A stretch of DNA of 64,000 bases from Candidatus Saccharimonadales bacterium. Its GTDB lineage: Bacteria; Patescibacteriota; Saccharimonadia; Saccharimonadales; 2-12-FULL-41-12. The notes below the pieces were generated by a model that did no database searches, was not told the DNA's origin, and was given only the letters and a program-made list of their open reading frames with translations. The stretch spans positions 448,387 through 512,386 of the forward strand of contig JBFIJM010000001.1 in the NCBI GenBank assembly GCA_041600715.1, given 5' to 3'. Shown piece by piece: positions 1-64,000 of the stretch. How positions within the stretch are numbered: the stretch's first letter is position 1; each line of letters begins with the position of its first letter. The translations under genes were made by a program, and so were the position numbers.

Positions 1-622
1 CATACGCACTAGGTTCAAATATAAAGTTAGCTTCACTAATAATATCTTCCCCCTGATCAGACTTCTTACCCTGTTCAGACACTGCTTTACTTAGCTCTAT
101 ACGCTTTACGTCCTGCACCATCAATGATATGTACTGCTGGTAATATACTGATGCCGTCTTGTACTTCTGAACATATTTGATAATTGGAGTCACGTTAATA
201 TTCTGATCTTTTTCTGGTAGTTTGAAATATTTCTCAAAACTAATGCCTTTTTGACTTAGCTGTATAGCACCATGATGTCCAATAACAATAATGTCTTGCT
301 TATTTGCATCATAAGTTTCTAGCATGTAACGAATAAGTTTTTGGTCAATATCGCCACTAAAACCACCCTCTGCTGTGATTACTATAAATAACTCTTTATC
401 AATAACATCCGTGTCACTAGTACTTCGACCAAATCTAAATAAGCTATCTACTCGGAGTTGGGTGTATATAGCCCAAAGAGCATCAAAAAACTCGGTAGCT
501 TGAAGTACCTGGTTCTTGATTTTGGCAATCTTCATGCTGGCAATTCCTTCAAATACGCTACTCATCTGAACCATGGCAGACACGCCGGCGCGTTTCTTTT
601 CAAGCTCTTGTAGTCTGCTCAT
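1..622 (-). CDS. atpG: F1 ATP synthase gamma subunit, N-terminal ~207 codons (gene runs off the window start)
   Basis: Not in the ORF track. Manual minus-strand translation from ATG 622-620 is open to position 1: [22 protein letters not shown]...[18 protein letters not shown]...[14 protein letters not shown] start/stop overlap with atpA; gamma-like ITxxxGxxG and FIFEPS motifs; canonical position after alpha. Confidence 0.8.
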
Positions 623-2046
623 CTTTTAAGCTCCACCACACACTTGGTCCTCAGTTCGTCACGAACCGCGTCAAAGTCCTCTTCTTTTTTGATTTTTGCA
701 CCGTATTCTTTAATGTTCGCCTTCAAGGCATCGATGTCCAGTTTTAAACTATCATCAGAATTAAGCACAATATCCATCATGAGTTGTTGCTCGTATAACG
801 AAAAAGTTTCTGACGGGCCCTGGTTAAGAACTTTAAAAATATTCTTTCCTTTCTCTAGGGCAATTTTTCCTTCTAGAGCTAACTCTGATCCAAAATGAGA
901 GAATTCTTCTGCTTCACGATAAGCAGCTAAGGTCTTTAATGTTTTTGCGGCTAGACCCTTTTGTCGCTTGTTGTGGCCTACTCCACCAATACGCGTCACA
1001 CTCAGCCCAGTATTAATCGCAGGTCTAATTCCGCCACGGAATAAGTCCATATCAAGAATCCACTGACCATCAGTGATAGACATAATGTTTGTCGGTAAGT
1101 AAGCAGTGATATCGCCATTCGCAGCATGAACTAGTGGCACGCTAGTTAAGCATTTTCCGGTACTATCCAGACGGCCAGCTCGCTCTAGCAAGCTAGAGTG
1201 AGCGAAGAACATATCACCAGGGTATGAATCACGACCAGGACTAGTACCCACCATTAGGGCCATCTCTCGAACCGCATGGGCATGTGAGGTCAGATCGTCA
1301 TAAATAATAATCGTATCGTTATCGCATTCTTGCCAGAAGTACTCTGCCATTGCACAGGCCACATATGGCGCAAGATAGCTCATAACCAAAGATTCAAACA
1401 TAGTAGATACAACCACCACAGCCGTCTCTAGAGACCCGGTCTCTTGTAATTTTGATAGCAGGTCATCTATATCGCTTCGTCGCTTTGCTATCAAGCAGTA
1501 GACCACAAGTTGATCTGTGTTCTTCTGATTGATCGTAAGCTGAGTTGCAAGGGTACTTTTCCCAGACTTTCCATCCCCAAGAGCAGCGATACGCTGACCG
1601 CGAACCACTGGGAAGATAGCATCTATCGCTGTTATGCCACTCTCTAGCTGAGATTCTAACAATTTACGCTCATATAAAGGTGGGGCAACATTAAACACCT
1701 TACGTGTGCCGTCTGGGGCTATAGAGCCCTTTCCGTCTAGCGGTTCACCATTCACAGAGATTACTCTACCGACAAAGTCTTTACCAACTTTGCAGACTAG
1801 CTCCTGATGCTGAACAACAGCGAGCATGCCAACGCGAAGGTTTTTACTCCCGAGATGCAAAATAATTACCAACTCTTCAGTAACTTCCTGTACAAAACCC
1901 TTACTTCCATCCTCAAACATGATTAGCGCCTGCACGCTTACCGGGTGAAGTCCTTTAACGTTTATCAAGAACTTATCTACAGCTACAACTTCGCCAACCG
2001 GCTGACCACTAGCAACCATTTTATCGAAATGTTGGTTATTATCCAT
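619..2046 (-). CDS. atpA: F1 ATP synthase alpha subunit
   Basis: 475-aa ORF. P-loop GDGKSGKST; alpha-type C-terminal motif [32 protein letters not shown]; sits between delta-like and gamma-like genes. Confidence 0.9.
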
Positions 2047-2563
2047 TGGATTCCTCGGTCTTAGCTCTAGTAACCTCAGCTATACTCTTGATTAACTCTG
2101 CCCTGCTTTCCACAAAACGGTGCCTCAGGCTCATATCGAACAATTTATTTGTAGTGCGGACTGTGCATCCCGCAGCGATGGTTGGCTGTAATCCTACCTC
2201 AAGTAACAATACTGGATTGATATTACTTCTAAGCCACGACACCGTCTGTAGAAGAAACTGAGCTGATGGCTCAACAGCAAAACTCATGTGTATCCGGGGC
2301 GCGTGAACACTAAACCCAGTAAGAGCGTTCAGTAACTGTGTACGATGTGACGCATCAAGAAGTGAAACGCCATTTATAGATGCGACCTCCTCTAAAGATA
2401 CACTGGTTTTAGGCATCGTAACCGCCTTACCGCCAGATCGTAATGACGCCTGATTTAGCCAATCATCTAGGTTTTTTAGCTCCCGTATTACACGAGAAAG
2501 ATCAACCGAACTCACTAGTCGCGATGGAAGCTTTAGCCCTTCTTGTTTGTGTTGGTCGCTCAT
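2039..2563 (-). CDS. atpH: ATP synthase delta (OSCP) subunit, divergent
   Basis: 174-aa ORF. Size and position between the b-like gene and atpA; 8-nt overlap with atpA. Sequence is too divergent for motif-level proof. Confidence 0.6.
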
Positions 2564-2576
2564 AATATTTGTTGTT

Positions 2577-3197
2577 TTAAGTTCCTAAATTAATATCATC
2601 AATTATCGCCTGCTTATTCCTCTCTAATTCGGCCATGATAAACTCAAGTTGATCTTCAAGGCTTATCTGGTTTCCAATTGCACTTAACACATAGTGGTTA
2701 ACAATGGCAGCCATATTGGTACTAAACTGCTCGGTCAAACGCTGTTTCTCAGCGCCCATCTGGTGTTCTAGCTGTTGACCCATCAACTCACGTTGTTGCT
2801 CTACTGTAGCCTGGGTCTTTTCTATGGACTCTAGTGCAAGTTGTTTAGCGTCATTAATCGATTCTTCATACTTAGTGAAAGCTTCTGTCAGAGTTTTTGT
2901 TATCTCTGTCTTCATGTAATCATTAATCTGTGAAGTAGTAAGCCGAAGATCCTGTTGTAGAAACATGGCATTTTCGCCAATAATTTTCTCGAAGTGCAAT
3001 CTTCCCCTGTTTCTAAGTTCTTCTCTAAACTCGTCGTTGAATATATGCTCAATATCGGTTTCTGCTACTTTTGCATAGTCTGGGTCTTCTATTGGAGTAG
3101 CAGTACCCTTACCTAGTCTTACTGCAACCCAAATAAATGCGAAAGTTGCAGACAGTAACGATCCGACGATCAGCCCTGTCTGTATCCATGATTCCAT
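2577..3197 (-). CDS. atpF: ATP synthase F0 subunit b-like (one N-terminal TM helix plus long charged coiled coil)
   Basis: 206 aa. N-terminal hydrophobic helix (IQTGLIVGSLLSATFAFIWVAV) followed by E/K/Q-rich helical sequence; located immediately upstream of atpH. Confidence 0.6.
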   Translation of the reverse strand: MESWIQTGLIVGSLLSATFAFIWVAVRLGKGTATPIEDPDYAKVAETDIEHIFNDEFREELRNRGRLHFEKIIGENAMFLQQDLRLTTSQINDYMKTEITKTLTEAFTKYEESINDAKQLALESIEKTQATVEQQRELMGQQLEHQMGAEKQRLTEQFSTNMAAIVNHYVLSAIGNQISLEDQLEFIMAELERNKQAIIDDINLGT

Positions 3198-3245
3198 TTG
3201 TCCGCACCCCCTAGATTGTTCTGTTGCTACAAAACGAGCAAAACG

Positions 3246-4091
3246 TTAAAGCTTTAGTAGTAAATATACCCCAAAAATGCCTGTAATGAAAACTATTAAG
3301 CTCATTATTACCACTTGAAATAGTCCTCGGTAGATGGATGCTTTAGAAAGTGGATTACGTCCAACAGAGATCACACTGCTTCTAACCCCGCTATACAGCA
3401 TGGTGCCAGCAATAATCGATGCCCCCGCAAAAACGGCTAAACCAATAAATAGTTTAGTGCTACTAACAGGTTTATCCGCCACATCTTCGGCGAATTTCTG
3501 TAAAGCATCAGGTACTTTGTCTTTTTCAGGAATTTTGAGAGAGGGGTTCTTCCCAAAAGCCACATCTACTTGAATACGTCCTATTTGTACTTTTTTATTA
3601 TTTTTTCCGTCAACTTCGCCAATAGAGTCGCCACCTCCCTTAAAGTCACCCGCTGCGACACCAATAACATAGGGCGACTTCTCTGTAGCTTTTGCGCCTA
3701 TACCAGGGGAGGACGACACGCTAATGTAATCGCCTCGTTTAATAGACCCATTTTCATTGCTTACTAGAACCTCGTAAGGGCCCGCACTAGCAACAAATAT
3801 ACGACGATCTTCACTACTTATAGTTACTGGGGAATCATTCTGTTCTGCAACCACTCCCTTGAACCTCTCAGCGGACTCTTTTGTTAGTGCACTAACTTTG
3901 GTCTCGTCGCCTTCTACTCCTACTACCAACATACCCCTTTGGAGTTTTTCATCTGAGGCATAACCCTGAAGTACGGTCTGAGCAGATCCCGGCAGGACAA
4001 CGCTCATCATTATCAATATTACTAGCGCACCAAAAGCTAGACCCCGCTGGCTATATACTCTTCTTTTAACAGATGTGTTTATTTTTGGCAT
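3246..4091 (-). CDS. Exported/membrane protein of unknown function with C-terminal two-helix hairpin
   Basis: 281 aa. N-terminal signal/anchor (GLAFGALVILIMMSVVLPGSAQT), ~190-aa soluble domain, then two C-terminal TM helices joined by the polar loop VGRNPLSK. Occupies the slot where atpB/atpE normally lie. Confidence 0.7.
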   Translation of the reverse strand: MPKINTSVKRRVYSQRGLAFGALVILIMMSVVLPGSAQTVLQGYASDEKLQRGMLVVGVEGDETKVSALTKESAERFKGVVAEQNDSPVTISSEDRRIFVASAGPYEVLVSNENGSIKRGDYISVSSSPGIGAKATEKSPYVIGVAAGDFKGGGDSIGEVDGKNNKKVQIGRIQVDVAFGKNPSLKIPEKDKVPDALQKFAEDVADKPVSSTKLFIGLAVFAGASIIAGTMLYSGVRSSVISVGRNPLSKASIYRGLFQVVIMSLIVFITGIFGVYLLLKL

Positions 4092-4127
4092 AGTGTTGCA
4101 ATCTTATGCATAGTATAGCGCTGTAGT

Positions 4128-5279
4128 TTAGTTTTGGGCAAGTGTCTCAGCAATCGAAGCCACTAATCTCTCAACATCCTGTTGGCTAGTCTGGCGACCC
4201 ATTGTAAACCTAAGCGACCCTGATATTTGCTGGTCGCTTAGGTTCATAGCCTTCAGAACATGTGACGGAACATCACTACTGGCGCTACATGCAGAACCGG
4301 TTGATGCACTAAAACCCATCTCATCGAGCATCATAATTATTCGCTCGTTATCCTGCCCCTCAAGAGTAATATGTAAATTGTTTGGCAAACGGTGCTTCCT
4401 GTGGCCATTAATTTTTGCTCCTGGAATACGGCTTATTAACTGATCAAAAAATAAATGTTGCAAAATCTGAAGTCTGTCGACTTCAATACTTCTTAGCGCT
4501 TGGGCCTTTTGTAGTGCAACACTAAAACCAACAATTTGTGCTAAGTTCTCGCTCCCGCTTCTTAAACCTCTCTCCTGGCCACCTCCGTATAAAATTGGCT
4601 CCAGTTGCAAACCCGACTTTACATAAAGTATTCCTGATTGCTTTGGGCCGTACATTTTACCCCCGTTCAGGGTTAACATATCTACGCCCAATCTATGTGC
4701 ATGAATATCTAGATAATTAGACGCTTGGGCACCATCAGTATGAAAATATAGCGGAGTAGGATTTCCGACTTCTTTACGCTGTTTACGTATAATTTCTAGC
4801 TCTTTAGCAATCTTAGCGATTGGTTGGACTGTCCCTACTTCGTTACTTGCGAGTATTATACTGATCAACACAGTCTCTTCATCGATTTTACCTATCAAAG
4901 ACTCAATATCTACAAGGCCTTTATCGTCTACATCTGCAGTTTTAACTTGATACTTTTCCGCAGGAGCGCTTATCGACTCATGCTCTATGGCCGATATTAC
5001 AATATTCCCAGATGGAAACTGGCTCATTACTCCTCTAATCGCTAAGTTGTTTGCCTCGGTAGCCCCTGCTGTAAATATTATGTCGACCGGCTTAACTCCA
5101 ATTACTTCAGCTACAGTTTTTCGCGAATCTTCAAGCACGCTTTTTGATTTTCTAGCTGACTCGTATATTGCTGAAGGATTAAAAAAACAACCTTCTAAAA
5201 AAGGTGTCATTGCGTTAATCACATCTGTGTCCAGAGGCGTTGCAGCCGCATAATCAAAATATCCTGATGGTACCGACAT
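4128..5279 (-). CDS. Cysteine desulfurase (NifS/IscS class V aminotransferase)
   Basis: PLP-lysine context LNGGKMYGPKQSG; active-site Cys in STGSACSA; FDYAAATPL N-terminus. Start moved to ATG at 5279 (MSVPSGYFDY) because the longer ORF overlaps the upstream gene that stops at 5281. Confidence 0.85.
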   Translation of the reverse strand: MSVPSGYFDYAAATPLDTDVINAMTPFLEGCFFNPSAIYESARKSKSVLEDSRKTVAEVIGVKPVDIIFTAGATEANNLAIRGVMSQFPSGNIVISAIEHESISAPAEKYQVKTADVDDKGLVDIESLIGKIDEETVLISIILASNEVGTVQPIAKIAKELEIIRKQRKEVGNPTPLYFHTDGAQASNYLDIHAHRLGVDMLTLNGGKMYGPKQSGILYVKSGLQLEPILYGGGQERGLRSGSENLAQIVGFSVALQKAQALRSIEVDRLQILQHLFFDQLISRIPGAKINGHRKHRLPNNLHITLEGQDNERIIMMLDEMGFSASTGSACSASSDVPSHVLKAMNLSDQQISGSLRFTMGRQTSQQDVERLVASIAETLAQN

Positions 5280-5280
5280 G

Positions 5281-5661
5281 CTACCGATTATAAATTGGTT
5301 CGTAGATTTCGGCCATGACCCGACGCTCGTATGCATTTACAGCATCACGGATTCTTAATGCCTCTTGATCAGAAATAGACTGATAAGCACGTCCATCCTG
5401 CGCTTTCACAATACCATTTGGTCGTATATCATAACGGGTTGTTCGTGATTGTTTATTCCCTTTTGTGTCAGTCCACTCTTCGTACCATACCCATGTGTGC
5501 TCATCCAAACAAAAAAAATCTCTTCGACCGCCTTTTGGAACAGGCCCAAATAACTGTCCGCCAATCTTAGCCTCATGTCGCAAAAGATCACGCTGTAATT
5601 TATCAGCACGTTCTTGTGGTGTTTTGGTTACTTTCGCGACATGTAAGATTTTTTTTAACAT
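5281..5661 (-). CDS. Hypothetical protein (126 aa)
   Basis: Intact ORF tightly packed between neighbours. No recognisable motif. Confidence 0.55.
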   Translation of the reverse strand: MLKKILHVAKVTKTPQERADKLQRDLLRHEAKIGGQLFGPVPKGGRRDFFCLDEHTWVWYEEWTDTKGNKQSRTTRYDIRPNGIVKAQDGRAYQSISDQEALRIRDAVNAYERRVMAEIYEPIYNR

Positions 5662-5679
5662 AATTAAATTATGATTAAA

Positions 5680-6024
5680 CTATTTATTCTCTAATGCCTT
5701 CGCTACGAGGGCTTGGGCGGACTCAACGAAGGTAACCGGATCAACAGGAGAATTATCTTGATGCTCTACCGGCGCCACTACGCCAGGCATATTTGCAATT
5801 AGCTCAGCGTCATACTGCCTTCGGTCATCAATCTCTCGTTTGACTTTTATTGCCTCTGCCACCCTTTTATCAATATCACTTACAGCGCGTCTAACATTAT
5901 TAGCCCCAAACTGAACTGTCCGTACTCGATCATTTATGGTACTACCTACCTCTGGTGAAAAGCCACGAATCTCACGCTGTGCGCGTAGAATCTCACCAGA
6001 ACCATCTAAACTACCATCTATCAT
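5680..6024 (-). CDS. Hypothetical protein (114 aa)
   Basis: Intact ORF in the co-oriented gene string. No recognisable motif. Confidence 0.5.
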   Translation of the reverse strand: MIDGSLDGSGEILRAQREIRGFSPEVGSTINDRVRTVQFGANNVRRAVSDIDKRVAEAIKVKREIDDRRQYDAELIANMPGVVAPVEHQDNSPVDPVTFVESAQALVAKALENK

Positions 6025-6038
6025 AAAACTCTTTCCTC

Positions 6039-6827
6039 TTACTTCACGTTAAATAAACTACATGCATTGCCTGTGGTCGTACGCGCTAGTAACCCGATCT
6101 CTTCTTTCCGTAGTTCACTTAGAAACTTAGCGGTAAGAACGATATGTTCGGGCCTACATATCTTACCACGAAATGGCTTTGGAGTCAAGTACGGGGCGTC
6201 CGTTTCCAACAGAAGTTTTTCTAGGGGCACTTCTTTTGCAGCTAGAAGTTGTTCTTCGTCTTTTGTAAACGTCATGATGCCATTCAAGGCTACGTACAAA
6301 TTTCTCGCAAGCGCATGTGATAGATCTACACGCGTACCAGTAAAGCAGTGTACCACACCCTTGAGACTTTGACTAGTGTTAAACTGATCAAATATTGGCC
6401 AAAAGTCATTGTAGGCTTCTCTTATATGCAACACTATTGGCAAATTTGTTTCTTGTGCTAATTGAAAGTGTAGCTTTAGTAATTTAAGCTGGTCTTCTTT
6501 TGTCGAGTGTTCGTAGTAATAATCCAGCCCAAATTCCCCGATTGCCACGATCTTATTCTTTGATTGTTCATTCAGTAAGTCTCTTAGTTTAGCCTCGTTC
6601 AAAGCATCTGCAAGAAAACTAGATGCTTCGTGAGGATGAACGCCGACCACAGCCCACACATTGTCGTGCTTTGAAGCAAATTCTACAGCCCTAACGCTAC
6701 TATCGACATCACAGCCTACAGCCAGCATACGTGTAACACCTGCTTTTACAGATGCCTCCCATACTTCGTCAGCGTTTAGAGAATAATCAGCAAAATGAAT
6801 ATGCGCATGGGTATCAAAAAATTCCAT
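6039..6827 (-). CDS. tatD: TatD-family metal-dependent hydrolase/DNase
   Basis: FDTHAHIHF N-terminal His motif, GEFGLDYYY, VLHIREA, ETDAPYL. This is the classic TatD signature set. Confidence 0.85.
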   Translation of the reverse strand: MEFFDTHAHIHFADYSLNADEVWEASVKAGVTRMLAVGCDVDSSVRAVEFASKHDNVWAVVGVHPHEASSFLADALNEAKLRDLLNEQSKNKIVAIGEFGLDYYYEHSTKEDQLKLLKLHFQLAQETNLPIVLHIREAYNDFWPIFDQFNTSQSLKGVVHCFTGTRVDLSHALARNLYVALNGIMTFTKDEEQLLAAKEVPLEKLLLETDAPYLTPKPFRGKICRPEHIVLTAKFLSELRKEEIGLLARTTTGNACSLFNVK

Positions 6828-6871
6828 TACTCCCTATTATCCCATACCTTTGCTGTGATACCCTTTGATAT

Positions 6872-7723
6872 ATGCCCAAAACTCCTTTTCAGATTTGTTG
6901 GAATCAAGCCAAGCAACGTGCATTAGCCGACGGACTTAAGATTGTTGAGCATGGATGGGAGCAACATGTAATTATTGACGAGCCTAACGGGCTTGTTTAC
7001 CGCTATCCACGCCATCAGGACGCATCAAATAAGCTTGCAGACGAGGTTGCTCTCTTAAGAACGCTAAATCAGTCTGAATGGACGGTTCGTATACCTTTCT
7101 TACGCCATCATACTAACCAATATTCTGTTTACGATTATATCCCTGGGTCAGTAGTAGACAGTAAAGTAGCCCGGCTTCTTAGCGATAACGAGACCGCAAA
7201 TCTGGGTCATGACCTAGGGCTTTTCCTCGCCCAATTACATGGAGTGAGCACCAAAATTATTGAAGAAAAGATGACAAAACAAACTATGAGCTTGCTTAAC
7301 TACTACTGTCAAAGGATTAATCACGGCAAAAAATCTGAGTTTTATAAAAAAGCCTGCCAAGATCTTGACCAAATAATTGGTCATCCTGCTGTAGCCCACA
7401 CTGTAGTTCACGGCGATCTTCATGGATTAAATATGGTTATTGACTCTAAAACCAAGCAGTTGGTGGGAGTAATCGATTTTAGCGAACTGGAAATTGGTGA
7501 TCCACACCAGGACTTTCGTAAATTATTCATGACTGACGAGCGTCTTCTTGCTCCGAGTCTCGAGAAGTACGGTGATGTGACGGGCAAAAAACTATCCGAG
7601 GAAATTGTAAAAGCATGGGCATATGTAAACGAATGGGCCAATGTATGTTTTTATTATCAGACGCCTAGCAACCCAACCTACAGGCGCGCATATGGCCATC
7701 TTAAAAAATGGTCTCGGCTCTAG
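6872..7723 (+). CDS. Aminoglycoside/choline-kinase-like phosphotransferase (APH family)
   Basis: Catalytic loop VVHGDLHGLNMVID and downstream VIDFSELEIGDPHQDF (Brenner/DFG-like motifs of the APH fold). Confidence 0.65.
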   Translation: MPKTPFQICWNQAKQRALADGLKIVEHGWEQHVIIDEPNGLVYRYPRHQDASNKLADEVALLRTLNQSEWTVRIPFLRHHTNQYSVYDYIPGSVVDSKVARLLSDNETANLGHDLGLFLAQLHGVSTKIIEEKMTKQTMSLLNYYCQRINHGKKSEFYKKACQDLDQIIGHPAVAHTVVHGDLHGLNMVIDSKTKQLVGVIDFSELEIGDPHQDFRKLFMTDERLLAPSLEKYGDVTGKKLSEEIVKAWAYVNEWANVCFYYQTPSNPTYRRAYGHLKKWSRL

Positions 7724-7726
7724 TTC

Positions 7727-9175
7727 TTACTCGGGCTGATCGTGCTTAGGGAACAACGTGTCATCTAGTTTTTGGACTACCCCTGCAGAAAATGTATTGT
7801 TAATTTTCTTTGCAGTATCGGGCATAAATGGCTGTAATAACTGAGCTATTTCTAGCAAACAGCTCGACATGTAGGCCAACACTTCTCGCAAGTGATCTTC
7901 CTCATTATTCTTTGCTAGCACCCACGGCTTTTCTTCTTCTATGTATTGATTTAACCCACGTACCTGTTCCCACACTTCTTCAAGAGCTTTATCGAATCGA
8001 CATTCAGAAAGCGCAGAATGATACTTAGCAACATCATGTTCTGCGCCAGGAATATCACCTATGACACCGTCTTGATACTTAGTTATCATTGCAGTGGTAC
8101 GACTAACAGCATTACCTAGCTCGTTTGCTAGTTCATTGTTGTAGACCGCTTCAAACCTTTCCCATGTAAAATCACCGTCATCATAACTTGGCATATGCCG
8201 AAGCAAGTAATAACGTAATGCATCTATTCCATACTTATCTACAATTTCTTTAGGATGAATTCCATTATCTAATGACTTGCTCACCTTTTGTCCGTCAATA
8301 TTCAAGAACCCGTGGACATACAAAGTTTTGGGCAATGGCAATCCCAGGCCTAGTAACATTCCTGGCCAAATCGCAGCATGAAAACGAGAAATGTCCTTAC
8401 CAACTACTTGCACATCTGCCGGCCAAAATGTCTTAAAGTCCTGGTGTTCTGGGTAGCCAAGTACTGTTATGTAGTTCATCAACGCTTCAAACCATACATA
8501 CATAACCTGAGTTTCGTCATCAGGCACCGGTACACCCCAGGTAATCTTATCCTTCGGTCGAGAAATACTGATGTCATGCAATCCCTCTTTTACAACACTG
8601 AGGATTTCATTCTTTCGGCTGGTGGGAATAATTTTAAATTCACCCTTCATGATAGACGCACAAATAGTGTCAGAAAAAGCACTCAGCTTGAAGAAGTAGT
8701 TTTCTTCTAACAGCTTTTCGTATGAGCGGTTATGTTGTGGGCATACATTATTGTTCTCTTTTACTACAGCCTCTGTAACAAAGGCTTCACAACCCGTACA
8801 GTACCAACCTTCATAGTTTTTCTTGTAAATATGTTTCGATAGAGCTTTCCATATCAAAGAAGCCCTCTGTTCATGCCCAGGGTCGGTTGTCCTAATAAAT
8901 CGGTCGTTGCTCATGTTTATCAGTGGACCAAGCTCACGCCAACGATCACTCATTTCTTTAGCGTATTCTTTAACAGGCTTACCTAGCTCATTAGCCTTTT
9001 CTTCTACCTTGCCTCCGTGTTCGTCTGTGCCGGTGCTCAGTAGCACATTCTTACCCTGAGAACGTGCGTATCTGGCCAGCACATCAGCCGTCAACAACTC
9101 ATAAGTATGCCCTATATGAGGATCGCCGTTAATGTACGGTATGGACGTAGTTATATAAAATTTTTCTTGATTCAT
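7727..9175 (-). CDS. metG: Methionyl-tRNA synthetase (minimal form, no C-terminal tRNA-binding domain)
   Basis: HIGH motif (PYINGDPHIGH), KMSKS variant (KVSKSLDN), Cys knuckle CTGCEAF...CPQH. Confidence 0.95.
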   Translation of the reverse strand: MNQEKFYITTSIPYINGDPHIGHTYELLTADVLARYARSQGKNVLLSTGTDEHGGKVEEKANELGKPVKEYAKEMSDRWRELGPLINMSNDRFIRTTDPGHEQRASLIWKALSKHIYKKNYEGWYCTGCEAFVTEAVVKENNNVCPQHNRSYEKLLEENYFFKLSAFSDTICASIMKGEFKIIPTSRKNEILSVVKEGLHDISISRPKDKITWGVPVPDDETQVMYVWFEALMNYITVLGYPEHQDFKTFWPADVQVVGKDISRFHAAIWPGMLLGLGLPLPKTLYVHGFLNIDGQKVSKSLDNGIHPKEIVDKYGIDALRYYLLRHMPSYDDGDFTWERFEAVYNNELANELGNAVSRTTAMITKYQDGVIGDIPGAEHDVAKYHSALSECRFDKALEEVWEQVRGLNQYIEEEKPWVLAKNNEEDHLREVLAYMSSCLLEIAQLLQPFMPDTAKKINNTFSAGVVQKLDDTLFPKHDQPE

Positions 9176-9291
9176 TAGGTTACTTTCGATTGGTTAATAA
9201 TTTACTATGTGCAGACTAAGAAATTATGCCCAGTCAGGCATCCTGCGACCAAAGTTATTAACACTTATAATCATACTAATAGTATAGCAGA

Positions 9292-9447
9292 TCAACTTGA
9301 GGACAAGTGCCACCACTCACATTGTCGACACTCGTACGTCTTGAGGACAATTCCACGTTGATGTTTGATTGTAGTAGCAACAGCCTGTGCTTCTTTCTGA
9401 GTTGCGAATCGCAACTTATCTGCACATTCCAACTGTTCGGAATCCAT
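9292..9447 (-). CDS. Small Cys-containing hypothetical protein (51 aa)
   Basis: Start trimmed to the ATG at 9447 (MDSEQLECADKL...). The longer ORF overlaps the upstream membrane gene that stops at 9452. Contains CRQC plus one further Cys. Confidence 0.4.
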   Translation of the reverse strand: MDSEQLECADKLRFATQKEAQAVATTIKHQRGIVLKTYECRQCEWWHLSSS

Positions 9448-9451
9448 ATTA

Positions 9452-10501
9452 TTACTTAGGCTCGGCATGACTAGTTCTATTTTCTGCCCAAGACTGTGCC
9501 AAAGCAGTAATAATAATTGAAAGTCCAATTAGCCCGGTAATGATTTCGGGTACCTCAAATTTCAATGAAGTTAACATAATCACCCCTAGAGCTAAGATTG
9601 CATAATGCGCTCCATGTTCCAGATATTTGTATTGATCCAGAATTCCCCGACGAAGCATATGAATGGTAATGGTGCGAACGTACAAGGCTCCTATGCCCAA
9701 GCCAATAGCAATAAGTAATATTTGATTGGTGATCGCAAAGGCACCTATTACACCATCGAGACTGAAACTGGCGTCTATAACTTCAAGATAGATGAAACCA
9801 ATAAGCCCCGCTCTAAATGTTGCCTTACCGCTTGCAGAGAGATTCTTTTCTATACCTACTCTGTGTAGCAATCGATCAGCTGTATGTATGGCAAGATATA
9901 CGCCCATGCCAGCCAATCCAGCTGTAATCACGGTACTAACCTCTTCCCCGTGGACTGCTCGAGATGCTAACAGTAAAGCAACCAATGCAATCACTACACT
10001 CGCAGGACGAAAATAGTCTTTTACTCTTTGGAGTGGTCTTTCGATTGGTGTGAGCCATAATATTTTGCGTTTCTCAAAAAAGTAATCCAGGGCAATCAAA
10101 AGTAAAAACATACCACCGAATGATGCAATCATAGGATGGGCAAGCTCTAGTTGATGGCCATATTCAGTCGGATTATTGAGCGCTAGATCTACGACACTGC
10201 TAAAGCTCTTGTTGATGGCAACTGCTACTAATAAGACTGGGAGCAGGACTCGAACACCAAATACAGCGATTAAAATACCCACCGTCAAAAATACTTGTTG
10301 CCAAGCTGGACTCATTCTTTTGAGAATCTTCGCGTTTATAACAGCGTTGTCAAAACTGAGACTTATCTCGAGTACGGCAAGAGCAAGCACCAAGAAAAGG
10401 CCTTTTAGCCCAGTTTCGATACCAGCAAATACAATGAGTCCGAGGGACACAATGGTAGAAAAGGCGTAAATACGCCATAAAGATGCCTGTCTAGCGGTCA
10501 T
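9452..10501 (-). CDS. Polytopic integral membrane protein, TerC/DUF475-like
   Basis: 349 aa, about 9 predicted hydrophobic helices. The EISLSFDNAVINA motif is reminiscent of the TerC/DUF475 family. Assignment is from memory of the motif only. Confidence 0.5.
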   Translation of the reverse strand: MTARQASLWRIYAFSTIVSLGLIVFAGIETGLKGLFLVLALAVLEISLSFDNAVINAKILKRMSPAWQQVFLTVGILIAVFGVRVLLPVLLVAVAINKSFSSVVDLALNNPTEYGHQLELAHPMIASFGGMFLLLIALDYFFEKRKILWLTPIERPLQRVKDYFRPASVVIALVALLLASRAVHGEEVSTVITAGLAGMGVYLAIHTADRLLHRVGIEKNLSASGKATFRAGLIGFIYLEVIDASFSLDGVIGAFAITNQILLIAIGLGIGALYVRTITIHMLRRGILDQYKYLEHGAHYAILALGVIMLTSLKFEVPEIITGLIGLSIIITALAQSWAENRTSHAEPK

Positions 10502-10576
10502 TATCTATTAGTATACAAGATTTAGTAAGCTACTAGATCATCGTCCTTTCCGTTTTTTGTTTTTTCTTGCGTCTAG

Positions 10577-10839
10577 CTACACGATGCGGGCGGTAATGCC
10601 ATATAAGGTACAGCATGTTGTATAGAAAATTATCCAAAGAAGATTGATAATAATATAAGGGATAACCCAGATGTATATGCCGTAAATAAGTGCCACAATT
10701 TGATACGCTAGTCAGCCAGTCCAGCTAGTCATACTGAACTCATGTGAGGATTTTACTCGTAGTAATTTTGTGACAGAAGGAAAAGATATTCCAATCGCGA
10801 AAAAACCAGCAATCAAATAAATAGGTACAGTTAATTCCA
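10577..10839 (-). pseudogene. Disrupted SemiSWEET/PQ-loop-like small 3-TM transporter gene
   Basis: Manual translation: ATG 10839 gives MELTVPIYLIAGF, then a stop after 28 codons. Shifting frame at the homopolymer (plus-strand A5 at 10800-10804) gives FAIGISFPSVTKLLRVKSSHEFSMTSWTG, then an in-frame TGA (10714-10712), then LAYQIVALIYGIYIWVIPYIIINLLWIIFYTTCCTLYGITARIV* ending at 10577. The joined ~88 aa resembles the SemiSWEET layout. Confidence 0.5.
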
Positions 10840-10873
10840 TTATTTCTTTAACTATACACTAACCATGAGCGTA

Positions 10874-10902
10874 TTGAAGTTTATAGACATTAGTGGTATA
10901 AT
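10874..10902 (+). promoter_or_regulatory. Sigma70-type promoter for ssrA
   Basis: TTGAAG (10874-10879), 17-nt spacer, TATAAT (10897-10902). The mature tmRNA 5' GGGG starts 8 nt later. Confidence 0.6.
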
Positions 10903-10910
10903 AAAAGGAT

Positions 10911-11313
10911 GGGGCTGACTTTAAGCTCGACATTGAACCTTTACAGATAAATCCGCGTGTCGCTTGTCCAGCGTTATAGGACAAACCCTTTAAATGCAAC
11001 ATTTAAAGACGCACGTGCAGCAGTAGCTAACCTCTTTGAGCGCAGTAACTTTGCATTTGCAACAGCCTAAGTTAATTCTTAGTGCCACCTACTACTACGA
11101 CACCAGATAGAAGTAGCAGGTGTTATATCATCTGGTTGCTGTAAGTCCCGTATGTTTTCCGGAATTTACCTAAGACTTTGAAAACTGCTGATTCTGTATT
11201 TTTGTTTGTTTACCGTATAGGGTCAAAAGAAATTTCAAGCAAACTACGCACGTAGAATATTTATCAATGTATAGTCGATGGACGCGGAGGGCAGTGCTCC
11301 GCCAGCTCCACCA
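10911..11313 (+). ncRNA. ssrA: tmRNA (transfer-messenger RNA)
   Basis: 5' GGGGCTGACTTTAAGCTCGAC and 3' GGACGCGGAG-GGCAGTG-CTCCGCCAGCTCCACCA, giving an acceptor stem with the G3:U pair and encoded CCA. Internal tag frame ends ...ANLFERSNFAFATA-TAA (stop 11068-11070). Flanked by a promoter and a terminator. Confidence 0.9.
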
Positions 11314-11346
11314 AAAAAAACACCAACAAGCATTGGTGTTTTTTTG
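11314..11346 (+). terminator. Rho-independent terminator of ssrA
   Basis: A-run, CACCAA-caagca-TTGGTG hairpin, then a T8 run. Confidence 0.8.
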
Positions 11347-11607
11347 TTACTTAATGTAGTTATTTACGCTTCTTCTTGATTCCGCCTATCAGGCGACTAT
11401 CGAATCGCCATAGTTCAAATGTTTCCGAATCCCTTATGTAGTACCTGTATAATCCCGTCATAAGACCCCCTCTTACACCCCTACTATAACGCTCAGTTAG
11501 CAGTTAGAGTGTGATATATATTACACAAATATTTACTAGTGGAACTAATGTTGTAGAATATTTTGATCTATTGCCCCCTCGGTAGGAATGTAGCAGAATA
11601 CTAGACA

Positions 11608-11991
11608 ATGAGGACTACAAAGAATGGCGCTCTTTTTCCTATCAACTCTCTAGAGAAAGTAGCCGTCTTTGATGCGGTAGAGTTTTATCTACATGAACAA
11701 CAAGATAATCCATATGATAAAGGTGAGTCATGGCTCGGAGACGAGCTATCATTACTAAGAATTCGTGAGCGATTAAGACCACACGTAGATAGGTTCTACT
11801 CTGGAATGTACAGTAACTTAGACGTGACAATTGACGATAGACTACTTTTCAACCCTGAGGATACACGTTTGCTCGGCAACGTTATGCTCCACACAGCATA
11901 TTTTAATTCCAACCAAGTCTTGGGTAACTATTGCCTAACATTACTCGACGAAGTACGAAAAGATTCTAGCGATCGAATTAATATTTCCTAA
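11608..11991 (+). CDS. Hypothetical protein (127 aa), orphan-like
   Basis: Intact ORF. Plus strand within a long minus-strand run. No motif recognised. Confidence 0.5.
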   Translation: MRTTKNGALFPINSLEKVAVFDAVEFYLHEQQDNPYDKGESWLGDELSLLRIRERLRPHVDRFYSGMYSNLDVTIDDRLLFNPEDTRLLGNVMLHTAYFNSNQVLGNYCLTLLDEVRKDSSDRINIS

Positions 11992-12088
11992 TCTCATTTA
12001 CGGGCAATAACCCCAGAAACCATTAAGAAGTCCGGTTACTAAGTGACATAAATCACCGTGAACTTTAGTCTTATCGGTCATTATATAA

Positions 12089-12625
12089 ATGGGATGGTAT
12101 GCAATGTTACAGAATGAATCAAATAATTCCAGTGGTCAGGAAACATTAGAAAACCAGGTGTTTTCTATTTATGAATCTGTGGCACAAGAAGTCGACAAGA
12201 TTGCAAATGGACATAACGATAATGCCCGGGAGCAATTCCGGCTAGTTGTACGCGAATTACTCCAATCTGGAGTAGATCGGGTTGAGAATGGCCTTAAGAA
12301 CGGGCACCCCAGCATGATTCACAGGCAGTGGGTTATCAGCGAAAGAAATGCGATAGTAAATGAAGAACGAGTAGGTCTTATTGGTGAGCGTGCAGACGCA
12401 GAACTTGGTAAGTTAATTGTCGGAAAATGCGTATCCGTAAGCTCAGAAGACACCATTTCGCCAATAAGAGGCCGTGTAGAGAAGACAAACGCTCTGCTAG
12501 GGGTGTTAACTATTCGCTCAGATCAAGAAGACGCACCAACAGAAGTTTTTCTTTTTGACGAAGAGGACAACGGAGAACGATCAAGTAGAGTTAACCTGCA
12601 ATTTACTGATCAATCAGACAAATGA
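12089..12625 (+). CDS. Hypothetical protein (178 aa), orphan-like
   Basis: Intact ORF. Its 3' end overlaps the convergent rsmA by 12 nt. No motif recognised. Confidence 0.5.
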   Translation: MGWYAMLQNESNNSSGQETLENQVFSIYESVAQEVDKIANGHNDNAREQFRLVVRELLQSGVDRVENGLKNGHPSMIHRQWVISERNAIVNEERVGLIGERADAELGKLIVGKCVSVSSEDTISPIRGRVEKTNALLGVLTIRSDQEDAPTEVFLFDEEDNGERSSRVNLQFTDQSDK

Positions 12626-13423
12626 CTTGGTTAATTTATTAGTTAATTTGAGCCAATCCTCCAAAGAAAGTTCTTGCGGTCTTGCGGTTAAAGATATCTG
12701 AGATAACTGTAATATATCGGCAACATCAGACTTGCTCATATGAAGTCCTGAAGCCAAAGAATTATGTAGTGTTTTACGTTTATTACTAAAGCCTGCTTTT
12801 ATTATCCTTTTCAATTTTTTATGATCAGTACTCCCAAATACTGGTTGGTCTCGCCTTCGCATGTGAACAACCTGAGAATCAACTTTTGGTGGAGGTGTGA
12901 ATAAGACTGCCGGCACCACATCTCCCAGACTACAGTCAAAATACATTTGAGCCCACACACTAAGAAGTGACATATTGCCTGGTCCCGCACATAAACGTTC
13001 TGCTACTTCCTTTTGTATAAGTAAGGTTACTGAGACAGGCGGATTGGGCGTTTCTGATAAAACCCGAATTAAATTGCTTGTAAGATAGTAAGGTATGTTG
13101 GCCACCACTTTATAATCTGCTGGAAGATTAGAAAAATTAAAGGTCAGAATATCGTGCTGAACTAGAGTTAAACTCTTAGTATCGTTTGTAAAAAGTTTAT
13201 TAGATTCTTTTTTTAAATAATTATATAATTCTCTGTCAAACTCAATCGATGTGACTCTAGCTCCACTTTTAAGCAAGCGTTGAGTTAATGTACCCAAACC
13301 AGGACCAACTTCAACAACTGTATCCTCGGACTTTATACTTGCTAGATTGACGATATGTTCAAGTGTAGTGGCGTCATGTAGCCAATGTTGTCCTAGAGTT
13401 TTTTTAGGGACAGGTGAATTCAT
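12614..13423 (-). CDS. rsmA: 16S rRNA (adenine1518/1519-N6)-dimethyltransferase
   Basis: KKTLGQHWL start, SAM motif VVEVGPGLGTLT, VANIPYYLTS. Confidence 0.9.
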   Translation of the reverse strand: MNSPVPKKTLGQHWLHDATTLEHIVNLASIKSEDTVVEVGPGLGTLTQRLLKSGARVTSIEFDRELYNYLKKESNKLFTNDTKSLTLVQHDILTFNFSNLPADYKVVANIPYYLTSNLIRVLSETPNPPVSVTLLIQKEVAERLCAGPGNMSLLSVWAQMYFDCSLGDVVPAVLFTPPPKVDSQVVHMRRRDQPVFGSTDHKKLKRIIKAGFSNKRKTLHNSLASGLHMSKSDVADILQLSQISLTARPQELSLEDWLKLTNKLTKSFV

Positions 13424-13430
13424 CTGGATA

Positions 13431-14648
13431 TTACCACCAGTGATTCACAGACCAAAAATTGTAAGCCTCGTTCCAGCTACCATAACGACCAACAGCGTAA
13501 GAATTAAAATGGTTTAACTGGCACACCGCGTCTGTTTCCCAGGATGGACAAGCCGAAATAAGTATCTGGGCGTTGCATCTCTGCCCAAGACCAATACAGT
13601 TATTTGCGCTTCTTGCTCCTGGACGCCAGCCAGACTCTTTGGAAATAATATAATCTGCAGAGCTATGCTGATCTGCCGGTATGCCAGCTTGAGCCAGTAA
13701 ACGTGCTTTATCTGAAGCAACACTTACATTCGGAGTGGCAGATTTTGTTCCACGAACAATCACACGTTTTACAGGCGCAGTTATAACAACTTCCTGAAGC
13801 ACTGTTTTATCTCCATTCGGTCCAATCTCATAAACTATGGCTTTTCGACCAGCAGAACCTTCTACTCGTACCTGAGTTTCTCCAGAGGTTAATCCAGGGT
13901 CGTCAGACTTCTCTGTTTCAAATGGAATCTCTTCCTCTGAAGTTGCGATCTGCTTTCCTGGCTCTGTAACAAACACCACTTGATCTTTTTCTATGGGAGT
14001 TTCAGGTGCAGGCAGAATTGAGGCTTCATCAAAGCTTACACTCCGCTCTTTTGCTAATTCTCCGACTGTTTCGGCATGAGTGCGAATCTCGTAAGTAGTC
14101 CCGTACAAGTTCATCTTTACAGGAATCGCTCGATCTATTACCATCTGAACCCCTATAATGCCCTCTTGCAGACTCTGAGCTGGGGTTATAACATCTATTT
14201 TATCCTCTGGATATAAATCGTACCCAGCTTCTTTTGCGACAATATTTGTGACTGTCTCAGCAGTTTTAATCTGAGTCTTCTGACCCTTTTCGTCGACTAT
14301 AGTCACCGGACGCGCTCGATACACGTTTATACTAAATTCTTGCTCGACGATTGGCGTATCTACCGATGGTTCAACTATATCTTCAGGGCTTAATCGTACG
14401 TCAATACGCTTTAAAGCTTCGCCGACGGTTTTTGCACGACTCGGTATAGACTGTTTGCGCCCGTCTACATGTAGTTGCAAAACCTTAGTATCGTTGGGTT
14501 CAACTGTACTACCTCCCAAAAATAAAAAACCAAAAAGCGATATGACGAGTAGCCCGAACAATGTAACGACGGGTACTACAAAAGGGTGCCTATCATTAAA
14601 GGATAGTCGATTTCTAATAGATGAATCTTTGTTGGATTGCTGTTTCAT
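13431..14648 (-). CDS. Cell-wall-associated protein: TM anchor, 3x DUF348-like repeats, G5 domain, C-terminal Apf/transglycosylase-like domain (YabE/RpfB architecture)
   Basis: Repeated ~45-aa DUF348-like units; G5-like EIPFETEKSDDPGLTSGETQVRVEGSAGRKAIVYE...VIVRGTK; C-terminus ISKESGWRPGA...GLGQ...GRYGSWNEAYNFWSVNHWW. Confidence 0.7.
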   Translation of the reverse strand: MKQQSNKDSSIRNRLSFNDRHPFVVPVVTLFGLLVISLFGFLFLGGSTVEPNDTKVLQLHVDGRKQSIPSRAKTVGEALKRIDVRLSPEDIVEPSVDTPIVEQEFSINVYRARPVTIVDEKGQKTQIKTAETVTNIVAKEAGYDLYPEDKIDVITPAQSLQEGIIGVQMVIDRAIPVKMNLYGTTYEIRTHAETVGELAKERSVSFDEASILPAPETPIEKDQVVFVTEPGKQIATSEEEIPFETEKSDDPGLTSGETQVRVEGSAGRKAIVYEIGPNGDKTVLQEVVITAPVKRVIVRGTKSATPNVSVASDKARLLAQAGIPADQHSSADYIISKESGWRPGARSANNCIGLGQRCNAQILISACPSWETDAVCQLNHFNSYAVGRYGSWNEAYNFWSVNHWW

Positions 14649-14737
14649 AGATGTGGCGCAAATTGAATATTTAAGCAGGCTGAGAGTACAGTTAGGCTAC
14701 TAAATTCCCAGATGCATGTTAATCCACTATAGCATTT

Positions 14738-15187
14738 TTAGTCTAATTCCACAACGTCAAGAACATCGGTGAGAGTATCTGATTTGCTGATAGACGACAA
14801 GGTTTTTGTATTAGCCCATTGTGCTCCAGTAAGTTCTTTTCTCTGAATTTTTATACTAGGTTTGGATTTTAGTTGTACTTCATAAACAATAGCCTGCATT
14901 TTCACAAAACGCGAAACTAGCTGAATCTCTTTTATGAATCTCAGCTCCTTAGGCTTTATGGTAATACTCAACTCTTCAGACACTTCTCGACAAGCAGAAA
15001 CTGCAGGATCTTCTCCACTGTTTATACCGCCACCTGGTAAATCCCACCTGCCATTGTTTAAGATAGGACGAACCAGTAAAATTTCATTTTTATGCCTGAT
15101 AACCACACGTGTTCGTCGAGTATTGTTGATCACCAGATAAATGAACGGCCAAGACAACCAGTAAACGATGGTTGATATTAACTTCAA
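14738..15187 (-). CDS. NUDIX hydrolase
   Basis: Nudix box GGGINSGEDPAVSACREVSEELSI. Apparent TTG start overlaps the pcrA stop. Confidence 0.75.
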   Translation of the reverse strand: MKLISTIVYWLSWPFIYLVINNTRRTRVVIRHKNEILLVRPILNNGRWDLPGGGINSGEDPAVSACREVSEELSITIKPKELRFIKEIQLVSRFVKMQAIVYEVQLKSKPSIKIQRKELTGAQWANTKTLSSISKSDTLTDVLDVVELD

Positions 15188-17331
15188 AGTTTCTCCAACG
15201 GGGCTAGTGAAATGCTAAGTTTTTTTGTTCCTACACCTTTAAAATATATAACAGCAATGTCTTCGGAGATTTCAAGAACTGTCCCCTTGCCAAATAGTTG
15301 GTGCTTAACACCGTCACCCTCAGACAGATCAGGAACATAGCGGGGCTCACTAGCAGGAGTAGATGCTTTAAGCGAATCAACAAATGCAGAGCCAAAAGGT
15401 TGTGGCTCTGGGATATGAGTGGAGCTCGGTTCTATCTCTGACAGAAACCGACTCGGGGGGTTGTGTTGAACGCCTCCATAAAGCATTCTTGACACGCAGT
15501 GAGTCATGTAAAGCTCTTCTCTAGCTCGTGTCATACCCACATAACAAAGTCTCCGCTCTTCTTCCATTTCTGACTGATCGTATAATGCCCTGGAATGAGG
15601 TAGTAAGGTTTCCTCAAGTCCTGGCATGAATACAACTGGGAACTCTAAGCCTTTAGCTGAGTGTAGAGTCATTAAAGTAACGGCTTGTCCATGTGATTGT
15701 TTTGACTCCACATCACTGACTAATGCGACCTCTTCCAAGAACGACTCAAGACCTTCGTCCTGGTACTCCTTTGCTACGGTTAGTAGTTCTCTAACATTTT
15801 CTTGCCGGGCTTCTCCTTGAGGTGTCCTGTCATCAAGATACGCCATATACTCTAACTTTCTAATCAATGCGTCTATTAATGTGGCCGGGGGAGCCTCATT
15901 TATTAAGCTACGAATACCTGAAACCAAATTACTAAACTCTACGAGGCTTTTTCTAGCCCTTGGTGTTAGTTCAGAGCATTCTCCCGCTCTCTCTAATGCG
16001 AACTGAAGAGTCAGCCCACTTGTAGCCTGCCATGACAGAAATGTTTGAACAGATTTTGCCCCAACACCACGAGCAGGAACATTGATAATTCTCTCGAAAC
16101 TGATCCTGTCCTCAGGCTGGAATAGCAACCTAACATATGCCATCAAATCTTTGATCTCTTTGCGATCATAAAATCGCTGACCGCCCACAATCCTATAGGG
16201 TACTCCGTACCGAATACACGCTTCTTCTAATGATCTACTCTGTGCGTTTGTGCGATATAAAACTGCAAAGTGATTATAGCCTCGTAGCCCAAAATCAAGC
16301 TGATTCTGAATACGCCTGATGATTGCCTCGCCCTCAGCACGCTCGTTAGATAACTGCATTATCTGTACAGGTGCTCCATCGCCAGCATCGGTCCATAGTT
16401 TTTTATCTGAGCGTTTACTGTTTTTTGTGATTACTGCGTGAGCTGCGTTTAGTATATGTTTCGTACTACGATAGTTTTGCTCGAGTTTAATTACAGTCGC
16501 ATTTTTGTAATCTTTTTCAAACTTTAAAATATTTCGAAAATCAGCACCACGCCACGAATATATACTCTGCCAATCATCTCCGACGACAGCGATATTTTGT
16601 TGTTCATTAACTAGCAATTTTATTAGTCGATACTGAGCTGAGTTAGTGTCCTGATACTCGTCGATCATTATATACCGGAACTGTGCCTGCCACCTGCTTC
16701 GTACCTCTGGATTAGTATCGAATAATTGCACTGTTTTGGCGATCAGATCATCAAAGTCAAGCGCCCCTGCGTCATGTAATGAGCGTTCGTATCTAGGGAA
16801 AATTTGCCCAACCACCTTTGATAACGGGTTAGTGCTCATAGATACATAGTTAGAGCTAGTCATGAGCTCATTTTTAGCGCTACTAATCATTGAACTAATC
16901 TGTCTTGGAGGATATAATTTCTCGTCAATCATCAGCTCACGACATATCTGCTTGATGGCAGATAACCTGTCGGACTCATCGAAGATAACAAAATTTGCGG
17001 GGACGCCAATACGATTACCATCTGACCTAAGTAGACGAACGCATATACCGTGGAAAGTTCCCATGAACGGCAAGAATGTGCGATCTTGCGCACTGTGACC
17101 TAACATTGTGCCAAGCCTTTCGCGCATCTCCTTAGCTGCCTTATTAGTGAAAGTTACAGCTAGAATCTGGTATGGAGTAGCCTTCTGCTGACTCAAGATA
17201 TATGCTATCCGATGGGTAAGTGTTTTAGTCTTACCACTCCCTGCACCTGCTTGTATCAAAAGGGGGCCTTCGGTGGTTACAACAGCGCGTGCTTGCTCAG
17301 GATTAAGTTGGGAAAGTAGGTCAGTCACCAA
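15184..17331 (-). CDS. pcrA: ATP-dependent DNA helicase PcrA/UvrD (SF1)
   Basis: Walker A AGAGSGKTKTLTHR; DEYQDTN; NYRST; LMTLHSAKGLEFPVVF; VGMTRARE. Confidence 0.92.
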   Translation of the reverse strand: MVTDLLSQLNPEQARAVVTTEGPLLIQAGAGSGKTKTLTHRIAYILSQQKATPYQILAVTFTNKAAKEMRERLGTMLGHSAQDRTFLPFMGTFHGICVRLLRSDGNRIGVPANFVIFDESDRLSAIKQICRELMIDEKLYPPRQISSMISSAKNELMTSSNYVSMSTNPLSKVVGQIFPRYERSLHDAGALDFDDLIAKTVQLFDTNPEVRSRWQAQFRYIMIDEYQDTNSAQYRLIKLLVNEQQNIAVVGDDWQSIYSWRGADFRNILKFEKDYKNATVIKLEQNYRSTKHILNAAHAVITKNSKRSDKKLWTDAGDGAPVQIMQLSNERAEGEAIIRRIQNQLDFGLRGYNHFAVLYRTNAQSRSLEEACIRYGVPYRIVGGQRFYDRKEIKDLMAYVRLLFQPEDRISFERIINVPARGVGAKSVQTFLSWQATSGLTLQFALERAGECSELTPRARKSLVEFSNLVSGIRSLINEAPPATLIDALIRKLEYMAYLDDRTPQGEARQENVRELLTVAKEYQDEGLESFLEEVALVSDVESKQSHGQAVTLMTLHSAKGLEFPVVFMPGLEETLLPHSRALYDQSEMEEERRLCYVGMTRAREELYMTHCVSRMLYGGVQHNPPSRFLSEIEPSSTHIPEPQPFGSAFVDSLKASTPASEPRYVPDLSEGDGVKHQLFGKGTVLEISEDIAVIYFKGVGTKKLSISLAPLEKL

Positions 17332-17345
17332 TTAATTATATCAGT

Positions 17346-18584
17346 CTAGAGCTCTTTGAGTGACTGTAAAATTGACACAAATGAACGGTAAGAATCTGTA
17401 GATTTAAAGCGTTCTTTTGTAATGACTACACCACTGGCCTGAGCGATTTTAATACTGTCTTGATTAGTAGTACCTATGCTTTTAAGGTGTGCTTCACTGA
17501 ATATATATTCTGCTTGAGCCCTGTAAAATCCAGTCTTTGTTGCAAGCTGGAATTGATCGCCCGGGGTGAATATGTCTCCCTCTTTAATGCAATTGTCGGG
17601 TGATACATTAACGCTAGTGATACTACCCGCTTGTTCCTGCACAGAAATAAACAATAGTCTTAAAGATTGAGAATCTAGAGTAATGTCTTCGCTTGAGCAT
17701 GTCTGCACTCCAGTAAGTAGGGTGGGGTATTTTTCTGTTGTGGTTATATTCTGGACGAATATCTTTGTTCGCATAAATACCTCTGACTCAACTTCTGGCA
17801 CATCTTTAAAACTGGTAGTAATTTTTTGTGTCGGAGCATCGATTGTCACTACATTTACTCCAGATCTTAGCTCATCCTTAGCAGAAAAAACTTTCCAATC
17901 AGCAGGATGCTGAAAAGCTATCCCAAGTTCCTCGTTTTTATAATCGACCAAACCACTGGCGGAGTCTGTTTTCTGGACAATTTTATCAGGCTGATCCTTG
18001 CTAGCAGAGTTGACCAGTGCAGGTTGATCACTATTAGGACTGATCATATCCTTGCCTGGACCTGCTAATAAATACCATGCTAACAACGTGGCTACTAAAA
18101 GAATTAGTAATACTACTAACCTCAGATGTCTCTTGCTTTTAGGTACGCGTGTTTTTACAAAGTATTTTTTAGAATTAACTAAGCCATTAATCTTTTCTGC
18201 GTATTTTCGTGCTTCTTGATCAGCAATTTTTTGATCATTTTTAGTACCCACATCGCCTACCAAATCGTTTACAACTGCGCTATTAGCTCCAACATTTTCT
18301 TCAGAGGCAGGCTCAATAATAGTATCTTCTTCTGGGACTGTATCAGTTGGCGAATCAGGTGTTTCTATCTCTTCATTTGAAGGGTTAATAACAAATTCAG
18401 GCTTAGATTTCTTACTCGGAGGCGCTTCTCCTTGGTTTGTGTCAACATCCTCTACTACAACCATTGGGTCATCTATAGTTTTTTTGTGACCTACAATGAT
18501 AGGCCTAGATGTTGCATCAGCTGGGGTTTGACCAGGTTTAGTAACATCAAATACCTTAGGTTTTTGTGATCGCTTATCAGCCAT
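17346..18584 (-). CDS. Hypothetical single-pass membrane protein with acidic/Pro-rich N-terminal region
   Basis: Start trimmed to ATG 18584 (MADKRSQKPK), 4 nt after the tpiA stop. TM helix LRLVVLLILLVATLLAWYLLA followed by a ~230-aa extracytoplasmic domain. Confidence 0.6.
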   Translation of the reverse strand: MADKRSQKPKVFDVTKPGQTPADATSRPIIVGHKKTIDDPMVVVEDVDTNQGEAPPSKKSKPEFVINPSNEEIETPDSPTDTVPEEDTIIEPASEENVGANSAVVNDLVGDVGTKNDQKIADQEARKYAEKINGLVNSKKYFVKTRVPKSKRHLRLVVLLILLVATLLAWYLLAGPGKDMISPNSDQPALVNSASKDQPDKIVQKTDSASGLVDYKNEELGIAFQHPADWKVFSAKDELRSGVNVVTIDAPTQKITTSFKDVPEVESEVFMRTKIFVQNITTTEKYPTLLTGVQTCSSEDITLDSQSLRLLFISVQEQAGSITSVNVSPDNCIKEGDIFTPGDQFQLATKTGFYRAQAEYIFSEAHLKSIGTTNQDSIKIAQASGVVITKERFKSTDSYRSFVSILQSLKEL

Positions 18585-19371
18585 TTGTCTTTTTCTCTCT
18601 GTTATAACGATACACCGCGTCAACTATGCCAGCAAACTTATGATAATTTAGGCTTGCGCTTCCTACCAACACACCATCACACCCATCTAAGGTTATGTAG
18701 CCTCGCACAATCTGATCGTCAACACTGCCCCCATAGAGGATTCTGACACTTTTAGATGCATTATCGCCGTAGAGATCACGCACTTGTTCTCTGATATAAG
18801 CTAGACTTTTTAGTACATCGTTTGGTTTTGCCAGCTCACCTCCAAAATTACTTATTGCCCATACTGGCTCGTAGGCAATAGCCATCGTAGCCACATCATC
18901 AGCGGTAAGATTGCTAAGCGCACTCACTACCTGATCGTGTAAAACTTGTCTTGTTTGACCGTCTCGCCGTTCTGCTGACGTTTCTCCTACACAAAGTATC
19001 GGGGTTAAACCATTCCTAACACATGAAGCTACTTTATCTCTCACAGTTTCGAGTGATTCATTAAAAAAGATTCGTCGTTCAGAGTGACCGATAATCACAT
19101 AATGAACGAGGTCTCTGAGCATAGCGAAAGATACTTCACCGGTGAATCCTCCTTCGTCCTTGTGGTAAGCATTTTGGGAAGCTAACCTAAAACGACGTCT
19201 GTCTATCTCGTGACTCAAAGGCTGAAGCGATAGCGTACTTGGTGCTAAAACTACTTCTATATCTTTGTGTCCGGCGATATGTTTGTGCATTCGCGCACTC
19301 AATAAGCTTGCTTGGCCAGTAGTAAGATGCATTTTCCAGTTAGCTACTACCAATGTTCTAGATGTGTGCAT
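18577..19371 (-). CDS. tpiA: Triosephosphate isomerase
   Basis: VVANWKMH, IIGHSERR, AYEPVWAI, YGGSV motifs. Confidence 0.92.
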   Translation of the reverse strand: MHTSRTLVVANWKMHLTTGQASLLSARMHKHIAGHKDIEVVLAPSTLSLQPLSHEIDRRRFRLASQNAYHKDEGGFTGEVSFAMLRDLVHYVIIGHSERRIFFNESLETVRDKVASCVRNGLTPILCVGETSAERRDGQTRQVLHDQVVSALSNLTADDVATMAIAYEPVWAISNFGGELAKPNDVLKSLAYIREQVRDLYGDNASKSVRILYGGSVDDQIVRGYITLDGCDGVLVGSASLNYHKFAGIVDAVYRYNREKKTNG

Positions 19372-19372
19372 A

Positions 19373-20659
19373 TTACTCCTTACCTACTAAAGATTCTACG
19401 CCTGGTAGTGTCTTGCCACTCATCAGCTCCATACTTGCTCCACCGCCGGTAGATACATGATCAAAATGCTCAGTAAGTTTTTTGTGCTCGATATATCCCA
19501 CTGTATCGCCTCCACCTAATATGGTGTAAGGTCGGTGTCCAAACTGACCTAACATTGCTTCTACTATTAATTCTGTACCATGAGAAAATGGGCCAGTACT
19601 GTGCTGTATTCCATCTACCTCAGTGACGCCCATCGCTCCGTTCCAGATAACAGTATTTGCAAGTTGCATACTTCCTGCAATGAAAGCTCCTGAAAAAGGA
19701 CCGATATCCAAGATCTTTTCGTTTGTTCCGACTGAACTAGCTTCATGCGGTGGAGTTTTTGGGTAATGCTCTATATCTGCTATCGCATGAGTGCCCCAGT
19801 CAACAATTCTGGTTTTTGCCCCAGAACTTACATCTGTCGCAACAACTCCATCCTGCGGAATATAAAATACAAAATGGCCGTTTTTAGCCTTTTCTTGGGC
19901 GAGGGCAATTATCTCTTTTGCGAGCGGAACGTCATCCTTATCTGCCATACTTGCACCTATTTCTCGCCCACTAGCAAGAAGAAACGTATTACTCATGGCC
20001 CCACCTACTGCAACTACGTCAGCAATATCGATAAATCTTTTTATCATTTCCATCTTATCGCTAATTTTTGCGCCACCAACGACTGCCATTAATGGTCTCT
20101 TCGGTTGTTCCATTGCGTTGTTGATAGCTGAAACTTCCTGTTCTAGCAATAATCCTGCCACGCTATGTATGTGACGAGTTATCGCGTCAGTGCTTGCGTG
20201 CGACCTATGAACTACTCCAAACCCATCCTGCACAAATAGCTCGATACCTTCGGCAAGTTGCCTAGCGAAGTCATCGTTATTTTCTTCCTCTTCGGCGTAA
20301 AAACGCAAATTTTCTAGGAGTAAAACCTCCCCATGCTGTAAGTTTTGTATTTTTTCACGGCTTTCTTGGCCAATACAATTAGTAGCAAACCCGACTTGCC
20401 TATGCAGTAGTTCTCCTAGACGTATAGCCACACTGGCAAGCGAATAATCTTTATTTATTGTTCCTTCAGGGCGACCCAAATGACTACAAATTACAACTTT
20501 ACAATTTTGATCTAGAAGATACCGGATAGTAGGTAGGGATTTTTGGATTCGATAATCATCAGTAATAAGCCCGTCTTTTAGAGGAACATTATAGTCAGCT
20601 CGTACCAGTACAGTCTTACCTTGAACATCGATATCTCTAATTGTCTGCTTGTGAAACAT
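19373..20659 (-). CDS. pgk: Phosphoglycerate kinase
   Basis: VLVRADYNVP, SHLGRP, GGAKISDK, STGGGASMEL motifs. Confidence 0.95.
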   Translation of the reverse strand: MFHKQTIRDIDVQGKTVLVRADYNVPLKDGLITDDYRIQKSLPTIRYLLDQNCKVVICSHLGRPEGTINKDYSLASVAIRLGELLHRQVGFATNCIGQESREKIQNLQHGEVLLLENLRFYAEEEENNDDFARQLAEGIELFVQDGFGVVHRSHASTDAITRHIHSVAGLLLEQEVSAINNAMEQPKRPLMAVVGGAKISDKMEMIKRFIDIADVVAVGGAMSNTFLLASGREIGASMADKDDVPLAKEIIALAQEKAKNGHFVFYIPQDGVVATDVSSGAKTRIVDWGTHAIADIEHYPKTPPHEASSVGTNEKILDIGPFSGAFIAGSMQLANTVIWNGAMGVTEVDGIQHSTGPFSHGTELIVEAMLGQFGHRPYTILGGGDTVGYIEHKKLTEHFDHVSTGGGASMELMSGKTLPGVESLVGKE

Positions 20660-20716
20660 TGTCTAAGTTTGCCACCCTATCTTGCTTCACATTTTATAGT
20701 ATTTTTACTATAAGCA

Positions 20717-22153
20717 CTAGAGTACTCTAACTTTTATTGTGTCAGTGGTGCCGATGACTCCTGGATACTTCCCAGAGGCAGTAACCACTACATCGCCTTT
20801 CTTAAGAACATTAGACCGATGGAGCCAGTTTGTAAGTTTTGTTGCTTGCAGTTTATCATCTGGTCGAACATAGCTCTTTGTCCCATAAACAAGAGCAAGT
20901 TGTTGAGCAACTCGTGGCGTGGATGTCACCGCAATTACCGGCATATTAGGTCTACTCGATGCAACATGTAGGGCTGTCGAGCCAGATTTAGTCTCTGCCA
21001 CAATTGCAACTGCTCGCATTTTTTCGGCGAGTTCTATAACTACACTAGAAATTGACCGCGAACGAAGCTCAGTATCCTCTATCTCGATTACACTTGGCGA
21101 ATGAAGTGCGTGTTGCTGAGTATAATTCACTACTCTTTTCATGACATTAACTGACTCAATTGGATACCGACCATTTGCTGTCTCGTCGCTCAACATTACC
21201 GCATCTGCCCCTAAAAGCACTGCCGTAGCAACATCTGATACCTCAGCTCTGGTCGGTTCGGGTGCTTCGGTCATACTGGCAAGCATCTGAGTGGCTACTA
21301 TTGTTGGCTTAGCGTATTTTAACCCTAACTCAATAATTTGACGCTGAATTATAGGCACTGATTCAGGAGTTGTCTCAATAGCAAGATCGCCCCTGGCAAC
21401 CATTAGTGCATCTGTTTCTTTAGCGATAGACTCTAGCTCTTCCACACCTCGTTTTGTCTCGATTTTAGCTATGATCTTAGCATTAGACCCGAGATTTTTG
21501 AGCATTCGCCGTAGTTTTACAATATCTTGTGCTGTTTGCACAAAACTAAGTGCCACATAATCAATATCTGCGGTTGAACCGAAAGTTATATCCTTTTTGT
21601 CCTTGGTAGTTATGATATCTCCACCAAAGTCTGTGTCAGGTACATTGATTCCTTTGCGTTTGATCAGAATTCCGTCGTTTTCAGCTCTAACATGAACTAA
21701 GCCACTGCTTACTGAACTAACTATCGTCTTAATCTTTCCGTCATATAGATATAGTGCTTCGCCTCGTTTCACCTTTTTACTTAGATCGTACTGAGTAGGG
21801 ATAACGCCGGTATTCGAATAGTCTGATTTGAAGCCAAAAACTAGATGTTGACCGGCAATAACATTAATAATTCCCTCGAAGTCTCCAAGCCTGATCTTTG
21901 GTCCTTGCAAGTCCTGTATGATTGCTACTGGCTTGCCATATTCCAAAGAAGCCTTACGAATCCATTTAATTTGTTCTTCACGTTCTGCGTGAGTTCCATG
22001 ACTAAAATTCAACCGCAGGCCATTAGCTCCAGCTTCGATTAAAGATTTTACCCCAGTATAAGAATTGGTCGAAGGACCAACTGTAGCAACAATCTTTGTA
22101 CGCTTAAAAGATTCTATCGGAATATTTGGAATTTTATTCGTAGTGCCCACCAT
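20717..22153 (-). CDS. pyk: Pyruvate kinase
   Basis: TKIVATVGPS, NFSHG, IAKIETK, MVARGDLAIE, MLSDETANGRYP motifs. Confidence 0.93.
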   Translation of the reverse strand: MVGTTNKIPNIPIESFKRTKIVATVGPSTNSYTGVKSLIEAGANGLRLNFSHGTHAEREEQIKWIRKASLEYGKPVAIIQDLQGPKIRLGDFEGIINVIAGQHLVFGFKSDYSNTGVIPTQYDLSKKVKRGEALYLYDGKIKTIVSSVSSGLVHVRAENDGILIKRKGINVPDTDFGGDIITTKDKKDITFGSTADIDYVALSFVQTAQDIVKLRRMLKNLGSNAKIIAKIETKRGVEELESIAKETDALMVARGDLAIETTPESVPIIQRQIIELGLKYAKPTIVATQMLASMTEAPEPTRAEVSDVATAVLLGADAVMLSDETANGRYPIESVNVMKRVVNYTQQHALHSPSVIEIEDTELRSRSISSVVIELAEKMRAVAIVAETKSGSTALHVASSRPNMPVIAVTSTPRVAQQLALVYGTKSYVRPDDKLQATKLTNWLHRSNVLKKGDVVVTASGKYPGVIGTTDTIKVRVL

Positions 22154-22192
22154 TTACCTTTAGTCTATATGTTTATACTAACTACGGGCAAG

Positions 22193-22771
22193 TTATTTTG
22201 AGACATGAGGGTTGTCCTCTATCCAGAACCGCCAGGGTTTATCCACCTCTTTTGTTATTCCAATCCTTTTTCCAGTCTGTATTTTTGGGACGTCTTGGCG
22301 ATTAATAATATATAAGTTACCTCCGTCCAAAGGTTTGCCGTAATCAGATTTTGTGATTCCCATTGCCTGAACTAATTTTGCTGGACCACTGCATAGATTT
22401 CTTACGTCATTTTGGCCCCGCCTTTGTCTCATAATATCTATACCTTTAACCGGCTCTAAAGCCCTTATTAGGACGCCCTCTCCATGTCCTTCACGGCCAG
22501 AAACGACGTTGAAACAATAGTGCATGCCATAAGTAAAATAAATATAAGCAAAACCTCCAGGGCCAAACATCACCTTATTACGCTCTGTAATGCCCCGGTG
22601 GCTGTGACTAGCAGGATCGTCCTGTGTGTAGGCTTCTGTTTCTACGATTATTCCAGAGGTAACTCCTTCGGAGGTCTCGTGTACTAGTTCACATCCTAGC
22701 AGTGTCTGGGTAAGTCCAAGCGCTTCTTGCCGGAAAAATTCGGCATTTAATATCGAGTTATCTACTTCCAT
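22193..22771 (-). CDS. mpg: DNA-3-methyladenine glycosylase (MPG/AAG family)
   Basis: IVETEAY...DPASHS...GITERNKVMFGPGGFAYIYFTYGMHYCFN. Confidence 0.88.
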   Translation of the reverse strand: MEVDNSILNAEFFRQEALGLTQTLLGCELVHETSEGVTSGIIVETEAYTQDDPASHSHRGITERNKVMFGPGGFAYIYFTYGMHYCFNVVSGREGHGEGVLIRALEPVKGIDIMRQRRGQNDVRNLCSGPAKLVQAMGITKSDYGKPLDGGNLYIINRQDVPKIQTGKRIGITKEVDKPWRFWIEDNPHVSK

Positions 22772-22968
22772 AATTACCTCTGTTATGATACAATGATTCG
22801 GTTACTAAAACTACGTAATCGTTGCATTAACTTGTTACTATCTTCAAAAATGAGTTAGTTCAAGACATACGGTACGCCCGCTAGCTTTATCTCTACGAGA
22901 ACAAGCTAGCCAGCACCTAACACATATGGATCCTACAAAACCATATGAGCCCGCCTTACTCAGATAAT

Positions 22969-23043
22969 GGCCTCATCGTCTAACGGTTAGGACACCAGGT
23001 TTTCATCCTGGCAATCGGGGTTCGATTCCCCGTGAGGTCACCA
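22969..23043 (+). tRNA. tRNA-Glu (anticodon TTC), CCA encoded
   Basis: Manual cloverleaf: GGCCTCA/TGAGGTC acceptor, anticodon stem CCAGG/CCTGG with loop TTTTCAT, T arm CGGGG-TTCGATT-CCCCG. Confidence 0.9.
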
Positions 23044-23079
23044 ATCTAAAAACCCCAGCTTCGTCTGGGGTTTTTAGAT
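23044..23079 (+). terminator. Hairpin terminator directly after tRNA-Glu
   Basis: ATCTAAAAACCCCA / TGGGGTTTTTAGAT 14-bp arms with 8-nt loop; A/T tracts on both sides. Confidence 0.8.
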
Positions 23080-23080
23080 T

Positions 23081-23206
23081 GGCAGGCTCACTCGAGCCAG
23101 CCCGAAACCCGCAGTGGTTCGTTCATGACGATCACGCACAGGAGTTTACTCCGAGCATGTGAGGGGAAATGGTTGTCGCTAAGCGACAACGGATTCCGTG
23201 AGGTCA
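23081..23206 (+). other. tRNA-Glu-linked structured insert ending in a degenerate copy of the tRNA 3' end
   Basis: Ends with GATTCCGTGAGGTCA (23192-23206), against tRNA GATTCCCCGTGAGGTCA (23024-23040). Contains hairpins at 23032-23062 and GTTGTCGC-taa-GCGACAAC (23172-23190). Confidence 0.45.
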
Positions 23207-23357
23207 ATAAAATATTCCCAGCAAAAAAGACCTTTTGTAAGGATTTATTATTTTTTCTGATTATTTTTTAGTTTCTAGAGCGGTCAGTCATGCTCGTACA
23301 ACTAGCGTTATCCTAGCATATTTACTACATTTTTGCTAGTGGTTATGCACAGCTTTC

Positions 23358-24122
23358 TTATATCCTACTCAGACGCCGAGTAAATAAGTGGTGACCAGCT
23401 GTCGCAAGAGTGACAGTACTAGCAAAAAGTACAAAGACTCCTCCCGCACCAGCTTCCGGCAGTACACTCGGCTGGGATGACTGCGATGACGGACTTGTTC
23501 TATCTGTAGGTTTTATTGGTGTCGAAGGAGTGGGCGGAGGAGTTACTGGTGGGGTTACAGGAGGTTGTTCTGGTGGCGTCACTGGTGGCTGAGGACAATC
23601 TACCTTTGCTTTAAATTGGACAAATCGTTTTTCGTTAACCGATACGCCAACGTCGCCTATTGGTACCCCTGATCCACTAGTTACGTCTGAGATACCACGA
23701 ATAAACTCACTGTTTGGCCCAAGCAACTGACTACTTCCTGGAATATAAGCAATCTTTTGGGGTGTAGAGAGATTAACAGTGGCAGTGTCAGACGTATTTG
23801 ACGGACTAGCGTTGCTTGCTCTAATCACAATAGATGAAATATTTTGCGCAGATGAAGCTGTCCCAAACACTGCCTGAACTGTCACACCGGTTAAAGCCTC
23901 GTCTGGCCCAGGATTATGTATTCGTACTTTATATTGCAGAATATCGCATTTATCAGCCAAGGCTGGGTCACTAAAATCGGTACCTTTTGTAACATTACGA
24001 ACCCTATAGATATCTCCACCCTCTGCATATGGCGCCGCAAAAGTCTGTGCCGGCATAGCGGTAATTAACACTGCCAGCCCGAGGACCGCCATAAAACTTT
24101 TGATTGATGCTTGGACCCTCAT
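23358..24122 (-). CDS. LPXTG-type cell-wall-anchored surface protein (254 aa)
   Basis: Signal peptide; beta-rich domain; PPVTPP-rich stalk; C-terminal sorting signal LPEAG plus hydrophobic stretch plus RRLSRI. Confidence 0.8.
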   Translation of the reverse strand: MRVQASIKSFMAVLGLAVLITAMPAQTFAAPYAEGGDIYRVRNVTKGTDFSDPALADKCDILQYKVRIHNPGPDEALTGVTVQAVFGTASSAQNISSIVIRASNASPSNTSDTATVNLSTPQKIAYIPGSSQLLGPNSEFIRGISDVTSGSGVPIGDVGVSVNEKRFVQFKAKVDCPQPPVTPPEQPPVTPPVTPPPTPSTPIKPTDRTSPSSQSSQPSVLPEAGAGGVFVLFASTVTLATAGHHLFTRRLSRI

Positions 24123-24145
24123 TTTATTCTCCTTTACTTCATCTG

Positions 24146-25498
24146 TTAAAACTGATCAGCTAAAACTGGAAATGTGTCCTGTACAATCACGTCTGTTGAG
24201 TTATCTGATGTTCGTTTACTATTGACTATAGTTACTCCATCGAGCAATTCTGCCGAGGCAACTACACTTCCTGGACTTGACGGTGCCTTCACTTGTACGC
24301 ACCTAGTAGTTGCAGACTCGGCATAAACATCGCTTGTAACCTGCCCTATAGCATTGCCATTATTATCACGGAGTCTAAAATTGCGCGCTGTAACTTGATC
24401 GCCGTCAGGATCATAGAGGTTTTTAACGCAAATCTTCCCTATGCCATTGACATACATATGCTGTGGAACCACCATTTCTCCTTGCGGGGGAGAATTCCTT
24501 TCTGGGGTAGGCTGAGGCGAAGGACTAGGACCTGGACTCGGCTGAGGCGTTGGTGATGGTGACGGCGAAGGAGCAGGAGCAGGGCTTATTGTGCTAGATT
24601 CTGAACAGTATGCACTAGCTAACGCTATAGCCTTTGACCGTGCTTCACCACTAGCTTTTAGACTTCCGTTAGATTTCAAAGAACTAATGCGTGATCTAAG
24701 CTTTTTCAACCCGCTTTTTAGGTTCATAGTGGCTTTTGCGTAACCCTCACCTCTCCCATAACCAAAAGCAGAAGTTCCAGCGGTTCTACACTCTGCTCTT
24801 GCCGTGGCTTCAGACCTGGCTACCACGCTTAAATGAGCCTTCCGGTAGTCGTTAACCCAAAATACTTTGCCCCTAATAGCGTGTTTTGGCATCTTTAAAC
24901 GAGCTGCGTTACCGCACGCTTTTCTATACCATTGCCAACCTTTGGATGTTTTAATCTTACAAAAAACAGATCTCCTGGTATCCCTGCCATAAGGTCTGCC
25001 GGATTCTTGGCGACCCTGAGTCCATATATTTACTTTTTTGCCATCAATCACTCTGCAACGATTCTGTTTTTCAGCGCTCTTTAGCCTTTGAGTAGATACT
25101 GTACGGTAATTGCCTAGCACGGTGGCCTTGCTGATAGTTTCTTCAGAAGCTTTACTACCAGCAATCCTGAACTCGAACTTGTTGTTTAGGCTAGTGATCT
25201 CTGTCGATGGTTGCTGAGCTTCCGCCTTCTCGGTATTAATAGACCCTTTTACAGCCGAACTTAGGGCTAAAGTCGCCACACCGATAGTCATAAGCCGTGT
25301 AGCACGATTATGTTTAATGTCATCAAATAATGACGAGGTACCCTGTTCTCCGATATCGCTTGGCGGTATTTGATGACCAGCAAAATCTCTGGAGGAAATA
25401 TCCTGGTTATAGGGAGGTTGTATAGTCTCCTCAAGCCCGATGTCAGGCATAGCCATTGTTTCTAGCGTTCTTGTCATGGTCGACCCCTTCTCGGACAC
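24146..25498 (-). CDS. Single-pass membrane protein with Cys/Arg/Lys-rich ectodomain, PS-rich linker and C-terminal beta domain (450 aa)
   Basis: TM helix LMTIGVATLALSSAV; linker PAPAPSPSPSPTPQPSPGPSPSPQP. Start uncertain (several early Met). 23-nt gap to the downstream LPXTG gene. Confidence 0.65.
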   Translation of the reverse strand: MSEKGSTMTRTLETMAMPDIGLEETIQPPYNQDISSRDFAGHQIPPSDIGEQGTSSLFDDIKHNRATRLMTIGVATLALSSAVKGSINTEKAEAQQPSTEITSLNNKFEFRIAGSKASEETISKATVLGNYRTVSTQRLKSAEKQNRCRVIDGKKVNIWTQGRQESGRPYGRDTRRSVFCKIKTSKGWQWYRKACGNAARLKMPKHAIRGKVFWVNDYRKAHLSVVARSEATARAECRTAGTSAFGYGRGEGYAKATMNLKSGLKKLRSRISSLKSNGSLKASGEARSKAIALASAYCSESSTISPAPAPSPSPSPTPQPSPGPSPSPQPTPERNSPPQGEMVVPQHMYVNGIGKICVKNLYDPDGDQVTARNFRLRDNNGNAIGQVTSDVYAESATTRCVQVKAPSSPGSVVASAELLDGVTIVNSKRTSDNSTDVIVQDTFPVLADQF

Positions 25499-25616
25499 AC
25501 CGAGTTTACTCTAGTTTTCTCCACCAAATAACAAAATATATTCTCGTATCAGGAACGTTCTGTGCCTAAAGAGACTACTTTAGTTACTGTTGCAGATCTA
25601 AATGTACTCCCAATGC

Positions 25617-25654
25617 AAACTGCCCACTGTGAATTAATTTACAGTGGGCAGTTT
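25617..25654. terminator. Perfect 14-bp hairpin (bidirectional terminator) after the 544-aa LPXTG gene
   Basis: AAACTGCCCACTGT - gaattaattt - ACAGTGGGCAGTTT, flanked by A/T runs. Confidence 0.75.
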
Positions 25655-25690
25655 TTAGAGCGATCAGTCAGTGATATGTCTAATGTTGTT

Positions 25691-27304
25691 TTAGGCGACT
25701 GAACGTCGGGCTACAACATAGTAGTAAGCCATAGTACTCGCAGTTGTTACTGCTAAGAACGTAAGTACTGCACTTCCAGCACCTGTCTCAGGCAATTTAC
25801 CTGGGGTTGTTGATACAGGAGTAGTTGGAGTTCCAGGAGTCGTAAATGTAATTGATGTAGCACACTGGTTTCCATCTACTATGAATGTCTCGTTATCTAC
25901 TGCGATCTGAACTTTGAGTCGAGTAGCATACTGACCATCACGTGCATATGTATGCTCAACAACTCTCTGGTCAGTAACGAATTCTTCGCTACCATCACCG
26001 TAGTTAAAGATATAACGCTGGATAGTTGCACCATTGATAGCACTTGCGTTAGCGGTAAATCGTATTTTTCGCCCGCCAATTTTTTCTGCTGTTAATGAGT
26101 CACAGCTATATTCTGGAGTTATGTCTTCATCGCAATCTTCACGAGTGATAACCACGTCTGCAGTATCTCTTACTTCAGTAGGTGTTTGCTTAGAACGAGC
26201 TAGTGCAATATTTCGCACTCGCTTCTGACATTCCTCAAAATCGCCAGATACTGTAGTGTCGAAGATTACGTATCGTCCGCCACCCGAGTTATAAGTCCCG
26301 AGACCTATACCGCCGTTACTGAATACCGGCGCATCTGCTTGTACTCGATCGCCATTCTCATCAATAACTCTTACTGAGCCGTTAACTAAACTTACATGAG
26401 GAGGAAGAACATCGCGTACTGCAACCTCATCTATAGTATCAAGGCCAAGGTTTTTGGTAGAAAGTAGCCATTGAACTCGATCACCTGGCTTTGTCTGAAC
26501 TTCTCGCTTCCAGTCTGTTTCACCAGCTTTTCTTACTTCTTTTACAAGTTGAAGTTCATTGCTTTGTTCTGGGGTAATTTTCAATCGTAACTCGACAACA
26601 CCTTCGTACTCGAAACAGCCAGGAAGGTTACCGTTGAGTGAATCCCATCCGATCTGAGTACCACCGCTAACAATAGAGTCGCTAAGTTGTACTCCGCCAG
26701 CAAATGGCCCGTTGTTATAGAAGGTAGCTGAACCTGGAACGAATTGAACATTGAAAGGTCGGCTAGCGGTCATATCAACTGAGTCAACCACTTCTCTTGG
26801 AGTAGCATTGTCAGCAGTGATTGAAGCTACTGCACGAAGTGCGCTACCTGTGTTTGTTGGTAGCTCTACGCTTACTCGTGTGTTCTTGGCAACACCAAGT
26901 CCACTTGCATTGGTTGTTTGGTTTGCATTGTTGTGAACATACATTCGCAATACAACTTCTTTAGTACCTTCAGTAACATCTGTTACTACATCATATGCAA
27001 CACCTGGCTGATCAGCACGACGGCCGTCAAAGAAGGCTCGTTCGTCTCCGTAACCTGGAGTATTAACAAATGAGTTAAATACAGGACCATTTAATGAGCC
27101 ACAGCGACCATTCTGTGCGCCTGGATCGTTAGGGTCGTTACAGTTACTACTATCGCTACCTTTATTGTAGTCAAATGTTGGCCTATCAGCTGGGAAGAAC
27201 CCTGCGCTTACTGCGAACGGAGCAACGGCTATGCCGACTACCGCTACTGCAACCGCCAACTTAGCCTTACTGCTAAGAGAACGGATTTTATTTAAAATAT
27301 TCAT
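25691..27304 (-). CDS. LPXTG-anchored surface protein with PKD domain
   Basis: Start set to ATG 27304 (MNILNKIRS), which has a GGAGA Shine-Dalgarno 8 nt upstream. Signal peptide; domain homologous to the 254-aa protein; PKD-like IRFTANAS...YIFNYGDGS...HTYARDGQY; C-terminal LPETG plus hydrophobic stretch plus RRSVA. Confidence 0.85.
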   Translation of the reverse strand: MNILNKIRSLSSKAKLAVAVAVVGIAVAPFAVSAGFFPADRPTFDYNKGSDSSNCNDPNDPGAQNGRCGSLNGPVFNSFVNTPGYGDERAFFDGRRADQPGVAYDVVTDVTEGTKEVVLRMYVHNNANQTTNASGLGVAKNTRVSVELPTNTGSALRAVASITADNATPREVVDSVDMTASRPFNVQFVPGSATFYNNGPFAGGVQLSDSIVSGGTQIGWDSLNGNLPGCFEYEGVVELRLKITPEQSNELQLVKEVRKAGETDWKREVQTKPGDRVQWLLSTKNLGLDTIDEVAVRDVLPPHVSLVNGSVRVIDENGDRVQADAPVFSNGGIGLGTYNSGGGRYVIFDTTVSGDFEECQKRVRNIALARSKQTPTEVRDTADVVITREDCDEDITPEYSCDSLTAEKIGGRKIRFTANASAINGATIQRYIFNYGDGSEEFVTDQRVVEHTYARDGQYATRLKVQIAVDNETFIVDGNQCATSITFTTPGTPTTPVSTTPGKLPETGAGSAVLTFLAVTTASTMAYYYVVARRSVA

Positions 27305-27333
27305 AGTAATTTCTCCTCTATTCATTTCTTAGA

Positions 27334-28890
27334 TTAAGGCTTCGCTGGTAGCGTTGTTGCTGGTTTATTGATAGTTTCAGGATCTGCGTTAATTGCAGGC
27401 TCAGGTAATACAGGAACAGGATTTGAATCTGCAGGACCTTGAGTTTCTGGTGTGTGAGGATCAGCAGTGACTAGTGCTGGCTTAGGAGTCTGTCCTTGTT
27501 TAGGAACTTCTATTGGAGAACTACCGGCTTGTGGACGAACCGCATCACCAGTACCGCCTGCGCTAGGAGCTTTGTTGGGGCCTGGTATTTTGCCGTCGCT
27601 TGTTTTAGGGGGCTTAACAGGTGGTTTTTCTGGAGCTGGACGCTCTGTTTCGTTCTCGCCTGGTTTTGGCTGTGTCGGCTGAACAGGTTTTTCTGGAGCT
27701 GGATTCTCTATTTTATTCTTGCCTGGTGTAGGAGTTTCTGTGGTAGTAGTTGTAGGAGGAGTTACTCTTTCTCCACCGCCTGGCTGAGATACTTTTGGAG
27801 TTGGAGCTTTACGGATAAGGTTAAGGCAGATTTTGCCATCACTATCTTTTGTTACTTTCCACATAAGGGTACCCATTCCTTTTACTTCACGAACAAGCAC
27901 TGTTTCACCGTCGAAGTACTCTAGCTGTTCGTTTATTTCTCCACCATCTTCCATGTATCCGTTATAAACATATCCGGTATAAGACTTCTCGTAGTTCTTA
28001 GCGTTATCGGCTGTCATGAACTTAGCATTAAAAGCTTCTTGCTCTTTAGCTGACATGCCAGTTTCTGCATTGATCGATCGATTATTCTTAGTATTAAAGT
28101 TAATCGATGCTTTTCCGTATTGGTTACCTTCAGTAGTGTCACTGAACATAGCAAGACCAACTGCTGTAAGCTTCTTGTTAATACCAGTACCTTCTGCAGA
28201 CATAGCGTTCATCTTGTTATGAATATTATTTAATTCAAGATTAATATTGCCATTTGCATAGTGCTTAAGAACTTCTGCGCGTCTGTCGCTAGAGTCAATA
28301 TTTAAGCTCTTTACTGCGCTAGCAACGTTGCTTGAATTACCAATAGTTATTTTTTGCTTCTGTGTTGTTGAAGCAGAAGGGTCATTTTCTTTACTCTTAG
28401 TAGTTGGGCTAGGAACTGCACCAAGACTTGTCTGAGCACCAAACTGTGATTGTTGCACTGTACTCTGATTACTCTTACTATTATCATTATTTGTTTGAGC
28501 AGAATTAGCTGGTGTGCCAACACGCTCAACAGTTCTGTCACCAAACGGGCTCCAAACTGCAACTGCAGAAAGAGCCACAGCGACACCGCCAAGTACTTTG
28601 TTAAGACGGCGTGATCTACGTAGCTTATCTTTTAGATGAGTAGACTCGCTCTCTAGTTGAGCAACTTCACCTGTCAAAGAACCAACACGCTTTCTTAATT
28701 CGTTATTATTTTCATTTGATGTTGCGATCTGTTCTTTCATATCTACAAGTTGCTCAGCAACCGGCTCAGCAGTACCACCGTCAACAAGCTTCTGCACATC
28801 AATATTACGCTTCATCGCCAACGCTTCATCACGCATCTCTGGTGTTTCTGCTGGACGACCTTGGTTTGGGTCTTGGTTTGGATTAGTCAT
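27334..28890 (-). CDS. Single-pass membrane protein with N-terminal coiled coil and Pro-rich C-terminal tail (518 aa)
   Basis: Cytoplasmic coiled coil; TM VLGGVAVALSAVAVW; ectodomain; tail with repeated PAPEKP units. 8-nt gap to the downstream LPXTG gene. Confidence 0.7.
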   Translation of the reverse strand: MTNPNQDPNQGRPAETPEMRDEALAMKRNIDVQKLVDGGTAEPVAEQLVDMKEQIATSNENNNELRKRVGSLTGEVAQLESESTHLKDKLRRSRRLNKVLGGVAVALSAVAVWSPFGDRTVERVGTPANSAQTNNDNSKSNQSTVQQSQFGAQTSLGAVPSPTTKSKENDPSASTTQKQKITIGNSSNVASAVKSLNIDSSDRRAEVLKHYANGNINLELNNIHNKMNAMSAEGTGINKKLTAVGLAMFSDTTEGNQYGKASINFNTKNNRSINAETGMSAKEQEAFNAKFMTADNAKNYEKSYTGYVYNGYMEDGGEINEQLEYFDGETVLVREVKGMGTLMWKVTKDSDGKICLNLIRKAPTPKVSQPGGGERVTPPTTTTTETPTPGKNKIENPAPEKPVQPTQPKPGENETERPAPEKPPVKPPKTSDGKIPGPNKAPSAGGTGDAVRPQAGSSPIEVPKQGQTPKPALVTADPHTPETQGPADSNPVPVLPEPAINADPETINKPATTLPAKP

Positions 28891-29088
28891 CGTAGTTTAT
28901 TCCTCCCCTAGAAATCTCTAGGATCTTAGTTCCTTATTCCCACACCTCTTGTGCTTTACAGCTCAAAATGTGTTCTAGGTACAATATATCACAACAGTTC
29001 TATATTGTCAAGTATATTGAATACTAATAGTTATTAGCATTTTGCAATAATTTGACGTAAAGATGAGCTAAGTAAATTAACCATCACT

Positions 29089-30516
29089 CTAAGATGTTGG
29101 TTCAGGTTGCGAATCTGGTACTGCAAGGTTCTTTTTACTAAATGAAAAGCCGAATGTACTTCCTCTGCCTTCTTCGCTTTCAAATAACAAATTACCCCCT
29201 TGAGCAGTAATGACCTTTTTAGCCATAAATAAGCCTAACCCGGTACCATCAGGACGAGCTTTTCTAGCATTTCTTGCTCTATAAAATTTAGTGAATAGCC
29301 TCTTTTGCTCGTCTGCTGGGACACCTAGTCCATTATCTTTAACTCTAAAATATATGTGGTTCTTATCCGAGGTTAAATTGATATCTATCCTACCTCCGCT
29401 TGGAGTGTAATACATAGCGTTATCTATAAAATTCATTATGACTTGTCTAAGCTTAGTCTCGTCTATCATAAGCTTAGGGAAATCCTTAGGTTTATCATAT
29501 GACAGTGTCAGACTCTTGATCTTAGCTTGTTCAGTAAGTTGCTTTACTTCACCCTCTACAACATCTGCCAGATTAGTAGGATGCGCGTCAATTATAAATT
29601 TACCTGTCTTAAGTCGTGAGACATTAAGAAGATCTGCTATCAGATAAACCATACGCTGTGAACTAACAAATGCCTGATCTAGAAGTTTTCGTTGCGTATC
29701 TGTTACATCACCGGCGTCGCCCTCTATTACCATACTCAAATAACCCTTAACACTAGTAAGTGGTGTTCTAAGTTGATGAGAAGCCATACTAATGAATTCG
29801 TCTTTAGTCTCGTCCATTGATTTCAGTTTTTCATTAGTTTTTTGGAGTTTTCTCAAAACATACTGATTTTCTTCGAAGAGTAGACTGTTTTCAATCGCTA
29901 TGCCAACGGCCTCACAAAGACGCGTTACTGCCTCGCGCTGTTTTTCGGTTATATGAGCCGAATCTTCAATAAACCCTGCGACTAGAACACCAACTATTCG
30001 GTGACGAGCCAGAAGCTTTACGACCATTACAGACTTTAGCGGGCTCATCTCTCTTAGAGACGCAACCTTAGCAGGACCGATATTAATAACGCTAGCGAGT
30101 GTCTCGTCTGACAAGGCAGAGATGTCGATTATTCTATTAACTTCTGGACTCACAATCCAAGGATGGTGATCATCTAGAGTCACTTGATAATTGATTTTGC
30201 TTAAAGACTCGAGCGTACTAGAAAACCCCAGTAGCTCAAGTTTATCTTTCCTAGCAGGAATAGCCATTATGCCCACTGTTGATATATTAGAGTTATCAAT
30301 TATTGTTTTCGCTATAGCCTGACATAGTTTATCAAGTTTGTTGTGAGATTCTAGAACAAGCTTATCAATATTCCTTAATAACTGTAGCGTCTGATTAGTT
30401 TCAGCTAATTCAAGATTGCGCTTGTACATATCCTCAGTTGCCTGGGCATATAACGCTTTGAGATTCTTTTTACGGCCAAAAATACTTCGATTTTTGGATG
30501 AGTTAGTATTTTCCAC
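29089..30516 (-). CDS. Soluble sensor histidine kinase (GAF-like N-terminal region + HisKA + HATPase_c)
   Basis: H-box MASHQLRTPLTSVKGY; N-box NFIDNAMYYTP; G1 VKDNGLGV; G2 GTGLGLFMAKK. No TM helix. Confidence 0.88.
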   Translation of the reverse strand: MENTNSSKNRSIFGRKKNLKALYAQATEDMYKRNLELAETNQTLQLLRNIDKLVLESHNKLDKLCQAIAKTIIDNSNISTVGIMAIPARKDKLELLGFSSTLESLSKINYQVTLDDHHPWIVSPEVNRIIDISALSDETLASVINIGPAKVASLREMSPLKSVMVVKLLARHRIVGVLVAGFIEDSAHITEKQREAVTRLCEAVGIAIENSLLFEENQYVLRKLQKTNEKLKSMDETKDEFISMASHQLRTPLTSVKGYLSMVIEGDAGDVTDTQRKLLDQAFVSSQRMVYLIADLLNVSRLKTGKFIIDAHPTNLADVVEGEVKQLTEQAKIKSLTLSYDKPKDFPKLMIDETKLRQVIMNFIDNAMYYTPSGGRIDINLTSDKNHIYFRVKDNGLGVPADEQKRLFTKFYRARNARKARPDGTGLGLFMAKKVITAQGGNLLFESEEGRGSTFGFSFSKKNLAVPDSQPEPTS

Positions 30517-30529
30517 CTGTTCCCATTAC

Positions 30530-30814
30530 CTAACTAAGTAATTTAGGTATTTGTTCTGGCTGTAGCTCAGACAGGTACCGCGACGCAGAATCTTTGCATG
30601 CCTGAACTGCAATTTCTCCGAATAGCTCGCGGTATTGCTCGACAAGACTATCGATAGCTTGAGCACCATTTCCGGCTATATCTACATTATGCTTTGACCA
30701 ATCGATCGTTAACCCATTCACTAATTCTGCTTGATCAATAGCGATCGGGCCAATGATCTGTTCTTGTTGCAAAATAATAGCTTCTGCAATCTGGTTGTAA
30801 ACCTCTTGATCCAT
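30530..30814 (-). CDS. Small acidic hypothetical protein (94 aa)
   Basis: Intact ORF, 2-nt gap from the upstream membrane gene and 13 nt from the kinase gene. Confidence 0.55.
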   Translation of the reverse strand: MDQEVYNQIAEAIILQQEQIIGPIAIDQAELVNGLTIDWSKHNVDIAGNGAQAIDSLVEQYRELFGEIAVQACKDSASRYLSELQPEQIPKLLS

Positions 30815-30816
30815 AT

Positions 30817-31638
30817 TTATTTAGAGCTCCTGGACTTGAGCCTAAATGCAACAGTTCCAATACTTACCATAGCTAGTACCATTACGAAATATGACAGCTG
30901 ATAAATCAAGTCGGTAAAACCTCCTGTAACCCATTGATCACGAGAAAAACGGTATAAGAACGCAAAGTCCGCAATATATTGAATTACCAAAGCGCAAAGA
31001 AGCAAGAGAACCTTAGTACGCATGACACCCCCAAGAGCTTTGAAGGACAGAAGGTAGATCATGAGAGCGAGCGATATATAGACTGCTTGACCAAGAGGAT
31101 AGCCAAAGTCTAGAAAAGCAACAACCCAGTTACCCCCACCTTCGTAGCCGTTTAGGAATACATAGTAAGAGCACCCAAGTAGAAGCGCAGGAACTACCAA
31201 ACTTAACAGTTTTACTCCAGAAGAAAGAGCTGACAATTTAATACCCAAAGCTTTTTTAAGCTGTATTAGCCCAAGAATATAAAAGATGATACTACCAAAG
31301 AAACCAACATCCCCAAGCGATGGATAAGGAGCTTCTACTCCTTTGACAAAAGCAAAATAAGAATAGGTGACCTGTCCAAATACTTGGGCAACCAAACCTA
31401 AGCTCAAAAATATGAGCGATCTCCCAAAGAGACTTTTTACACCGCCCCAGCGTCTTGAAACAAACAAACCTATGACTGCGCCAACTAGCGCAATAACCCA
31501 GTATGAATCGCTGTACAATTCAAAGGACTTGGCTTCAGGATCTAGGAAAAGATTATTGTAGAGCCACCATCCAGCAAAACCTATTGAAAGTAAGGTAGCA
31601 GTAATGAGTGATAATTTTTCAGGATTATTTTGTTTCAT
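30817..31638 (-). CDS. Polytopic membrane protein (about 8 TM, 273 aa), possible sensor module
   Basis: Hydrophobicity pattern. First gene of the three-gene string ending in the kinase. Confidence 0.6.
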   Translation of the reverse strand: MKQNNPEKLSLITATLLSIGFAGWWLYNNLFLDPEAKSFELYSDSYWVIALVGAVIGLFVSRRWGGVKSLFGRSLIFLSLGLVAQVFGQVTYSYFAFVKGVEAPYPSLGDVGFFGSIIFYILGLIQLKKALGIKLSALSSGVKLLSLVVPALLLGCSYYVFLNGYEGGGNWVVAFLDFGYPLGQAVYISLALMIYLLSFKALGGVMRTKVLLLLCALVIQYIADFAFLYRFSRDQWVTGGFTDLIYQLSYFVMVLAMVSIGTVAFRLKSRSSK

Positions 31639-31747
31639 GATAATACTTATCCTTAATTATCGCCATCGTGCAATACGATGTCAAGCAAAGGTAGCCAACA
31701 CCACTTGGGTGGGTTATGATGTATGAACGTAACTTCAATACACAAAC

Positions 31748-32632
31748 ATGATCTCAAATTACCCTGTCCTTACCAAGTTATCGATTGAACACAAACCTGC
31801 TATCCAAGAGTTCGTAGCACAATTTGAGCCGTACTCGGACTTTAACTTTATAAGCTTATTCTGCTGGAATATTGACGGTTCAACTCAAGTTGCTATGTTT
31901 AACAGTAATCTAGTTATACAAGTGCCCGATTATTTAACGGGGGAACCTGTCATTTCTGTACTCGGCAATAACGAGATAACAAGCACAATCGAAACACTCC
32001 TCGAGAAAACTACCCTATTGAAACTTGTACCTGAAAATACAGTCCATAACATTACCGAGCCTGCTACTTTCGACATTCAAGAAGATCCTGACAATCACGA
32101 CTATATATTTGACCTTCAAGATCATGTGACCTTTAGTGGCAGTCAGTTCAAGACGAAACGCAAACATTTGAGTCGTTTTGTTAAAGACTATGGCCACCGA
32201 GTACATGTAAGATCAGTCGATCTAAGCAACCATGATAATTTAGACACACTTGAGCACGTATTCTTGCAGTGGGCACATGAAAAACAAAGAGACAATACCG
32301 ATATAGAGAATGAAAGAATCGCAATTGTACGCTTTTTAGAACATGCATCAGCCTTCGAAAATCGATGTTACGAAATATTAATCGATGGCAAGCTTGTCGG
32401 TTTTTCTCTCAACGAAGTATTGCCCGGGAAGATGGCAAATTGTCATTTTCAAAAATGTTTAACCAACTATACCAACATTGATATTTTCTTCACCAACTAC
32501 GTTGCACAGCAACTTGTCGACGAAGGCTGTATGTATATCAATTGGGAACAGGATTTAGGTATCGATGGGTTGAGACAACTTAAGCAATCTTACAAGCCTA
32601 TGAAAATGCTCAAAAAATATCTAATAATCTAG
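31748..32632 (+). CDS. DUF2156-like protein (stand-alone homolog of the MprF/LPG-synthase C-terminal aminoacyl-transferase domain)
   Basis: N-terminal YSDFNFISLFCWN-type motif and ~290-aa size recalled for DUF2156. Assignment not verifiable without an HMM search. Confidence 0.5.
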   Translation: MISNYPVLTKLSIEHKPAIQEFVAQFEPYSDFNFISLFCWNIDGSTQVAMFNSNLVIQVPDYLTGEPVISVLGNNEITSTIETLLEKTTLLKLVPENTVHNITEPATFDIQEDPDNHDYIFDLQDHVTFSGSQFKTKRKHLSRFVKDYGHRVHVRSVDLSNHDNLDTLEHVFLQWAHEKQRDNTDIENERIAIVRFLEHASAFENRCYEILIDGKLVGFSLNEVLPGKMANCHFQKCLTNYTNIDIFFTNYVAQQLVDEGCMYINWEQDLGIDGLRQLKQSYKPMKMLKKYLII

Positions 32633-33529
32633 TGTGGACATATACACACCCGCTATAATTACTAAGCCCATACAAATCTTAAGAGTCATTTTGCCTGCTT
32701 TTGCTTCTGGAAACCACTTAGGAACTAATGGATATAACAGCACAGATATTACTAGTACATATAGTATCTGGGTATTTTCAAACGCTTTTACCAGGGACAA
32801 GGGACCTATACTTAAAGCGTAGTTACGCACATAGTCAGCAGATAGACCAATAACTTCCACGAGCGCAAGGAGGAGCAATAATAATTTTGAATTTTTTCGG
32901 ATGATTCCTTTCAAATCTTTGCCATTGTTCTGGAATATCAGAAGATACATAAAATACAATCCAGCCAAAAACATTCCAAAAGAAAAATATAGATATGCTT
33001 GATAGAAGTCTACCCTATCAAAAACAAACTTGTTTGCGAGTGAAACAACATCAAAAATTCCCGCTGCTATTAATGCTGGAATCAGTGCTGGAGAAAACTT
33101 GAAACGTTTTACATCTGTCATGGAATAGATAATAGATGCCAGAATTATTGTACTAAACCCAATAATCTGCCATGTAGACAAACGCTCGTCCACTATAAAA
33201 TATGCCAATAGCGGAAGGATGGCAGGAGTTAAGGCGAATAAAGCTACTACTACTGACGGATCAGCACGCTGTAGTGCCTTAAAGTAAAAGAAGAAAGAAA
33301 CTACATTTAAAAAACCTGCGGTTGATATTATCAAGATTAACCTAGGATCAATGTATATATCGACTCTAGCAAAAACTAAAATTAAAATTGCAGGTATTAG
33401 ACCAAATAATCCTGATATTACCGATCCTGCAAGCGCACCTTTGTAAACATGCCTTACTAAATTATCGTCTAATAAATTTACAATTGCCCACAAAAGTGGC
33501 GCCAATAATGCCGGTAAAATCCATTCCAT
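32621..33529 (-). CDS. EamA/DMT-superfamily transporter (10 TM)
   Basis: 302 aa, two 5-TM halves, typical EamA-like hydrophobic profile. Confidence 0.65.
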   Translation of the reverse strand: MEWILPALLAPLLWAIVNLLDDNLVRHVYKGALAGSVISGLFGLIPAILILVFARVDIYIDPRLILIISTAGFLNVVSFFFYFKALQRADPSVVVALFALTPAILPLLAYFIVDERLSTWQIIGFSTIILASIIYSMTDVKRFKFSPALIPALIAAGIFDVVSLANKFVFDRVDFYQAYLYFSFGMFLAGLYFMYLLIFQNNGKDLKGIIRKNSKLLLLLLALVEVIGLSADYVRNYALSIGPLSLVKAFENTQILYVLVISVLLYPLVPKWFPEAKAGKMTLKICMGLVIIAGVYMSTLDY

Positions 33530-33595
33530 GTATGTTGCTTTATCCTTAAAATTAGTATAACCTAATTCTTACATACAACGAACAAAAAGCATAAA

Positions 33596-34072
33596 ATGAA
33601 TATTTACCTCACCACTGCAGTAGGAGAAGGACCAACAGAACTTGCATCATTTGACCATGCATTAGTCCAATCAGGAATTGCTAACTTCAATCTTCTGTAT
33701 CTCAGCTCTGTTATTCCGCCTAACAGTACCATCATCCCAACTAAAAAAGCAGAAGTTACAGGATCTGAGTGGGGGGACAAACTTTATGTTGTAATGGCTC
33801 AGCAGAGGACTAGTATTCCTAACCAGCAAGTGTGGGCTGGCATTGGATGGGTTCAAGATCCTGAAACCAAAAAAGGTTTGTTTGTAGAGCACGAAGGTCA
33901 TAGTGAACAAGAAGTAAGAGCAGATATCGAGAACTCTCTTAATGCTCTCATGAGCAACAGAAATATGAATTTTGGAGAGATTAAGATGCAGGTTGTTGGA
34001 GGCACATGCTTAGACAAACCCATCTGCGCAATGACTGTTGCAGTTTTTCAACCTGTCGGCTGGAAGAAATAA
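33596..34072 (+). CDS. pdaD: Pyruvoyl-dependent arginine decarboxylase
   Basis: 158 aa. Self-cleavage context NLLYLSSVIPP (Ser-Ser), size and overall pattern of the PvlArgDC family. Confidence 0.75.
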   Translation: MNIYLTTAVGEGPTELASFDHALVQSGIANFNLLYLSSVIPPNSTIIPTKKAEVTGSEWGDKLYVVMAQQRTSIPNQQVWAGIGWVQDPETKKGLFVEHEGHSEQEVRADIENSLNALMSNRNMNFGEIKMQVVGGTCLDKPICAMTVAVFQPVGWKK

Positions 34073-34127
34073 TGGACAAACCACGGTTGGCTCACCTGTG
34101 TGTAATAGTCTACAATAGGGGTTAACT

Positions 34128-34508
34128 ATGGTTGATAACGCTCCTAAAGTCGCAATTATCGAAGATGATCTCGCTATATCTCAGATGTACCGTATTAAGT
34201 TTGAGGCTGAAGGGTTCCAGGTAGAAACAGCAGAAAACGGTAAGCTTGGCCTAGCTCTCGCAGAAACTATGAAACCAGATATTATTCTGTTGGATCTTAT
34301 GATGCCTGAAATGTCAGGAGATGAAATGCTCGCCAAGTTGCGGGCAAGTGAGTGGGGTGCAGATATAAAAGTCATCATCCTTACTAACATGGGAGAACAA
34401 GAAGTCCCAGAATCTGTACGGGCGCTCAATGTGAGCGCTTTTATTTTAAAGGCGGATATGACCCCACGCCAAGTTGCCGACCTAGTCAAAGTGCAACTTG
34501 GTTTATAG
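34128..34508 (+). CDS. Stand-alone response-regulator receiver domain (CheY-like)
   Basis: IIEDD acidic pocket, phospho-acceptor context IILLDLMMPEMSG, ILTN, conserved Lys in ILKADMTP. No output domain. Confidence 0.85.
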   Translation: MVDNAPKVAIIEDDLAISQMYRIKFEAEGFQVETAENGKLGLALAETMKPDIILLDLMMPEMSGDEMLAKLRASEWGADIKVIILTNMGEQEVPESVRALNVSAFILKADMTPRQVADLVKVQLGL

Positions 34509-34649
34509 TGAACCTATCGTATAAGCTTCTTCCAGCTTCTACTTAATTTAGTGGCGCAGATCATTGGGTTTACTCATCATCGTATCTTCAGATGTGTTTT
34601 CTAATATAAACTTTCGCTTAACAGAAGTACCATATAAAATAGGTTAATA

Positions 34650-35966
34650 ATGAACATAGCAATTATCGGCTACGGTAGCCAAGGCGCATCTGCATACAAC
34701 TATTGGCAGGATTCAGAAAACTCTATCACAATTTGTGACAGCAATCGTGACGTAATGATCCCAGAAGGAGCATCGACTCAGCTCGGCGAAGATTATTTAA
34801 AGAATCTGGATAAATACGATTTAATCGTCCGCAGTCCATCCATACACCCTAAAAACATTATATCTGCTAACCCTGATGTTACTATACAAAGTAAAGTTAC
34901 TACTAACACAAACGAATTCTTTCGAGTATGCCCAACAAAAAATATTATTGGAGTAACAGGAACCAAGGGTAAAGGAACAACTTCTACCCTTATCACTAAA
35001 ATGCTTGAAGCGTCTGGATACCGCGTGCATCTAGGTGGTAATATCGGCACCCCTCCTCTGGAAATGCTTAAGAATGATATTAAGCCTGATGATTGGGTGG
35101 TCTTAGAATTAGCGAATTTCCAGCTTATAGACCTGCTGTATTCTCCACATATAGCAGTGTGTCTAATGATCACAAGCGAACATCAAGACTGGCACACTGA
35201 TTTTAATGAGTACACTCGTGCGAAGCAACAACTATTTACTCACCAAACTCAAGATGACTATGCTATATATTATGCATTTGACCAGAATTCTCGCGACATA
35301 GCATCTGTCAGTAAGGCAAAGCAGATTCCATACATGGAAAAGCCTGGTGCATACGTAGTAGACGACACTGTGGTCATAAACGACAAGAAGATTTGTGTCA
35401 TTAATGATATAAAATTGCTAGGCAAACACAATTTGCAAAATATTTGCTCCGCTATAACTGCCGTCTGGCAAGTGAGCCCTAATGTGAGCGCTATAAAACA
35501 GGCGATTGTTAACTTTAGTGGCATGGAATACCGCTTAGAATTAATACGCGAACTCGACGGTGTTAGCTATTACAATGATAGTTTTGGCACAACTCCAGAA
35601 ACAGCAATTGTAGCAATTCAAGCCTTTGATAAGCCTAAAATACTAATTGCGGGCGGATCAGACAAGAGCGCTTCCTATACCGAACTTGCACAGGTTATAG
35701 CATCAAATAACGTAAAGACTCTCATAACCATCGGCATAACTGGTAAAGTAATTGCAGAATTAGTTAAATCGCAGTCAAAATCCATAAAGATCATCGAGAA
35801 TCCGCCGTCTATGCAAGAAGCGGTCGAACTTGCCCAAAAAGAAGCAGACACAGGAGATATCGTCCTATTGTCTACTGGCTCAGCAAGTTTTGGAATGTTT
35901 GAAAATTACAAAGATCGCGGGGATCAATTTAATCAAGCTGTGAAAGGACTCGCACCAACCGAGTAA
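34650..35966 (+). CDS. murD: UDP-N-acetylmuramoylalanine--D-glutamate ligase
   Basis: Mur ligase P-loop GVTGTKGKGTTSTL; LGKHNLQN; overall MurD length and layout. Confidence 0.8.
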   Translation: MNIAIIGYGSQGASAYNYWQDSENSITICDSNRDVMIPEGASTQLGEDYLKNLDKYDLIVRSPSIHPKNIISANPDVTIQSKVTTNTNEFFRVCPTKNIIGVTGTKGKGTTSTLITKMLEASGYRVHLGGNIGTPPLEMLKNDIKPDDWVVLELANFQLIDLLYSPHIAVCLMITSEHQDWHTDFNEYTRAKQQLFTHQTQDDYAIYYAFDQNSRDIASVSKAKQIPYMEKPGAYVVDDTVVINDKKICVINDIKLLGKHNLQNICSAITAVWQVSPNVSAIKQAIVNFSGMEYRLELIRELDGVSYYNDSFGTTPETAIVAIQAFDKPKILIAGGSDKSASYTELAQVIASNNVKTLITIGITGKVIAELVKSQSKSIKIIENPPSMQEAVELAQKEADTGDIVLLSTGSASFGMFENYKDRGDQFNQAVKGLAPTE

Positions 35967-36576
35967 TAACAGCCTGTTCAGGTTGCAAGATAATTGCCTT
36001 ACCTCTGGTGAACTTTTCTAGTTTTTCCTCAATCCAATGATAATGGGTGCATCCCATGACAATAACATCACTTTTTTTAGACAACGAATCTTCAATAATT
36101 TCATTTAAATGCTCTTGATCAATTCTGTCATCCTCTATCATGGTAGCCCATGTACTACAGTCAGGTTCAATCACTCTTGTGTTACTTGCGTATTTATTCT
36201 TTAGTTCCAGATATCGGGCACTTTTTAATGTTGTAGGTGTAGCACATACTGTTATCACTTTTGTCTTAGATAGTTGAACGGCTGGCTTAATCATTGGCTC
36301 AATACCAATAAGTGGTACAGAGATCACCCGCCGAAGCTTCTGAATAATGGTTGTTGTGACAGTATTACACGCAACCACAATTACTTTGCACCCCTCGGCT
36401 TCAAGTCCTTGTAAAATAGGTACGACCAACTCGTATAGTTGGTCTTCAGTTTTATTACCATATGGCAGATTCTTTTTGTCTTGTCGATAAACGACCTCAT
36501 GTTCAGGAACGGCTTTTTTTATTGCATTAGCTACCGAACGACCCCCTGCGCCAGAATCAAATACCCCTATCTTCAT
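35929..36576 (-). CDS. murI: Glutamate racemase (short, 215 aa)
   Basis: GVFDSGAGGRSV, catalytic Cys motifs VVACNTVT and GCTHY. 3' end overlaps the convergent murD by 38 nt. Confidence 0.8.
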   Translation of the reverse strand: MKIGVFDSGAGGRSVANAIKKAVPEHEVVYRQDKKNLPYGNKTEDQLYELVVPILQGLEAEGCKVIVVACNTVTTTIIQKLRRVISVPLIGIEPMIKPAVQLSKTKVITVCATPTTLKSARYLELKNKYASNTRVIEPDCSTWATMIEDDRIDQEHLNEIIEDSLSKKSDVIVMGCTHYHWIEEKLEKFTRGKAIILQPEQAVITRLVRVLSQLD

Positions 36577-37392
36577 TTACTCATCCTTGCTAGATTTCCG
36601 TGAAGCTGAGATCACATTCTCGAATAGTGCAGTGACAGTTAACGGACCAACACCACCTTTTACAGGTGTAATTGTTAGATCGTCACGTTCATAAACCTCA
36701 GGCGCAACATCCCCTACCGTTTTCCCGTCTTCACTGGCAACTCCTGCGTCAACGACTACCGCTCCCCGCTTTATCATATCTGGGAATAAAAGCGCTGGAC
36801 TGCCCGCGCATGTAATTATAATGTCTGCAGAAAGGGTGAGGGATGCGAGATCTGCTGTACTTCGATCTGCAACGGTCACGTCATGGCCAGCAGATATAAG
36901 CTGTTTAGATAAGGGTTGTCCCACTAGTTTACCGTTTCCAATAAGAACTATCTTCTTCCCTTGGATATCTATGTTATATCCTGCAAGTAACCACATGATC
37001 GCCATTGGCGTTGCTGGATCGTGAATTGCATTAACCCCCAGTGCGTCAACATCCTTTTCTGGCGCTACCAAATTACATAACTCATCAGTCTCTTTCGGGT
37101 CTTCTAGAGGGAGTTGCAAAATAATACCGTGGACAGATGCGTCCTTATTTAATTGCTCTATGCACTGACGCGCATCTGCTTGAGCAATGTTATGAACATC
37201 TACATCAATTAATATATCGGAACCATATCGTTGCTTTAAACCCACATAGGTATTAATAACTGGATCATCTTTTACTTGCACGATCGCCAACTTAGGGTCT
37301 ACTCCATAGGCCTGTCTTAGCCCACGCACAGCGCGTGACTGTCGCTCTTTTATAAATCCAGCTAGTTCTGACCCATTAAGTATTTTCATCAA
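36577..37392 (-). CDS. folD: Bifunctional methylenetetrahydrofolate dehydrogenase/cyclohydrolase
   Basis: YVGLKQR, HGIILQLPL, GKLVGQPL, PVKGGVGPLTV motifs. Confidence 0.88.
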   Translation of the reverse strand: MMKILNGSELAGFIKERQSRAVRGLRQAYGVDPKLAIVQVKDDPVINTYVGLKQRYGSDILIDVDVHNIAQADARQCIEQLNKDASVHGIILQLPLEDPKETDELCNLVAPEKDVDALGVNAIHDPATPMAIMWLLAGYNIDIQGKKIVLIGNGKLVGQPLSKQLISAGHDVTVADRSTADLASLTLSADIIITCAGSPALLFPDMIKRGAVVVDAGVASEDGKTVGDVAPEVYERDDLTITPVKGGVGPLTVTALFENVISASRKSSKDE

Positions 37393-37495
37393 CGTCTATC
37401 ATACTCTGTCTCACCTATTCTGGTAAACAGATAAGACCTAGCTAATATAAATAAAGGCAAGTAAAAAAATCTTCTCAGCAGACGATTATCAAGTA

Positions 37496-37572
37496 TGGTA
37501 CACCCGGACGGATTCGAACCGCCGACCCTCTGTTCCGAAGACAGATGCTCTAATCCGCTGAGCTACGGGTGC
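37496..37572 (-). tRNA. tRNA-Arg (anticodon TCG), CCA encoded
   Basis: Manual cloverleaf: GCACCCG/CGGGTGT acceptor (G1-U72), anticodon loop CTTCGGA, T arm GGCGG-TTCGAAT-CCGTC. Confidence 0.88.
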
Positions 37573-37610
37573 ATATTGCAACATCTGCTCATTTTAACAG
37601 ATTAAAGCAC

Positions 37611-37639
37611 TTGCTACAACAGGGGTAATCTGCTATTAT
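37611..37639 (+). promoter_or_regulatory. Sigma70-type promoter upstream of tRNA-Lys
   Basis: TTGCTA (37611-37616), 17-nt spacer, TATTAT (37634-37639). tRNA starts at 37659. Confidence 0.5.
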
Positions 37640-37658
37640 CGCTTGGTTAGTAATATTA

Positions 37659-37735
37659 GGGCCAGTAGCTCAGCTGGTTAGAGCACCTGCCTCTTAAGCA
37701 GGGTGTCGAGGGTTCGAGTCCCTCCTGGCCCTCCA
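37659..37735 (+). tRNA. tRNA-Lys (anticodon CTT), CCA encoded
   Basis: Manual cloverleaf: GGGCCAG/CTGGCCC acceptor, anticodon loop CTCTTAA, T arm GAGGG-TTCGAGT-CCCTC. Confidence 0.9.
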
Positions 37736-37739
37736 CGCA

Positions 37740-37767
37740 AGAACCGTCCTTCTGGGCGGTTTTTTCG
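37740..37767 (+). terminator. Hairpin + T-run terminator directly after tRNA-Lys (proximal)
   Basis: AACCGTCC-ttct-GGGCGGTT followed by TTTTT. Confidence 0.7.
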
Positions 37768-37904
37768 TGATTGATCTTTGGGGTCACGAATTCATGACAC
37801 GCCAAAGGGTGGAGAGGGTGAGGATTGCCTGTGGCAATCTGCAAGGGAGACAACTCTTGCAAACTGGTTTGCAGAGATGTTGCGACGGGGTCGCAGAATG
37901 TGAC

Positions 37905-37925
37905 CGAGTCCCTCCTGGCCCTCCA
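37905..37925 (+). repeat. Second copy of the tRNA-Lys 3' end (21/21 identical to 37715-37735)
   Basis: Direct reading of both copies. Confidence 0.95.
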
Positions 37926-37963
37926 AACTAAAATACCCTACCTTGCCGTAGGGTATTTTAGTT
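37926..37963. terminator. Second (distal) hairpin terminator following the duplicated tRNA-Lys end
   Basis: AAACTAAAATACCCTAC-cttgcc-GTAGGGTATTTTAGTTT, 17-bp arms. Confidence 0.75.
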
Positions 37964-38063
37964 TGGTGTTTTGGGCGGACTCAAACCTGAGACTTGGATT
38001 TTCTTCAGAAAATACAGTTATCGAGCGGTTCGGTCGACAAAGTCGTGCGCTTGCCCCTCCTTG
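37964..38063 (+). other. Second, older-looking tRNA-linked insert (related to the one after tRNA-Arg-TCT)
   Basis: Shares GGTTCGGTCGACAAAGTC (38027-38044, 16/18 with 43867-43884) and GTGCGCTTGCCCCTCC (38045-38060) with the 43.9-kb insert. Ends in a degenerate T-arm/acceptor-like CCCCTCCTTGG. Confidence 0.35.
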
Positions 38064-38100
38064 GGTGTTTTTAATCTAGATCCACAGCAATTAAATTAGA

Positions 38101-38646
38101 CTACTTATCGGAATCTGGTGCTTGCAAGCGTTTTTGAGGCTTATTTTCTTCGTGGGCTTTAAGAGTTTGGGTAAGGACATTGATCATACTTTGGGCATGT
38201 TCACGACTCATCCCTATTCTACTCACTACCGCTGGTTGTTGCATACCAGGGGCTTGCTGTAAGAACTGAAGTATAACGCCGTGATCATTTACATTAGCCT
38301 GCATGGAATCGCTGTATACAACACGATTATCAACCGGCATATACATAACAACTTGCTTATTAATAATATCTTCTAAGACGCTAGATACAACGTCTGCTGT
38401 ATCCTGACTTCCTTCTGCAAGTTCTCTTAGATCATCTGCTTGGTCTTCAGTAAGTAAGAAATGACTAATCAACATATCTAGCATTTCTGCAGAAGGGAGT
38501 TGCTTACCAGATTCAATAGAATGAAGTGCACTCTGATCTATCTCAAGAGTTCCTGATACTTCATCAACAGATTGTTGCCATTGCTCTCGCAGGAACTTTA
38601 TGCGAGCCCCAAAGGCAGAATAAGGTTGGTCGTTCTGATTTCCCAT
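38101..38646 (-). CDS. XRE-family HTH protein with uncharacterised C-terminal domain (181 aa)
   Basis: N-terminal HTH_3-like segment FGARIKFLREQWQQSVDEVSGTLEIDQSALHSIESGKQLPSAEML. Confidence 0.6.
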   Translation of the reverse strand: MGNQNDQPYSAFGARIKFLREQWQQSVDEVSGTLEIDQSALHSIESGKQLPSAEMLDMLISHFLLTEDQADDLRELAEGSQDTADVVSSVLEDIINKQVVMYMPVDNRVVYSDSMQANVNDHGVILQFLQQAPGMQQPAVVSRIGMSREHAQSMINVLTQTLKAHEENKPQKRLQAPDSDK

Positions 38647-38740
38647 ACAGACTATATTGTACGCCGGTTTGTGATGGATTCAAGTTATAGCGCTATATAT
38701 AACAACATCTACGAAGATAAAACTTGTTATACTAACGGTT

Positions 38741-39775
38741 ATGCTTCCTGGATTAAAAGAAAACATGTCCTTAAAAAACTATTCAACCATGCGTCTTGGT
38801 GGACCGGCGCGATACTTATGTGAAATCCAGGATTATCACGACATTACCTTAATCGATGAATGGGCTACAAAGAACAACCTTCCTATCATAATGATCGGCA
38901 GTGGGAGTAATATAGTCTGGAGCGATGAAGGATTTCCGGGCGTAGTGCTGGTCAATAAAATACCCGGTTATGACTTGCAAGACCAGGGAGAGCAACAGTA
39001 CTTAATGATCGGCGCTGGAGAAGAATGGGACTCAGTTGTAGAGCGAAGTGTAGCTAGTGGGCTTTCTGGTCTAGAATCATTATCACTTATCCCAGGAACG
39101 GCCGGTGCAACACCTATACAGAACGTGGGAGCTTACGGTAGCGAGATAGCCAACGTACTGGTGTGCGTACAAGCTTATGATCGTACAGAGAAGAAAATGG
39201 TTGTTATCCCTAAGTCCGACTGTGGATTTAGTTACAGAAATAGCCGATTTAAGTCTGAAGATAAGGGTCGATTCTTTATTACCTCACTAACTGTTTCGTT
39301 ATCAAGAGGCTTACCCACCCCGCCTTATTACGCAAGTGTTGAAGCGCGTATTAGAGCAAAGGGGTTAAATAATAATCAGATTACGGCTCAAGCTATTCGA
39401 GATATCGTAATAGCAATTCGTAGCGAAAAATTACCAGACCCGTCGCAAGTAGCTAACTGTGGTTCATTCTTTCATAATCCGATCATTCCCTTATATCAAC
39501 TAGACGAAATTCGTGGCAACTATCCTGGTGTTGTCTACTGGACTGTTGGAGATGATCAAGCCAAAGTTTCGGCCGGCTGGCTTCTAGAGCAACTGGGTCT
39601 CAAGGGTTACCACGAACCTAACACAGGCATGGCAATTTGGGACAAGCAAGCTTTGGTCTTAGTTAACGAACACGCTCCAAGCACTGCGCATTTGCTAGCC
39701 TTTAGAGATGCGATAATTAAGTCTGTCCAGGAAAAATACGGAATAACACTAATACAAGAACCGGAACTAATTTAA
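38741..39775 (+). CDS. murB: UDP-N-acetylenolpyruvoylglucosamine reductase
   Basis: FAD-binding N-terminus (LKNYSTMRLGGPARY, IGSGSNI), SYRNSRFK, GSFFHNP. The true start may be ATG 38765. Confidence 0.82.
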   Translation: MLPGLKENMSLKNYSTMRLGGPARYLCEIQDYHDITLIDEWATKNNLPIIMIGSGSNIVWSDEGFPGVVLVNKIPGYDLQDQGEQQYLMIGAGEEWDSVVERSVASGLSGLESLSLIPGTAGATPIQNVGAYGSEIANVLVCVQAYDRTEKKMVVIPKSDCGFSYRNSRFKSEDKGRFFITSLTVSLSRGLPTPPYYASVEARIRAKGLNNNQITAQAIRDIVIAIRSEKLPDPSQVANCGSFFHNPIIPLYQLDEIRGNYPGVVYWTVGDDQAKVSAGWLLEQLGLKGYHEPNTGMAIWDKQALVLVNEHAPSTAHLLAFRDAIIKSVQEKYGITLIQEPELI

Positions 39776-40548
39776 TCTTCTAAAATGCTTTGCCCGTGTT
39801 GCGCCTTGTAAACAAGTTGCATTTCTATACGAGGCAAACCTGCAATAGCTTCTACGCGATCGAGCAACTCTGCCTTTGTGGCTTTTTTTCCTGCATTTAA
39901 CTTTGCCTTTAACCCTATTGCCAGCGCACCAAGAGTACCGACCTTATCGTCGTGTAACTGCTTTTTGAGACGAGCCATATTCTTGTCTTCTGCATACATG
40001 TCAAAAGCCCTTCTTAGGTTGTCAATCTTCATATTCCATGAATCGATGCGTGCTAACACACTTTTCACATCCCCCGCGATCAAGTGAGGATAGTTCTGCT
40101 TTTTGCCGTAGTACGTATTGTTGAACTTTTCTGCGAACCAAGGATCGTTCATTGTTTCCATCACACTAAAGAACGTATCAAAATTTGATTGATTCAATGA
40201 TTTTTTCATTATTGCAGAATAAGCCATTGAGCGGTTATGATAGTATGCGTCTACATAATCTGGCTTACCACGATTTGCTATAAAGTCATATTTATAGCTA
40301 GCAGGCACCCCATTAATCCAGGCCACTGTTTCTTTCCTAATATGTGGCATATACGAATTACTTTCGTAAGCTAATGCGACGTCAGCCTCAATGCCCCTAA
40401 GCATAAACTCATAGGAGTCAACCAACCCATCACCAATAAGAGCTTCGTATTCATCAGTTCCTGTACGTTCATGGAATATTGACTGAAATGAACTTAGTTC
40501 CACGTTCATTCTACCTAAATCATTGCGTAACTTTTCTCTGTTATCCAT
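39772..40548 (-). CDS. Hypothetical protein (258 aa)
   Basis: Intact ORF. No motif recognised. 4-nt convergent overlap with murB. Confidence 0.5.
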   Translation of the reverse strand: MDNREKLRNDLGRMNVELSSFQSIFHERTGTDEYEALIGDGLVDSYEFMLRGIEADVALAYESNSYMPHIRKETVAWINGVPASYKYDFIANRGKPDYVDAYYHNRSMAYSAIMKKSLNQSNFDTFFSVMETMNDPWFAEKFNNTYYGKKQNYPHLIAGDVKSVLARIDSWNMKIDNLRRAFDMYAEDKNMARLKKQLHDDKVGTLGALAIGLKAKLNAGKKATKAELLDRVEAIAGLPRIEMQLVYKAQHGQSILED

Positions 40549-40604
40549 TTAGTTATTCTAGCTTGAGAATTCACTTTAACCATGAGCACTTAACATTCTA
40601 GGTA

Positions 40605-41882
40605 TTACTCATCACTTGGTAAGGGAAACTGTATTGCAAATTTCTTAACTTCATCGTTCAAGTCGCTAAGTTTTGAATTATCTTCACGGTGAGTAATAGC
40701 TTGGAGCATCCATTCGGCTATTTTTTCCATATGCTGTTGCTTCATCCCGCGTGAAGTTATTGCCGGTGTTCCTAGACGAATTCCGCTTGGTCGAAACGGC
40801 GGTAGTGGGTCGTCTGCAATAGCATTTTTATTGAGAGTTAATCCAATCTTATCCAACGCTTTTTCTGCAATATCGCCGTCAATCCCAAAACTACTATGCA
40901 CGTCACACAAGATTAGATGATTACTAGTTCCGCCAGTTATGAGCTTAAAACCACGTTTCTGAAGTTGATCAGCGAGTTCTGAGGCATTGTCCACAACTTG
41001 TTTAGCATAATCTTTGAACTCTGGTTTTAGCGCTTCGCCAAATGCCACTGCCTTTCCTGCGATTACATGCATTAGTGGGCCACCTTGAACTCCAGGGAAA
41101 ACCGTACGATCTATGAGAGTAGGAATATTATCAATGGTTTTTTCTGGCGCACGTAGAGGTGTACTAACAGTCCCTTTACTAAGAATTAAACCACCCCTCG
41201 GTCCACGAAGGGTTTTATGTGTAGTTGTCGTGATTACATGAAAGCCATGATCAAAAGGATTTTCAGCTACCCCACCAACAATAAGTCCAGCGATATGAGC
41301 CATATCAGCAACTAAAAGCGCCCCTACTTCATTCCCGATTTCTGCAAACTTACCATAGTCTAATTCTCTTGGGTAAGCACTAAAACCTGCCAGAATAATC
41401 TTTGGTTTATGCTTTAAAGCCAACTCTCTGAGCTCTTCATAGTCGATCTCGCCAGTCTTGGGATCCTTCATTTTATATCTGACAAAGTTATATATTCTTG
41501 CGAGAACAGTAACCGGCGCACCGTGCGTTAAATGACCACCGTGACTAAGATCCATTGCTAAAACCGTATCTCCTGGATCAAGCCAAGAATGATAGACTGC
41601 TTCGTTTGCTTGAGCTCCAGAATGAGGCTGAACGTTTGCATGGTCTGCTCCAAAAAGTTCCTTTGCTCGGTCAATTGCTAACTGTTCAACTTGATCAGTG
41701 TTTTCTTGACCACCATAATACCTCTTACCAGGAAATCCCTCGGAGTATTTATTGGTAAAAATACTCCCGTTAGCAGTTAGCACGTCTCTAGAAACATGAT
41801 TCTCGCTTGGAATAAGCTCTAATCCTTCGCGTTGTCTTTGTTCTTCTGCAGATATTAGGTTCGCAATAATAGTGTCGTTCAT
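40605..41882 (-). CDS. glyA: Serine hydroxymethyltransferase
   Basis: ELIPSENHVS; PLP-Lys motif TTTTHKTLRGPRGG; SGIRLGTPAITSRG. Confidence 0.96.
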   Translation of the reverse strand: MNDTIIANLISAEEQRQREGLELIPSENHVSRDVLTANGSIFTNKYSEGFPGKRYYGGQENTDQVEQLAIDRAKELFGADHANVQPHSGAQANEAVYHSWLDPGDTVLAMDLSHGGHLTHGAPVTVLARIYNFVRYKMKDPKTGEIDYEELRELALKHKPKIILAGFSAYPRELDYGKFAEIGNEVGALLVADMAHIAGLIVGGVAENPFDHGFHVITTTTHKTLRGPRGGLILSKGTVSTPLRAPEKTIDNIPTLIDRTVFPGVQGGPLMHVIAGKAVAFGEALKPEFKDYAKQVVDNASELADQLQKRGFKLITGGTSNHLILCDVHSSFGIDGDIAEKALDKIGLTLNKNAIADDPLPPFRPSGIRLGTPAITSRGMKQQHMEKIAEWMLQAITHREDNSKLSDLNDEVKKFAIQFPLPSDE

Positions 41883-42013
41883 AATTTCGGTCTCCTTGTT
41901 AGATGTAATCAGTTGGCTCAGTAGTAACGATCATAACTAAATCATACTCATATTGTAGCTGATTTTAGCAAAAAAATCTGACTTGATTCACATATCATGA
42001 GTGGTATATTATT

Positions 42014-43540
42014 GTGATCATGACCAACACAAACGAAAAAATAGGACAGTTAATTTATCAGATCAGGCAAGAGCGTGGTTTTACACAAGCTGAGTTTGCA
42101 AGAAGACTTGGCACCAGTCAATCAGCCGTAAACCGTATCGAAAAAGGTCGACAGAACCTCAGTCTAGAGACATTAGGTAGAATTAGCGACGTACTCAATA
42201 AGCAGATCATTAGCCTCGGTGGAGGTGCGGTAAACCTAAGGATAGAAGGCGGACATGAACTCAAAGGGAGCATAGAAACTAAGGTTTCTAAAAATGCTGC
42301 GGTTTGTTTGTTATTCGCTGCGCTTCTAAACAAAGGCACCACAAGACTTAAGCGTATGCCGAGAATAGAAGAAGTAAACCGACTTATAGAAGTACTGACA
42401 AGCATAGGAGTAAAAGTCCGATGGATGGCTAATAACGACTTAGAGATTCGACCACCAGAAGTCCTGCTACTCGACAAGATGGATAAAACCGCTGCCCGAA
42501 AAACACGTAGTGTGATCATGATGCTAGGTCCTCTAATGCATCTGTTTGATGAGTTCAAAATCCCCTATGCAGGGGGGTGTAAACTTGGGAGCAGGACTGT
42601 TCAGCCACATCTCTTCGCTCTTGAAGAATTTGGAGTTAACATTACTGCTAAGACCGGTCATTATCATGTTGTCGCCAAACACAAAATTCCTGAAACAATA
42701 ATATTATACGAATCTGGCGATACAACCACAGAGAACGTCATCATGGCAGCATCCCGCGTAGACGGAGAGGTAACAATTAAGATGGCTAGTGCTAATTATA
42801 TGGTTCAGGATCTCTGTTATTTCTTAAAAAAACTTGGCGTTAAGATTTCAGGAATAGGCACCAGTACTCTTGTTATTCGTGGCGTAAAAAATATTCGAAA
42901 GAACGTTACTTATCATCCATCTGAAGACCCAATAGAGTCAATGACATTTATAGCAGCAGCGGTTACTACAAACTCCAGTATTACAGTTAAGCGTGCACCG
43001 ATAGAGTTTGTGGAGTTAGAACTTTTAAAACTTAAAAAAATGGGTCTTTCTTTTGATGTCAGCCCTCATTACAAGGCTAACAATGGGTACACAGACCTTG
43101 CCGATATTACTATCCATAAACATGACGGTAAACTTACAGCTTTAGAGGAAAAAATTTATGCTCGTCCATTCCCTGGCCTAAACATCGACAATCTACCGTA
43201 TTTCGTGCCGATTTCTGCAGTAGCGAAAGGTCGCACTCTTATACACGACTGGGTGTATGAAGAAAGAGCACTTTATTATACCGAGATGCGCAAACTTGGA
43301 GTGAATGTCACGCTAGCTGATCCTCATAGAGCTTACATAGATGGGCCAACAAAATGGAGCGTTGCAGACGTAGTATGCCCTCCCGCCCTTCGTCCAGCGG
43401 TCCTACTGCTCATTGGTATGCTAGCAGCACCTGGTACTTCTATCCTACGTAATGTCTATTCTATCAATCGTGGATACGAGGATCTTGCCGAAAGACTAAA
43501 TCAAATCGGTGCTCAGATAGAAATTATCAACGATCTATAA
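42014..43540 (+). CDS. murA: XRE-type HTH domain fused to UDP-N-acetylglucosamine 1-carboxyvinyltransferase
   Basis: Residues ~8-65 are HTH_3-like (IRQERGFTQAEFARRLGTSQSAVNRIEKGRQNLSLETL). The remainder is MurA-like (SKNAAV Lys motif, catalytic Cys in PYAGGCKLGSRTVQPHL, two-lobed EPSP-synthase-fold length). Confidence 0.8.
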   Translation: MIMTNTNEKIGQLIYQIRQERGFTQAEFARRLGTSQSAVNRIEKGRQNLSLETLGRISDVLNKQIISLGGGAVNLRIEGGHELKGSIETKVSKNAAVCLLFAALLNKGTTRLKRMPRIEEVNRLIEVLTSIGVKVRWMANNDLEIRPPEVLLLDKMDKTAARKTRSVIMMLGPLMHLFDEFKIPYAGGCKLGSRTVQPHLFALEEFGVNITAKTGHYHVVAKHKIPETIILYESGDTTTENVIMAASRVDGEVTIKMASANYMVQDLCYFLKKLGVKISGIGTSTLVIRGVKNIRKNVTYHPSEDPIESMTFIAAAVTTNSSITVKRAPIEFVELELLKLKKMGLSFDVSPHYKANNGYTDLADITIHKHDGKLTALEEKIYARPFPGLNIDNLPYFVPISAVAKGRTLIHDWVYEERALYYTEMRKLGVNVTLADPHRAYIDGPTKWSVADVVCPPALRPAVLLLIGMLAAPGTSILRNVYSINRGYEDLAERLNQIGAQIEIINDL

Positions 43541-43576
43541 ATAGAGGTCACCATCTGTTATAATTTGCGTTAGTCT

Positions 43577-43651
43577 GCGGGATTCGTATAACGGCTAATA
43601 TATAAGTTTTCCAAACTTAGGACGGGGGTTCGATTCCCCCATCCCGCACCA
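43577..43651 (+). tRNA. tRNA-Gly (anticodon TCC), CCA encoded
   Basis: GCGGGAT/ATCCCGC acceptor, anticodon loop TTTCCAA, T arm GGGGG-TTCGATT-CCCCC. Extended -10 TGTTATAAT at 43556-43564. Confidence 0.88.
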
Positions 43652-43721
43652 CAATCATTTATCAAACCGCATTTCACATTATATAAATGAAAAATGTTGA
43701 CTGTTAAATGAACGCTTGTGT

Positions 43722-43798
43722 GCCCCGGTAGCTCAGTGGATTAGAGCAATGGGCTTCTATCCCACAGGTCGGGGGTTCGAGTCCCTCCCGGGGTACCA
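43722..43798 (+). tRNA. tRNA-Arg (anticodon TCT), CCA encoded
   Basis: GCCCCGG/CCGGGGT acceptor (G1-U72), anticodon loop CTTCTAT, T arm GGGGG-TTCGAGT-CCCTC. Confidence 0.88.
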
Positions 43799-43835
43799 AA
43801 ATAAAACACCTATTATTTGATAGGTGTTTTATTTT
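43799..43835. terminator. Hairpin terminator directly after tRNA-Arg-TCT
   Basis: AAAATAAAACACCTAT-tatttg-ATAGGTGTTTTATTTT. Confidence 0.8.
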
Positions 43836-43937
43836 GACAGCTAGCTGAAGCGGGCATCGAACCACAGGTTCGGTCGCCCAAGTCACGCACAAGAATGAAT
43901 TCCGAGCATGACTGCAGGCGTGCGCTACCCCTCCCGA
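43836..43937 (+). other. tRNA-Arg-TCT-linked structured insert, related to those after tRNA-Glu and tRNA-Lys
   Basis: Contains TCACGCACAAGAATGAATTCCGAGCATGAC (43883-43912, ~80% identical to 23032-23061) and blocks shared with 38027-38060. Ends in CCCTCCCG (43930-43937), matching the tRNA T-arm/acceptor junction 43783-43790. Confidence 0.4.
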
Positions 43938-43986
43938 TTGATCATCACCCACTCTACGCCTCCTTAGATCTTATTTATTACAGTAG

Positions 43987-44015
43987 TTGCTATAGACGTA
44001 ACTTTACGCTATAAT
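43987..44015 (+). promoter_or_regulatory. Sigma70-type promoter upstream of tRNA-His
   Basis: TTGCTA (43987-43992), 17-nt spacer, TATAAT (44010-44015). Confidence 0.55.
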
Positions 44016-44052
44016 CACCCCTGTTTTACTGACCATTTCAGTACAAATATTT

Positions 44053-44130
44053 GGTGGCTATAGCTCAGTTGGTTAGAGCGCCGGGTTGTGGTTCCGGAGG
44101 TCGTGGGTTCAATTCCCATTAGCCACCCCA
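44053..44130 (+). tRNA. tRNA-His (anticodon GTG) with genomically encoded G-1, CCA encoded
   Basis: G-1 (44053) opposite discriminator C73; GTGGCTA/TAGCCAC acceptor; anticodon loop TTGTGGT; T arm GTGGG-TTCAATT-CCCAT. Confidence 0.9.
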
Positions 44131-44140
44131 TTCAAGAGAA

Positions 44141-44163
44141 GTCAAGAGTTGCTTGGCTTTTTT
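44141..44163 (+). terminator. Terminator after tRNA-His
   Basis: GTCAAG-agtt-CTTGGC hairpin followed by T6. Abuts the convergent gene end. Confidence 0.55.
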
Positions 44164-44800
44164 AAATTACGCTTAATAAAATAATTACAGCTACCGGGAC
44201 TGTGATATTGTCCGAACCAAACCATGAAATATTTTCGAGCAGTGTAAGTATTAACGGAAACATTACTAGTAAAGTAAGTAAGTTTGGCCTGTTCTCTGGT
44301 GCAACAAAGTACAACGCGCCCGCAAAAATAGCCATAGATGTATAGAAAAATGTCATTGACCCGAGTAGGGTTTTACCGTGGCTGAGTAACATGTAACGGG
44401 TTCTCTTACCCCATTTGAGCCCAACGATTGCTGCCAGTGCATCTGCAATCGCGAGATGCAATATGGATGCTGTAAAGATCCAGGGAGCTGGCTCAAGTAA
44501 TGCGCATATGCCAATACCGATCGGATACAGTACTTCGCCTCTCGTAATACGATTAACGTCGTGTATAGAGCTAAATATATTGAGTTTATAAGATGCTAGT
44601 ATGACCACTAAAAAGCCAACGCTGAGTAGCTGTATATAAGTCCATGATAAAAAAAATGGGCAAAACGCCACAATCACGCCTGTCCCCATATGTATTAGTT
44701 TACGACTGAGTTCAACTTGCACTATTTTACGGCGCCACAAGATCTCTGCGAACATAATAAGAAATAGTATGCATAGACATACAAGTATTAATTCAATCAT
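44162..44800 (-). CDS. Polyprenol/dolichol/phytol-kinase-like CTP-dependent membrane kinase family protein
   Basis: 212 aa, about 6 [10 protein letters not shown] and [18 protein letters not shown] motifs typical of the DGK1/SEC59/VTE5 and CdsA-like family. Confidence 0.55.
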
Positions 44801-45576
44801 AGATTTTTGGGAGGTAAGGGCACGAATTTACTAGTTTGCTTTGCATATTCTTGGTAAGTTTTATTCTTTTTATAGCGCTCTTCAAGTAGGGGCACTCCAG
44901 AAACGAACAAAATTAAATAAGTAATCGTTAAAGGTCCTACGATCGACCACCATACGGGGTTAATACTCAGACTAATAAGCCATATTCCCCACCAGAGGGT
45001 TACTTCCCCAAAGTAGTTCGGGTGTCGGCTATAGGCCCATAGACCTTTATTCATTACCTTCCCGCTTTTCTTTTTTAGGAAGTCTGCGAGTTGCTTGTCT
45101 GCAATCGCCTCAATCGTGATACCTGTAAGCCACACTGCAAAACCAAGCCCGAGCAGAAAATCAGAGTTAAAAGGATCTTTGGAGGATGCGATCGCCACCA
45201 ACGGAAGAGCAATCACAGTCAGTAGGATAGCCTGGAGCATATAAACCCTTAAGAAGGCTTGAAGAACAGGCATACGTCTCCATTTTTTTCGCATCGCTAC
45301 ATACCTAGCATCTTCTGGCTTATTCCAGTTTCTAGATAAAATATGATAACTAAGACGCATCCCCCATACTATTACAAGAGTAGTAGTCAAAACTTGAGCA
45401 TAGGATAGATCGCCCTGATTAGCATAAGCCAAGACCATCACCGCAACTATAAAACCTCCGCCCCAAGCGATGTCAACCAGATCTAATCGATTTTTAACCT
45501 GCGCTAGGCCAAACCATAAGGTAAAGTAAAGTATTACTGCCACTACAGTAACCAAGTAATAATCTAGTGCGTTCAT
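44797..45576 (-). CDS. DUF1295/steroid-5-alpha-reductase-like membrane protein
   Basis: [20 protein letters not shown] motif. Start set at ATG 45576 (MNALDYYLV), which sits 6 nt after an extended -10 (TGTTACAAT). Confidence 0.65.
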
Positions 45577-45689
45577 GTGAATATTGTAACAGCTTGAGAC
45601 ATTCAAATGACCCGTTTTATGTAGGAAATGTTACAGCCTTTAACTGTAGAAGTGCGTATAGTTACATATGTTAACCAGGAGTCAGATAT

Positions 45690-45797
45690 ATGAAGCAAAG
45701 AAATTGGGATAAGATTGCAACAGAACAGTTCAAGTCTATGCCTAAAGACTTTCAGGACGATTGGAAAGATTTAAGAAACACTGTGAATAGTCGGTAG
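45690..45797 (+). CDS. Possible small protein (35 aa)
   Basis: ATG preceded by AGGAG 7 nt upstream; MKQRNWDKIATEQFKSMPKDFQDDWKDLRNTVNSR. No other support. Confidence 0.3.
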   Translation: MKQRNWDKIATEQFKSMPKDFQDDWKDLRNTVNSR

Positions 45798-45816
45798 TTA
45801 TTTGGAGACTTATTTA

Positions 45817-45845
45817 AAATACCCGGGGTAAACCTGGGTATTTTT
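45817..45845 (-). terminator. Distal hairpin terminator following the duplicated tRNA-Pro end
   Basis: AAAATACCCGG-ggtaaa-CCTGGGTATTTT (plus-strand reading), symmetric A/T tracts. Confidence 0.7.
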
Positions 45846-45849
45846 AATA

Positions 45850-45865
45850 GTCGGGGTGAAAGGAC
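45850..45865 (-). repeat. Second copy of the tRNA-Pro 3' end (16/16 identical to 46021-46036)
   Basis: GTCGGGGTGAAAGGAC read directly at both positions. Similarity continues imperfectly into the flanks. Confidence 0.95.
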
Positions 45866-46020
45866 ATTGCACTTTGTGCTCCTCCGCTCAATCGTGCTCA
45901 ATGCAAGCTTTTGCGCGCGATTTCGCTACGCCAAACCTTCCGTTCGCTTTGCTCACTCATCAGGTTATTGTCACTTCGGAAAAATTAATATAGCCTAGCA
46001 AAGCTAAGCTATATTAATTG
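45850..46020 (-). mobile_element. 171-bp insert between tRNA-Pro and its distal terminator, bounded by duplicated tRNA 3' end
   Basis: Same architecture as at tRNA-Lys: tRNA, proximal terminator (45978-46018), ~110-nt GC-richer hairpin-rich segment, repeat, distal terminator. No ORF. Confidence 0.35.
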
Positions 46021-46094
46021 GTCGGGGTGAAAGGACTCAAACCTTCGACCTCTCGGTCCCAAACCGAGCGCGCTATCAACTGCGCCACACCCCG
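46019..46094 (-). tRNA. tRNA-Pro (anticodon TGG), CCA encoded
   Basis: CGGGGTG/CACCCCG acceptor, anticodon loop TTTGGGA, T arm GAAGG-TTTGAGT-CCTTT. Confidence 0.9.
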
Positions 46095-46152
46095 TCGTCG
46101 GAGCATTATGGCTAAGCCATATTCAACAACAGGGGTAAGTATACGATATTTC

Positions 46153-46956
46153 TTAGACAGATTCAATGACTTGATGGATATGTTCAACGTTTGTAGCCAA
46201 ACCCGTTATCTCATCTACTGCAACAAGTAGCGCATTAAATTGAAACGGTGGGTTAAATTCTATCTCGTTCTTACTAACTTTTCCTGACTTCCACCTCTCT
46301 ATAATCACACTCGTCTTTACACCTAAGGAGCTGTGTAACGCTCCACACATGCCAACATCTGTAACATGCGCGGTCCCCCTAGGAAGAATCATTGCGTCTG
46401 CAGTTGGCACATGCCAGTGGTCGCCCACAACGGCGCTTACTCGACCGTCTAGATAGTACCCAAAGACACGTTTTTCGCTAGAATAATCTCCATGAAAATT
46501 AACAATTCGGGCTACTAAATTTGTTTCTGAAGTATGCTCTAAAATTTCATCAATTACCGTGAGCGGGTTCACTAAATCATGCTTACGTGACCCTACAGTT
46601 TGCCCCAAAATACTAGCTACAAGAATTTTGCCTTTTGGAGTACTAACTATCTTATATCCATGCCCCTGAGTATTAGCTAAATTAGCAGGTCTAATTATTG
46701 GCATTAAGTCGTCGCTATATACATCTGACGAGCCACTACCTAGTAAGCTATGATTACCTCCAGTGAAAAAATCGACGCCAGCAACGCGCATTTGTTCCAG
46801 GTGTTGAAGGCCAGGGCCTTTGCCAGTATCATCACTATTTTCTGCCTGGGCAATAACGAAATCCACTGAGTAAGATTTTTTTATACTAGGTAGTAAGGCG
46901 TCAACAACACCCCTCCCTGGCTCTGCCATCACGTCGCCAACATAGAGTATATTCAT
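46153..46956 (-). CDS. ymdB: YmdB-family metallophosphoesterase (2',3'-cyclic-nucleotide phosphodiesterase-like)
   Basis: ILYVGDVMAEPGR, AQAENS, GGNHS, NFHGDYSSEK, GDHWHVPTAD motifs. Conserved linkage with rny. Confidence 0.82.
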   Translation of the reverse strand: MNILYVGDVMAEPGRGVVDALLPSIKKSYSVDFVIAQAENSDDTGKGPGLQHLEQMRVAGVDFFTGGNHSLLGSGSSDVYSDDLMPIIRPANLANTQGHGYKIVSTPKGKILVASILGQTVGSRKHDLVNPLTVIDEILEHTSETNLVARIVNFHGDYSSEKRVFGYYLDGRVSAVVGDHWHVPTADAMILPRGTAHVTDVGMCGALHSSLGVKTSVIIERWKSGKVSKNEIEFNPPFQFNALLVAVDEITGLATNVEHIHQVIESV

Positions 46957-47591
46957 GACCGGAACTCCACATGATCTCCGCCACCAACAAATTGCATCAT
47001 ACTTCCCTGAACCAACACAGCCGTATTATCATCTATTAAATACGTGGTGTAAGGAAAATCCTTTACTTTGCCACCAATAATCTCTGGGGTTCTATCCTTG
47101 AAACGCTCTGAATTCATATGAGGAACAATGCAGAAATCAGTTATACGCAATCCTTCTGGATTTTTAGATGGATCGTAATGAAGTGCCGCGATACTAATAT
47201 CAGGGTTAAGTAAGCGACTCCCAGCACTTATTCCTACATATATCTTGCTTTGCAATAACCTCGGCAATTCATTGCCTAAACCTGACCTCACTACCTGATC
47301 TCTGAGATAGTACACATCACCACCCGGCACAAATATTACGTCGCAAGTCTCAAGTTGGGGTAGCCATTCAGACTTTTCCAGCTCGGATATTTCTACTGTC
47401 CGTACATCACCCACGCCAGTGCTTTTAAGATCTGCAATATCTCTATCAAACCAATCCCTACCCTCCATATTCTTTGAAGCAGTCGGAATTACGGCAACCT
47501 TAGTTTCTGAAGGCGCTTTGCTTAAGAGGCTTACAAAGTTTCGCCGTAGTTCGTCATTCCTAAGTCCACCAGAAGTAAGAAGTAGGTTCAT
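46953..47591 (-). CDS. Peptidase S51 (dipeptidase E-like) family protein
   Basis: LLLTSGG N-terminus, nucleophile context YVGISAGS, His in IVPHMN. Confidence 0.7.
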   Translation of the reverse strand: MNLLLTSGGLRNDELRRNFVSLLSKAPSETKVAVIPTASKNMEGRDWFDRDIADLKSTGVGDVRTVEISELEKSEWLPQLETCDVIFVPGGDVYYLRDQVVRSGLGNELPRLLQSKIYVGISAGSRLLNPDISIAALHYDPSKNPEGLRITDFCIVPHMNSERFKDRTPEIIGGKVKDFPYTTYLIDDNTAVLVQGSMMQFVGGGDHVEFRS

Positions 47592-47596
47592 GAGTG

Positions 47597-49111
47597 TTAC
47601 TTGGCGAACTCTATGGCGCGGGTCTCGCGGATGACATTTACTTTGATTGTGCCCGGATACTGCATGGTTGATTCGATCTTAGTTGCGACATCACGAGCGA
47701 GCTTTATAGCACCTAAGTCATCAAGTGCGGTTGGCTTCACAAATACGCGAACTTCACGTCCGGCGCTAATGGCATAAACTTTTTCAACACCCTTAAAGCC
47801 TGAGGCTACGTTTTCTAGATCGCGCATACGTTCTGCAAAGTTTTCTGCACTAACATTGCGTGCACCTGGTCGCGCAGCGCTAATCGCATCTACAACTCGC
47901 ACTACCAATGCCTCAAGTGTAGTTGCCTCAATGTCATCATGGTGGGCTTCAACGGCGTGACAAATTGCCTCGGGCACTCCGTATTTTCGAGCAATCTCTG
48001 CGCTAATATGGTGGTGCTTACCTTCCATCTTGTGGGTTAGAGCCTTGCCCATGTCATGAAGTAATGCAGCGTACTTTACTGTCTTGGTATCTGCCCCGAT
48101 TTGCTCAGCGATCACCCCAGCCATGTGCGCCATTTCTGTGCTGTGCTTCAACACATTCTGCCCGTAACTTGTGCGGAATTTTAGCTCACCAAGATACTGC
48201 AAGATTTCTTTAGGAATACCTACAATTCCGACTTCTCGCGCTGCGTCTTCTGCTGTTCGCATAACATCTTTTTGGACTTGTTTTTGGGCTTTTTCTACAA
48301 CTTCCTCAATGCGACCTGGATGCACCCGACCGTCCTTGAGCAACATTTCCATAGCAACTCTCGCAACTTCACGTCGAACTGGATCAAATGAGCTAAGAAT
48401 GATCATGCCCGGTGTGTCATCAACCATAATATCAACACCAGTAGCACGCTGTAAGGCCTGAATATTTCTGCCTTCTTTGCCGATTATACGACCCTTCATT
48501 TCTTCATCCTCTAGCTTTACAGATGTGACGGTTCGCTCAGCAGTAACTTCGCTTGCCATGCGCTCCATTGCTTCTGTAATAATCACAGCTGCTTTCTCGT
48601 CGGCTTGATCGCGAGCTTCGTTTTGGATCTTAGCAATCAGACCAGTAAGATCGTTACGGATATCACGCTCAGTCATCTGCATTAATTTGTCGGCAGCGTC
48701 GCTTTTGCTTAATTTTGCAATCTTTTCTAGTTTTTCTTGCTGACGAGTCCTGATCTCACGAATCTCGTTTTTTAGTGCATCAACTTCTACTTCACTCTTG
48801 CGTAGTTTATCAGCGCGTTTATCTATATCGTCTAGCTTACGATCTAAATTCTCTTCACGAGCCAGTAAACGAGACTCGATGTCTTTATATTCATTACGTC
48901 TGGTCTTATCTTCTTTTCGTGCAGTTTCTGCCAACTCGTTGGCTTCATCGCGAGCTTTTTGCACCAGCTTTTCAGCCTCTTTCTTGGCCTTAGAAAGCTC
49001 TTTTTCGGCCTGAGCCTCTGCAGTTCCTAGCTTGCGCTTTGTTACAGTAGTGCTTGCGCCATAACCAGCTACAATACCAGCAATAGCCAGTACTATGGTA
49101 ATTGGATCCAT
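47597..49111 (-). CDS. rny: Ribonuclease Y
   Basis: N-terminal TM helix, long coiled coil, KH domain (GRIIGKEGRNIQALQ), HD domain (LLHDMGKA...HH). Confidence 0.92.
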   Translation of the reverse strand: MDPITIVLAIAGIVAGYGASTTVTKRKLGTAEAQAEKELSKAKKEAEKLVQKARDEANELAETARKEDKTRRNEYKDIESRLLAREENLDRKLDDIDKRADKLRKSEVEVDALKNEIREIRTRQQEKLEKIAKLSKSDAADKLMQMTERDIRNDLTGLIAKIQNEARDQADEKAAVIITEAMERMASEVTAERTVTSVKLEDEEMKGRIIGKEGRNIQALQRATGVDIMVDDTPGMIILSSFDPVRREVARVAMEMLLKDGRVHPGRIEEVVEKAQKQVQKDVMRTAEDAAREVGIVGIPKEILQYLGELKFRTSYGQNVLKHSTEMAHMAGVIAEQIGADTKTVKYAALLHDMGKALTHKMEGKHHHISAEIARKYGVPEAICHAVEAHHDDIEATTLEALVVRVVDAISAARPGARNVSAENFAERMRDLENVASGFKGVEKVYAISAGREVRVFVKPTALDDLGAIKLARDVATKIESTMQYPGTIKVNVIRETRAIEFAK

Positions 49112-49396
49112 CTTACTCCCCTTCTTTGTATCGGAGACTGTTCGTTTTCGTTCTATCTTAGCTTTGCATCACTATCACTTCTTTAGCAATAACCGAGACA
49201 TGATCGAGCAGTAATCGAAATAGTTACATTGGTTTTCATCATCAGCCTGTGCGTAGTTAAACATTGCGACAGTAATGGCTGACTTAATATAAATAATACG
49301 ATGTTTTAAGCAAGTCCGGCAATAGTATTAATCATTATATATATGCAAACTACCCCATCTGCTTTAGGTCTAGCTACTTATTAAAGCCGTATTCAA

Positions 49397-49786
49397 TTAT
49401 TTTTTGGGTTGGGTAACGCGTGGTGGCTCACTATATTTTGGCACTGCAGAAGCACTAACTCCTGAATGCAGTGCCTGGATGCCTTGATTAATCCAGTCCT
49501 GACCGCCCATAGAAACTATCGGGGCAGTACACGAGTACCCAAGGGCGTTTGCAACCGAAGCGCCAATCCTTAGGCCTGTGAAACTGCCTGACCCTTCATA
49601 GAATATAATTCCCTCAATATTGACTAATGAGATGGGTTGAGCCTCTAAGACCATATCTATTTTTTTATGTATGGTCTCGCTAAGTTGCCTGTGAGCCTCC
49701 CAGGTGTGATATTCCAGTCTATCGTTACCACGATATAAGCCAATCTCCGCAACAGGCTTATCTGTCCTAATCGTCAAAATAATCAT
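49397..49786 (-). CDS. tsaB: tRNA t6A biosynthesis protein TsaB, truncated form (N-terminal half only, 129 aa)
   Basis: GSGSFTGLRIGASVANAL motif aligns with YeaZ/TsaB GPGSFTGVRIG. The gene ends about 100 aa earlier than typical TsaB. 4-nt overlap with tsaE. Confidence 0.7.
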   Translation of the reverse strand: MIILTIRTDKPVAEIGLYRGNDRLEYHTWEAHRQLSETIHKKIDMVLEAQPISLVNIEGIIFYEGSGSFTGLRIGASVANALGYSCTAPIVSMGGQDWINQGIQALHSGVSASAVPKYSEPPRVTQPKK

Positions 49787-50229
49787 CTTATTAAGTACTC
49801 ATAATTTAAGTCACCGCTAGTAACGATCTTACGTTTAGTGTCGTCAATATATGTAAAAGTCAGTGATAAGATGTCTTTTTCAATAACGTTAGTTACGTCG
49901 TCGGCCCATTCCATTACAATTACGTCATTCTCGTCAGTGCTGTCAGCAAGCTCATGACGGATCATTTCATCACCTTGCAACCTATAAAAGTCAAAGTGCC
50001 TAACAGTTACCCGACCTGGGTAAACCTGACTAATAGTGAATGTTGGGCTCGATACTGCCGTGGTTGAACCTGCACCCACAGCCAATCCACGAACAAAAGT
50101 TGTTTTACCAGACCCCAAATCGCCAATAAGCTGAATTACTTCTCCACCCTTTAGCTTAGACCCTATGTCGCGTCCAAGTGATTCTGTCTCTTGGCTATCG
50201 TTGGTTAAAAATTGTTTTTCCATTTTCAT
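49783..50229 (-). CDS. tsaE: tRNA t6A biosynthesis ATPase TsaE
   Basis: P-loop GDLGSGKTTFVRG, SPTFTI, HFDFYRL motifs. Confidence 0.85.
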   Translation of the reverse strand: MKMEKQFLTNDSQETESLGRDIGSKLKGGEVIQLIGDLGSGKTTFVRGLAVGAGSTTAVSSPTFTISQVYPGRVTVRHFDFYRLQGDEMIRHELADSTDENDVIVMEWADDVTNVIEKDILSLTFTYIDDTKRKIVTSGDLNYEYLIR

Positions 50230-50257
50230 CCATAATACCAGGTATAATAAACAAACA

Positions 50258-50779
50258 ATGCTTAAGCTGTATGAATCCTTTCAGAGTGTGAGTGTCTTGT
50301 CCCTCAGAATTGGAGGTCCAGTTGCTCGAGTAGTCTCTCCTATCATCAACCCGAATAATCTATATATAGAGGGGTGGCATGTTGTCGATAACCGAAGCGG
50401 AGAAGATCTAATACTCCTCAGTCAAGAGATACGAGATGTTATGTCCCAGGGTCTAGTAATTAATGATGTGGATGCTCTTAGCCCGATAGAAGACCTAGTG
50501 AGACTCCAGAAGATTTTAGATCTTGATTTCGAACTGCTTAAATTAAAAGTCCAATCACAAAGCGGTAAGCGTTACGGCAAGGTAAGTGACTTCGCCTTTG
50601 AAACACAGAACTTCTTTGTTCAAAAATTGTATGTCGCACCTTCACTACGCGCATTCTCAGGTGGGACTTTAAGTGTTGATAGATCACAGATTATCGAGAT
50701 TACAAATCGTCGAATCATCATAGAAGACCCAACAGAAAAATCCAAAAATGCAGTACCCTCGCCTAGTCCTGTTGGATAG
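50258..50779 (+). CDS. Hypothetical protein, possibly two PRC-barrel-like repeats (173 aa)
   Basis: Start trimmed to ATG 50258 (MLKLYESF), since the longer ORF overlaps tsaE. Two repeats of a G..VG.V.D-type pattern. Weak assignment. Confidence 0.45.
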   Translation: MLKLYESFQSVSVLSLRIGGPVARVVSPIINPNNLYIEGWHVVDNRSGEDLILLSQEIRDVMSQGLVINDVDALSPIEDLVRLQKILDLDFELLKLKVQSQSGKRYGKVSDFAFETQNFFVQKLYVAPSLRAFSGGTLSVDRSQIIEITNRRIIIEDPTEKSKNAVPSPSPVG

Positions 50780-51377
50780 ACTCTTCTGATAGTACTGTCT
50801 TTATATCGCCGTAGCTATAACCCTGGCGCGCCAAATACTGCATGAGTTTCTGATTATCCTGGTATCTTGATTGAGTTCGTCGTCTAGCTATTTCTGTCCG
50901 CAGTACGTCAAGTTCATCAGTTTCATCTTCAGCCATTACGGCTTGGATGACTTCATCGGCCAGCCTTTTAGATCTTAGTTCCATCGTAAGCTTGCGTGCG
51001 CTCATATTTTTTAGCAATCTGCGATTACTCACCCAGGCCTTTGCAAAAGCAACGTCATCTACGTAACCGCGAGCACGTAACTTATCAAGAATAGTTTCGA
51101 TTTTGTGAAGTTCCAGTTTTTTGCGCTTTAAATATTCTTTTAGCTCCCATTCACTGCGTGGTCTTCGCGCCAACAAGCCAAGTGCCATATTGTAGGCTTT
51201 GTCGGTGTTAGCTTCTTCTTTCAGACGAACGAGCTCTGCATCGTCGATCTCTAGCCCGACCTTTATACCAGAATCGATTAACCCAAGCTCACTCAGACCA
51301 AAAGAGAACTTGCCGTCAACAAATACAGAGTAGCGCCCCTCTGTTTTAACTTGTTTTTGAATATCAGTAATTTTCAT
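50763..51377 (-). CDS. recX: RecA regulator RecX
   Basis: 204 aa, three-repeat helical pattern (LLARRPRSEWELKEYLKRK..., YVDDVAFAKAW). Linked to recA. Confidence 0.7.
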   Translation of the reverse strand: MKITDIQKQVKTEGRYSVFVDGKFSFGLSELGLIDSGIKVGLEIDDAELVRLKEEANTDKAYNMALGLLARRPRSEWELKEYLKRKKLELHKIETILDKLRARGYVDDVAFAKAWVSNRRLLKNMSARKLTMELRSKRLADEVIQAVMAEDETDELDVLRTEIARRRTQSRYQDNQKLMQYLARQGYSYGDIKTVLSEESIQQD

Positions 51378-51829
51378 AAGTTCTTAGTCACTATATAAAG
51401 TAAAGTGACAGTGAAGGGGAGTTCAAAGTAGGCTCCACGGAGCTTTTGATACCACTGGATATCAGTATGAAATTGATTAAATGTATTTTGAGTGGCAATT
51501 TTGGTTTTCTTGATTTTCTCTATAATCACATACTGATACGCCCATACAAAATCTGGTGCCCCTGCTAAGAACAGGCAAGCAAAGACCAGCCAAGAAGCAC
51601 CCGATGCTAGCAGAAATACGACAAATAGAGTAAGTAAGACGGCGTCAATTATCAATATTTTATGAAATAAACCCGGCTTCTTATTATGACCGCCGTACTC
51701 GTCTAGCCCAATATGAGGCAACGCATCACACGCAAAGTGCGATGCAAGCGCCAACGGTAATGCCAAAATTGGCTCCTTGACCGCTATCGCTATCACTGCA
51801 CCACACACAGCGTGACTCGTCGCCATCAT
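51374..51829 (-). CDS. Small membrane protein (151 aa, about 4 TM), His-rich metal-dependent-hydrolase-like (YdjM/DUF3307-like?)
   Basis: Hydrophobic profile with conserved-looking His/Asp (SHAVCGA, SHFACDALPH). Confidence 0.45.
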   Translation of the reverse strand: MMATSHAVCGAVIAIAVKEPILALPLALASHFACDALPHIGLDEYGGHNKKPGLFHKILIIDAVLLTLFVVFLLASGASWLVFACLFLAGAPDFVWAYQYVIIEKIKKTKIATQNTFNQFHTDIQWYQKLRGAYFELPFTVTLLYIVTKNL

Positions 51830-52131
51830 ACGTCGACTTTGTAATCCCGACTCTGATTTATTTCTTCTTTATCTGCAAATGCTTTATCTAGATCTATATC
51901 AAATTTATTTGCTATATCAACGACTAACCAAAATACGTCTGCTAATTCATGCTCTATTGCGTGTTTTTTAGAATGGTCAGAAATTTTCATACCTGTTGAT
52001 TTTCTGATCGCTTTACCAAGCTCACCTACTTCCTCTACGAGAAGCAGAAATGCTTCGCTGGGAGTTTCCGAATCATAGCCTCGTTCTTTGGCAAGTTTAG
52101 CGATTAGCTCTTGGTACTCAGCAAGTGTCAT
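51826..52131 (-). CDS. MazG-like nucleotide pyrophosphohydrolase (single domain)
   Basis: EEVGELGKAIRK and ELADVFWLVVDIANKFDIDL match the EExxE...ExxD MazG motifs. Confidence 0.75.
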   Translation of the reverse strand: MTLAEYQELIAKLAKERGYDSETPSEAFLLLVEEVGELGKAIRKSTGMKISDHSKKHAIEHELADVFWLVVDIANKFDIDLDKAFADKEEINQSRDYKVDV

Positions 52132-52134
52132 TGT

Positions 52135-53160
52135 CTACTCTGCGCTAGCGGCTTTTTCGACTTTTTTAGCTATTTCTTCGAGCACTTTTGGATTTTCCTC
52201 GAGATAAGTTTTTGTTGCTTCTCTGCCTTGGCCGATCTTGCCCTCACCATATGCAAACCAAGCTCCGGCTTTTTCTACTATGTTGTGCTGTACAGCGAGG
52301 TCGAGCACGTCACCAGAACGTGAAATTCCTTTATTATACATAATGTCGAATTCTGCCTGACGGAACGGGGGTGCAATCTTGTTCTTCACCACTTTAACCC
52401 TTGTGCGGTTACCTATTATCTCGTCTCCCTGCTTAATCTGCGAAATACGCCGGATGTCGATGCGTACTGAAGCGTAAAACTTAAGCGCATTACCGCCAGT
52501 TGTAGTTTCTGGGTTGCCGAACATAACACCGATCTTCATACGAATCTGATTGATGAATATTACCGTAGTGTTAGAGCGATTAATAATACCTGTTAACTTA
52601 CGGAGGGCCTGACTCATTAGACGTGCCTGGAGACCCATGTGGCTGTCTCCCATATCGCCTTCTATTTCAGCTCTAGGCACTAGCGCAGCGACTGAGTCAA
52701 CCACTACAAGATCGACCGCACTGCTACGCACCAATGTTTCTGCAATTTCGAGCGCCTGCTCGCCGTTGTCTGGCTGGGAAATAAGTAGATTATCTGTATC
52801 TACGCCTAGTCTCTTAGCGTAGGCAGGATCAAGTGCGTGCTCTGCGTCAATAAACGCTGCAGTACCACCCTGTCTTTGTACTTCTGCAATAGCATGAAGG
52901 GTTAGAGTAGTCTTACCAGAGCTTTCTGGACCATATACTTCGATAATTCTGCCCTTTGGTATTCCTCCGCCTAATGCTAGATCAAGACTTAGAGAGCCGG
53001 TTGACACTGTCTCTACATTCACCTTATGAGCCTCACCAAGTTTCATGATAGAGCCTTTACCGAATTGTTTTTCGATAGATTCTAAAGCTAATCCTAGAGC
53101 CTTGGATTTACCCTCTTGCTCGCTCTTCTTATCGCCAGTAGTCGCCGGTTTATCTGCCAT
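52135..53160 (-). CDS. recA: Recombinase RecA
   Basis: [13 protein letters not shown] Walker [25 protein letters not shown] motifs. Confidence 0.97.
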
Positions 53161-53254
53161 AGTTATCCCCTCTAAATGCTCTGTATTACTTTCTCATCTA
53201 AGTATACCACCTGGGGCGGACTGTCGGAATTTCATAGTCATAAGTACTTAGAAT

Positions 53255-55102
53255 ATGCTTATGATTTGCTGTATACTAATGCCAAGTATGCGTATATCTG
53301 ATAGTCTGGTGGAACAATTACTCCGTGACGCGCAAAAGGTCACTGAGGATCAGTTAGTGAGCCTGCGTGATCAGGAAAAGACAGAAAAAAAGCCGTTACA
53401 AGATCTAGTGGTTCGTAACGGCATTATCAACGAAAAAGATCTCACGAAACTTTATTCTGAAGCTATCGATATCCCCTATATAGAGCTAAACGCTAAGGAA
53501 ATTCCGAGAGAAATATTACGTCTCATCCCTGAAAGAATTGCCCGTCAATATAAAGTTATATTGTTTTCAGTAGAGGACGACGGCTCAAAACTTCTAGCCA
53601 TGGAAGATCCTGACGATATTCAGGCGCTCAACTTCCTACAAAAACAACTAGGAACCGACATTAAGGTACACGTTACAACCAGTAGCAACATATCTTCCGG
53701 TCTCGATCAGTACAGAGGCAGTTCTGCTACCGAGCTTACTAAGGTTCTTGACTCAGAGGTCGACAATGAGGAAGCTGATGACGGTATAAGTGATGAAGAT
53801 ATTGCAGAAGATTCTCCAATCGCACAGACAGTGAATTTAGTGATTGAATACGCCATAAAATCTGGCGCCAGTGATATCCATATAGAGCCACGCGAAGATC
53901 ATGTACTAGTTCGCTACCGTGTGGACGGTATTCTTAAAGAAGCAAACAAACTGCCTAAAAAAGTTCATAACGCCTTAGTAAGTAGAATTAAAATATTAAG
54001 TAACCTAAAGATTGATGAACGTAGAGCTCCGCAAGACGGCAGGTTCAAGATACAAGTTGGTGAGGGTGTGTTCGCACTACGAGTATCTACCCTTCCTATC
54101 AACGAAGGCGAAAAAGTCGTTATGCGTATTCTTAATGAATCAAGTAAGGCAATTACTCTCGAGGAGCTAGGCTATTGGGGACCATCGCTAAACACTATTA
54201 ACCAAGCGATTGTCCAGCCTCACGGGATGATACTAGTGACAGGCCCTACAGGTTCTGGTAAATCAACGAGTTTATTCAGCGTGCTCAGCTCGCTCAATAA
54301 ACCCTCCGTAAATATTTCTACTGTAGAAGATCCGGTCGAGTACCGCATACCAGGTGCTAATCAGACACAAGTAAACCCTAAGGCAGGCATGACGTTTGTC
54401 AATGGCCTCCGTGCATTACTCAGGCAAGATCCTAACATCATCATGGTAGGAGAAATCCGTGACAGCGAGACGTCTGGTTTAGCTGTGCAGGCGGCACTAA
54501 CAGGACATTTAGTCTTTGCCACACTACATACAAATAACGCAGCTACCTGTCTTCCACGATTGCTGGACATGGGCATTGAACCGTTTCTCATCGCTTCTAC
54601 TGTTCGGGCAGTTGTTGGCCAACGATTAGTTAGGCGACTATGTGTTGACTGCCGTGAGTCTTACACGCCAGATGAAGCCGACCTCAAGCGCCTAGATGCC
54701 ATATTCCATGTCAGCGATCTGGCTCACATGAAAGCTATTCACCATCTAGAAGAAGTTGCTCTAAAAGGAGGTATCGGAAAGAGTAATACTAGTAAGATTA
54801 ATAAAGCTGATACCGCTAATCTATCTACCACCGAAACCAAAATTAACTCGCTATGGAAACCAAAGAAAAATGGTTGTGATGCATGTAGTCACACAGGATA
54901 CAAAGGACGCATTGGTATATACGAAGTGCTCGGTAACTCTGAGTCAGTCCAGCACCAAATAGTTGGCAATGCTACAAGTGACGAAATTCAAAAACAAGCA
55001 ATTGATGATGGTATGGTAACTATGCAAATGGACGGATTCATAAAAGCCCTTCGTGGCCAAACTAGCATAGAAGAAATCTTACGCGTGACCTCTGAGGATT
55101 AA
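53255..55102 (+). CDS. pilB: Type IV pilus assembly ATPase PilB/GspE family
   Basis: Walker A GPTGSGKST, Asp box, Walker B IIMVGEIRD, His box, tetracysteine CVDC...CDAC. The true start is probably internal (ATG 53279 or 53288). Confidence 0.9.
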   Translation: MLMICCILMPSMRISDSLVEQLLRDAQKVTEDQLVSLRDQEKTEKKPLQDLVVRNGIINEKDLTKLYSEAIDIPYIELNAKEIPREILRLIPERIARQYKVILFSVEDDGSKLLAMEDPDDIQALNFLQKQLGTDIKVHVTTSSNISSGLDQYRGSSATELTKVLDSEVDNEEADDGISDEDIAEDSPIAQTVNLVIEYAIKSGASDIHIEPREDHVLVRYRVDGILKEANKLPKKVHNALVSRIKILSNLKIDERRAPQDGRFKIQVGEGVFALRVSTLPINEGEKVVMRILNESSKAITLEELGYWGPSLNTINQAIVQPHGMILVTGPTGSGKSTSLFSVLSSLNKPSVNISTVEDPVEYRIPGANQTQVNPKAGMTFVNGLRALLRQDPNIIMVGEIRDSETSGLAVQAALTGHLVFATLHTNNAATCLPRLLDMGIEPFLIASTVRAVVGQRLVRRLCVDCRESYTPDEADLKRLDAIFHVSDLAHMKAIHHLEEVALKGGIGKSNTSKINKADTANLSTTETKINSLWKPKKNGCDACSHTGYKGRIGIYEVLGNSESVQHQIVGNATSDEIQKQAIDDGMVTMQMDGFIKALRGQTSIEEILRVTSED

Positions 55103-55106
55103 AAAC

Positions 55107-56312
55107 ATGGCTCAATTCATATATACAGCATCCAGAAACGGCAAAACAATAAAGGGCACTATAACTGCCAGTACCAAGGAAGTGGCACAAGCTACCCTTG
55201 AGCGACAAGGCATTAGACCAATAGTCCTAAAACAGTCGTCAGCCAAACAAAAGAAGTTACGAGGCAAGGTAAAAGGCAAAGATATAGTCGTATTCACCCG
55301 TCAGTTATCTACTATGATTTCTGCTGGAGTGCCCCTCAACCGATGCTTCGCTACGCTTCAGGAGCAAACCACTAACAAATACTTTAAAGAAGTAATAAGC
55401 ATTATCGCCCATGACATAGAGGGTGGAAGTGCTCTTGCTGACGCACTCGGGAAACACCCTAACGTTTTTAGTGACGTATACGTTAACATGGTTCGAGCCG
55501 GTGAGTCTGGGGGTATTCTAGAAGAAATTCTCAAGCGTATCGCAACTCAGGTAGAAAAAGATGCTTCAATCCGGAAAAAAATAAAGAGTGCGTCTACCTA
55601 TCCGACAGTTGTTTTTGGAATCACTATTTTAGCCTTTTTCGGCATTATGATTGCGGTAATTCCTAGGCTTGGAAAAATAATTAAAGATCTTGGCGGTGAA
55701 GACGCAAGACTCCCTATATATACAGAAGTTATGTTATCCATGAGTGAATTTATGCAAAAAAACGCAATATTTATTGCAGTAGCAACATTCCTTTTTATAT
55801 ATTTGCTCCGAAGATATATAAAAACGCCAAAAGGAAAGTATCAATTCCATGCTTTACTACTGCGCACCCCTATTCTTAAAACAATTATTATAAAAATAGC
55901 CATAGCCAGGTTCTCCAGAACTTTTGCCTCACTAATGTCAGCAGGAGTGAGCGTCCTTGACGCACTAGAAGCAACGGGTGGGGCTATGGGGAATAAAGTT
56001 ATTGAAGAAGAGTTACACATGGCCGCAAAAGAAGTTAAGAACGGCAAGCAGTTGTCCGAGCCCTTATCTAAGAGTAAGTACTTCCCTGCAATTGTTAGTC
56101 AGATGCTCTCCATTGGTGAAGAAACAGGACAAGTAGATACTGTTCTTATTAAAGTAGCTGATTTTTACGAAGAAGAAGTTGATGCCGTAATTGATGGGAT
56201 TAGCTCTTTAATTGAGCCTTTGATGATCGTAGTGTTAGGCGCAATGGTAGGGGTTATCGCTGCTAGTGTTATGGGGCCAATATCATCACTAAGTAAGAAT
56301 GTTGGCAACTAG
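55107..56312 (+). CDS. pilC: Type IV pilus platform protein PilC (GspF family)
   Basis: 401 aa, duplicated T2SSF domain, three TM segments. Follows pilB by 4 nt. Confidence 0.88.
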   Translation: MAQFIYTASRNGKTIKGTITASTKEVAQATLERQGIRPIVLKQSSAKQKKLRGKVKGKDIVVFTRQLSTMISAGVPLNRCFATLQEQTTNKYFKEVISIIAHDIEGGSALADALGKHPNVFSDVYVNMVRAGESGGILEEILKRIATQVEKDASIRKKIKSASTYPTVVFGITILAFFGIMIAVIPRLGKIIKDLGGEDARLPIYTEVMLSMSEFMQKNAIFIAVATFLFIYLLRRYIKTPKGKYQFHALLLRTPILKTIIIKIAIARFSRTFASLMSAGVSVLDALEATGGAMGNKVIEEELHMAAKEVKNGKQLSEPLSKSKYFPAIVSQMLSIGEETGQVDTVLIKVADFYEEEVDAVIDGISSLIEPLMIVVLGAMVGVIAASVMGPISSLSKNVGN

Positions 56313-56439
56313 TCCACAGGTTTAAGCGAACAAAAACTTGATTTGTTAATACTTATGCTTAATAATCATTAACAGATATCCGTCATAGGAATCAGTATTA
56401 CTAAACAATAAAAGTAAAATTCAAGGAGGGTGGGTCCTT

Positions 56440-56865
56440 ATGACTTCACTACAACGTAAAGAAAAAGGTTTCACAATCATCGAACTATTGATTGTGATAG
56501 TCGTAATCGGTATTTTGGCAGCACTTGTCATTACAACATTCACAGGGATACAGCAACGTGCTCGAAACACAGAGCGTGAAACAGACATAAAGGCTCTACA
56601 CAGCCAGCTCGAGGCATACTACGCACAAAATGGAGCATATCCAGCCTTAGCTGACCTCAATACTACGACCCTAAAAGGTCTTGATGCTGGCGCACTAACC
56701 CCTCCAGGGAGTAGCACTACACCAGGTGCAAGCGCAGCTACAATCAATCAGTACCAGTACCTAACAACACCTGGAAGTTGTGACACCGCTGCAAAGACAT
56801 GTACAGCTTACGTACTAAGTGCACAAGGCGAAAATGCAACGTACAGCAAGAATAGCTTAAATTAG
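56440..56865 (+). CDS. Major type IV pilin (prepilin)
   Basis: Class III signal KG/FTIIELLIVIVVIGILAA with Glu5. Strong SD (AAGGAGGGTG). C-terminal Cys pair. Followed by a strong terminator. Confidence 0.88.
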   Translation: MTSLQRKEKGFTIIELLIVIVVIGILAALVITTFTGIQQRARNTERETDIKALHSQLEAYYAQNGAYPALADLNTTTLKGLDAGALTPPGSSTTPGASAATINQYQYLTTPGSCDTAAKTCTAYVLSAQGENATYSKNSLN

Positions 56866-56887
56866 TTTAGTTTTTTAGCAGTACTCT

Positions 56888-56917
56888 AAACCGAGGGTGT
56901 TTATCCCTCGGTTTTTT
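56888..56917 (+). terminator. Strong terminator/attenuator after the major pilin gene
   Basis: AAACCGAGGG-tgtttat-CCCTCGGTTT followed by T-run. TATAAT follows at 56921-56926. Confidence 0.8.
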
Positions 56918-56937
56918 GTTTATAATACAAATTAAGC

Positions 56938-57336
56938 ATGAGTGGTATTTTAAAGACTGAAGATGGTTTAACAATTGTTGAACTAATTGTTGCAATGATT
57001 GTAGGGACAATACTTTTAGGGTCGGTTAATGTGATTTACATGAATCAGGTATACCTATCGCAAAATGCTCGAGATCGATCACAGGCCAACGCTTATGCAG
57101 AAGGAAAAATTGAGTCACTTAGAAGCGCCGGTTATCTTCAGGTCAATAATGGAGTCACTGACATTACCTCAGAATTACCAACCGAACTTAACCCACCCCG
57201 TAATGCTAGCATGACAGTAACTAACCAAAGTAATGGGATGAAGAAAGTAGTAATTGCTATCTCATACAACAGTCAGGGCAAGAACCTACAGGAAACTTAC
57301 ACAACTTATGTCGGAGAACTAGGTGCTGGGCAATAA
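56938..57336 (+). CDS. Minor pilin-like protein (132 aa)
   Basis: Prepilin-like N-terminus DG/LTIVELIVAMIVGTILLG. Confidence 0.7.
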   Translation: MSGILKTEDGLTIVELIVAMIVGTILLGSVNVIYMNQVYLSQNARDRSQANAYAEGKIESLRSAGYLQVNNGVTDITSELPTELNPPRNASMTVTNQSNGMKKVVIAISYNSQGKNLQETYTTYVGELGAGQ

Positions 57337-57991
57337 TCAAAAAGGCTTTACCCTGGTAGAACTACTGATAACAATCAGTTTGTTCGGAATAATTTCTGTT
57401 ACATTCCTTGGGGCTATAACTATATATTTTGCGAATATTACTAGAAACAACGCAAGTATAGATATGACCGTTAACTCTCAGAATCTGCTAAGATCAACAG
57501 TTGATGAGCTTCGCTACAGTGCAGGAGTCCGCCAAACTAACACAATATCTGACCCAAACGGCCCAGGAGGCGGTTGGAATACTAGTAATAGCGCCTTTGT
57601 AATAATCATAGCTAAGCCAGCCGAAGACAGTAGTAGAAACTATATCATCAACCCCTTAACAGGGGTTCCATACATTAATGAGTTAGTTTATTTTAAGCAA
57701 GGCGCTACTCTATATAGAAGAACTCTTGCCAATAGTAGTGCTCCCGATAACTCAAGCCGTACTACCTGCCCCGCTACAAGCGCTTCAGCATCGTGTCCGG
57801 CTGACAGTAAGCTTATAGAATATCTTGATGATATGGTTTTCACGCTTTACGATCAAGATGATGCACCAACTACAAATACAGCTCTGGCGAGATCTGTGAA
57901 AATTGATTTATTTATGAAGCGTGACACTTTCGGTGATCCACTACTTCTCCAGAATAATATTCGTGTCACTTTAAGGAATAACTACCCGTGA
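57323..57991 (+). CDS. Minor pilin-like protein (222 aa)
   Basis: Prepilin N-terminus KG/FTLVELLITISLFG. 14-nt overlap with the upstream gene. Confidence 0.72.
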   Translation: MLGNNQKGFTLVELLITISLFGIISVTFLGAITIYFANITRNNASIDMTVNSQNLLRSTVDELRYSAGVRQTNTISDPNGPGGGWNTSNSAFVIIIAKPAEDSSRNYIINPLTGVPYINELVYFKQGATLYRRTLANSSAPDNSSRTTCPATSASASCPADSKLIEYLDDMVFTLYDQDDAPTTNTALARSVKIDLFMKRDTFGDPLLLQNNIRVTLRNNYP

Positions 57992-59361
57992 ATAATTTGA
58001 AATCGATAAAACTTAATCAAAGAGGTGGAGTTCTTCTCGCCATAGTGATAATGCTACCGTTTTTGATAATGATCGTAGCTTCATACACCGAACTGACGAT
58101 ATCGAGTATTCAGTTGTCCAGAAAAGACCAGTTAAGAACACACGCTCAACTTGCAGCCGATGGGGGTGTAGATAAAGCTGTGTGGCAAATAAACCAAACG
58201 AATACGTGGACAGGTACGGCAGGGCAAATTGAAGTGCAGAATGTCAATAATGTCAGAACGACCTACGATATAACAGTTAATAGCGTAAGTAGCACCCAAA
58301 AAGTCATTACATCGATAGGAAGGTCATACCAAGGAGCGAGCACTAACCCTAGCTCATCGGTTAAAGTTGAAGTAAAATTACGCGCTATCCAAACAGGAGA
58401 TTATAGTGTGGTCACTGGTGTTGGTGGGCTTATAATGCAAAATAGCTCTAAAATCATCAATGGAAGTGTGTATGTAAATGGCACATTATCATTGTCTAAT
58501 TCGGCACAAATTGGCTCTGAGAGTATCGTTCCTGTAAACGTGAAGGTAGCCCACCAGGCATGTCCTAATCCAGCTAATGCGACCTTTCCAAGAGTATGTA
58601 ACTCTGGCGAGAATGGACAGCCTATAAGCATTTCTAACCCTGCGCACATTTACGGTAAAGTAGAAGCTACCAACCAGACTAACGGATCGGGTATGTCGAA
58701 TACCGGTTTAGTACCAGGTAGTTCTGTTCCTCCAGTAGCCCTACCTACATACGACCGAACACCACACAAAAATGCAGTAGCATCGCAAATGTCAGGAAGC
58801 TCCGCAGAGTGCTCATCACAGCCAACCAAAACTTGGCCAGCAAATCTAAAAATAAACGGCGATGTCGATATATCAGGGAACTGCACCATCACACTTGAAG
58901 GTAATGTTTGGATTACAGGTAGCTTAACAATGAGAAATTCGGGCCAGCTTGTTGTTAAAGAGAATCTTGAGACACCACCAGTTGTCATGATTGATGGGCA
59001 GAGCGGAGTACGAATGCGCAATGGTTCTGCAATGAACCCTAACTCAGATGGTAAGGGAATGCGCGTTATTACCTTTGCTAGCACAGCTTCCTGCACTCCA
59101 GAATGTGTAGATGTTACTGGGGTAGACTTAAAAAACAGTCAGTCACTCTTAACTGTAAACATTGACAATGTCTCAAGTGCTCCACGGACCGAATTTTATG
59201 CGAGGTGGTCTAAGTTAAGTGCCGGAAACTCAGGTAGCGTGGGTGCACTCGCAGGCCAAACTGTTGAGCTTAGAAATAGCCTAGCTATCACATTAGGAAC
59301 AAGTATCACCGGTTTTGGGGATCAAATCTGGTTGATTGACAACTACAGAAGAACCTTCTAG
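57988..59361 (+). CDS. PilX-N-like large pilus-associated protein (457 aa)
   Basis: N-terminus QRGGVLLAIVIMLPFLIMIV resembles the PilX N-terminal anchor. Large beta-rich ectodomain. 4-nt overlap upstream. Confidence 0.6.
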   Translation: MNNLKSIKLNQRGGVLLAIVIMLPFLIMIVASYTELTISSIQLSRKDQLRTHAQLAADGGVDKAVWQINQTNTWTGTAGQIEVQNVNNVRTTYDITVNSVSSTQKVITSIGRSYQGASTNPSSSVKVEVKLRAIQTGDYSVVTGVGGLIMQNSSKIINGSVYVNGTLSLSNSAQIGSESIVPVNVKVAHQACPNPANATFPRVCNSGENGQPISISNPAHIYGKVEATNQTNGSGMSNTGLVPGSSVPPVALPTYDRTPHKNAVASQMSGSSAECSSQPTKTWPANLKINGDVDISGNCTITLEGNVWITGSLTMRNSGQLVVKENLETPPVVMIDGQSGVRMRNGSAMNPNSDGKGMRVITFASTASCTPECVDVTGVDLKNSQSLLTVNIDNVSSAPRTEFYARWSKLSAGNSGSVGALAGQTVELRNSLAITLGTSITGFGDQIWLIDNYRRTF

Positions 59362-59427
59362 CAATTTCGCTTATGGTATATACTTGTATCCAGATATCTA
59401 TAGAGTACAAATAGTAAATAGGGTGGC

Positions 59428-60492
59428 ATGAATTCTAAGTTTTTTTATCACGATAAACCAGTTTTTGGTCTTGACATTGGCTTCAGTACCATAAAAGTCA
59501 TGCAAGTTGAGCCTCGTGGCAAAAATTATCATATCGCTGGATACGGAGTTGGTGGCTTCGATAGCTCTGCAATTAAAGATGGAGTGATTGTTGACCACGA
59601 GTCTATTGCAGAAGCGACAAAGCATTTGTTTGACCACAATATAGTGGGAGAAATTAACACAAGACGCGTCGCTCTAGCCATCCCAGCATCGCGTACTTAT
59701 ACAAGAACAATCACCTTGCCAATAGTGGAAGATGAAGAAATCAACGAAGCAGTCCGCATGGAAGCAGAGCAGTACATTCCGATGCCAATCGAAGAACTAT
59801 ATCTTGATTACACGATTATATCCAAGGATAAAGAAGGTATGGAAATCCTCGCCGTCGCTGCCCCTCGTAAAATTGTTGATTCACAAATAGAACTTACCAG
59901 AATTCTCGGGTTAGAGACTGTTGGTGTCGATACAAGTATTCTTGCTGCTACCAGATTGTTCGAACGACAAAATGAACATGAAGATATACCTGCGGTATTG
60001 ATAGATTTTGGCTCTGTTTCAGCCGACATTACTGTCCATGACAAGACTGTCATCGTTACCGGTACAATTCCCCAGGGTGGCGATACATTTACAGAACTTA
60101 TTGCTAAAAAACTGAAAGTTTCCGCCGAGGAAGCTCACGTCATAAAGTCTAAATATGGTATAGGTATAAGTAAGAAGCAAGCCGAAATATTAGAGGTAGT
60201 AGGGCCTCCTATCGAACAGCTCACTAAAGAAATTAGACGCATGATCCGTTATCACGAAGAACGGTCTGGGTCAGAACAAAAGATAGGTCAAATTATCACT
60301 ATGGGTGGCGGAGCAAACATGCCAGGTCTTAGCGAACTTTTAACAGACACTATTCGCTTGCCAGTACGAACCTGTGAGCCATGGCACAACTTAAAGCTAG
60401 GTAATCTTAAGTCCCCTAATTCTTATGAGAGGTCATTGTACGTTACGGTAGCTGGGCTGTCTCTGATAAATTCCAAGGAGTTATTCACATGA
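59428..60492 (+). CDS. pilM: Type IV pilus assembly protein PilM (actin-like ATPase fold)
   Basis: 354 aa. GLDIGFSTIKV phosphate-1 motif, LIDFGSVSADI, GGGANMPGL. Confidence 0.85.
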   Translation: MNSKFFYHDKPVFGLDIGFSTIKVMQVEPRGKNYHIAGYGVGGFDSSAIKDGVIVDHESIAEATKHLFDHNIVGEINTRRVALAIPASRTYTRTITLPIVEDEEINEAVRMEAEQYIPMPIEELYLDYTIISKDKEGMEILAVAAPRKIVDSQIELTRILGLETVGVDTSILAATRLFERQNEHEDIPAVLIDFGSVSADITVHDKTVIVTGTIPQGGDTFTELIAKKLKVSAEEAHVIKSKYGIGISKKQAEILEVVGPPIEQLTKEIRRMIRYHEERSGSEQKIGQIITMGGGANMPGLSELLTDTIRLPVRTCEPWHNLKLGNLKSPNSYERSLYVTVAGLSLINSKELFT

Positions 60493-61100
60493 TAAACCTA
60501 CTCCCCACTCAGGTTAAAGAAGACTTCCAGTATGCGCACCGCAACACCAAACTATCCGGATGGGCTACTGCCCTGTTGGTTGCTTTATTTGGGGCGTTAT
60601 TAATCACTATTGTTGGATTTTTATACCTAGAGAGGTCTATCAGTAACCAACGTCAAGCAGTAGAAGTCGCTAGATCTAACCTCAACGCCAAGGAACTTGT
60701 GGAAACACAAAAGAAAGTAGAAGAAATATCCACCAACACTAAGCTAGCTACTCAAGTACTTTCCAAGGAAGTACTATTCTCTGACCTATTACGGCAACTG
60801 GGCGCAACATTGCCTGCGAATACAGCTTTAACTCAATTAAAGATAGACCAAGTACAGGGAGGTATCACCCTGACTGCTACTGCTTCTGACATCACGTCAG
60901 CTACTCAGATTCAGGTTAACCTTCAAGATCCGACAAATAAAATATTTGAAAAGGCAGACATAGAAAGTATTGATTGCACCGAACCAACGCCAGATCAACT
61001 ATATCCATGCACAGTACAGATACGAGCATTATTCGCAAAAGACAATCCATTCCTTTACATCACGCCGACCCTGCCTATAACACAAGGAGCCACGCCATGA
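60489..61100 (+). CDS. pilN: PilN-like bitopic pilus assembly protein
   Basis: MINLLP start typical of PilN, single TM, 4-nt overlap with pilM. Confidence 0.75.
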   Translation: MINLLPTQVKEDFQYAHRNTKLSGWATALLVALFGALLITIVGFLYLERSISNQRQAVEVARSNLNAKELVETQKKVEEISTNTKLATQVLSKEVLFSDLLRQLGATLPANTALTQLKIDQVQGGITLTATASDITSATQIQVNLQDPTNKIFEKADIESIDCTEPTPDQLYPCTVQIRALFAKDNPFLYITPTLPITQGATP

Positions 61101-61741
61101 CCTCAAAGCGCGTATTTTATATTATGATCGCTTGTATAGCTATACTATCTATCGCGATTGCTAGTTCTGCGTACGGTGGCAGTCAGCTGATAGGCAGTCA
61201 AGGCAGAAAATTATCTAACCTCAAGGCAGAGAGCGCATCTATTGAGACCCAGCAGGCATCATTAGTGCGGGCTAAAAAAGATATTCAGCAGTATGACGAG
61301 CTTAACACCATCACTAAATCTATAGTCCCTCAGGACAAAGACCAGGCTAGAACAGTACGAGAAATTACAAAAATTGCTAACGAAAGTGGTATTGAGTTAA
61401 AGACCATAGCTTTTCAAAATTCCAATCTCGGACAAACACCAACGCCTGCGCCAAAACCAGAAGCAAACTCTGATGACAAAACCAAACAACCAACTTCGCC
61501 TGCAGTGCCAACTATAAGCCAAGTAGTGCCAGTAGAGGGAATCCCTGGGGTATTCAGTTTACCTATAACAATAAGCACCCCTGATGATGCTCCAGTTTCA
61601 TACCAAAACTTCCTGGATTTTCTGCAAAGACTTGAATCCAACCGACGAACTGCTCATGTTGACCAGATTTCTATTACACCGAGTGGTGGGGGTAGGAAAC
61701 TAACATTTACATTAACCTTAAACGCATACGTAAAACCATGA
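61097..61741 (+). CDS. pilO: PilO-like bitopic pilus assembly protein
   Basis: Start trimmed to ATG 61097 (ATGA overlap with the pilN stop). TM plus coiled coil plus C-terminal domain. Confidence 0.6.
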   Translation: MTSKRVFYIMIACIAILSIAIASSAYGGSQLIGSQGRKLSNLKAESASIETQQASLVRAKKDIQQYDELNTITKSIVPQDKDQARTVREITKIANESGIELKTIAFQNSNLGQTPTPAPKPEANSDDKTKQPTSPAVPTISQVVPVEGIPGVFSLPITISTPDDAPVSYQNFLDFLQRLESNRRTAHVDQISITPSGGGRKLTFTLTLNAYVKP

Positions 61742-62052
61742 AAAATATAGAACTTAGTACAGATAATCTAGTAATCTTCGGACGAAGTAGTCTGGTTAAA
61801 ATAAAAAGATTCGCTCCGATTATCACAATTATAGGCATAGTCGCAGTATATGTATTCTTAATCCTGCAAATAAGTAATGCAACCCAGCAAACACCAAGTG
61901 AAGAGTTAACTTCAGCTCAATCAGAGGGTAACATTAAACGGCTTAAGATTGATCAAGAGTCAGTTACGAAGATTCAACAATTAGAGGATCAAAGCGTAGG
62001 AGTGCAGGCGCTATTTAATGAGGCCCGTCAAAACCCGTTCCAGGGTCAGTAA
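61738..62052 (+). CDS. Small bitopic protein ending the pilus operon (104 aa)
   Basis: Single TM IITIIGIVAVYVFLILQI. 4-nt overlap upstream. Confidence 0.55.
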   Translation: MKNIELSTDNLVIFGRSSLVKIKRFAPIITIIGIVAVYVFLILQISNATQQTPSEELTSAQSEGNIKRLKIDQESVTKIQQLEDQSVGVQALFNEARQNPFQGQ

Positions 62053-62054
62053 AT

Positions 62055-62690
62055 CTAGTTACCGTGCTGTTTGATAAACTCAACCCGTGCGTCCTGGATA
62101 GCTTTGGCATATGCGTTAGGATTAGGACAATATATAAAATCATAATTATTCTGCTCGCCGGCCGTCTCTATATGGACTCGACCATAATTAAAGATAGTCT
62201 GGAATACCCCTTTTTGATGCGCGGTAACGTCTTCCACATTACCCATGGATACTTCTGAGACTTTGCGATGAAACAGACCGACCTGAATTATCTGAGTAAC
62301 GTTTTCTGTAGTAATTATTAGCTGGCTGGTCTGATAAATACGAGTAGCTAAGATTATAAAGATGAAACCAAGCATAGCAGTAAAGACCGCAAAAAATCCT
62401 GCAACAGCATTTCCCGAGGCTGTGGAAACGCTCAAAACTTTGAGCAAATCTGGTAAAAATGCAAATATTAGAATGAAGCTCAAGCCTAGTCCAACTAATA
62501 CCTGTAGATAGATAAAAAACAAGCCTATTGGGTGTCTTCGAACGTCTGCTATTCTTACTTCGTCCTGATTAATTTGCTCTACACGACCCGTGGGGTCGAA
62601 TACAGGGGCTCTCTGCTCCTCTGCTTTAGGCATTATTGAGCTTTGTTGTGGCTCATCTTTTTTGACTTGGTTCTGATCGTCCGGTTGCAT
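62055..62690 (-). CDS. Membrane protein with bacterial PH (bPH_2/DUF304-like) domain
   Basis: RRHPIGLFFIYLQ followed by two TM helices and a ~90-aa C-terminal domain, as in YdbT/YdbS-type proteins. Confidence 0.55.
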   Translation of the reverse strand: MQPDDQNQVKKDEPQQSSIMPKAEEQRAPVFDPTGRVEQINQDEVRIADVRRHPIGLFFIYLQVLVGLGLSFILIFAFLPDLLKVLSVSTASGNAVAGFFAVFTAMLGFIFIILATRIYQTSQLIITTENVTQIIQVGLFHRKVSEVSMGNVEDVTAHQKGVFQTIFNYGRVHIETAGEQNNYDFIYCPNPNAYAKAIQDARVEFIKQHGN

Positions 62691-62698
62691 TGCTATGA

Positions 62699-63733
62699 TT
62701 ATACCAGCTTGGTCTGGTCTGTATTAGCTCGAGGTTCTCTACCGAGATGTTTGTAGGCCTTATTGGTTGCTTTACGTCCCCGTGGGGTTCGTTCAAGTAG
62801 ACCAATCTGCATAAGGTAGGGCTCAAAAAAATCTTCTAGTGTAGCTCGTTCATCCCCTGTCAAAGCGGCTAATGTTTCTACACCTACTGGACCACCGTCA
62901 TGATGTTCGATAATAGCTTCAAGAACTCGTCTATCTGCCGGATCAAGGCCTAATTCATCAATTTCTAGTAACTGCATTGCATCGTGAGTAATCTTTGTAT
63001 CTATAATTCCATCACCGTTTACGTCAGCATAGTCGCGCACTCGCTTAAGCAAACGGTTGGCTATTCGTGGTGTCAAACGAGCACGTTTAGCTAGATGCTC
63101 GGCTGCATCTTCACGTACTTCCGTCTCTAATATCTCCGCTGCTCTTCTTATTATTTGGGCAATTTCTTGATCATTATAAAATTCTAATCGATGCTGAATC
63201 CCAAAACGATCTCTCAGCGGAGCGGCTAAGGATCCAGTGCGTGTGGTGGCACCAATAATTGTGAACTTCGGTAAATCTAATCTTAAACTTCTTGCACTAG
63301 GTCCTTTCCCGAGCATAATATCCAGCTTGAAATCCTCCATAGCGCTATAAAGAACTTCTTCTACGCTTCTGTGCAGTCTGTGTATTTCATCGATAAACAA
63401 AATGTCACCATCCTGTAAATTAGTAAGTAGGCTTGCGAGATCTCCAGCGCGCTCTATTGCAGGACCACTCGTTATACGAATATTCGCACCCATCTCATGA
63501 GCGATAACACTCGCCATAGTTGTCTTTCCCAGCCCTGGAGGACCATACAAAAGCACATGATCAATAGGTTCTTTTCTCTTCTTTGAGGCGTCTATTGCCA
63601 ACTTTAATGCTTTTTTGAGTCGTTCTTGGCCTATGTAGCTAGCAAAATCTTTTGGCCTAAGGGTTACTTCAATCAGCTGTTCTGTGTCATCACTGCCCGC
63701 TGGGTCTGGTTGCATTATGCGTTCTACTGCCAC
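62699..63733 (-). CDS. ruvB: Holliday junction branch-migration ATPase RuvB
   Basis: [12 protein letters not shown], Walker [10 protein letters not shown], Walker B FIDEIHR, ATTR sensor. GTG start overlapping the ruvA stop by 1 nt. Confidence 0.96.
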
Positions 63734-64000
63734 TACGTTCTACTCCTGAGAGCTTGTTTAATGCGCTCTTCTGTCGAAAGAGTTTTATCTACTCCTTTAA
63801 GCGCACTCTGTGCATCAAACTCGTTATACCCAAGTGCTACCAGGCCATGCACAGCATCATCTGCAAGATCGATTGAGCCTCGGCTTACAATCCCCTCTGC
63901 ATCGACCGTACTTACTAAGCCAACCTTATCTCTAAGTTCAACAACCATCTGTTCTGCGGCTCGCTTACCAACACCTTTAGCCGACTGAAGCACTCTCACA
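63733..64000 (-). CDS. ruvA: Holliday junction DNA helicase RuvA, C-terminal part (gene continues beyond window end)
   Basis: HhH motif [22 protein letters not shown] and C-terminal domain III. Adjacent to ruvB. Confidence 0.85.

Follow-up and report, generated by a model that had tools for sequence, protein, structure and literature searches.

Folded single-stranded DNA is used as a recombination site in CTXphi, whose attP(+) is used by XerCD, and in integron attC. On the RNA side, tRNA-like mimics are known from the tRNA-like domain of tmRNA, bacterial Y-like RNAs and mascRNA. Integrative elements that target tRNA genes carry attL/attR repeats and cross over in the T-loop. Few mobile elements have been recognised in the tiny genomes of Saccharibacteria and other CPR bacteria. 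A classification of tRNA-gene-targeting integrative elements is said to have been provided by Williams in 2002. Frpo/ssi are single-strand promoters and priming signals of conjugative plasmids (PMC11541004), and inverted triplications of the ODIRA type result from replication template switching (PMC11790251).

The whole stretch of 64,000 nucleotides analysed here (the window) contains seven tRNA genes, four of which (Glu, Lys, Arg(TCT) and Pro) are trailed by non-coding cassettes of 130-190 bases (Table 1). The initial annotation had proposed related structured elements behind at least three tRNAs; five cassettes were found behind the four, two of them in tandem behind tRNA-Lys. The Pro cassette and the first, type-B Lys cassette had been overlooked, as had the copies of the local tRNA T-arm and acceptor strand on both sides of the module and, ahead of it, the same tRNA segment in degenerate inverted form. 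For comparison, 80 Saccharibacteria MAG contigs or loci (L001-L080) with a 70-89% identical MurA-like protein were used. The MurA-like protein adjoins the Arg(TCT) cassette site, and these relatives place the window in a Saccharimonadia (TM7/CPR) bacterium. The search space for covariance models consisted of the window and the 80 related loci, together 1.02 Mb of Saccharimonadia DNA.

Read on the tRNA strand, a cassette begins behind a tRNA whose gene encodes the CCA. It opens directly after the CCA with T1, a terminator-like hairpin that is a perfect palindrome; a hairpin of this type trails the tRNA in every cassette, and its palindrome is usually continuous from the CCA into a mirrored TGG. 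Next come tRNA positions about 76 to 44/52 as a degenerate inverted copy, and a loop of 3-4 nt. A direct copy of positions about 44/52 to 57, comprising the 5' strand of the T-stem and TTCG (left copy), leads into a structured module. Behind the module, a second direct copy covers positions about 56/61 to 76, that is the 3' strands of T-stem and acceptor (right copy), often with CCA, and a second terminator is frequent. In relatives, the right copy usually extends through ACCA. No ORF was present inside the inserts (130-190 nt). Minimum free energy (MFE) folds closed the unit by TGG...CCA pairing, and several cassettes were flanked on both ends by bidirectional terminators. The reverse complement of the cassette contains tRNA-like fragments.

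All three tRNA-derived segments fitted the local tRNA in every case. For the inverted copy, 30 cassettes were aligned with the 3' part of their tRNA, yielding 499 matches and 123 mismatches over 622 positions. The Pro-specific GAAGGTTTG sits in the left copy of the Pro cassette, which shows that the left copy derives from the local tRNA. The second palindrome centre can be perfect, e.g. CCGAACCCTAGGGTTCGG in L044. Partial tRNA 3' copies without any module also exist (e.g. L027 Gly).

Table 1. Positions of tRNA genes, cassettes and cassette parts in the window.
Feature	Position	Strand	Basis or detail
tRNA-Glu	22969-23043	+	
Glu cassette	23044-23206	+	R1 match 23116-23173, 32.6 bits, E 6e-6
Glu T1	23044-23079		
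Glu inverted copy	23080-23110		
Glu left copy	23114-23121		GTGGTTCG
Glu type-A hairpin	23132-23162		
Glu second hairpin	23171-23191		
Glu right copy	23192-23206		GATTCCGTGAGGTCA
tRNA-Lys	37659-37735	+	
First Lys cassette, type-B module	37736-37925	+	
First Lys cassette, T1	37736-37767		
First Lys cassette, end (tRNA 3'-end copy)	37905-37925		exact over 21 nt, starts in T-loop
Second, distal Lys cassette	37926-38064	+	R1 match 38027-38054, 24.3 bits
Distal Lys T2	37926-37963		
Distal Lys degenerate inverted copy	37964-38024		
Distal Lys right copy, decayed			CCCCTCCTTGG
tRNA-Arg(TCT)	43722-43798	+	ARAGORN; Rfam tRNA match, 65.7 bits
Arg T1, directly after CCA	43799-43835	.	sequence reading; perfect palindrome, A-run before, T-run after
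Arg degenerate inverted copy of tRNA 3' part	43836-43863	+	reverse complement GGTTCGATGCCCGC... versus tRNA GGTTCGAGTCCCTC...
Arg left direct copy	43867-43872	+	sequence reading; GGTTCG, end of T-stem 5' strand + TTCG
Arg type-A module, long irregular hairpin	43873-43927	+	R1 match 43867-43929, 75.6 bits, E 2.9e-18; covariation
Arg module P1	43875-43878/43917-43920		
Arg module P2	43882-43885/43909-43912		
Arg module P3	43893-43896/43899-43902		
Arg right direct copy, truncated	43928-43936	+	CCCCTCCCG, T-stem 3' strand + start of acceptor 3' strand; CCCTCCCG also in tRNA
tRNA-Pro	46019-46094	-	
Pro cassette	45850-46018	-	R1 match 45887-45923, 27.1 bits
Pro T1	45984-46018		
Pro left copy	45932-45940		GAAGGTTTG
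Pro long-form type-A module	45866-45931		
Pro type-A hairpin	45891-45921		
Pro second hairpin	45869-45879		
Pro right copy	45850-45865		GTCCTTTCACCCCGAC
Second terminator beyond Pro cassette	45811-45849		

The 102-base segment 43836-43937 is most of one copy of the cassette family. In the Arg cassette, CGAACC (43858-43863) pairs with the left copy across an ACA loop, forming a small hairpin ahead of the module. The module itself has a conserved internal loop (CGCRCAR/CGAGCA) and a conserved 3' flank (TGCGCTA). Its block TCACGCACAAGAATGAATTCCGAGCATGAC was recovered at 43883-43912, exactly where it had been reported. The Glu counterpart TCACGCACAGGAGTTTACTCCGAGCATGTGA is present as well, at 23132-23162; its reported position of 23032-23062 had slipped by 100 bases, and the range indicated for extracting the Glu insert (23081-23206) was right. 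The hairpin with a compensatory change seen in these two blocks is real and far beyond chance; its description as a single G:C to A:T exchange was an understatement, as all three helices covary.

The motif GGTTCGGTCG.C.AAGTC, described by the initial annotation as common to the Arg and distal Lys cassettes, lies at 43867-43884 and 38027-38044. Three matches were observed in the window, namely the two exact copies and one chance match with 3 mismatches, a number that 100 window shuffles never gave (shuffle mean 0.25). A second block reported for the same pair, GTGCGCT..CCCCTCC, was correct in sequence and off by 1 in its coordinates, which are 43920-43935 and 38045-38059. The resemblance noticed between the end of the Arg insert and the tRNA T-arm/acceptor junction holds: CCCTCCCG is found at 43929-43936 and, within the tRNA, at 43783-43790. 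Because the distal Lys hairpin is reduced and its right copy decayed, Arg and distal Lys had been seen to share flanks only. The distal Lys type-A module consists of P1 and an AAA loop (GGTTCGGT CGAC AAA GTCG TGCGCT), consistent with loss of P2-P3 by deletion between GTC repeats. The proximal Lys cassette is intact, and it could be aligned with the type-B cassettes that other species have behind tRNA-Arg and tRNA-His. For Pro, the direct repeat of the tRNA 3' segment comprises 16 nt. A hammerhead-like CUGAUGAG...GAA in the Pro spacer occurred as one copy only, without Rfam support, and was taken as chance.

At least three module types (A, B and C, plus variants) were distinguished. The type-A consensus is one irregular hairpin, GT-P1-AAA-P2-CGCRCAG-P3-CGAGCA-P2'-TGCA-P1'-TGCRCTA, whose 'internal loop' can alternatively be taken for a helix containing two mismatches, C.A (conserved) and R.A, plus a bulged A. 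Among 32 distinct type-A hairpins, pre-filtered for partial complementarity, 97.2% of cells were paired and double changes occurred in 9 of 11 pairs, a result reached by 0 of 500 shuffles. Ten short-form copies gave 94.7% paired cells with double changes in 12 of 15 pairs (0 of 500 shuffles), and all slid controls collapsed. An unfiltered metagenome set contained at least 99 distinct P3 sequences, and 322 of 385 outer P3 pairs were Watson-Crick; P3 is hypervariable yet Watson-Crick paired. For type B, 16 of 42 predicted pairs were compensatory.

To assign the structured strand, both strands were folded and G-U versus A-C pairs were counted. The outcome was mixed: the structured strand is the sense strand for helix I, P1 and type B, with at most a lean towards the antisense strand for the P2-P3 hairpin. 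The type-B consensus contains an invariant G-U and its fold gained 8.4 kcal/mol on the sense strand relative to the other, and wobble-keeping changes in the inverted copy numbered 41 on the tRNA strand versus 19 on the other. The conserved C.A of the P2-P3 hairpin is a G.U on the opposite strand. Of the 123 mismatches in the inverted copy, 82 break pairing.

The covariance-model check that the initial annotation had suggested was carried out with model R1. It recovered 16 copies at E<0.01 in the 1.02 Mb, including all four type-A sites of the window. Every one of the 16 lies 68-102 nt behind a tRNA 3' end, or behind a previous cassette's copy of one, on the tRNA strand; a genome-wide scatter of the REP/REPIN kind was not found in this DNA. 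When all module types were counted, 34 of 244 tRNAs with enough downstream sequence repeated their own 3' end 90-230 nt downstream, 27 of these through the CCA.

A scan of metagenomes for the hairpin gave matches on at least 120 contigs. The tRNA-linked layout was the same in 12 among the matches listed, which adds at least 12 tRNA species, namely those for Ser (three anticodons), Ala, Gln (two), Asp, Tyr, Met, Gly, Pro and Val. The other approximately 110 listed matches lie in GC-rich DNA without a tRNA, often as nested layers of one stem-plus-loop unit. These tRNA-free hairpins occur near genes for ParA-like proteins, ArdC, orphan DNA methylases, HTH_17 proteins and recombinases, and also on alphaproteobacterial plasmids. 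In at least 10 examples, obtained by a search in one orientation only, the hairpin is upstream of a ParA, ArdC or methylase gene; a crude but unbiased test of ORF orientation around the mobile-element hairpins showed no bias (16 versus 15). Since the hairpin is also found in plasmid/ICE-like DNA without a tRNA, it is a portable module common to such DNA, and the tRNA-linked cassette is one specific use of it.

Orthologous cassettes were 75-93% identical, versus 66-86% for the flanking coding DNA. Single comparisons gave 85% versus approximately 70% (L016/L028 Lys), 83% versus 65-70% (L016/L022 Arg-TCT), 81% versus 68-70% (L025/L078) and 93% versus 84-86% (L007/L008). Cassettes are therefore better conserved than the surrounding genes, so that they are not neutral junk; purifying selection or a recent exchange is indicated. 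Their presence is patchy, as compact Gly-Arg-His clusters carry no cassette and Arg-TCT is separated from His by 22-49 nt in compact relatives. Behind Lys-CTT, the module varies by lineage: it is of type A in L014, of type B in the window and of other types in L007/8, L016/28 and L006. L018 and L025 have T1 and the inverted copy in common (81%) and differ in the module, which indicates module exchange. Tandem arrays occur besides the one at the window's tRNA-Lys: at L038-His and L197, the terminator after the right copy is nearly identical to T1 (38/40 and 34/40) and is followed by a new TTGG. Decayed copies comprise the window Arg right copy, the distal Lys cassette of the window and L003. 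Near-identical copies within one genome were not observed, the L014 modules being approximately 81% alike; there is thus no sign of recent bursts.

Rfam 15 at gathering threshold returned only tRNAs and tmRNA for the whole window. In E-value mode it returned nothing for the Arg and Lys cassettes (Glu and Pro were covered by the gathering-threshold scan), and no other family was found at 20 metagenome loci. On these scans, a known RNA family was rejected for the cassettes. Literature searches by topic and by sequence string found no description of such cassettes, in line with the earlier remark that no described element of this architecture was known. A tyrosine-recombinase/integrase signature regex found no match in the window or in L001-L080 (approximately 1 Mb), and ten window ORFs close to cassettes gave housekeeping domains or no match in Pfam and no recombinase. 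A promoter scan was run on 43500-44200, covering the Arg cassette as the only region scanned, and gave none in the cassette. Manual reading of the mobile-element hairpins for a -35/-10 pair of the Frpo/ssi type revealed a TTGACC-like box and no -10 at the right spacing. Neither filled versus empty alleles nor an excised circle were seen; exact-protein look-ups gave the same strain only.

Several other identities were considered and discarded. A missed tRNA, a tRNA-like gene or an opposite-strand antisense RNA ending in CCA does not agree with the reverse complement, in which the acceptor pairing is lost, no cloverleaf forms and the bidirectional terminators leave no space for a promoter. An intron of the tRNA (group I or bulge-helix-bulge) was dismissed because the interrupted T-arm copy lacks the tRNA 5' half and holds only positions about 44/52 to 76, the full tRNA lying uninterrupted upstream. 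For an H/ACA-like bipartite antisense RNA or a bridge-RNA-like guide directed at the T-loop, both flanks are tRNA-sense, neither a transposase nor a guide-RNP gene lies close by, and an expression signal is missing. Scans of viral contigs for a phage or viral attP gave chance matches to coding DNA or tRNA-free hairpins of the mobile-element type, and no tRNA-linked copy. Large, kilobase-scale inserts at the same tRNAs in relatives were examined as full-length parents; they encode housekeeping proteins (aminotransferase, PEP carboxylase, HAD, NUDIX).

The reading that we tentatively place first is that of miniature, non-autonomous, gene-less cassettes integrated at the T-loop/3' end of tRNA genes. 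The order of parts is what would be expected from a Campbell-type insertion. Crossover between a small circle (A-T-A'-loop-L-M) and the tRNA gene would take place in the T-loop; the tRNA would then be completed by the A segment that the cassette brings along, and its native 3' end would be left downstream as the repeat. Further insertions, or duplications, would build up tandem arrays in which the copies are older the farther they lie from the tRNA. Folded as a single strand of DNA, the unit would form a rod, its stem mimicking the duplex tRNA gene from variable loop to CCA and its module branching at the T-loop. The type-A module would be drawn from a pool of hairpins also used by plasmids and ICE-like elements, an enzyme would move the cassettes in trans, and the tRNA-matching arms may have been templated by the target, through fold-back or a template switch at each of the two palindrome centres. 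Integration is suggested by the att-like direct repeat that spans T-loop to tRNA 3' end and, at Lys, is exact for 21 nt, by constant size and position, by tandem arrays with older copies farther out, and by patchy presence, module turnover at one tRNA and module exchange. The hairpin common to plasmid/ICE-like DNA with ParA, ArdC, orphan methylase and recombinase genes points the same way, as do the promoter-less Arg cassette, the bracketing bidirectional terminators and the palindrome running continuously from CCA through T1 to TGG. Against it stand the missing tyrosine recombinase, viral copy, empty-site allele and excised circle in the searches described above, and the lack of near-identical copies within a genome. 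Moreover, the inverted and left copies always fit the local tRNA, a match for which neither simple cut-and-paste nor a simple integrase mechanism accounts, and because the cassettes are conserved above coding DNA, host-level selection fits at least as well as mobility. A doubtful but possible extension is a new class of element: self-complementary 'dumbbell' DNAs of approximately 150-190 nt, or RNA equivalents, that are gene-free and target-templated, or a tRNA mimic. Such a dumbbell would carry a built-in mimic of the duplex 3' half of the chosen tRNA gene, for insertion into or action on that tRNA; its arms would be regenerated from the target by fold-back copying, and the branching hairpin would be a portable module common to conjugative elements. 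If true, it would be unlike integrase islands, IS/MITEs, integron cassettes and IMEX elements.

The main rival to integrated cassettes, itself rather unlikely, is a host-functional structured RNA made by terminator read-through, either a tRNA 3' trailer or a tRNA-linked small RNA. The closing helix of inverted and right copy would mimic an acceptor/T-stem minihelix and could act as a processing signal, decoy or regulator of the upstream tRNA. Cassettes are always co-oriented with and adjacent to the tRNA, all module helices covary, conservation exceeds that of neighbouring genes, MFE folds close the unit, and the tRNA strand is favoured by the wobble-keeping changes and by the type-B fold with its G-U. 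This RNA would, however, have to pass a strong terminator palindrome, and the promoter scan of the Arg cassette was empty. Its case is further weakened by patchy presence, by a module type that changes with lineage behind one tRNA, by the visible decay of distal and some proximal copies, by the predominance of pairing-disrupting mismatches in the inverted copy, by a type-A hairpin that is not strand-decisive, given its C.A to G.U relation, and by the tRNA-free occurrence of the same hairpin in mobile-element DNA. Two further explanations fit fewer facts. Replication template switching at the terminator and a second short palindrome could have produced a direct-inverted-direct triplication in place, with no mobile unit and with hairpin modules as palindromes grown or exchanged locally. 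The unbroken palindrome that joins the 3' part of the tRNA, T1 and the inverted copy, the occasionally perfect second centre (L044), the match of all three segments to the local tRNA, the near identity of T2 and T1 in some units, the module-less copy at L027 Gly and the nested, layered hairpins would all agree with it. It is nevertheless improbable: the same module families, with conserved loops and flanks, are met again in plasmid/ICE-like DNA and, across many genomes, behind tRNAs of more than 15 species, which independent local events would not produce, and architecture and spacing are constant. Least probable of all, and by some way unlikely, is that the cassettes are decayed scars of integrase islands or prophages, with fused P' and P arms left after internal deletion. 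A direct repeat of the tRNA 3' end from the T-loop is the classical att signature, and the hairpin is shared with mobile-element DNA, in some cases with tyrosine recombinases nearby. Random deletions, however, would not give 130-190 nt and one internal order at dozens of loci independently; neither an integrase nor a complete island with such ends was found in approximately 1 Mb, and where relatives have larger gaps at these tRNAs, the gaps are filled by housekeeping genes. In addition, each tRNA has inverted and left copies of its own, and the cassettes are conserved above coding DNA.

Cassettes follow over half of the tRNA genes of the 64-kb window, and annotation pipelines currently show them as blank intergenic DNA. 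If mobile, they would rank with the smallest known insertion elements that are target-specific, and the question would be how a gene-less element gains arms that fit each new tRNA. If they are functional RNAs, they would be tRNA mimics of a new, tRNA-linked class. In both cases, the type-A hairpin is widespread, strongly covarying, present in at least 99 distinct versions and absent from Rfam, and it connects CPR chromosomes with the intergenic regions of plasmids and ICEs.

The layout of the cassettes probably marks a new kind of tiny tRNA-targeting DNA element. Like the integrative elements that target tRNA genes, cassettes lie after a tRNA, have a direct repeat from the T-loop to the 3' end/CCA, supply a terminator and form tandem arrays. 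Unlike those elements, they measure 130-190 bp, have no integrase or cargo and contain the target twice more, once inverted and once as a second, partial direct copy, and in type A the downstream T-arm copy is split by a hairpin. With CTXphi attP(+) and attC they share inverted and direct target copies that can pair and thereby mimic the duplex target, a structure kept by covariation over sequence, conserved mismatches, a bulge and a variable hairpin. In contrast to both, they mimic the 3' half of a tRNA gene rather than dif or attI, no recombinase signature accompanies them in the window or in L001-L080, and as a circle the complete element would measure about 150-190 nt; the R''/R' consensus of attC is, by reading, absent.

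REP/BIME/REPIN and MITE-like elements resemble the cassettes in being short, non-coding, hairpin-forming and intergenic at gene 3' ends, with a mosaic of alternating orientation and a presumed trans-acting enzyme. They differ in that cassettes stand only behind tRNA genes in this lineage (16/16) and have arms that copy the local tRNA, not a genome-wide consensus. As with Frpo/ssi (PMC11541004), the type-A hairpin is found in intergenic DNA of plasmid/ICE-like elements, several copies from the one-orientation search being upstream of genes for ArdC, ParA-like proteins or orphan methylases; unlike Frpo/ssi, no -35/-10 pair was recognised in the stems, gene orientation showed no bias in the crude test, and no sequence similarity is claimed. 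Triplications of the ODIRA type (PMC11790251) have the same direct-inverted-direct arrangement with junctions at short palindromes, but span kilobases, whereas the cassette segments span tens of bases and recur at many tRNAs with common inserted modules. With tRNA mimics, finally, the cassettes share a sense-strand closing helix that copies the acceptor/T-stem strand and the NCCA of a real tRNA; unlike these mimics, they have no D or anticodon domain and no Rfam match, and their CCA would pair with TGG.

The tRNA genes of the Gly-Arg(TCT)-His cluster are rearrangement hot spots, since among the related Saccharimonadia loci (L001-L080) the cluster is variously compact, split or inverted, depending on the species. 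In some species it is compact, with an Arg-His spacing of 22-49 nt. In others it is inverted, or its members are separated by housekeeping genes (aminotransferase, PEP carboxylase, HAD and NUDIX) that take up as much as 4.3 kb.

The Logan contigs L244-L248 that match the window come from SRR29257392 and SRR29257383. Alignment with the window was made for L244 and L245, both of which show 100% identity. Judged by their coordinates, L245 and L247 terminate at position 48 of tRNA-Lys and tRNA-Arg(TCT), respectively, and L248 at position 64 of tRNA-Glu. These ends inside tRNAs probably arise where the assembly graph branches within conserved tRNA sequence; heterogeneity among strains at the cassettes is a less likely source of the same ends.

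In the related locus L027 (3600-3680), a clean partial copy of the T-arm and acceptor end of tRNA-Gly lies 62 nt past the gene itself; a hairpin precedes it, but there is no module. Such an arrangement could be related to the cassettes or be a precursor that has no module. The metagenome contig L120 carries a type-A cassette (7380-7590). The "tRNA" upstream of it has decayed to a remnant without an ARAGORN call; a good CCGTCCGGGTGTACCA end is retained in the downstream right copy, i.e. the copy of the tRNA 3' end that closes the cassette. On contig L139 (1183-3800), a cassette is located behind tRNA-Ala of a 16S - tRNA-Ile - tRNA-Ala cluster. Here, the 16S match is 1631 nt long, compared with 1533 positions in the model, which hints at an insertion.

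Additional features of the window are listed in the table. The full-length fusion of an HTH_3 domain to a MurA-type enzyme is conserved across 80 Saccharibacteria genomes. The exact CGAGCATGAC was treated as a chance match, because with up to one mismatch the window contains six matches versus 2.5 expected and six were also attained in 3 of 100 shuffles.

Additional features of the window
Feature	Window position	Strand	Remarks
tmRNA gene	10911-11313	+	Rfam RF00023, 62 bits
Exact CGAGCATGAC	23287-23296	- (opposite strand)	~80 nt past Glu cassette
MurA-type enolpyruvyl transferase (EPSP_synthase fold) with N-terminal HTH_3 DNA-binding domain	42014-43540	+	

The hairpin unit consists of a 4-bp stem and a CGCGCA/GAGCA loop. 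In plasmid/ICE-like DNA of high GC content it occurs in nested layers, with two or three units stacked approximately one helical turn apart (L151, L143, L110 and many others of the hairpin-matching metagenome contigs L109-L228, among the matches listed). Compared with Rfam, these nested units matched no family. Their spacing of about one helical turn suggests that the stacking provides a putative repeated protein-binding face. On four contigs that also encode tyrosine recombinases (L111, L117, L192 and L227), a longer conserved stem (...GGAAAGAACGTTC...GAACGTTCTTGTAGGCGCGAG...) is capped by the hairpin and may represent another structured element that has this hairpin module at its core.

Follow-up and report, generated by a model that had tools for sequence, protein, structure and literature searches.

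The DNA directly downstream of the tRNA-Pro(TGG) gene is probably one copy of an RtT-like family of tRNA-trailer elements, trimmed like a tRNA after transcriptional read-through. In the window, meaning the entire 64-kb stretch of Saccharibacterium DNA that was analysed, such a 'unit' sits singly between two hairpins on the same strand as its tRNA. Each unit consists of a partial T-arm copy of the upstream tRNA that encloses a structured core of 60-110 nt. Its parts follow in the order T-stem 5' strand, core replacing the T-loop, T-stem 3' strand, acceptor 3' strand, discriminator and CCA or its remnant. The unit lies past the tRNA's own hairpin, and a second hairpin comes next. One core type can occur behind different tRNA species, always with the local tRNA's segments. 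Among relatives, the units are gained, lost, tandem-duplicated, fused and decayed, and they behave as fast-turnover, recombination-prone passengers of tRNA genes.

The tRNA-Pro locus and its sister units

The tRNA-Pro locus comprises the following features, listed in the direction of transcription:

46166-46138, minus strand: promoter-like site TTGAAT-17-TATACT before tRNA-Pro (promoter/terminator scan)
46019-46094, minus strand: host gene, tRNA-Pro(TGG), which encodes its CCA and supplies the copied 3' end (ARAGORN; Rfam tRNA model, 64.6 bits)
45983-46019, minus strand: proximal hairpin B, with about 17 bp in its stem and UUUUU directly after it (MFE and centroid fold)
45941-45958, minus strand: conserved 5' scaffold motif GAGUGAGCAAAGCGAACG, which recurs in the L372 and L120 units
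45932-45940, minus strand: T5*, a copy of the tRNA T-stem 5' strand and first T-loop bases, GAAGGUUUG (direct reading)
45890-45922, minus strand: central hairpin of the type A core, with 5 bp, an internal loop, 2 bp, a CAR/GA loop and 4 bp (alignment A3; type A model R1)
45866-45889, minus strand: core 3' part, up to the tRNA-copy junction (alignments A1-A3; fold)
45850-45865, minus strand: segment A, 16 nt identical to positions 59-74 of tRNA-Pro (repeat search and shuffles)
45817-45845 (approximate), minus strand: distal hairpin B' (fold; 71% identity in register to hairpin B)

The sequence-only reading that preceded this analysis had pointed to a 16/16 duplicate of the tRNA-Pro 3' end, and the repeat search bears this out. 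The window contains two exact copies of GTCCTTTCACCCCGAC and no more, one at 46036-46021 and the other at 45865-45850 (171 nt start to start). When up to two mismatches are allowed, 0.01 chance matches are expected and 0 of 100 shuffles contain two or more. Segment A spans the end of the T-loop, the T-stem 3' strand, the acceptor 3' strand, the discriminator and the first C, and the CCA of tRNA-Pro reads CTA in the downstream copy. The imperfect flank similarity described in the same reading is also real, as the repeat can be followed in register through both hairpins, for 52 nt in all and with 71% identity. The stems of B and B' show paired changes, and the base of hairpin B takes in the final base of tRNA-Pro. 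The tRNA-derived part proves larger than the 16-nt repeat then described: the repeat itself stands, and a copy of the T-stem 5' strand is found in addition at 45940-45932, about 65 nt upstream of it.

The Pro insert is 115 nt long and contains no ORF, the whole unit measures about 170 bases, and model R1 scores it at 80.4 bits. Within the core 3' part, a small hairpin (GCAC-AAA-GUGC) lies at 45879-45869, and this part matches its counterpart in the L372 unit at approximately 85% identity, as judged by eye. The motif GAGUGAGCAAAGCGAACG precedes, with one change, the T-stem copy in the tRNA-His-linked unit of L372, and the metagenome unit L120 has a 15-nt exact match to it. A 35-aa ORF on the plus strand (about 45690-45797) is convergent with the Pro unit, and the distal hairpin may also end the transcription of this ORF. 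An opposite-strand gene is called near B' in Logan contig L001.

Two terminators had been proposed at this locus. Both hairpins exist (46019-45983 and about 45845-45817) and are stable in the fold, but the strict terminator scan calls neither, since each has an AT-rich stem with only a short run of T; their role as terminators is therefore putative. Hairpin B would serve either in leaky termination or in RNA processing. At the Lys unit, the scan calls the distal hairpin alone. The folding z-score of the whole Pro region (-5.0) is due to the two flanking hairpins: the 115-nt insert plus repeat without them has ordinary stability for a single sequence (z = +0.32), and the Arg unit alone is likewise thermodynamically unremarkable. 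The thermodynamic case for structure is consequently dropped.

Four of the seven tRNA genes in the window (Glu, Lys, Arg-TCT and Pro) are trailed by the same layout of tRNA, hairpin, core (here 100-130 nt) and copy of the tRNA's own T-stem and 3' end. The three sister units are as follows:

23041-23206, plus strand: Glu unit behind tRNA-Glu(TTC), type A-like core (R1 30.8 bits, E 8e-4; sequence)
37736-37966, plus strand: Lys unit behind tRNA-Lys(CTT), type C core (repeat search; alignment A4)
37736-37769, plus strand: Lys proximal hairpin
37814-37818 with 37910-37914, plus strand: Lys T-stem P1
37819-37843, 37846-37886 and 37889-37905, plus strand: Lys helices P2, P3 and P4
37905-37925, plus strand: Lys tRNA copy, 21 nt with CCA
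37923-37966, plus strand: Lys distal hairpin (called by the terminator scan)
43799-43944, plus strand: Arg unit behind tRNA-Arg(TCT), type A2 core (blastn-short; alignment A2; R1 65.7 bits)

The parallel drawn earlier between the Pro and Lys loci is upheld, with the exact 21-nt repeat CGAGTCCCTCCTGGCCCTCCA at 37715-37735 and 37905-37925 (0 chance matches expected), and so is the observation that the two inserts are dissimilar, as their cores belong to types A and C, respectively. The exact-repeat search misses the Arg and Glu units because their tRNA-end copies have decayed: the Arg copy reads ACCCCTCCCGATTGATCA versus GTCCCTCCCGGGGTACCA, and the Glu copy, GATTCCGTGAGGTCA, has a 2-nt deletion and no CCA. 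With the Pro copy also lacking CCA, the tRNA ends are imperfect in three of the four window units, which speaks against a tRNA-like 3' end being strictly required. The Arg unit is 86% identical over 58 nt to the L012 unit (E 1.7e-9, blastn-short), and an orthologous copy of it is carried by L372. Only single units occur in the window, with no tandem repetition.

Core types and covariation

Support for a conserved fold comes from comparison among units. In alignment A3, which holds nine units, 90.9% of the cells in the type A hairpin are paired versus 66.0% in shuffles. Compensatory changes affect 10 of the 11 pairs, a result matched by 0 of 500 shuffles, and slid controls reach at most 41% pairing. 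The four-helix junction of type C, evaluated in alignment A4 (four sequences), has 94.2% of cells paired versus 73.4% in shuffles, with compensatory changes in 23 of 39 pairs where 9.0 are expected (0 of 500 shuffles match). Every cell of the closing T-stem of type C is paired, and two of its five pairs are compensatory. T-stem pairing of type A in alignment A3 is not significant (80% versus 78% in shuffles). Covariation of this kind fits an RNA fold and a single-stranded DNA fold alike. The G-U pairs of type C are invariant or nearly so and would be C-A mismatches on the other strand, which favours folding of the transcribed strand.

Among the type A and type C units that were examined, T5* is without exception the T-stem 5' strand of the local tRNA. 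Its variants are GAAGG, GGAGG, GCAGG and GTCCG at Pro, GTGGG at His, GCCGG at Asp and GAGGG at Lys. Many units also contain an inverted copy of the tRNA T-arm just past the first hairpin. A general 5' segment complementary to the tRNA-end copy was considered and rejected, as ungapped duplexes in 67 units are barely better for their own than for foreign tRNAs (mean 7.4 versus 6.7 bp). Because this contrast is weak, the helix is claimed only where an alignment supports it: for types B and E, for RtT, and for type C via its T-stem.

Several familiar identities were also rejected. Rfam searches of the Pro and Lys inserts, at the gathering threshold and at E up to 10, return no known RNA family. 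A hammerhead-like string (CUGAUGAG...CGAA, about 45962-45943) is without stem II, without an Rfam match and unconserved in relatives. A second, split or intron-containing tRNA-Pro does not fit, since the inserts yield no match with ARAGORN or the Rfam tRNA model, D and anticodon arms are missing and the acceptor 5' strand CGGGGTG is absent. An opposite-strand tRNA would have an unpaired T-stem.

Spread, turnover and competing explanations

About 70 further units are found in other Saccharibacteria and in metagenomes whose GC contents range over 0.28-0.70; these units lie behind Pro, His, Asp, Arg and Tyr tRNAs. Units behind tRNA-Pro number 56 at 120 metagenome loci and 8-10 at 80 Saccharibacteria genome loci. 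Together with the four window units and RtT, these copies strongly support the earlier suggestion of an element class or process instead of a one-off rearrangement. The empty-site comparison proposed with that suggestion gave the foreseen polymorphism: only about 10 of about 40 comparable ymdB-tRNA-Pro loci are occupied, and a relative with 87% YmdB identity has a unit behind tRNA-His, a gene that has none in the window. Model R1 was applied to the window and about 1.9 Mb of loci. All of its matches at E below 0.01 whose context was checked lie in tRNA trailers on the tRNA's strand, with no significant match among these contexts at a site clearly unrelated to tRNA genes. A few matches in contigs without a called tRNA (e.g. 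L011 and L186) finish with a tRNA-Pro-like 3' end. Among the significant matches with checked context in the window and these loci, there are no dispersed MITE- or REP-like copies clearly away from tRNA genes.

Cores and tRNA segments combine in a modular way. Type C cores are seen at Lys, Pro and His; the His unit of L372 joins the 5' motif of the window Pro unit to the T-stem and 3' end of tRNA-His; and the window Arg core is 86% identical to a Pro-linked core from a genome with about 56% YmdB identity. At tRNA-His, the single terminator of the window aligns with the proximal and not the distal hairpin of the occupied L372 locus. By this alignment, the tRNA-adjacent hairpin is the ancestral terminator at this sister site, as distinct from tRNA-Pro, and the new material lies beyond it. 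The tRNA-Pro site itself is rearranged in one close relative (L372) and truncated in another (L373). Such rearrangement and truncation, along with the patchy occupancy, are not expected of a host-beneficial RNA under steady selection. Tandem arrays occur in metagenome loci L132 (period 155) and L167 (177 plus 181), and at some loci the duplicated tRNA end and hairpin are identical. In L186, partial tRNA-Pro halves, each trailed by such a unit, flank a series of toxin-antitoxin cassettes.

Much of this behaviour could also be produced by a non-autonomous mobile DNA element, or its footprint, aimed at tRNA 3' ends. Integron attC sites, the CTX phage attP hairpin and IS200/IS605 ends are the models for such an element, in which the hairpins would be folded single-strand recombination signals, the tRNA-end repeat would serve for attachment or targeting and any RNA would be incidental. 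The direct repeat starts in the T-loop, like many integrase attachment sites, whose sublocation classes within tRNA genes are said to have been set out by Williams in 2002. Occupied and empty sites among relatives, several core types at one locus in related genomes, single cores behind different tRNAs, in-place decay of single copies, tandem copies, identical duplications and the L186 arrangement are all compatible with mobility. The order X, hairpin, reverse complement of X, core, X is moreover what integration of a folded hairpin site is expected to leave. A mobile element is nonetheless unlikely. The unit is just about 170 bp, and for at least 10 kb around each of the window units there is no gene for an integrase, a transposase, an HUH enzyme or a reverse transcriptase; the neighbours there are YmdB, RNase Y, DUF1295, FolD, MurB, SHMT and similar genes. 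No such enzyme recurs elsewhere either, as clustering of ORFs within 3.5 kb of 66 units finds no recurring protein family beyond lineage synteny. The ancestral proximal hairpin at tRNA-His is the reverse of classical attL/attR logic, the significant type A matches with checked context keep to tRNA trailers, the invariant G-U pairs favour folding of the transcribed strand, and the core strings are not found as real units in the viral collection. A phage or viral origin was rejected in its own right: the tRNA-Pro tail pair gives two chance matches in coding sequence, and the type A1 core string gives 47 matches, of which the type A model recognises 0. The type C pattern is too loose for its search of the viral collection to be informative.

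Identical duplications of tRNA end and hairpin, tandem arrays and decaying copies would equally follow if a tRNA 3' half and terminator were duplicated as a neutral accident, the palindrome extended by slippage or template switching and the product left to drift. The first hairpin often reaches into the CCA and is followed by the inverted T-arm copy, which suits this origin. It is improbable all the same, because slippage leaves the cores unexplained: they are non-tRNA sequence, of few types, found in distant genomes and behind different tRNA species, with helices kept through compensatory changes, and the identity of the window Arg core to a Pro core is high despite the low YmdB identity of their genomes. 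Significant covariation, contrary to a neutral by-product, is already indicated. Type V-K transposons use tRNA-homing crRNAs, and omega RNAs consist of a scaffold and then a 3' segment. The units resemble both in joining a scaffold to a tRNA-matching 3' segment, and the scaffold is kept while the tRNA-matched segments follow the neighbouring tRNA. That they are guide RNAs, whose 3' guide of 16-21 nt would bring a recombinase or a homing system of TnpB- or Cas12k-like kind to tRNA genes, is nevertheless very improbable. The supposed guide always fits the gene immediately upstream and never a distant target, and its segment is damaged in three of the four window units. A candidate effector is absent for at least 10 kb around the window units, does not recur elsewhere and is lacking at the E. 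coli RtT locus.

The preferred reading, that of an RtT-like trailer element trimmed like a tRNA, predicts a particular route of expression. In the scan of the Pro and Lys loci, no promoter-like sites lie inside the units and all are upstream of the tRNAs. For E. coli rrn operons, PMC8144298 describes sRNAs that arise from read-through between dual terminators, and PMC2190699 describes RNase E cutting just past each encoded CCA in E. coli tRNA precursors. Having no promoter of its own, a unit would depend on polymerase that starts at the strong tRNA promoter and passes the first hairpin, and the transcript would end at the second. The helix and the tRNA-like NCCA end would then let tRNA 3'-trimming enzymes set a protected, defined 3' end. 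The predicted product is a stable small RNA showing the T-stem and acceptor strand of its tRNA.

Comparison with RtT and other known systems

By shared architecture, the closest known system is the set of 178-bp repeats at the E. coli tyrT-tyrV locus (RtT RNA, RF00391; gene rttR). Knowledge of the repeats goes back to the late 1970s and that of their RNA to 1991. RtT and the window units both lie directly downstream of a tRNA, on the same strand and without their own promoter. They are also similar in size, at about 170-180 nt for RtT units and about 170 for the window Pro unit. Each 178-bp unit ends in the exact last 19 nt of tRNA-Tyr, including CCA, and the annotated rttR runs from 8 nt past tyrV to the CCA of this 19-nt copy. 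The RtT consensus is closed by a helix between GgGaaGG and CCuuCcC that comprises the T-stem and 2-3 pairs beyond it, while ccaCCACCA stays unpaired as a 3' tail. Its internal hairpin, with a GCC-NNN-GGC top, resembles core types B, C and D. RtT is present in 4726 of 5426 E. coli genomes, at 1-9 matched places per genome. Bosl and Kersten (1991) are cited for a proposed tie to tyrT transcript processing and the stringent response.

The two groups also differ. In E. coli the units are tandem, with no hairpin between tRNA and unit, and RtT has been described at tRNA-Tyr in enterobacteria, whereas the window units are single, have two hairpins and come from a Saccharibacterium, where the host tRNAs are Pro, Lys, Arg and Glu. 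The present units comprise at least three or four distinct core types. At its gathering threshold (45 bits), RF00391 finds no RtT in the whole window, where only tRNAs and tmRNA match; the window's true tmRNA lies elsewhere, at 10911-11313. At E up to 10, the model has no RtT match in the Pro and Lys regions, while the E. coli units score 133-137 bits as a positive control. One metagenome unit, L135, gives a full-length sub-threshold match (32.5 bits, E 0.0075), and such matching is confined to the high-GC metagenome type E. As R1 has no match at the E. coli locus, type A was rejected as a direct homologue of RtT. Because the models do not cross-detect, the tie to RtT is one of architecture and a single weak bridging match rather than of demonstrated homology.

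A wider interpretation is offered tentatively, at less than even confidence: RtT may be the sole described member of a large, so far unrecognised superfamily of modular, T-arm-embedded elements that join the ends of tRNA transcription units in many bacterial phyla. It is equally tentative that a few scaffold cores re-associate with different tRNA species, on each occasion with exact copies of the local T-stem 5' strand and the last 16-21 nt. Possibly, though again short of an even chance, the units are especially dense in the present Saccharibacterium, where they follow four of seven tRNA genes. Re-association with exact local copies would mean either templated copying from the local tRNA or its gene, possibly via an RNA intermediate, or an RNA whose activity needs a match to its own tRNA. 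If the units do copy the local tRNA through a dedicated mechanism, or act on their cognate tRNA, they would represent a new layer of tRNA-linked biology. As far as the literature was searched, RtT has so far been treated as an enterobacterial curiosity, and the full texts searched contain no description of such units outside E. coli. The same architecture in a genome-reduced Saccharibacterium and in metagenomes turns a lone oddity into a comparative dataset of covarying core types, with which the conserved parts, the co-occurring proteins and the production of RNA become testable for RtT. For annotation, the units explain stray tRNA 3' fragments and 'double terminators' beside tRNA genes, and they caution that not every tRNA-end repeat is an integrase scar.

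Integrated islands and prophages with attL/attR sites share with the units a tRNA 3'-end direct repeat beginning in the T-loop, an intact tRNA gene and both occupied and empty sites among relatives. Unlike them, the window inserts are about 115-135 nt, geneless and without a nearby integrase, have a conserved covarying structure where attachment regions have AT-rich arm sites, and, judging from the tRNA-His sister site, appear to retain the proximal and not the distal flank as ancestral. The sRNA 3'ETS-leuZ, another one located in a tRNA 3' trailer, belongs to the same comparison class as the E. coli RNAs rrA, rrB and rrF (PMC8144298). The units share with this class a place between a first, putatively leaky terminator and a second at the end of a stable-RNA operon; they too have no promoter of their own and would be expressed by read-through. 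In contrast to the units, the RNAs of this class contain no copy of the upstream gene's 3' end and form no modular family across many tRNAs. Finally, tmRNA and the Y RNA YrlA (PMC4201824) resemble the units in presenting a T-arm and acceptor-like module that could engage tRNA-processing or tRNA-binding proteins. These RNAs keep the T-loop intact, possess a full acceptor stem of their own and do not copy a tRNA next to them, whereas in the window units the core takes the place of the T-loop and the acceptor 5' strand is missing.

The tRNA-Pro repeat and its counterparts in the window

The tRNA-Pro gene of the window is followed by a partial copy of its own 3' end. Within the 64 kb, the 16-mer GTCCTTTCACCCCGAC has two exact occurrences 171 nt apart (46036-46021 and 45865-45850), against a shuffle expectation of 0.01 matches with two mismatches tolerated, which confirms the exact duplicate reported in the sequence-only reading. 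The copy spans tRNA position 59 in the T-loop to C74, and the CCA of the tRNA reads CTA in it. The similarity also noticed in the flanks extends, by a repeat finder, to 52 nt at 71% identity, so that the hairpin after the tRNA (proximal) and the hairpin after the copy (distal) are related and differ by paired changes. Both were taken for terminators in that reading; the hairpins stand, with stable folds, but a strict terminator scan accepted neither, so they are treated here as putative terminators. The folding z-scores of the whole regions are -5.0 for Pro and -7.6 for Lys, and those of insert plus copy alone are +0.32 and -2.7, respectively; the strongly negative values come from the flanking hairpins.

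The like layout claimed at tRNA-Lys is present, with a longer repeat, and two further units were found, so that four of the seven tRNA genes in the window carry one. A unit here is a trailer element behind a tRNA gene, consisting of a hairpin, a structured core, a copy of that tRNA's 3' end and usually a second hairpin.

Features of the window
46019-46094, minus: tRNA-Pro(TGG), CCA encoded (ARAGORN and Rfam)
37715-37735 and 37905-37925: 21-nt Lys repeat, including CCA
43799-43944, plus: Arg(TCT) unit, third in the window (blast of all inserts against the window)
23041-23206, plus: Glu(TTC) unit, fourth in the window (R1, the covariance model of the type A core)
10911-11313, plus: tmRNA gene (Rfam, 62 bits)

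The Arg(TCT) unit has a hairpin at 43799-43835, a type A2 core with 86% identity over 58 nt to a tRNA-Pro-linked core of L012 (L-numbers denote loci or contigs from other Saccharibacteria genomes or metagenomes) and a decayed copy, consisting of CCCTCCCG and scattered matches; it lacks a distal hairpin and is directly followed by the tRNA-His promoter. The Glu unit has a hairpin at 23041-23082, whose stem begins with the tRNA's CCA, a type A-like core and a copy, GATTCCGTGAGGTCA, with a 2-nt deletion and without CCA. No downstream copy of its 3' end was found for the tmRNA gene.

The tRNA loci concerned adjoin housekeeping genes (RecA, RecX, TsaE, RNase Y, YmdB, DUF1295, pyruvate kinase, Mur ligase, FolD, MurB, SHMT and an HTH-fused EPSP-synthase-family protein), and no integrase, transposase, reverse transcriptase or RNA-guided nuclease lies among the genes around the unit-bearing tRNA loci of the window. 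The HTH-fused protein (42014-43540, plus; 508 aa) joins an N-terminal Cro/C1-type HTH to a MurA/AroA-like domain, an unusual fusion that also appears in a Logan contig annotation. Both tRNA-Pro and tRNA-Lys have a promoter-like site upstream (46166-46138 and 37611-37639, respectively); none were found inside the Pro and Lys inserts. The Pro distal hairpin may act on both strands, as a small ORF (45690-45797, plus; called with 35 aa in the matching Logan contig) converges on it; L372 has a similar gene call of 38 aa.

Anatomy and conserved fold of the units

The tRNA-derived part of the Pro unit exceeds the 16 bp first noticed. About 65 nt upstream of the 16-nt copy, GAAGGUUUG (45940-45932) matches the 5' strand of the tRNA-Pro T-stem and the first T-loop bases. 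The segment is identical to the local tRNA's T-stem 5' strand in all type A and C units examined (GAAGG, GGAGG, GCAGG or GTCCG for Pro, GTGGG for His, GCCGG for Asp and GAGGG for Lys). A unit thus consists of a copied tRNA T-arm and 3' end with a foreign core in place of most of the T-loop. Recurring core types can be distinguished, which pair modularly with local tRNA segments, and the Pro and Lys inserts, already judged dissimilar, belong to different types.

Core types and their carriers
Type A1: window Pro, L004, L016, L177 (Asp), L372 (His)
Type A2: window Arg, L012, L076
Type C: window Lys, L006, L165, L096 (His)
Types B, D, E and F: other lineages

Many units also have an inverted, partly degenerate T-arm copy after the first hairpin, and a generic test of this complementarity over all units gave a weak signal. 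Both the proximal and the distal hairpin often open with the CCA itself (ACCA...UGGU; window 46017-46020, 37923-37966 and 23041-23082, and many other loci), so that the primary transcript would have the tRNA 3' end base-paired; the palindrome reaches further into the T-arm in several loci. A hammerhead-like core, CUGAUGAG...CGAA (45943-45962, minus), was rejected as a ribozyme candidate since it lacks a stem II, is poorly kept in relatives and matches no Rfam family.

The central hairpin of type A (window Pro 45922-45890) is 90.9% paired across nine units versus 66.0% in column shuffles, with compensatory changes in 10 of 11 pairs; none of 500 shuffles reached the observed values, and slid controls were at most 41% paired. 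The closing T-stem pairing is not significant in this alignment because the set hardly varies there. For type C, RNAalifold predicts a four-helix junction closed by the T-stem, in which 94.2% of cells are paired (73.4% in shuffles) and compensatory changes are seen at 23 of 39 pairs versus 9.0 expected (0/500 shuffles), figures that come from a small sample of four sequences (Lys, Pro, His, Pro) and a shuffle test that is not tree-aware. Two type C G-U pairs, which would be C-A mismatches on the opposite strand, are invariant or nearly so. The best reading, in view of the size of the effect and the slid-control results, is that the tRNA-sense strand has a conserved fold.

Distribution, turnover and origin

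Saccharibacteria (TM7, Patescibacteria) species representatives match the flanking YmdB at no more than 63% identity. YmdB was used to retrieve 80 Saccharibacteria loci, of which L004, L006, L012, L013, L016, L040, L072 and L076 have this layout behind tRNA-Pro: tRNA, hairpin, 100-130 nt, a 14-29 nt copy (usually with CCA) and a hairpin, the copy following each genome's own T-stem and acceptor sequence. In metagenomes, a scan for tRNA-Pro tails paired at a distance of 142-172 nt gave 120 loci, in 56 of which a tRNA-Pro (TGG, CGG or GGG) precedes a non-tRNA copy of its end, on contigs with a GC of 0.28-0.70. Another 14 are tandem tRNA genes, and no tRNA was called at the first copy in the remaining 50, which include tRNAs cut off by the contig start, chance coding-repeat matches and a few unit arrays. 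In about a quarter of the metagenome loci the duplication runs through the hairpin or the unit is tandem (three copies with a period of 155 in L132). Units also follow tRNAs for His and Arg (L096), Asp (L177) and His (L040, L372). With four of seven window tRNAs and these loci sharing one layout, the earlier inference of an element class rather than a one-off rearrangement is right.

Units turn over among relatives. On a YmdB tree, about 10 of the roughly 40 loci with tRNA-Pro adjoining ymdB carry a unit, with types A, B and C scattered; among the nearest relatives of the window, L006 has type C, L004 has type A, and L002, L003 and L008 have no unit. Closer relatives were found through YmdB homologues. 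L372 (YmdB 87% identity) has an identical tRNA-Pro, a different proximal hairpin and a composite trailer (10939-11215, plus), in which a unit with a truncated copy (GGTCCTTTCA) is fused to the 3' part of a second, ending in a full copy and CCA. At the same site L373 (73% identity; 2983-3148, plus) has only the T-stem copy and part of a core, without a tRNA-end copy. At tRNA-His, a type A1 unit whose 18-nt copy is perfect is present in L372 (13215-13448, minus), and the corresponding window site (44131-44161, plus) is empty. The empty-site comparison suggested earlier therefore shows occupied and empty sites side by side. The L372 His and window Pro units share the motif GAGUGAGCAANGCGAACGG; only their T-stem copies and 3' ends differ, each matching the local tRNA. 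The single tRNA-His terminator of the window aligns with the L372 proximal hairpin and not with the distal one, which places the unit (core, tRNA copy and second hairpin) beyond the ancestral terminator, the opposite of integrase-mediated insertion into a tRNA.

L186 (about 380-4300 in search-pattern orientation, the minus strand of the stored locus) holds four 50-nt partial tRNA-Pro(CGG) 3' halves. All four have repeated CGTGAT-like motifs in front, and three have one or two RtT-like units behind. The halves are separated by small toxin-antitoxin-like gene pairs, by eye HigB/HigA-like and VapB/VapC-like. This locus resembles an array of small integrated cassettes, so integrating elements can carry units along with their attachment sites.

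The main rival to a trailer RNA is that the units are non-autonomous mobile DNA with the hairpins as recombination signals. The patchy distribution, the decay of copies in place, the L186 array and the succession of tRNA end, hairpin, inverted copy, core and tRNA end all favor it, but we consider it unlikely: no enzyme was found, the unit lies past the ancestral terminator, units are confined to tRNA trailers and absent from viral contigs, and G-U pairs are conserved. The two views are not exclusive, and all data would fit a structured RNA module that is expressed with tRNA trailers and also spreads among them. Pure duplication followed by drift would leave the conserved cores unexplained and is improbable; a guide-RNA role, for which no partner protein was found, is more improbable still.

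Comparison with RtT and other named RNAs

The family has one described relative, RtT, the RNA of the E. coli tyrT-tyrV repeats (Rfam RF00391, gene rttR); the literature searched yielded no description of its breadth, its modular cores or its density in this Saccharibacterium. In L190, a type E unit trails tRNA-Pro, and just past this unit lies a sub-threshold Rfam match (859-958, minus; 34.3 bits, E 5e-4) to the Yersinia sRNA Ysr224, which may be a further trailer element of this kind that already has a name.

At tyrT-tyrV, 178-bp repeats, one between the two tRNA genes and three after tyrV, each end in AATCCTTCCCCCACCACCA, the last 19 nt of tRNA-Tyr, and score 133-137 bits with RF00391. In the RF00391 consensus, GgGaaGG pairs with CCuuCcC, that is, the T-stem and two or three more pairs, enclosing several hairpins and leaving ccaCCACCA unpaired, the same T-stem-closed plan as a type C unit. 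Of 5426 complete E. coli genomes, 4726 carry RtT, at 1-9 matched places each. The rttR gene is one of the repeat units, according to PMC3318445 (citing Bosl and Kersten 1991), and its annotation starts 8 nt after tyrV and ends on the final A of the copy's CCA. A recent preprint links RtT to tyrT transcript processing and probably to the stringent response.

RF00391 matches the high-GC metagenome unit L135 over its full length below threshold (32.5 bits, E 0.0075-0.02). It gave no match in the window, nor did R1 on the E. coli locus, and the window units are therefore classed as RtT-like in architecture and in their presumed way of working, and not as RF00391 members. The units may be transcribed by read-through from the tRNA promoter, by analogy with the sRNAs between dual terminators of E. 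coli rrn operons (PMC8144298). The 3' end of the unit RNA would probably be matured by the tRNA-end machinery, as suggested by rttR ending on CCA and by RNase E, which cuts after each encoded CCA before exonucleolytic trimming (PMC2190699).
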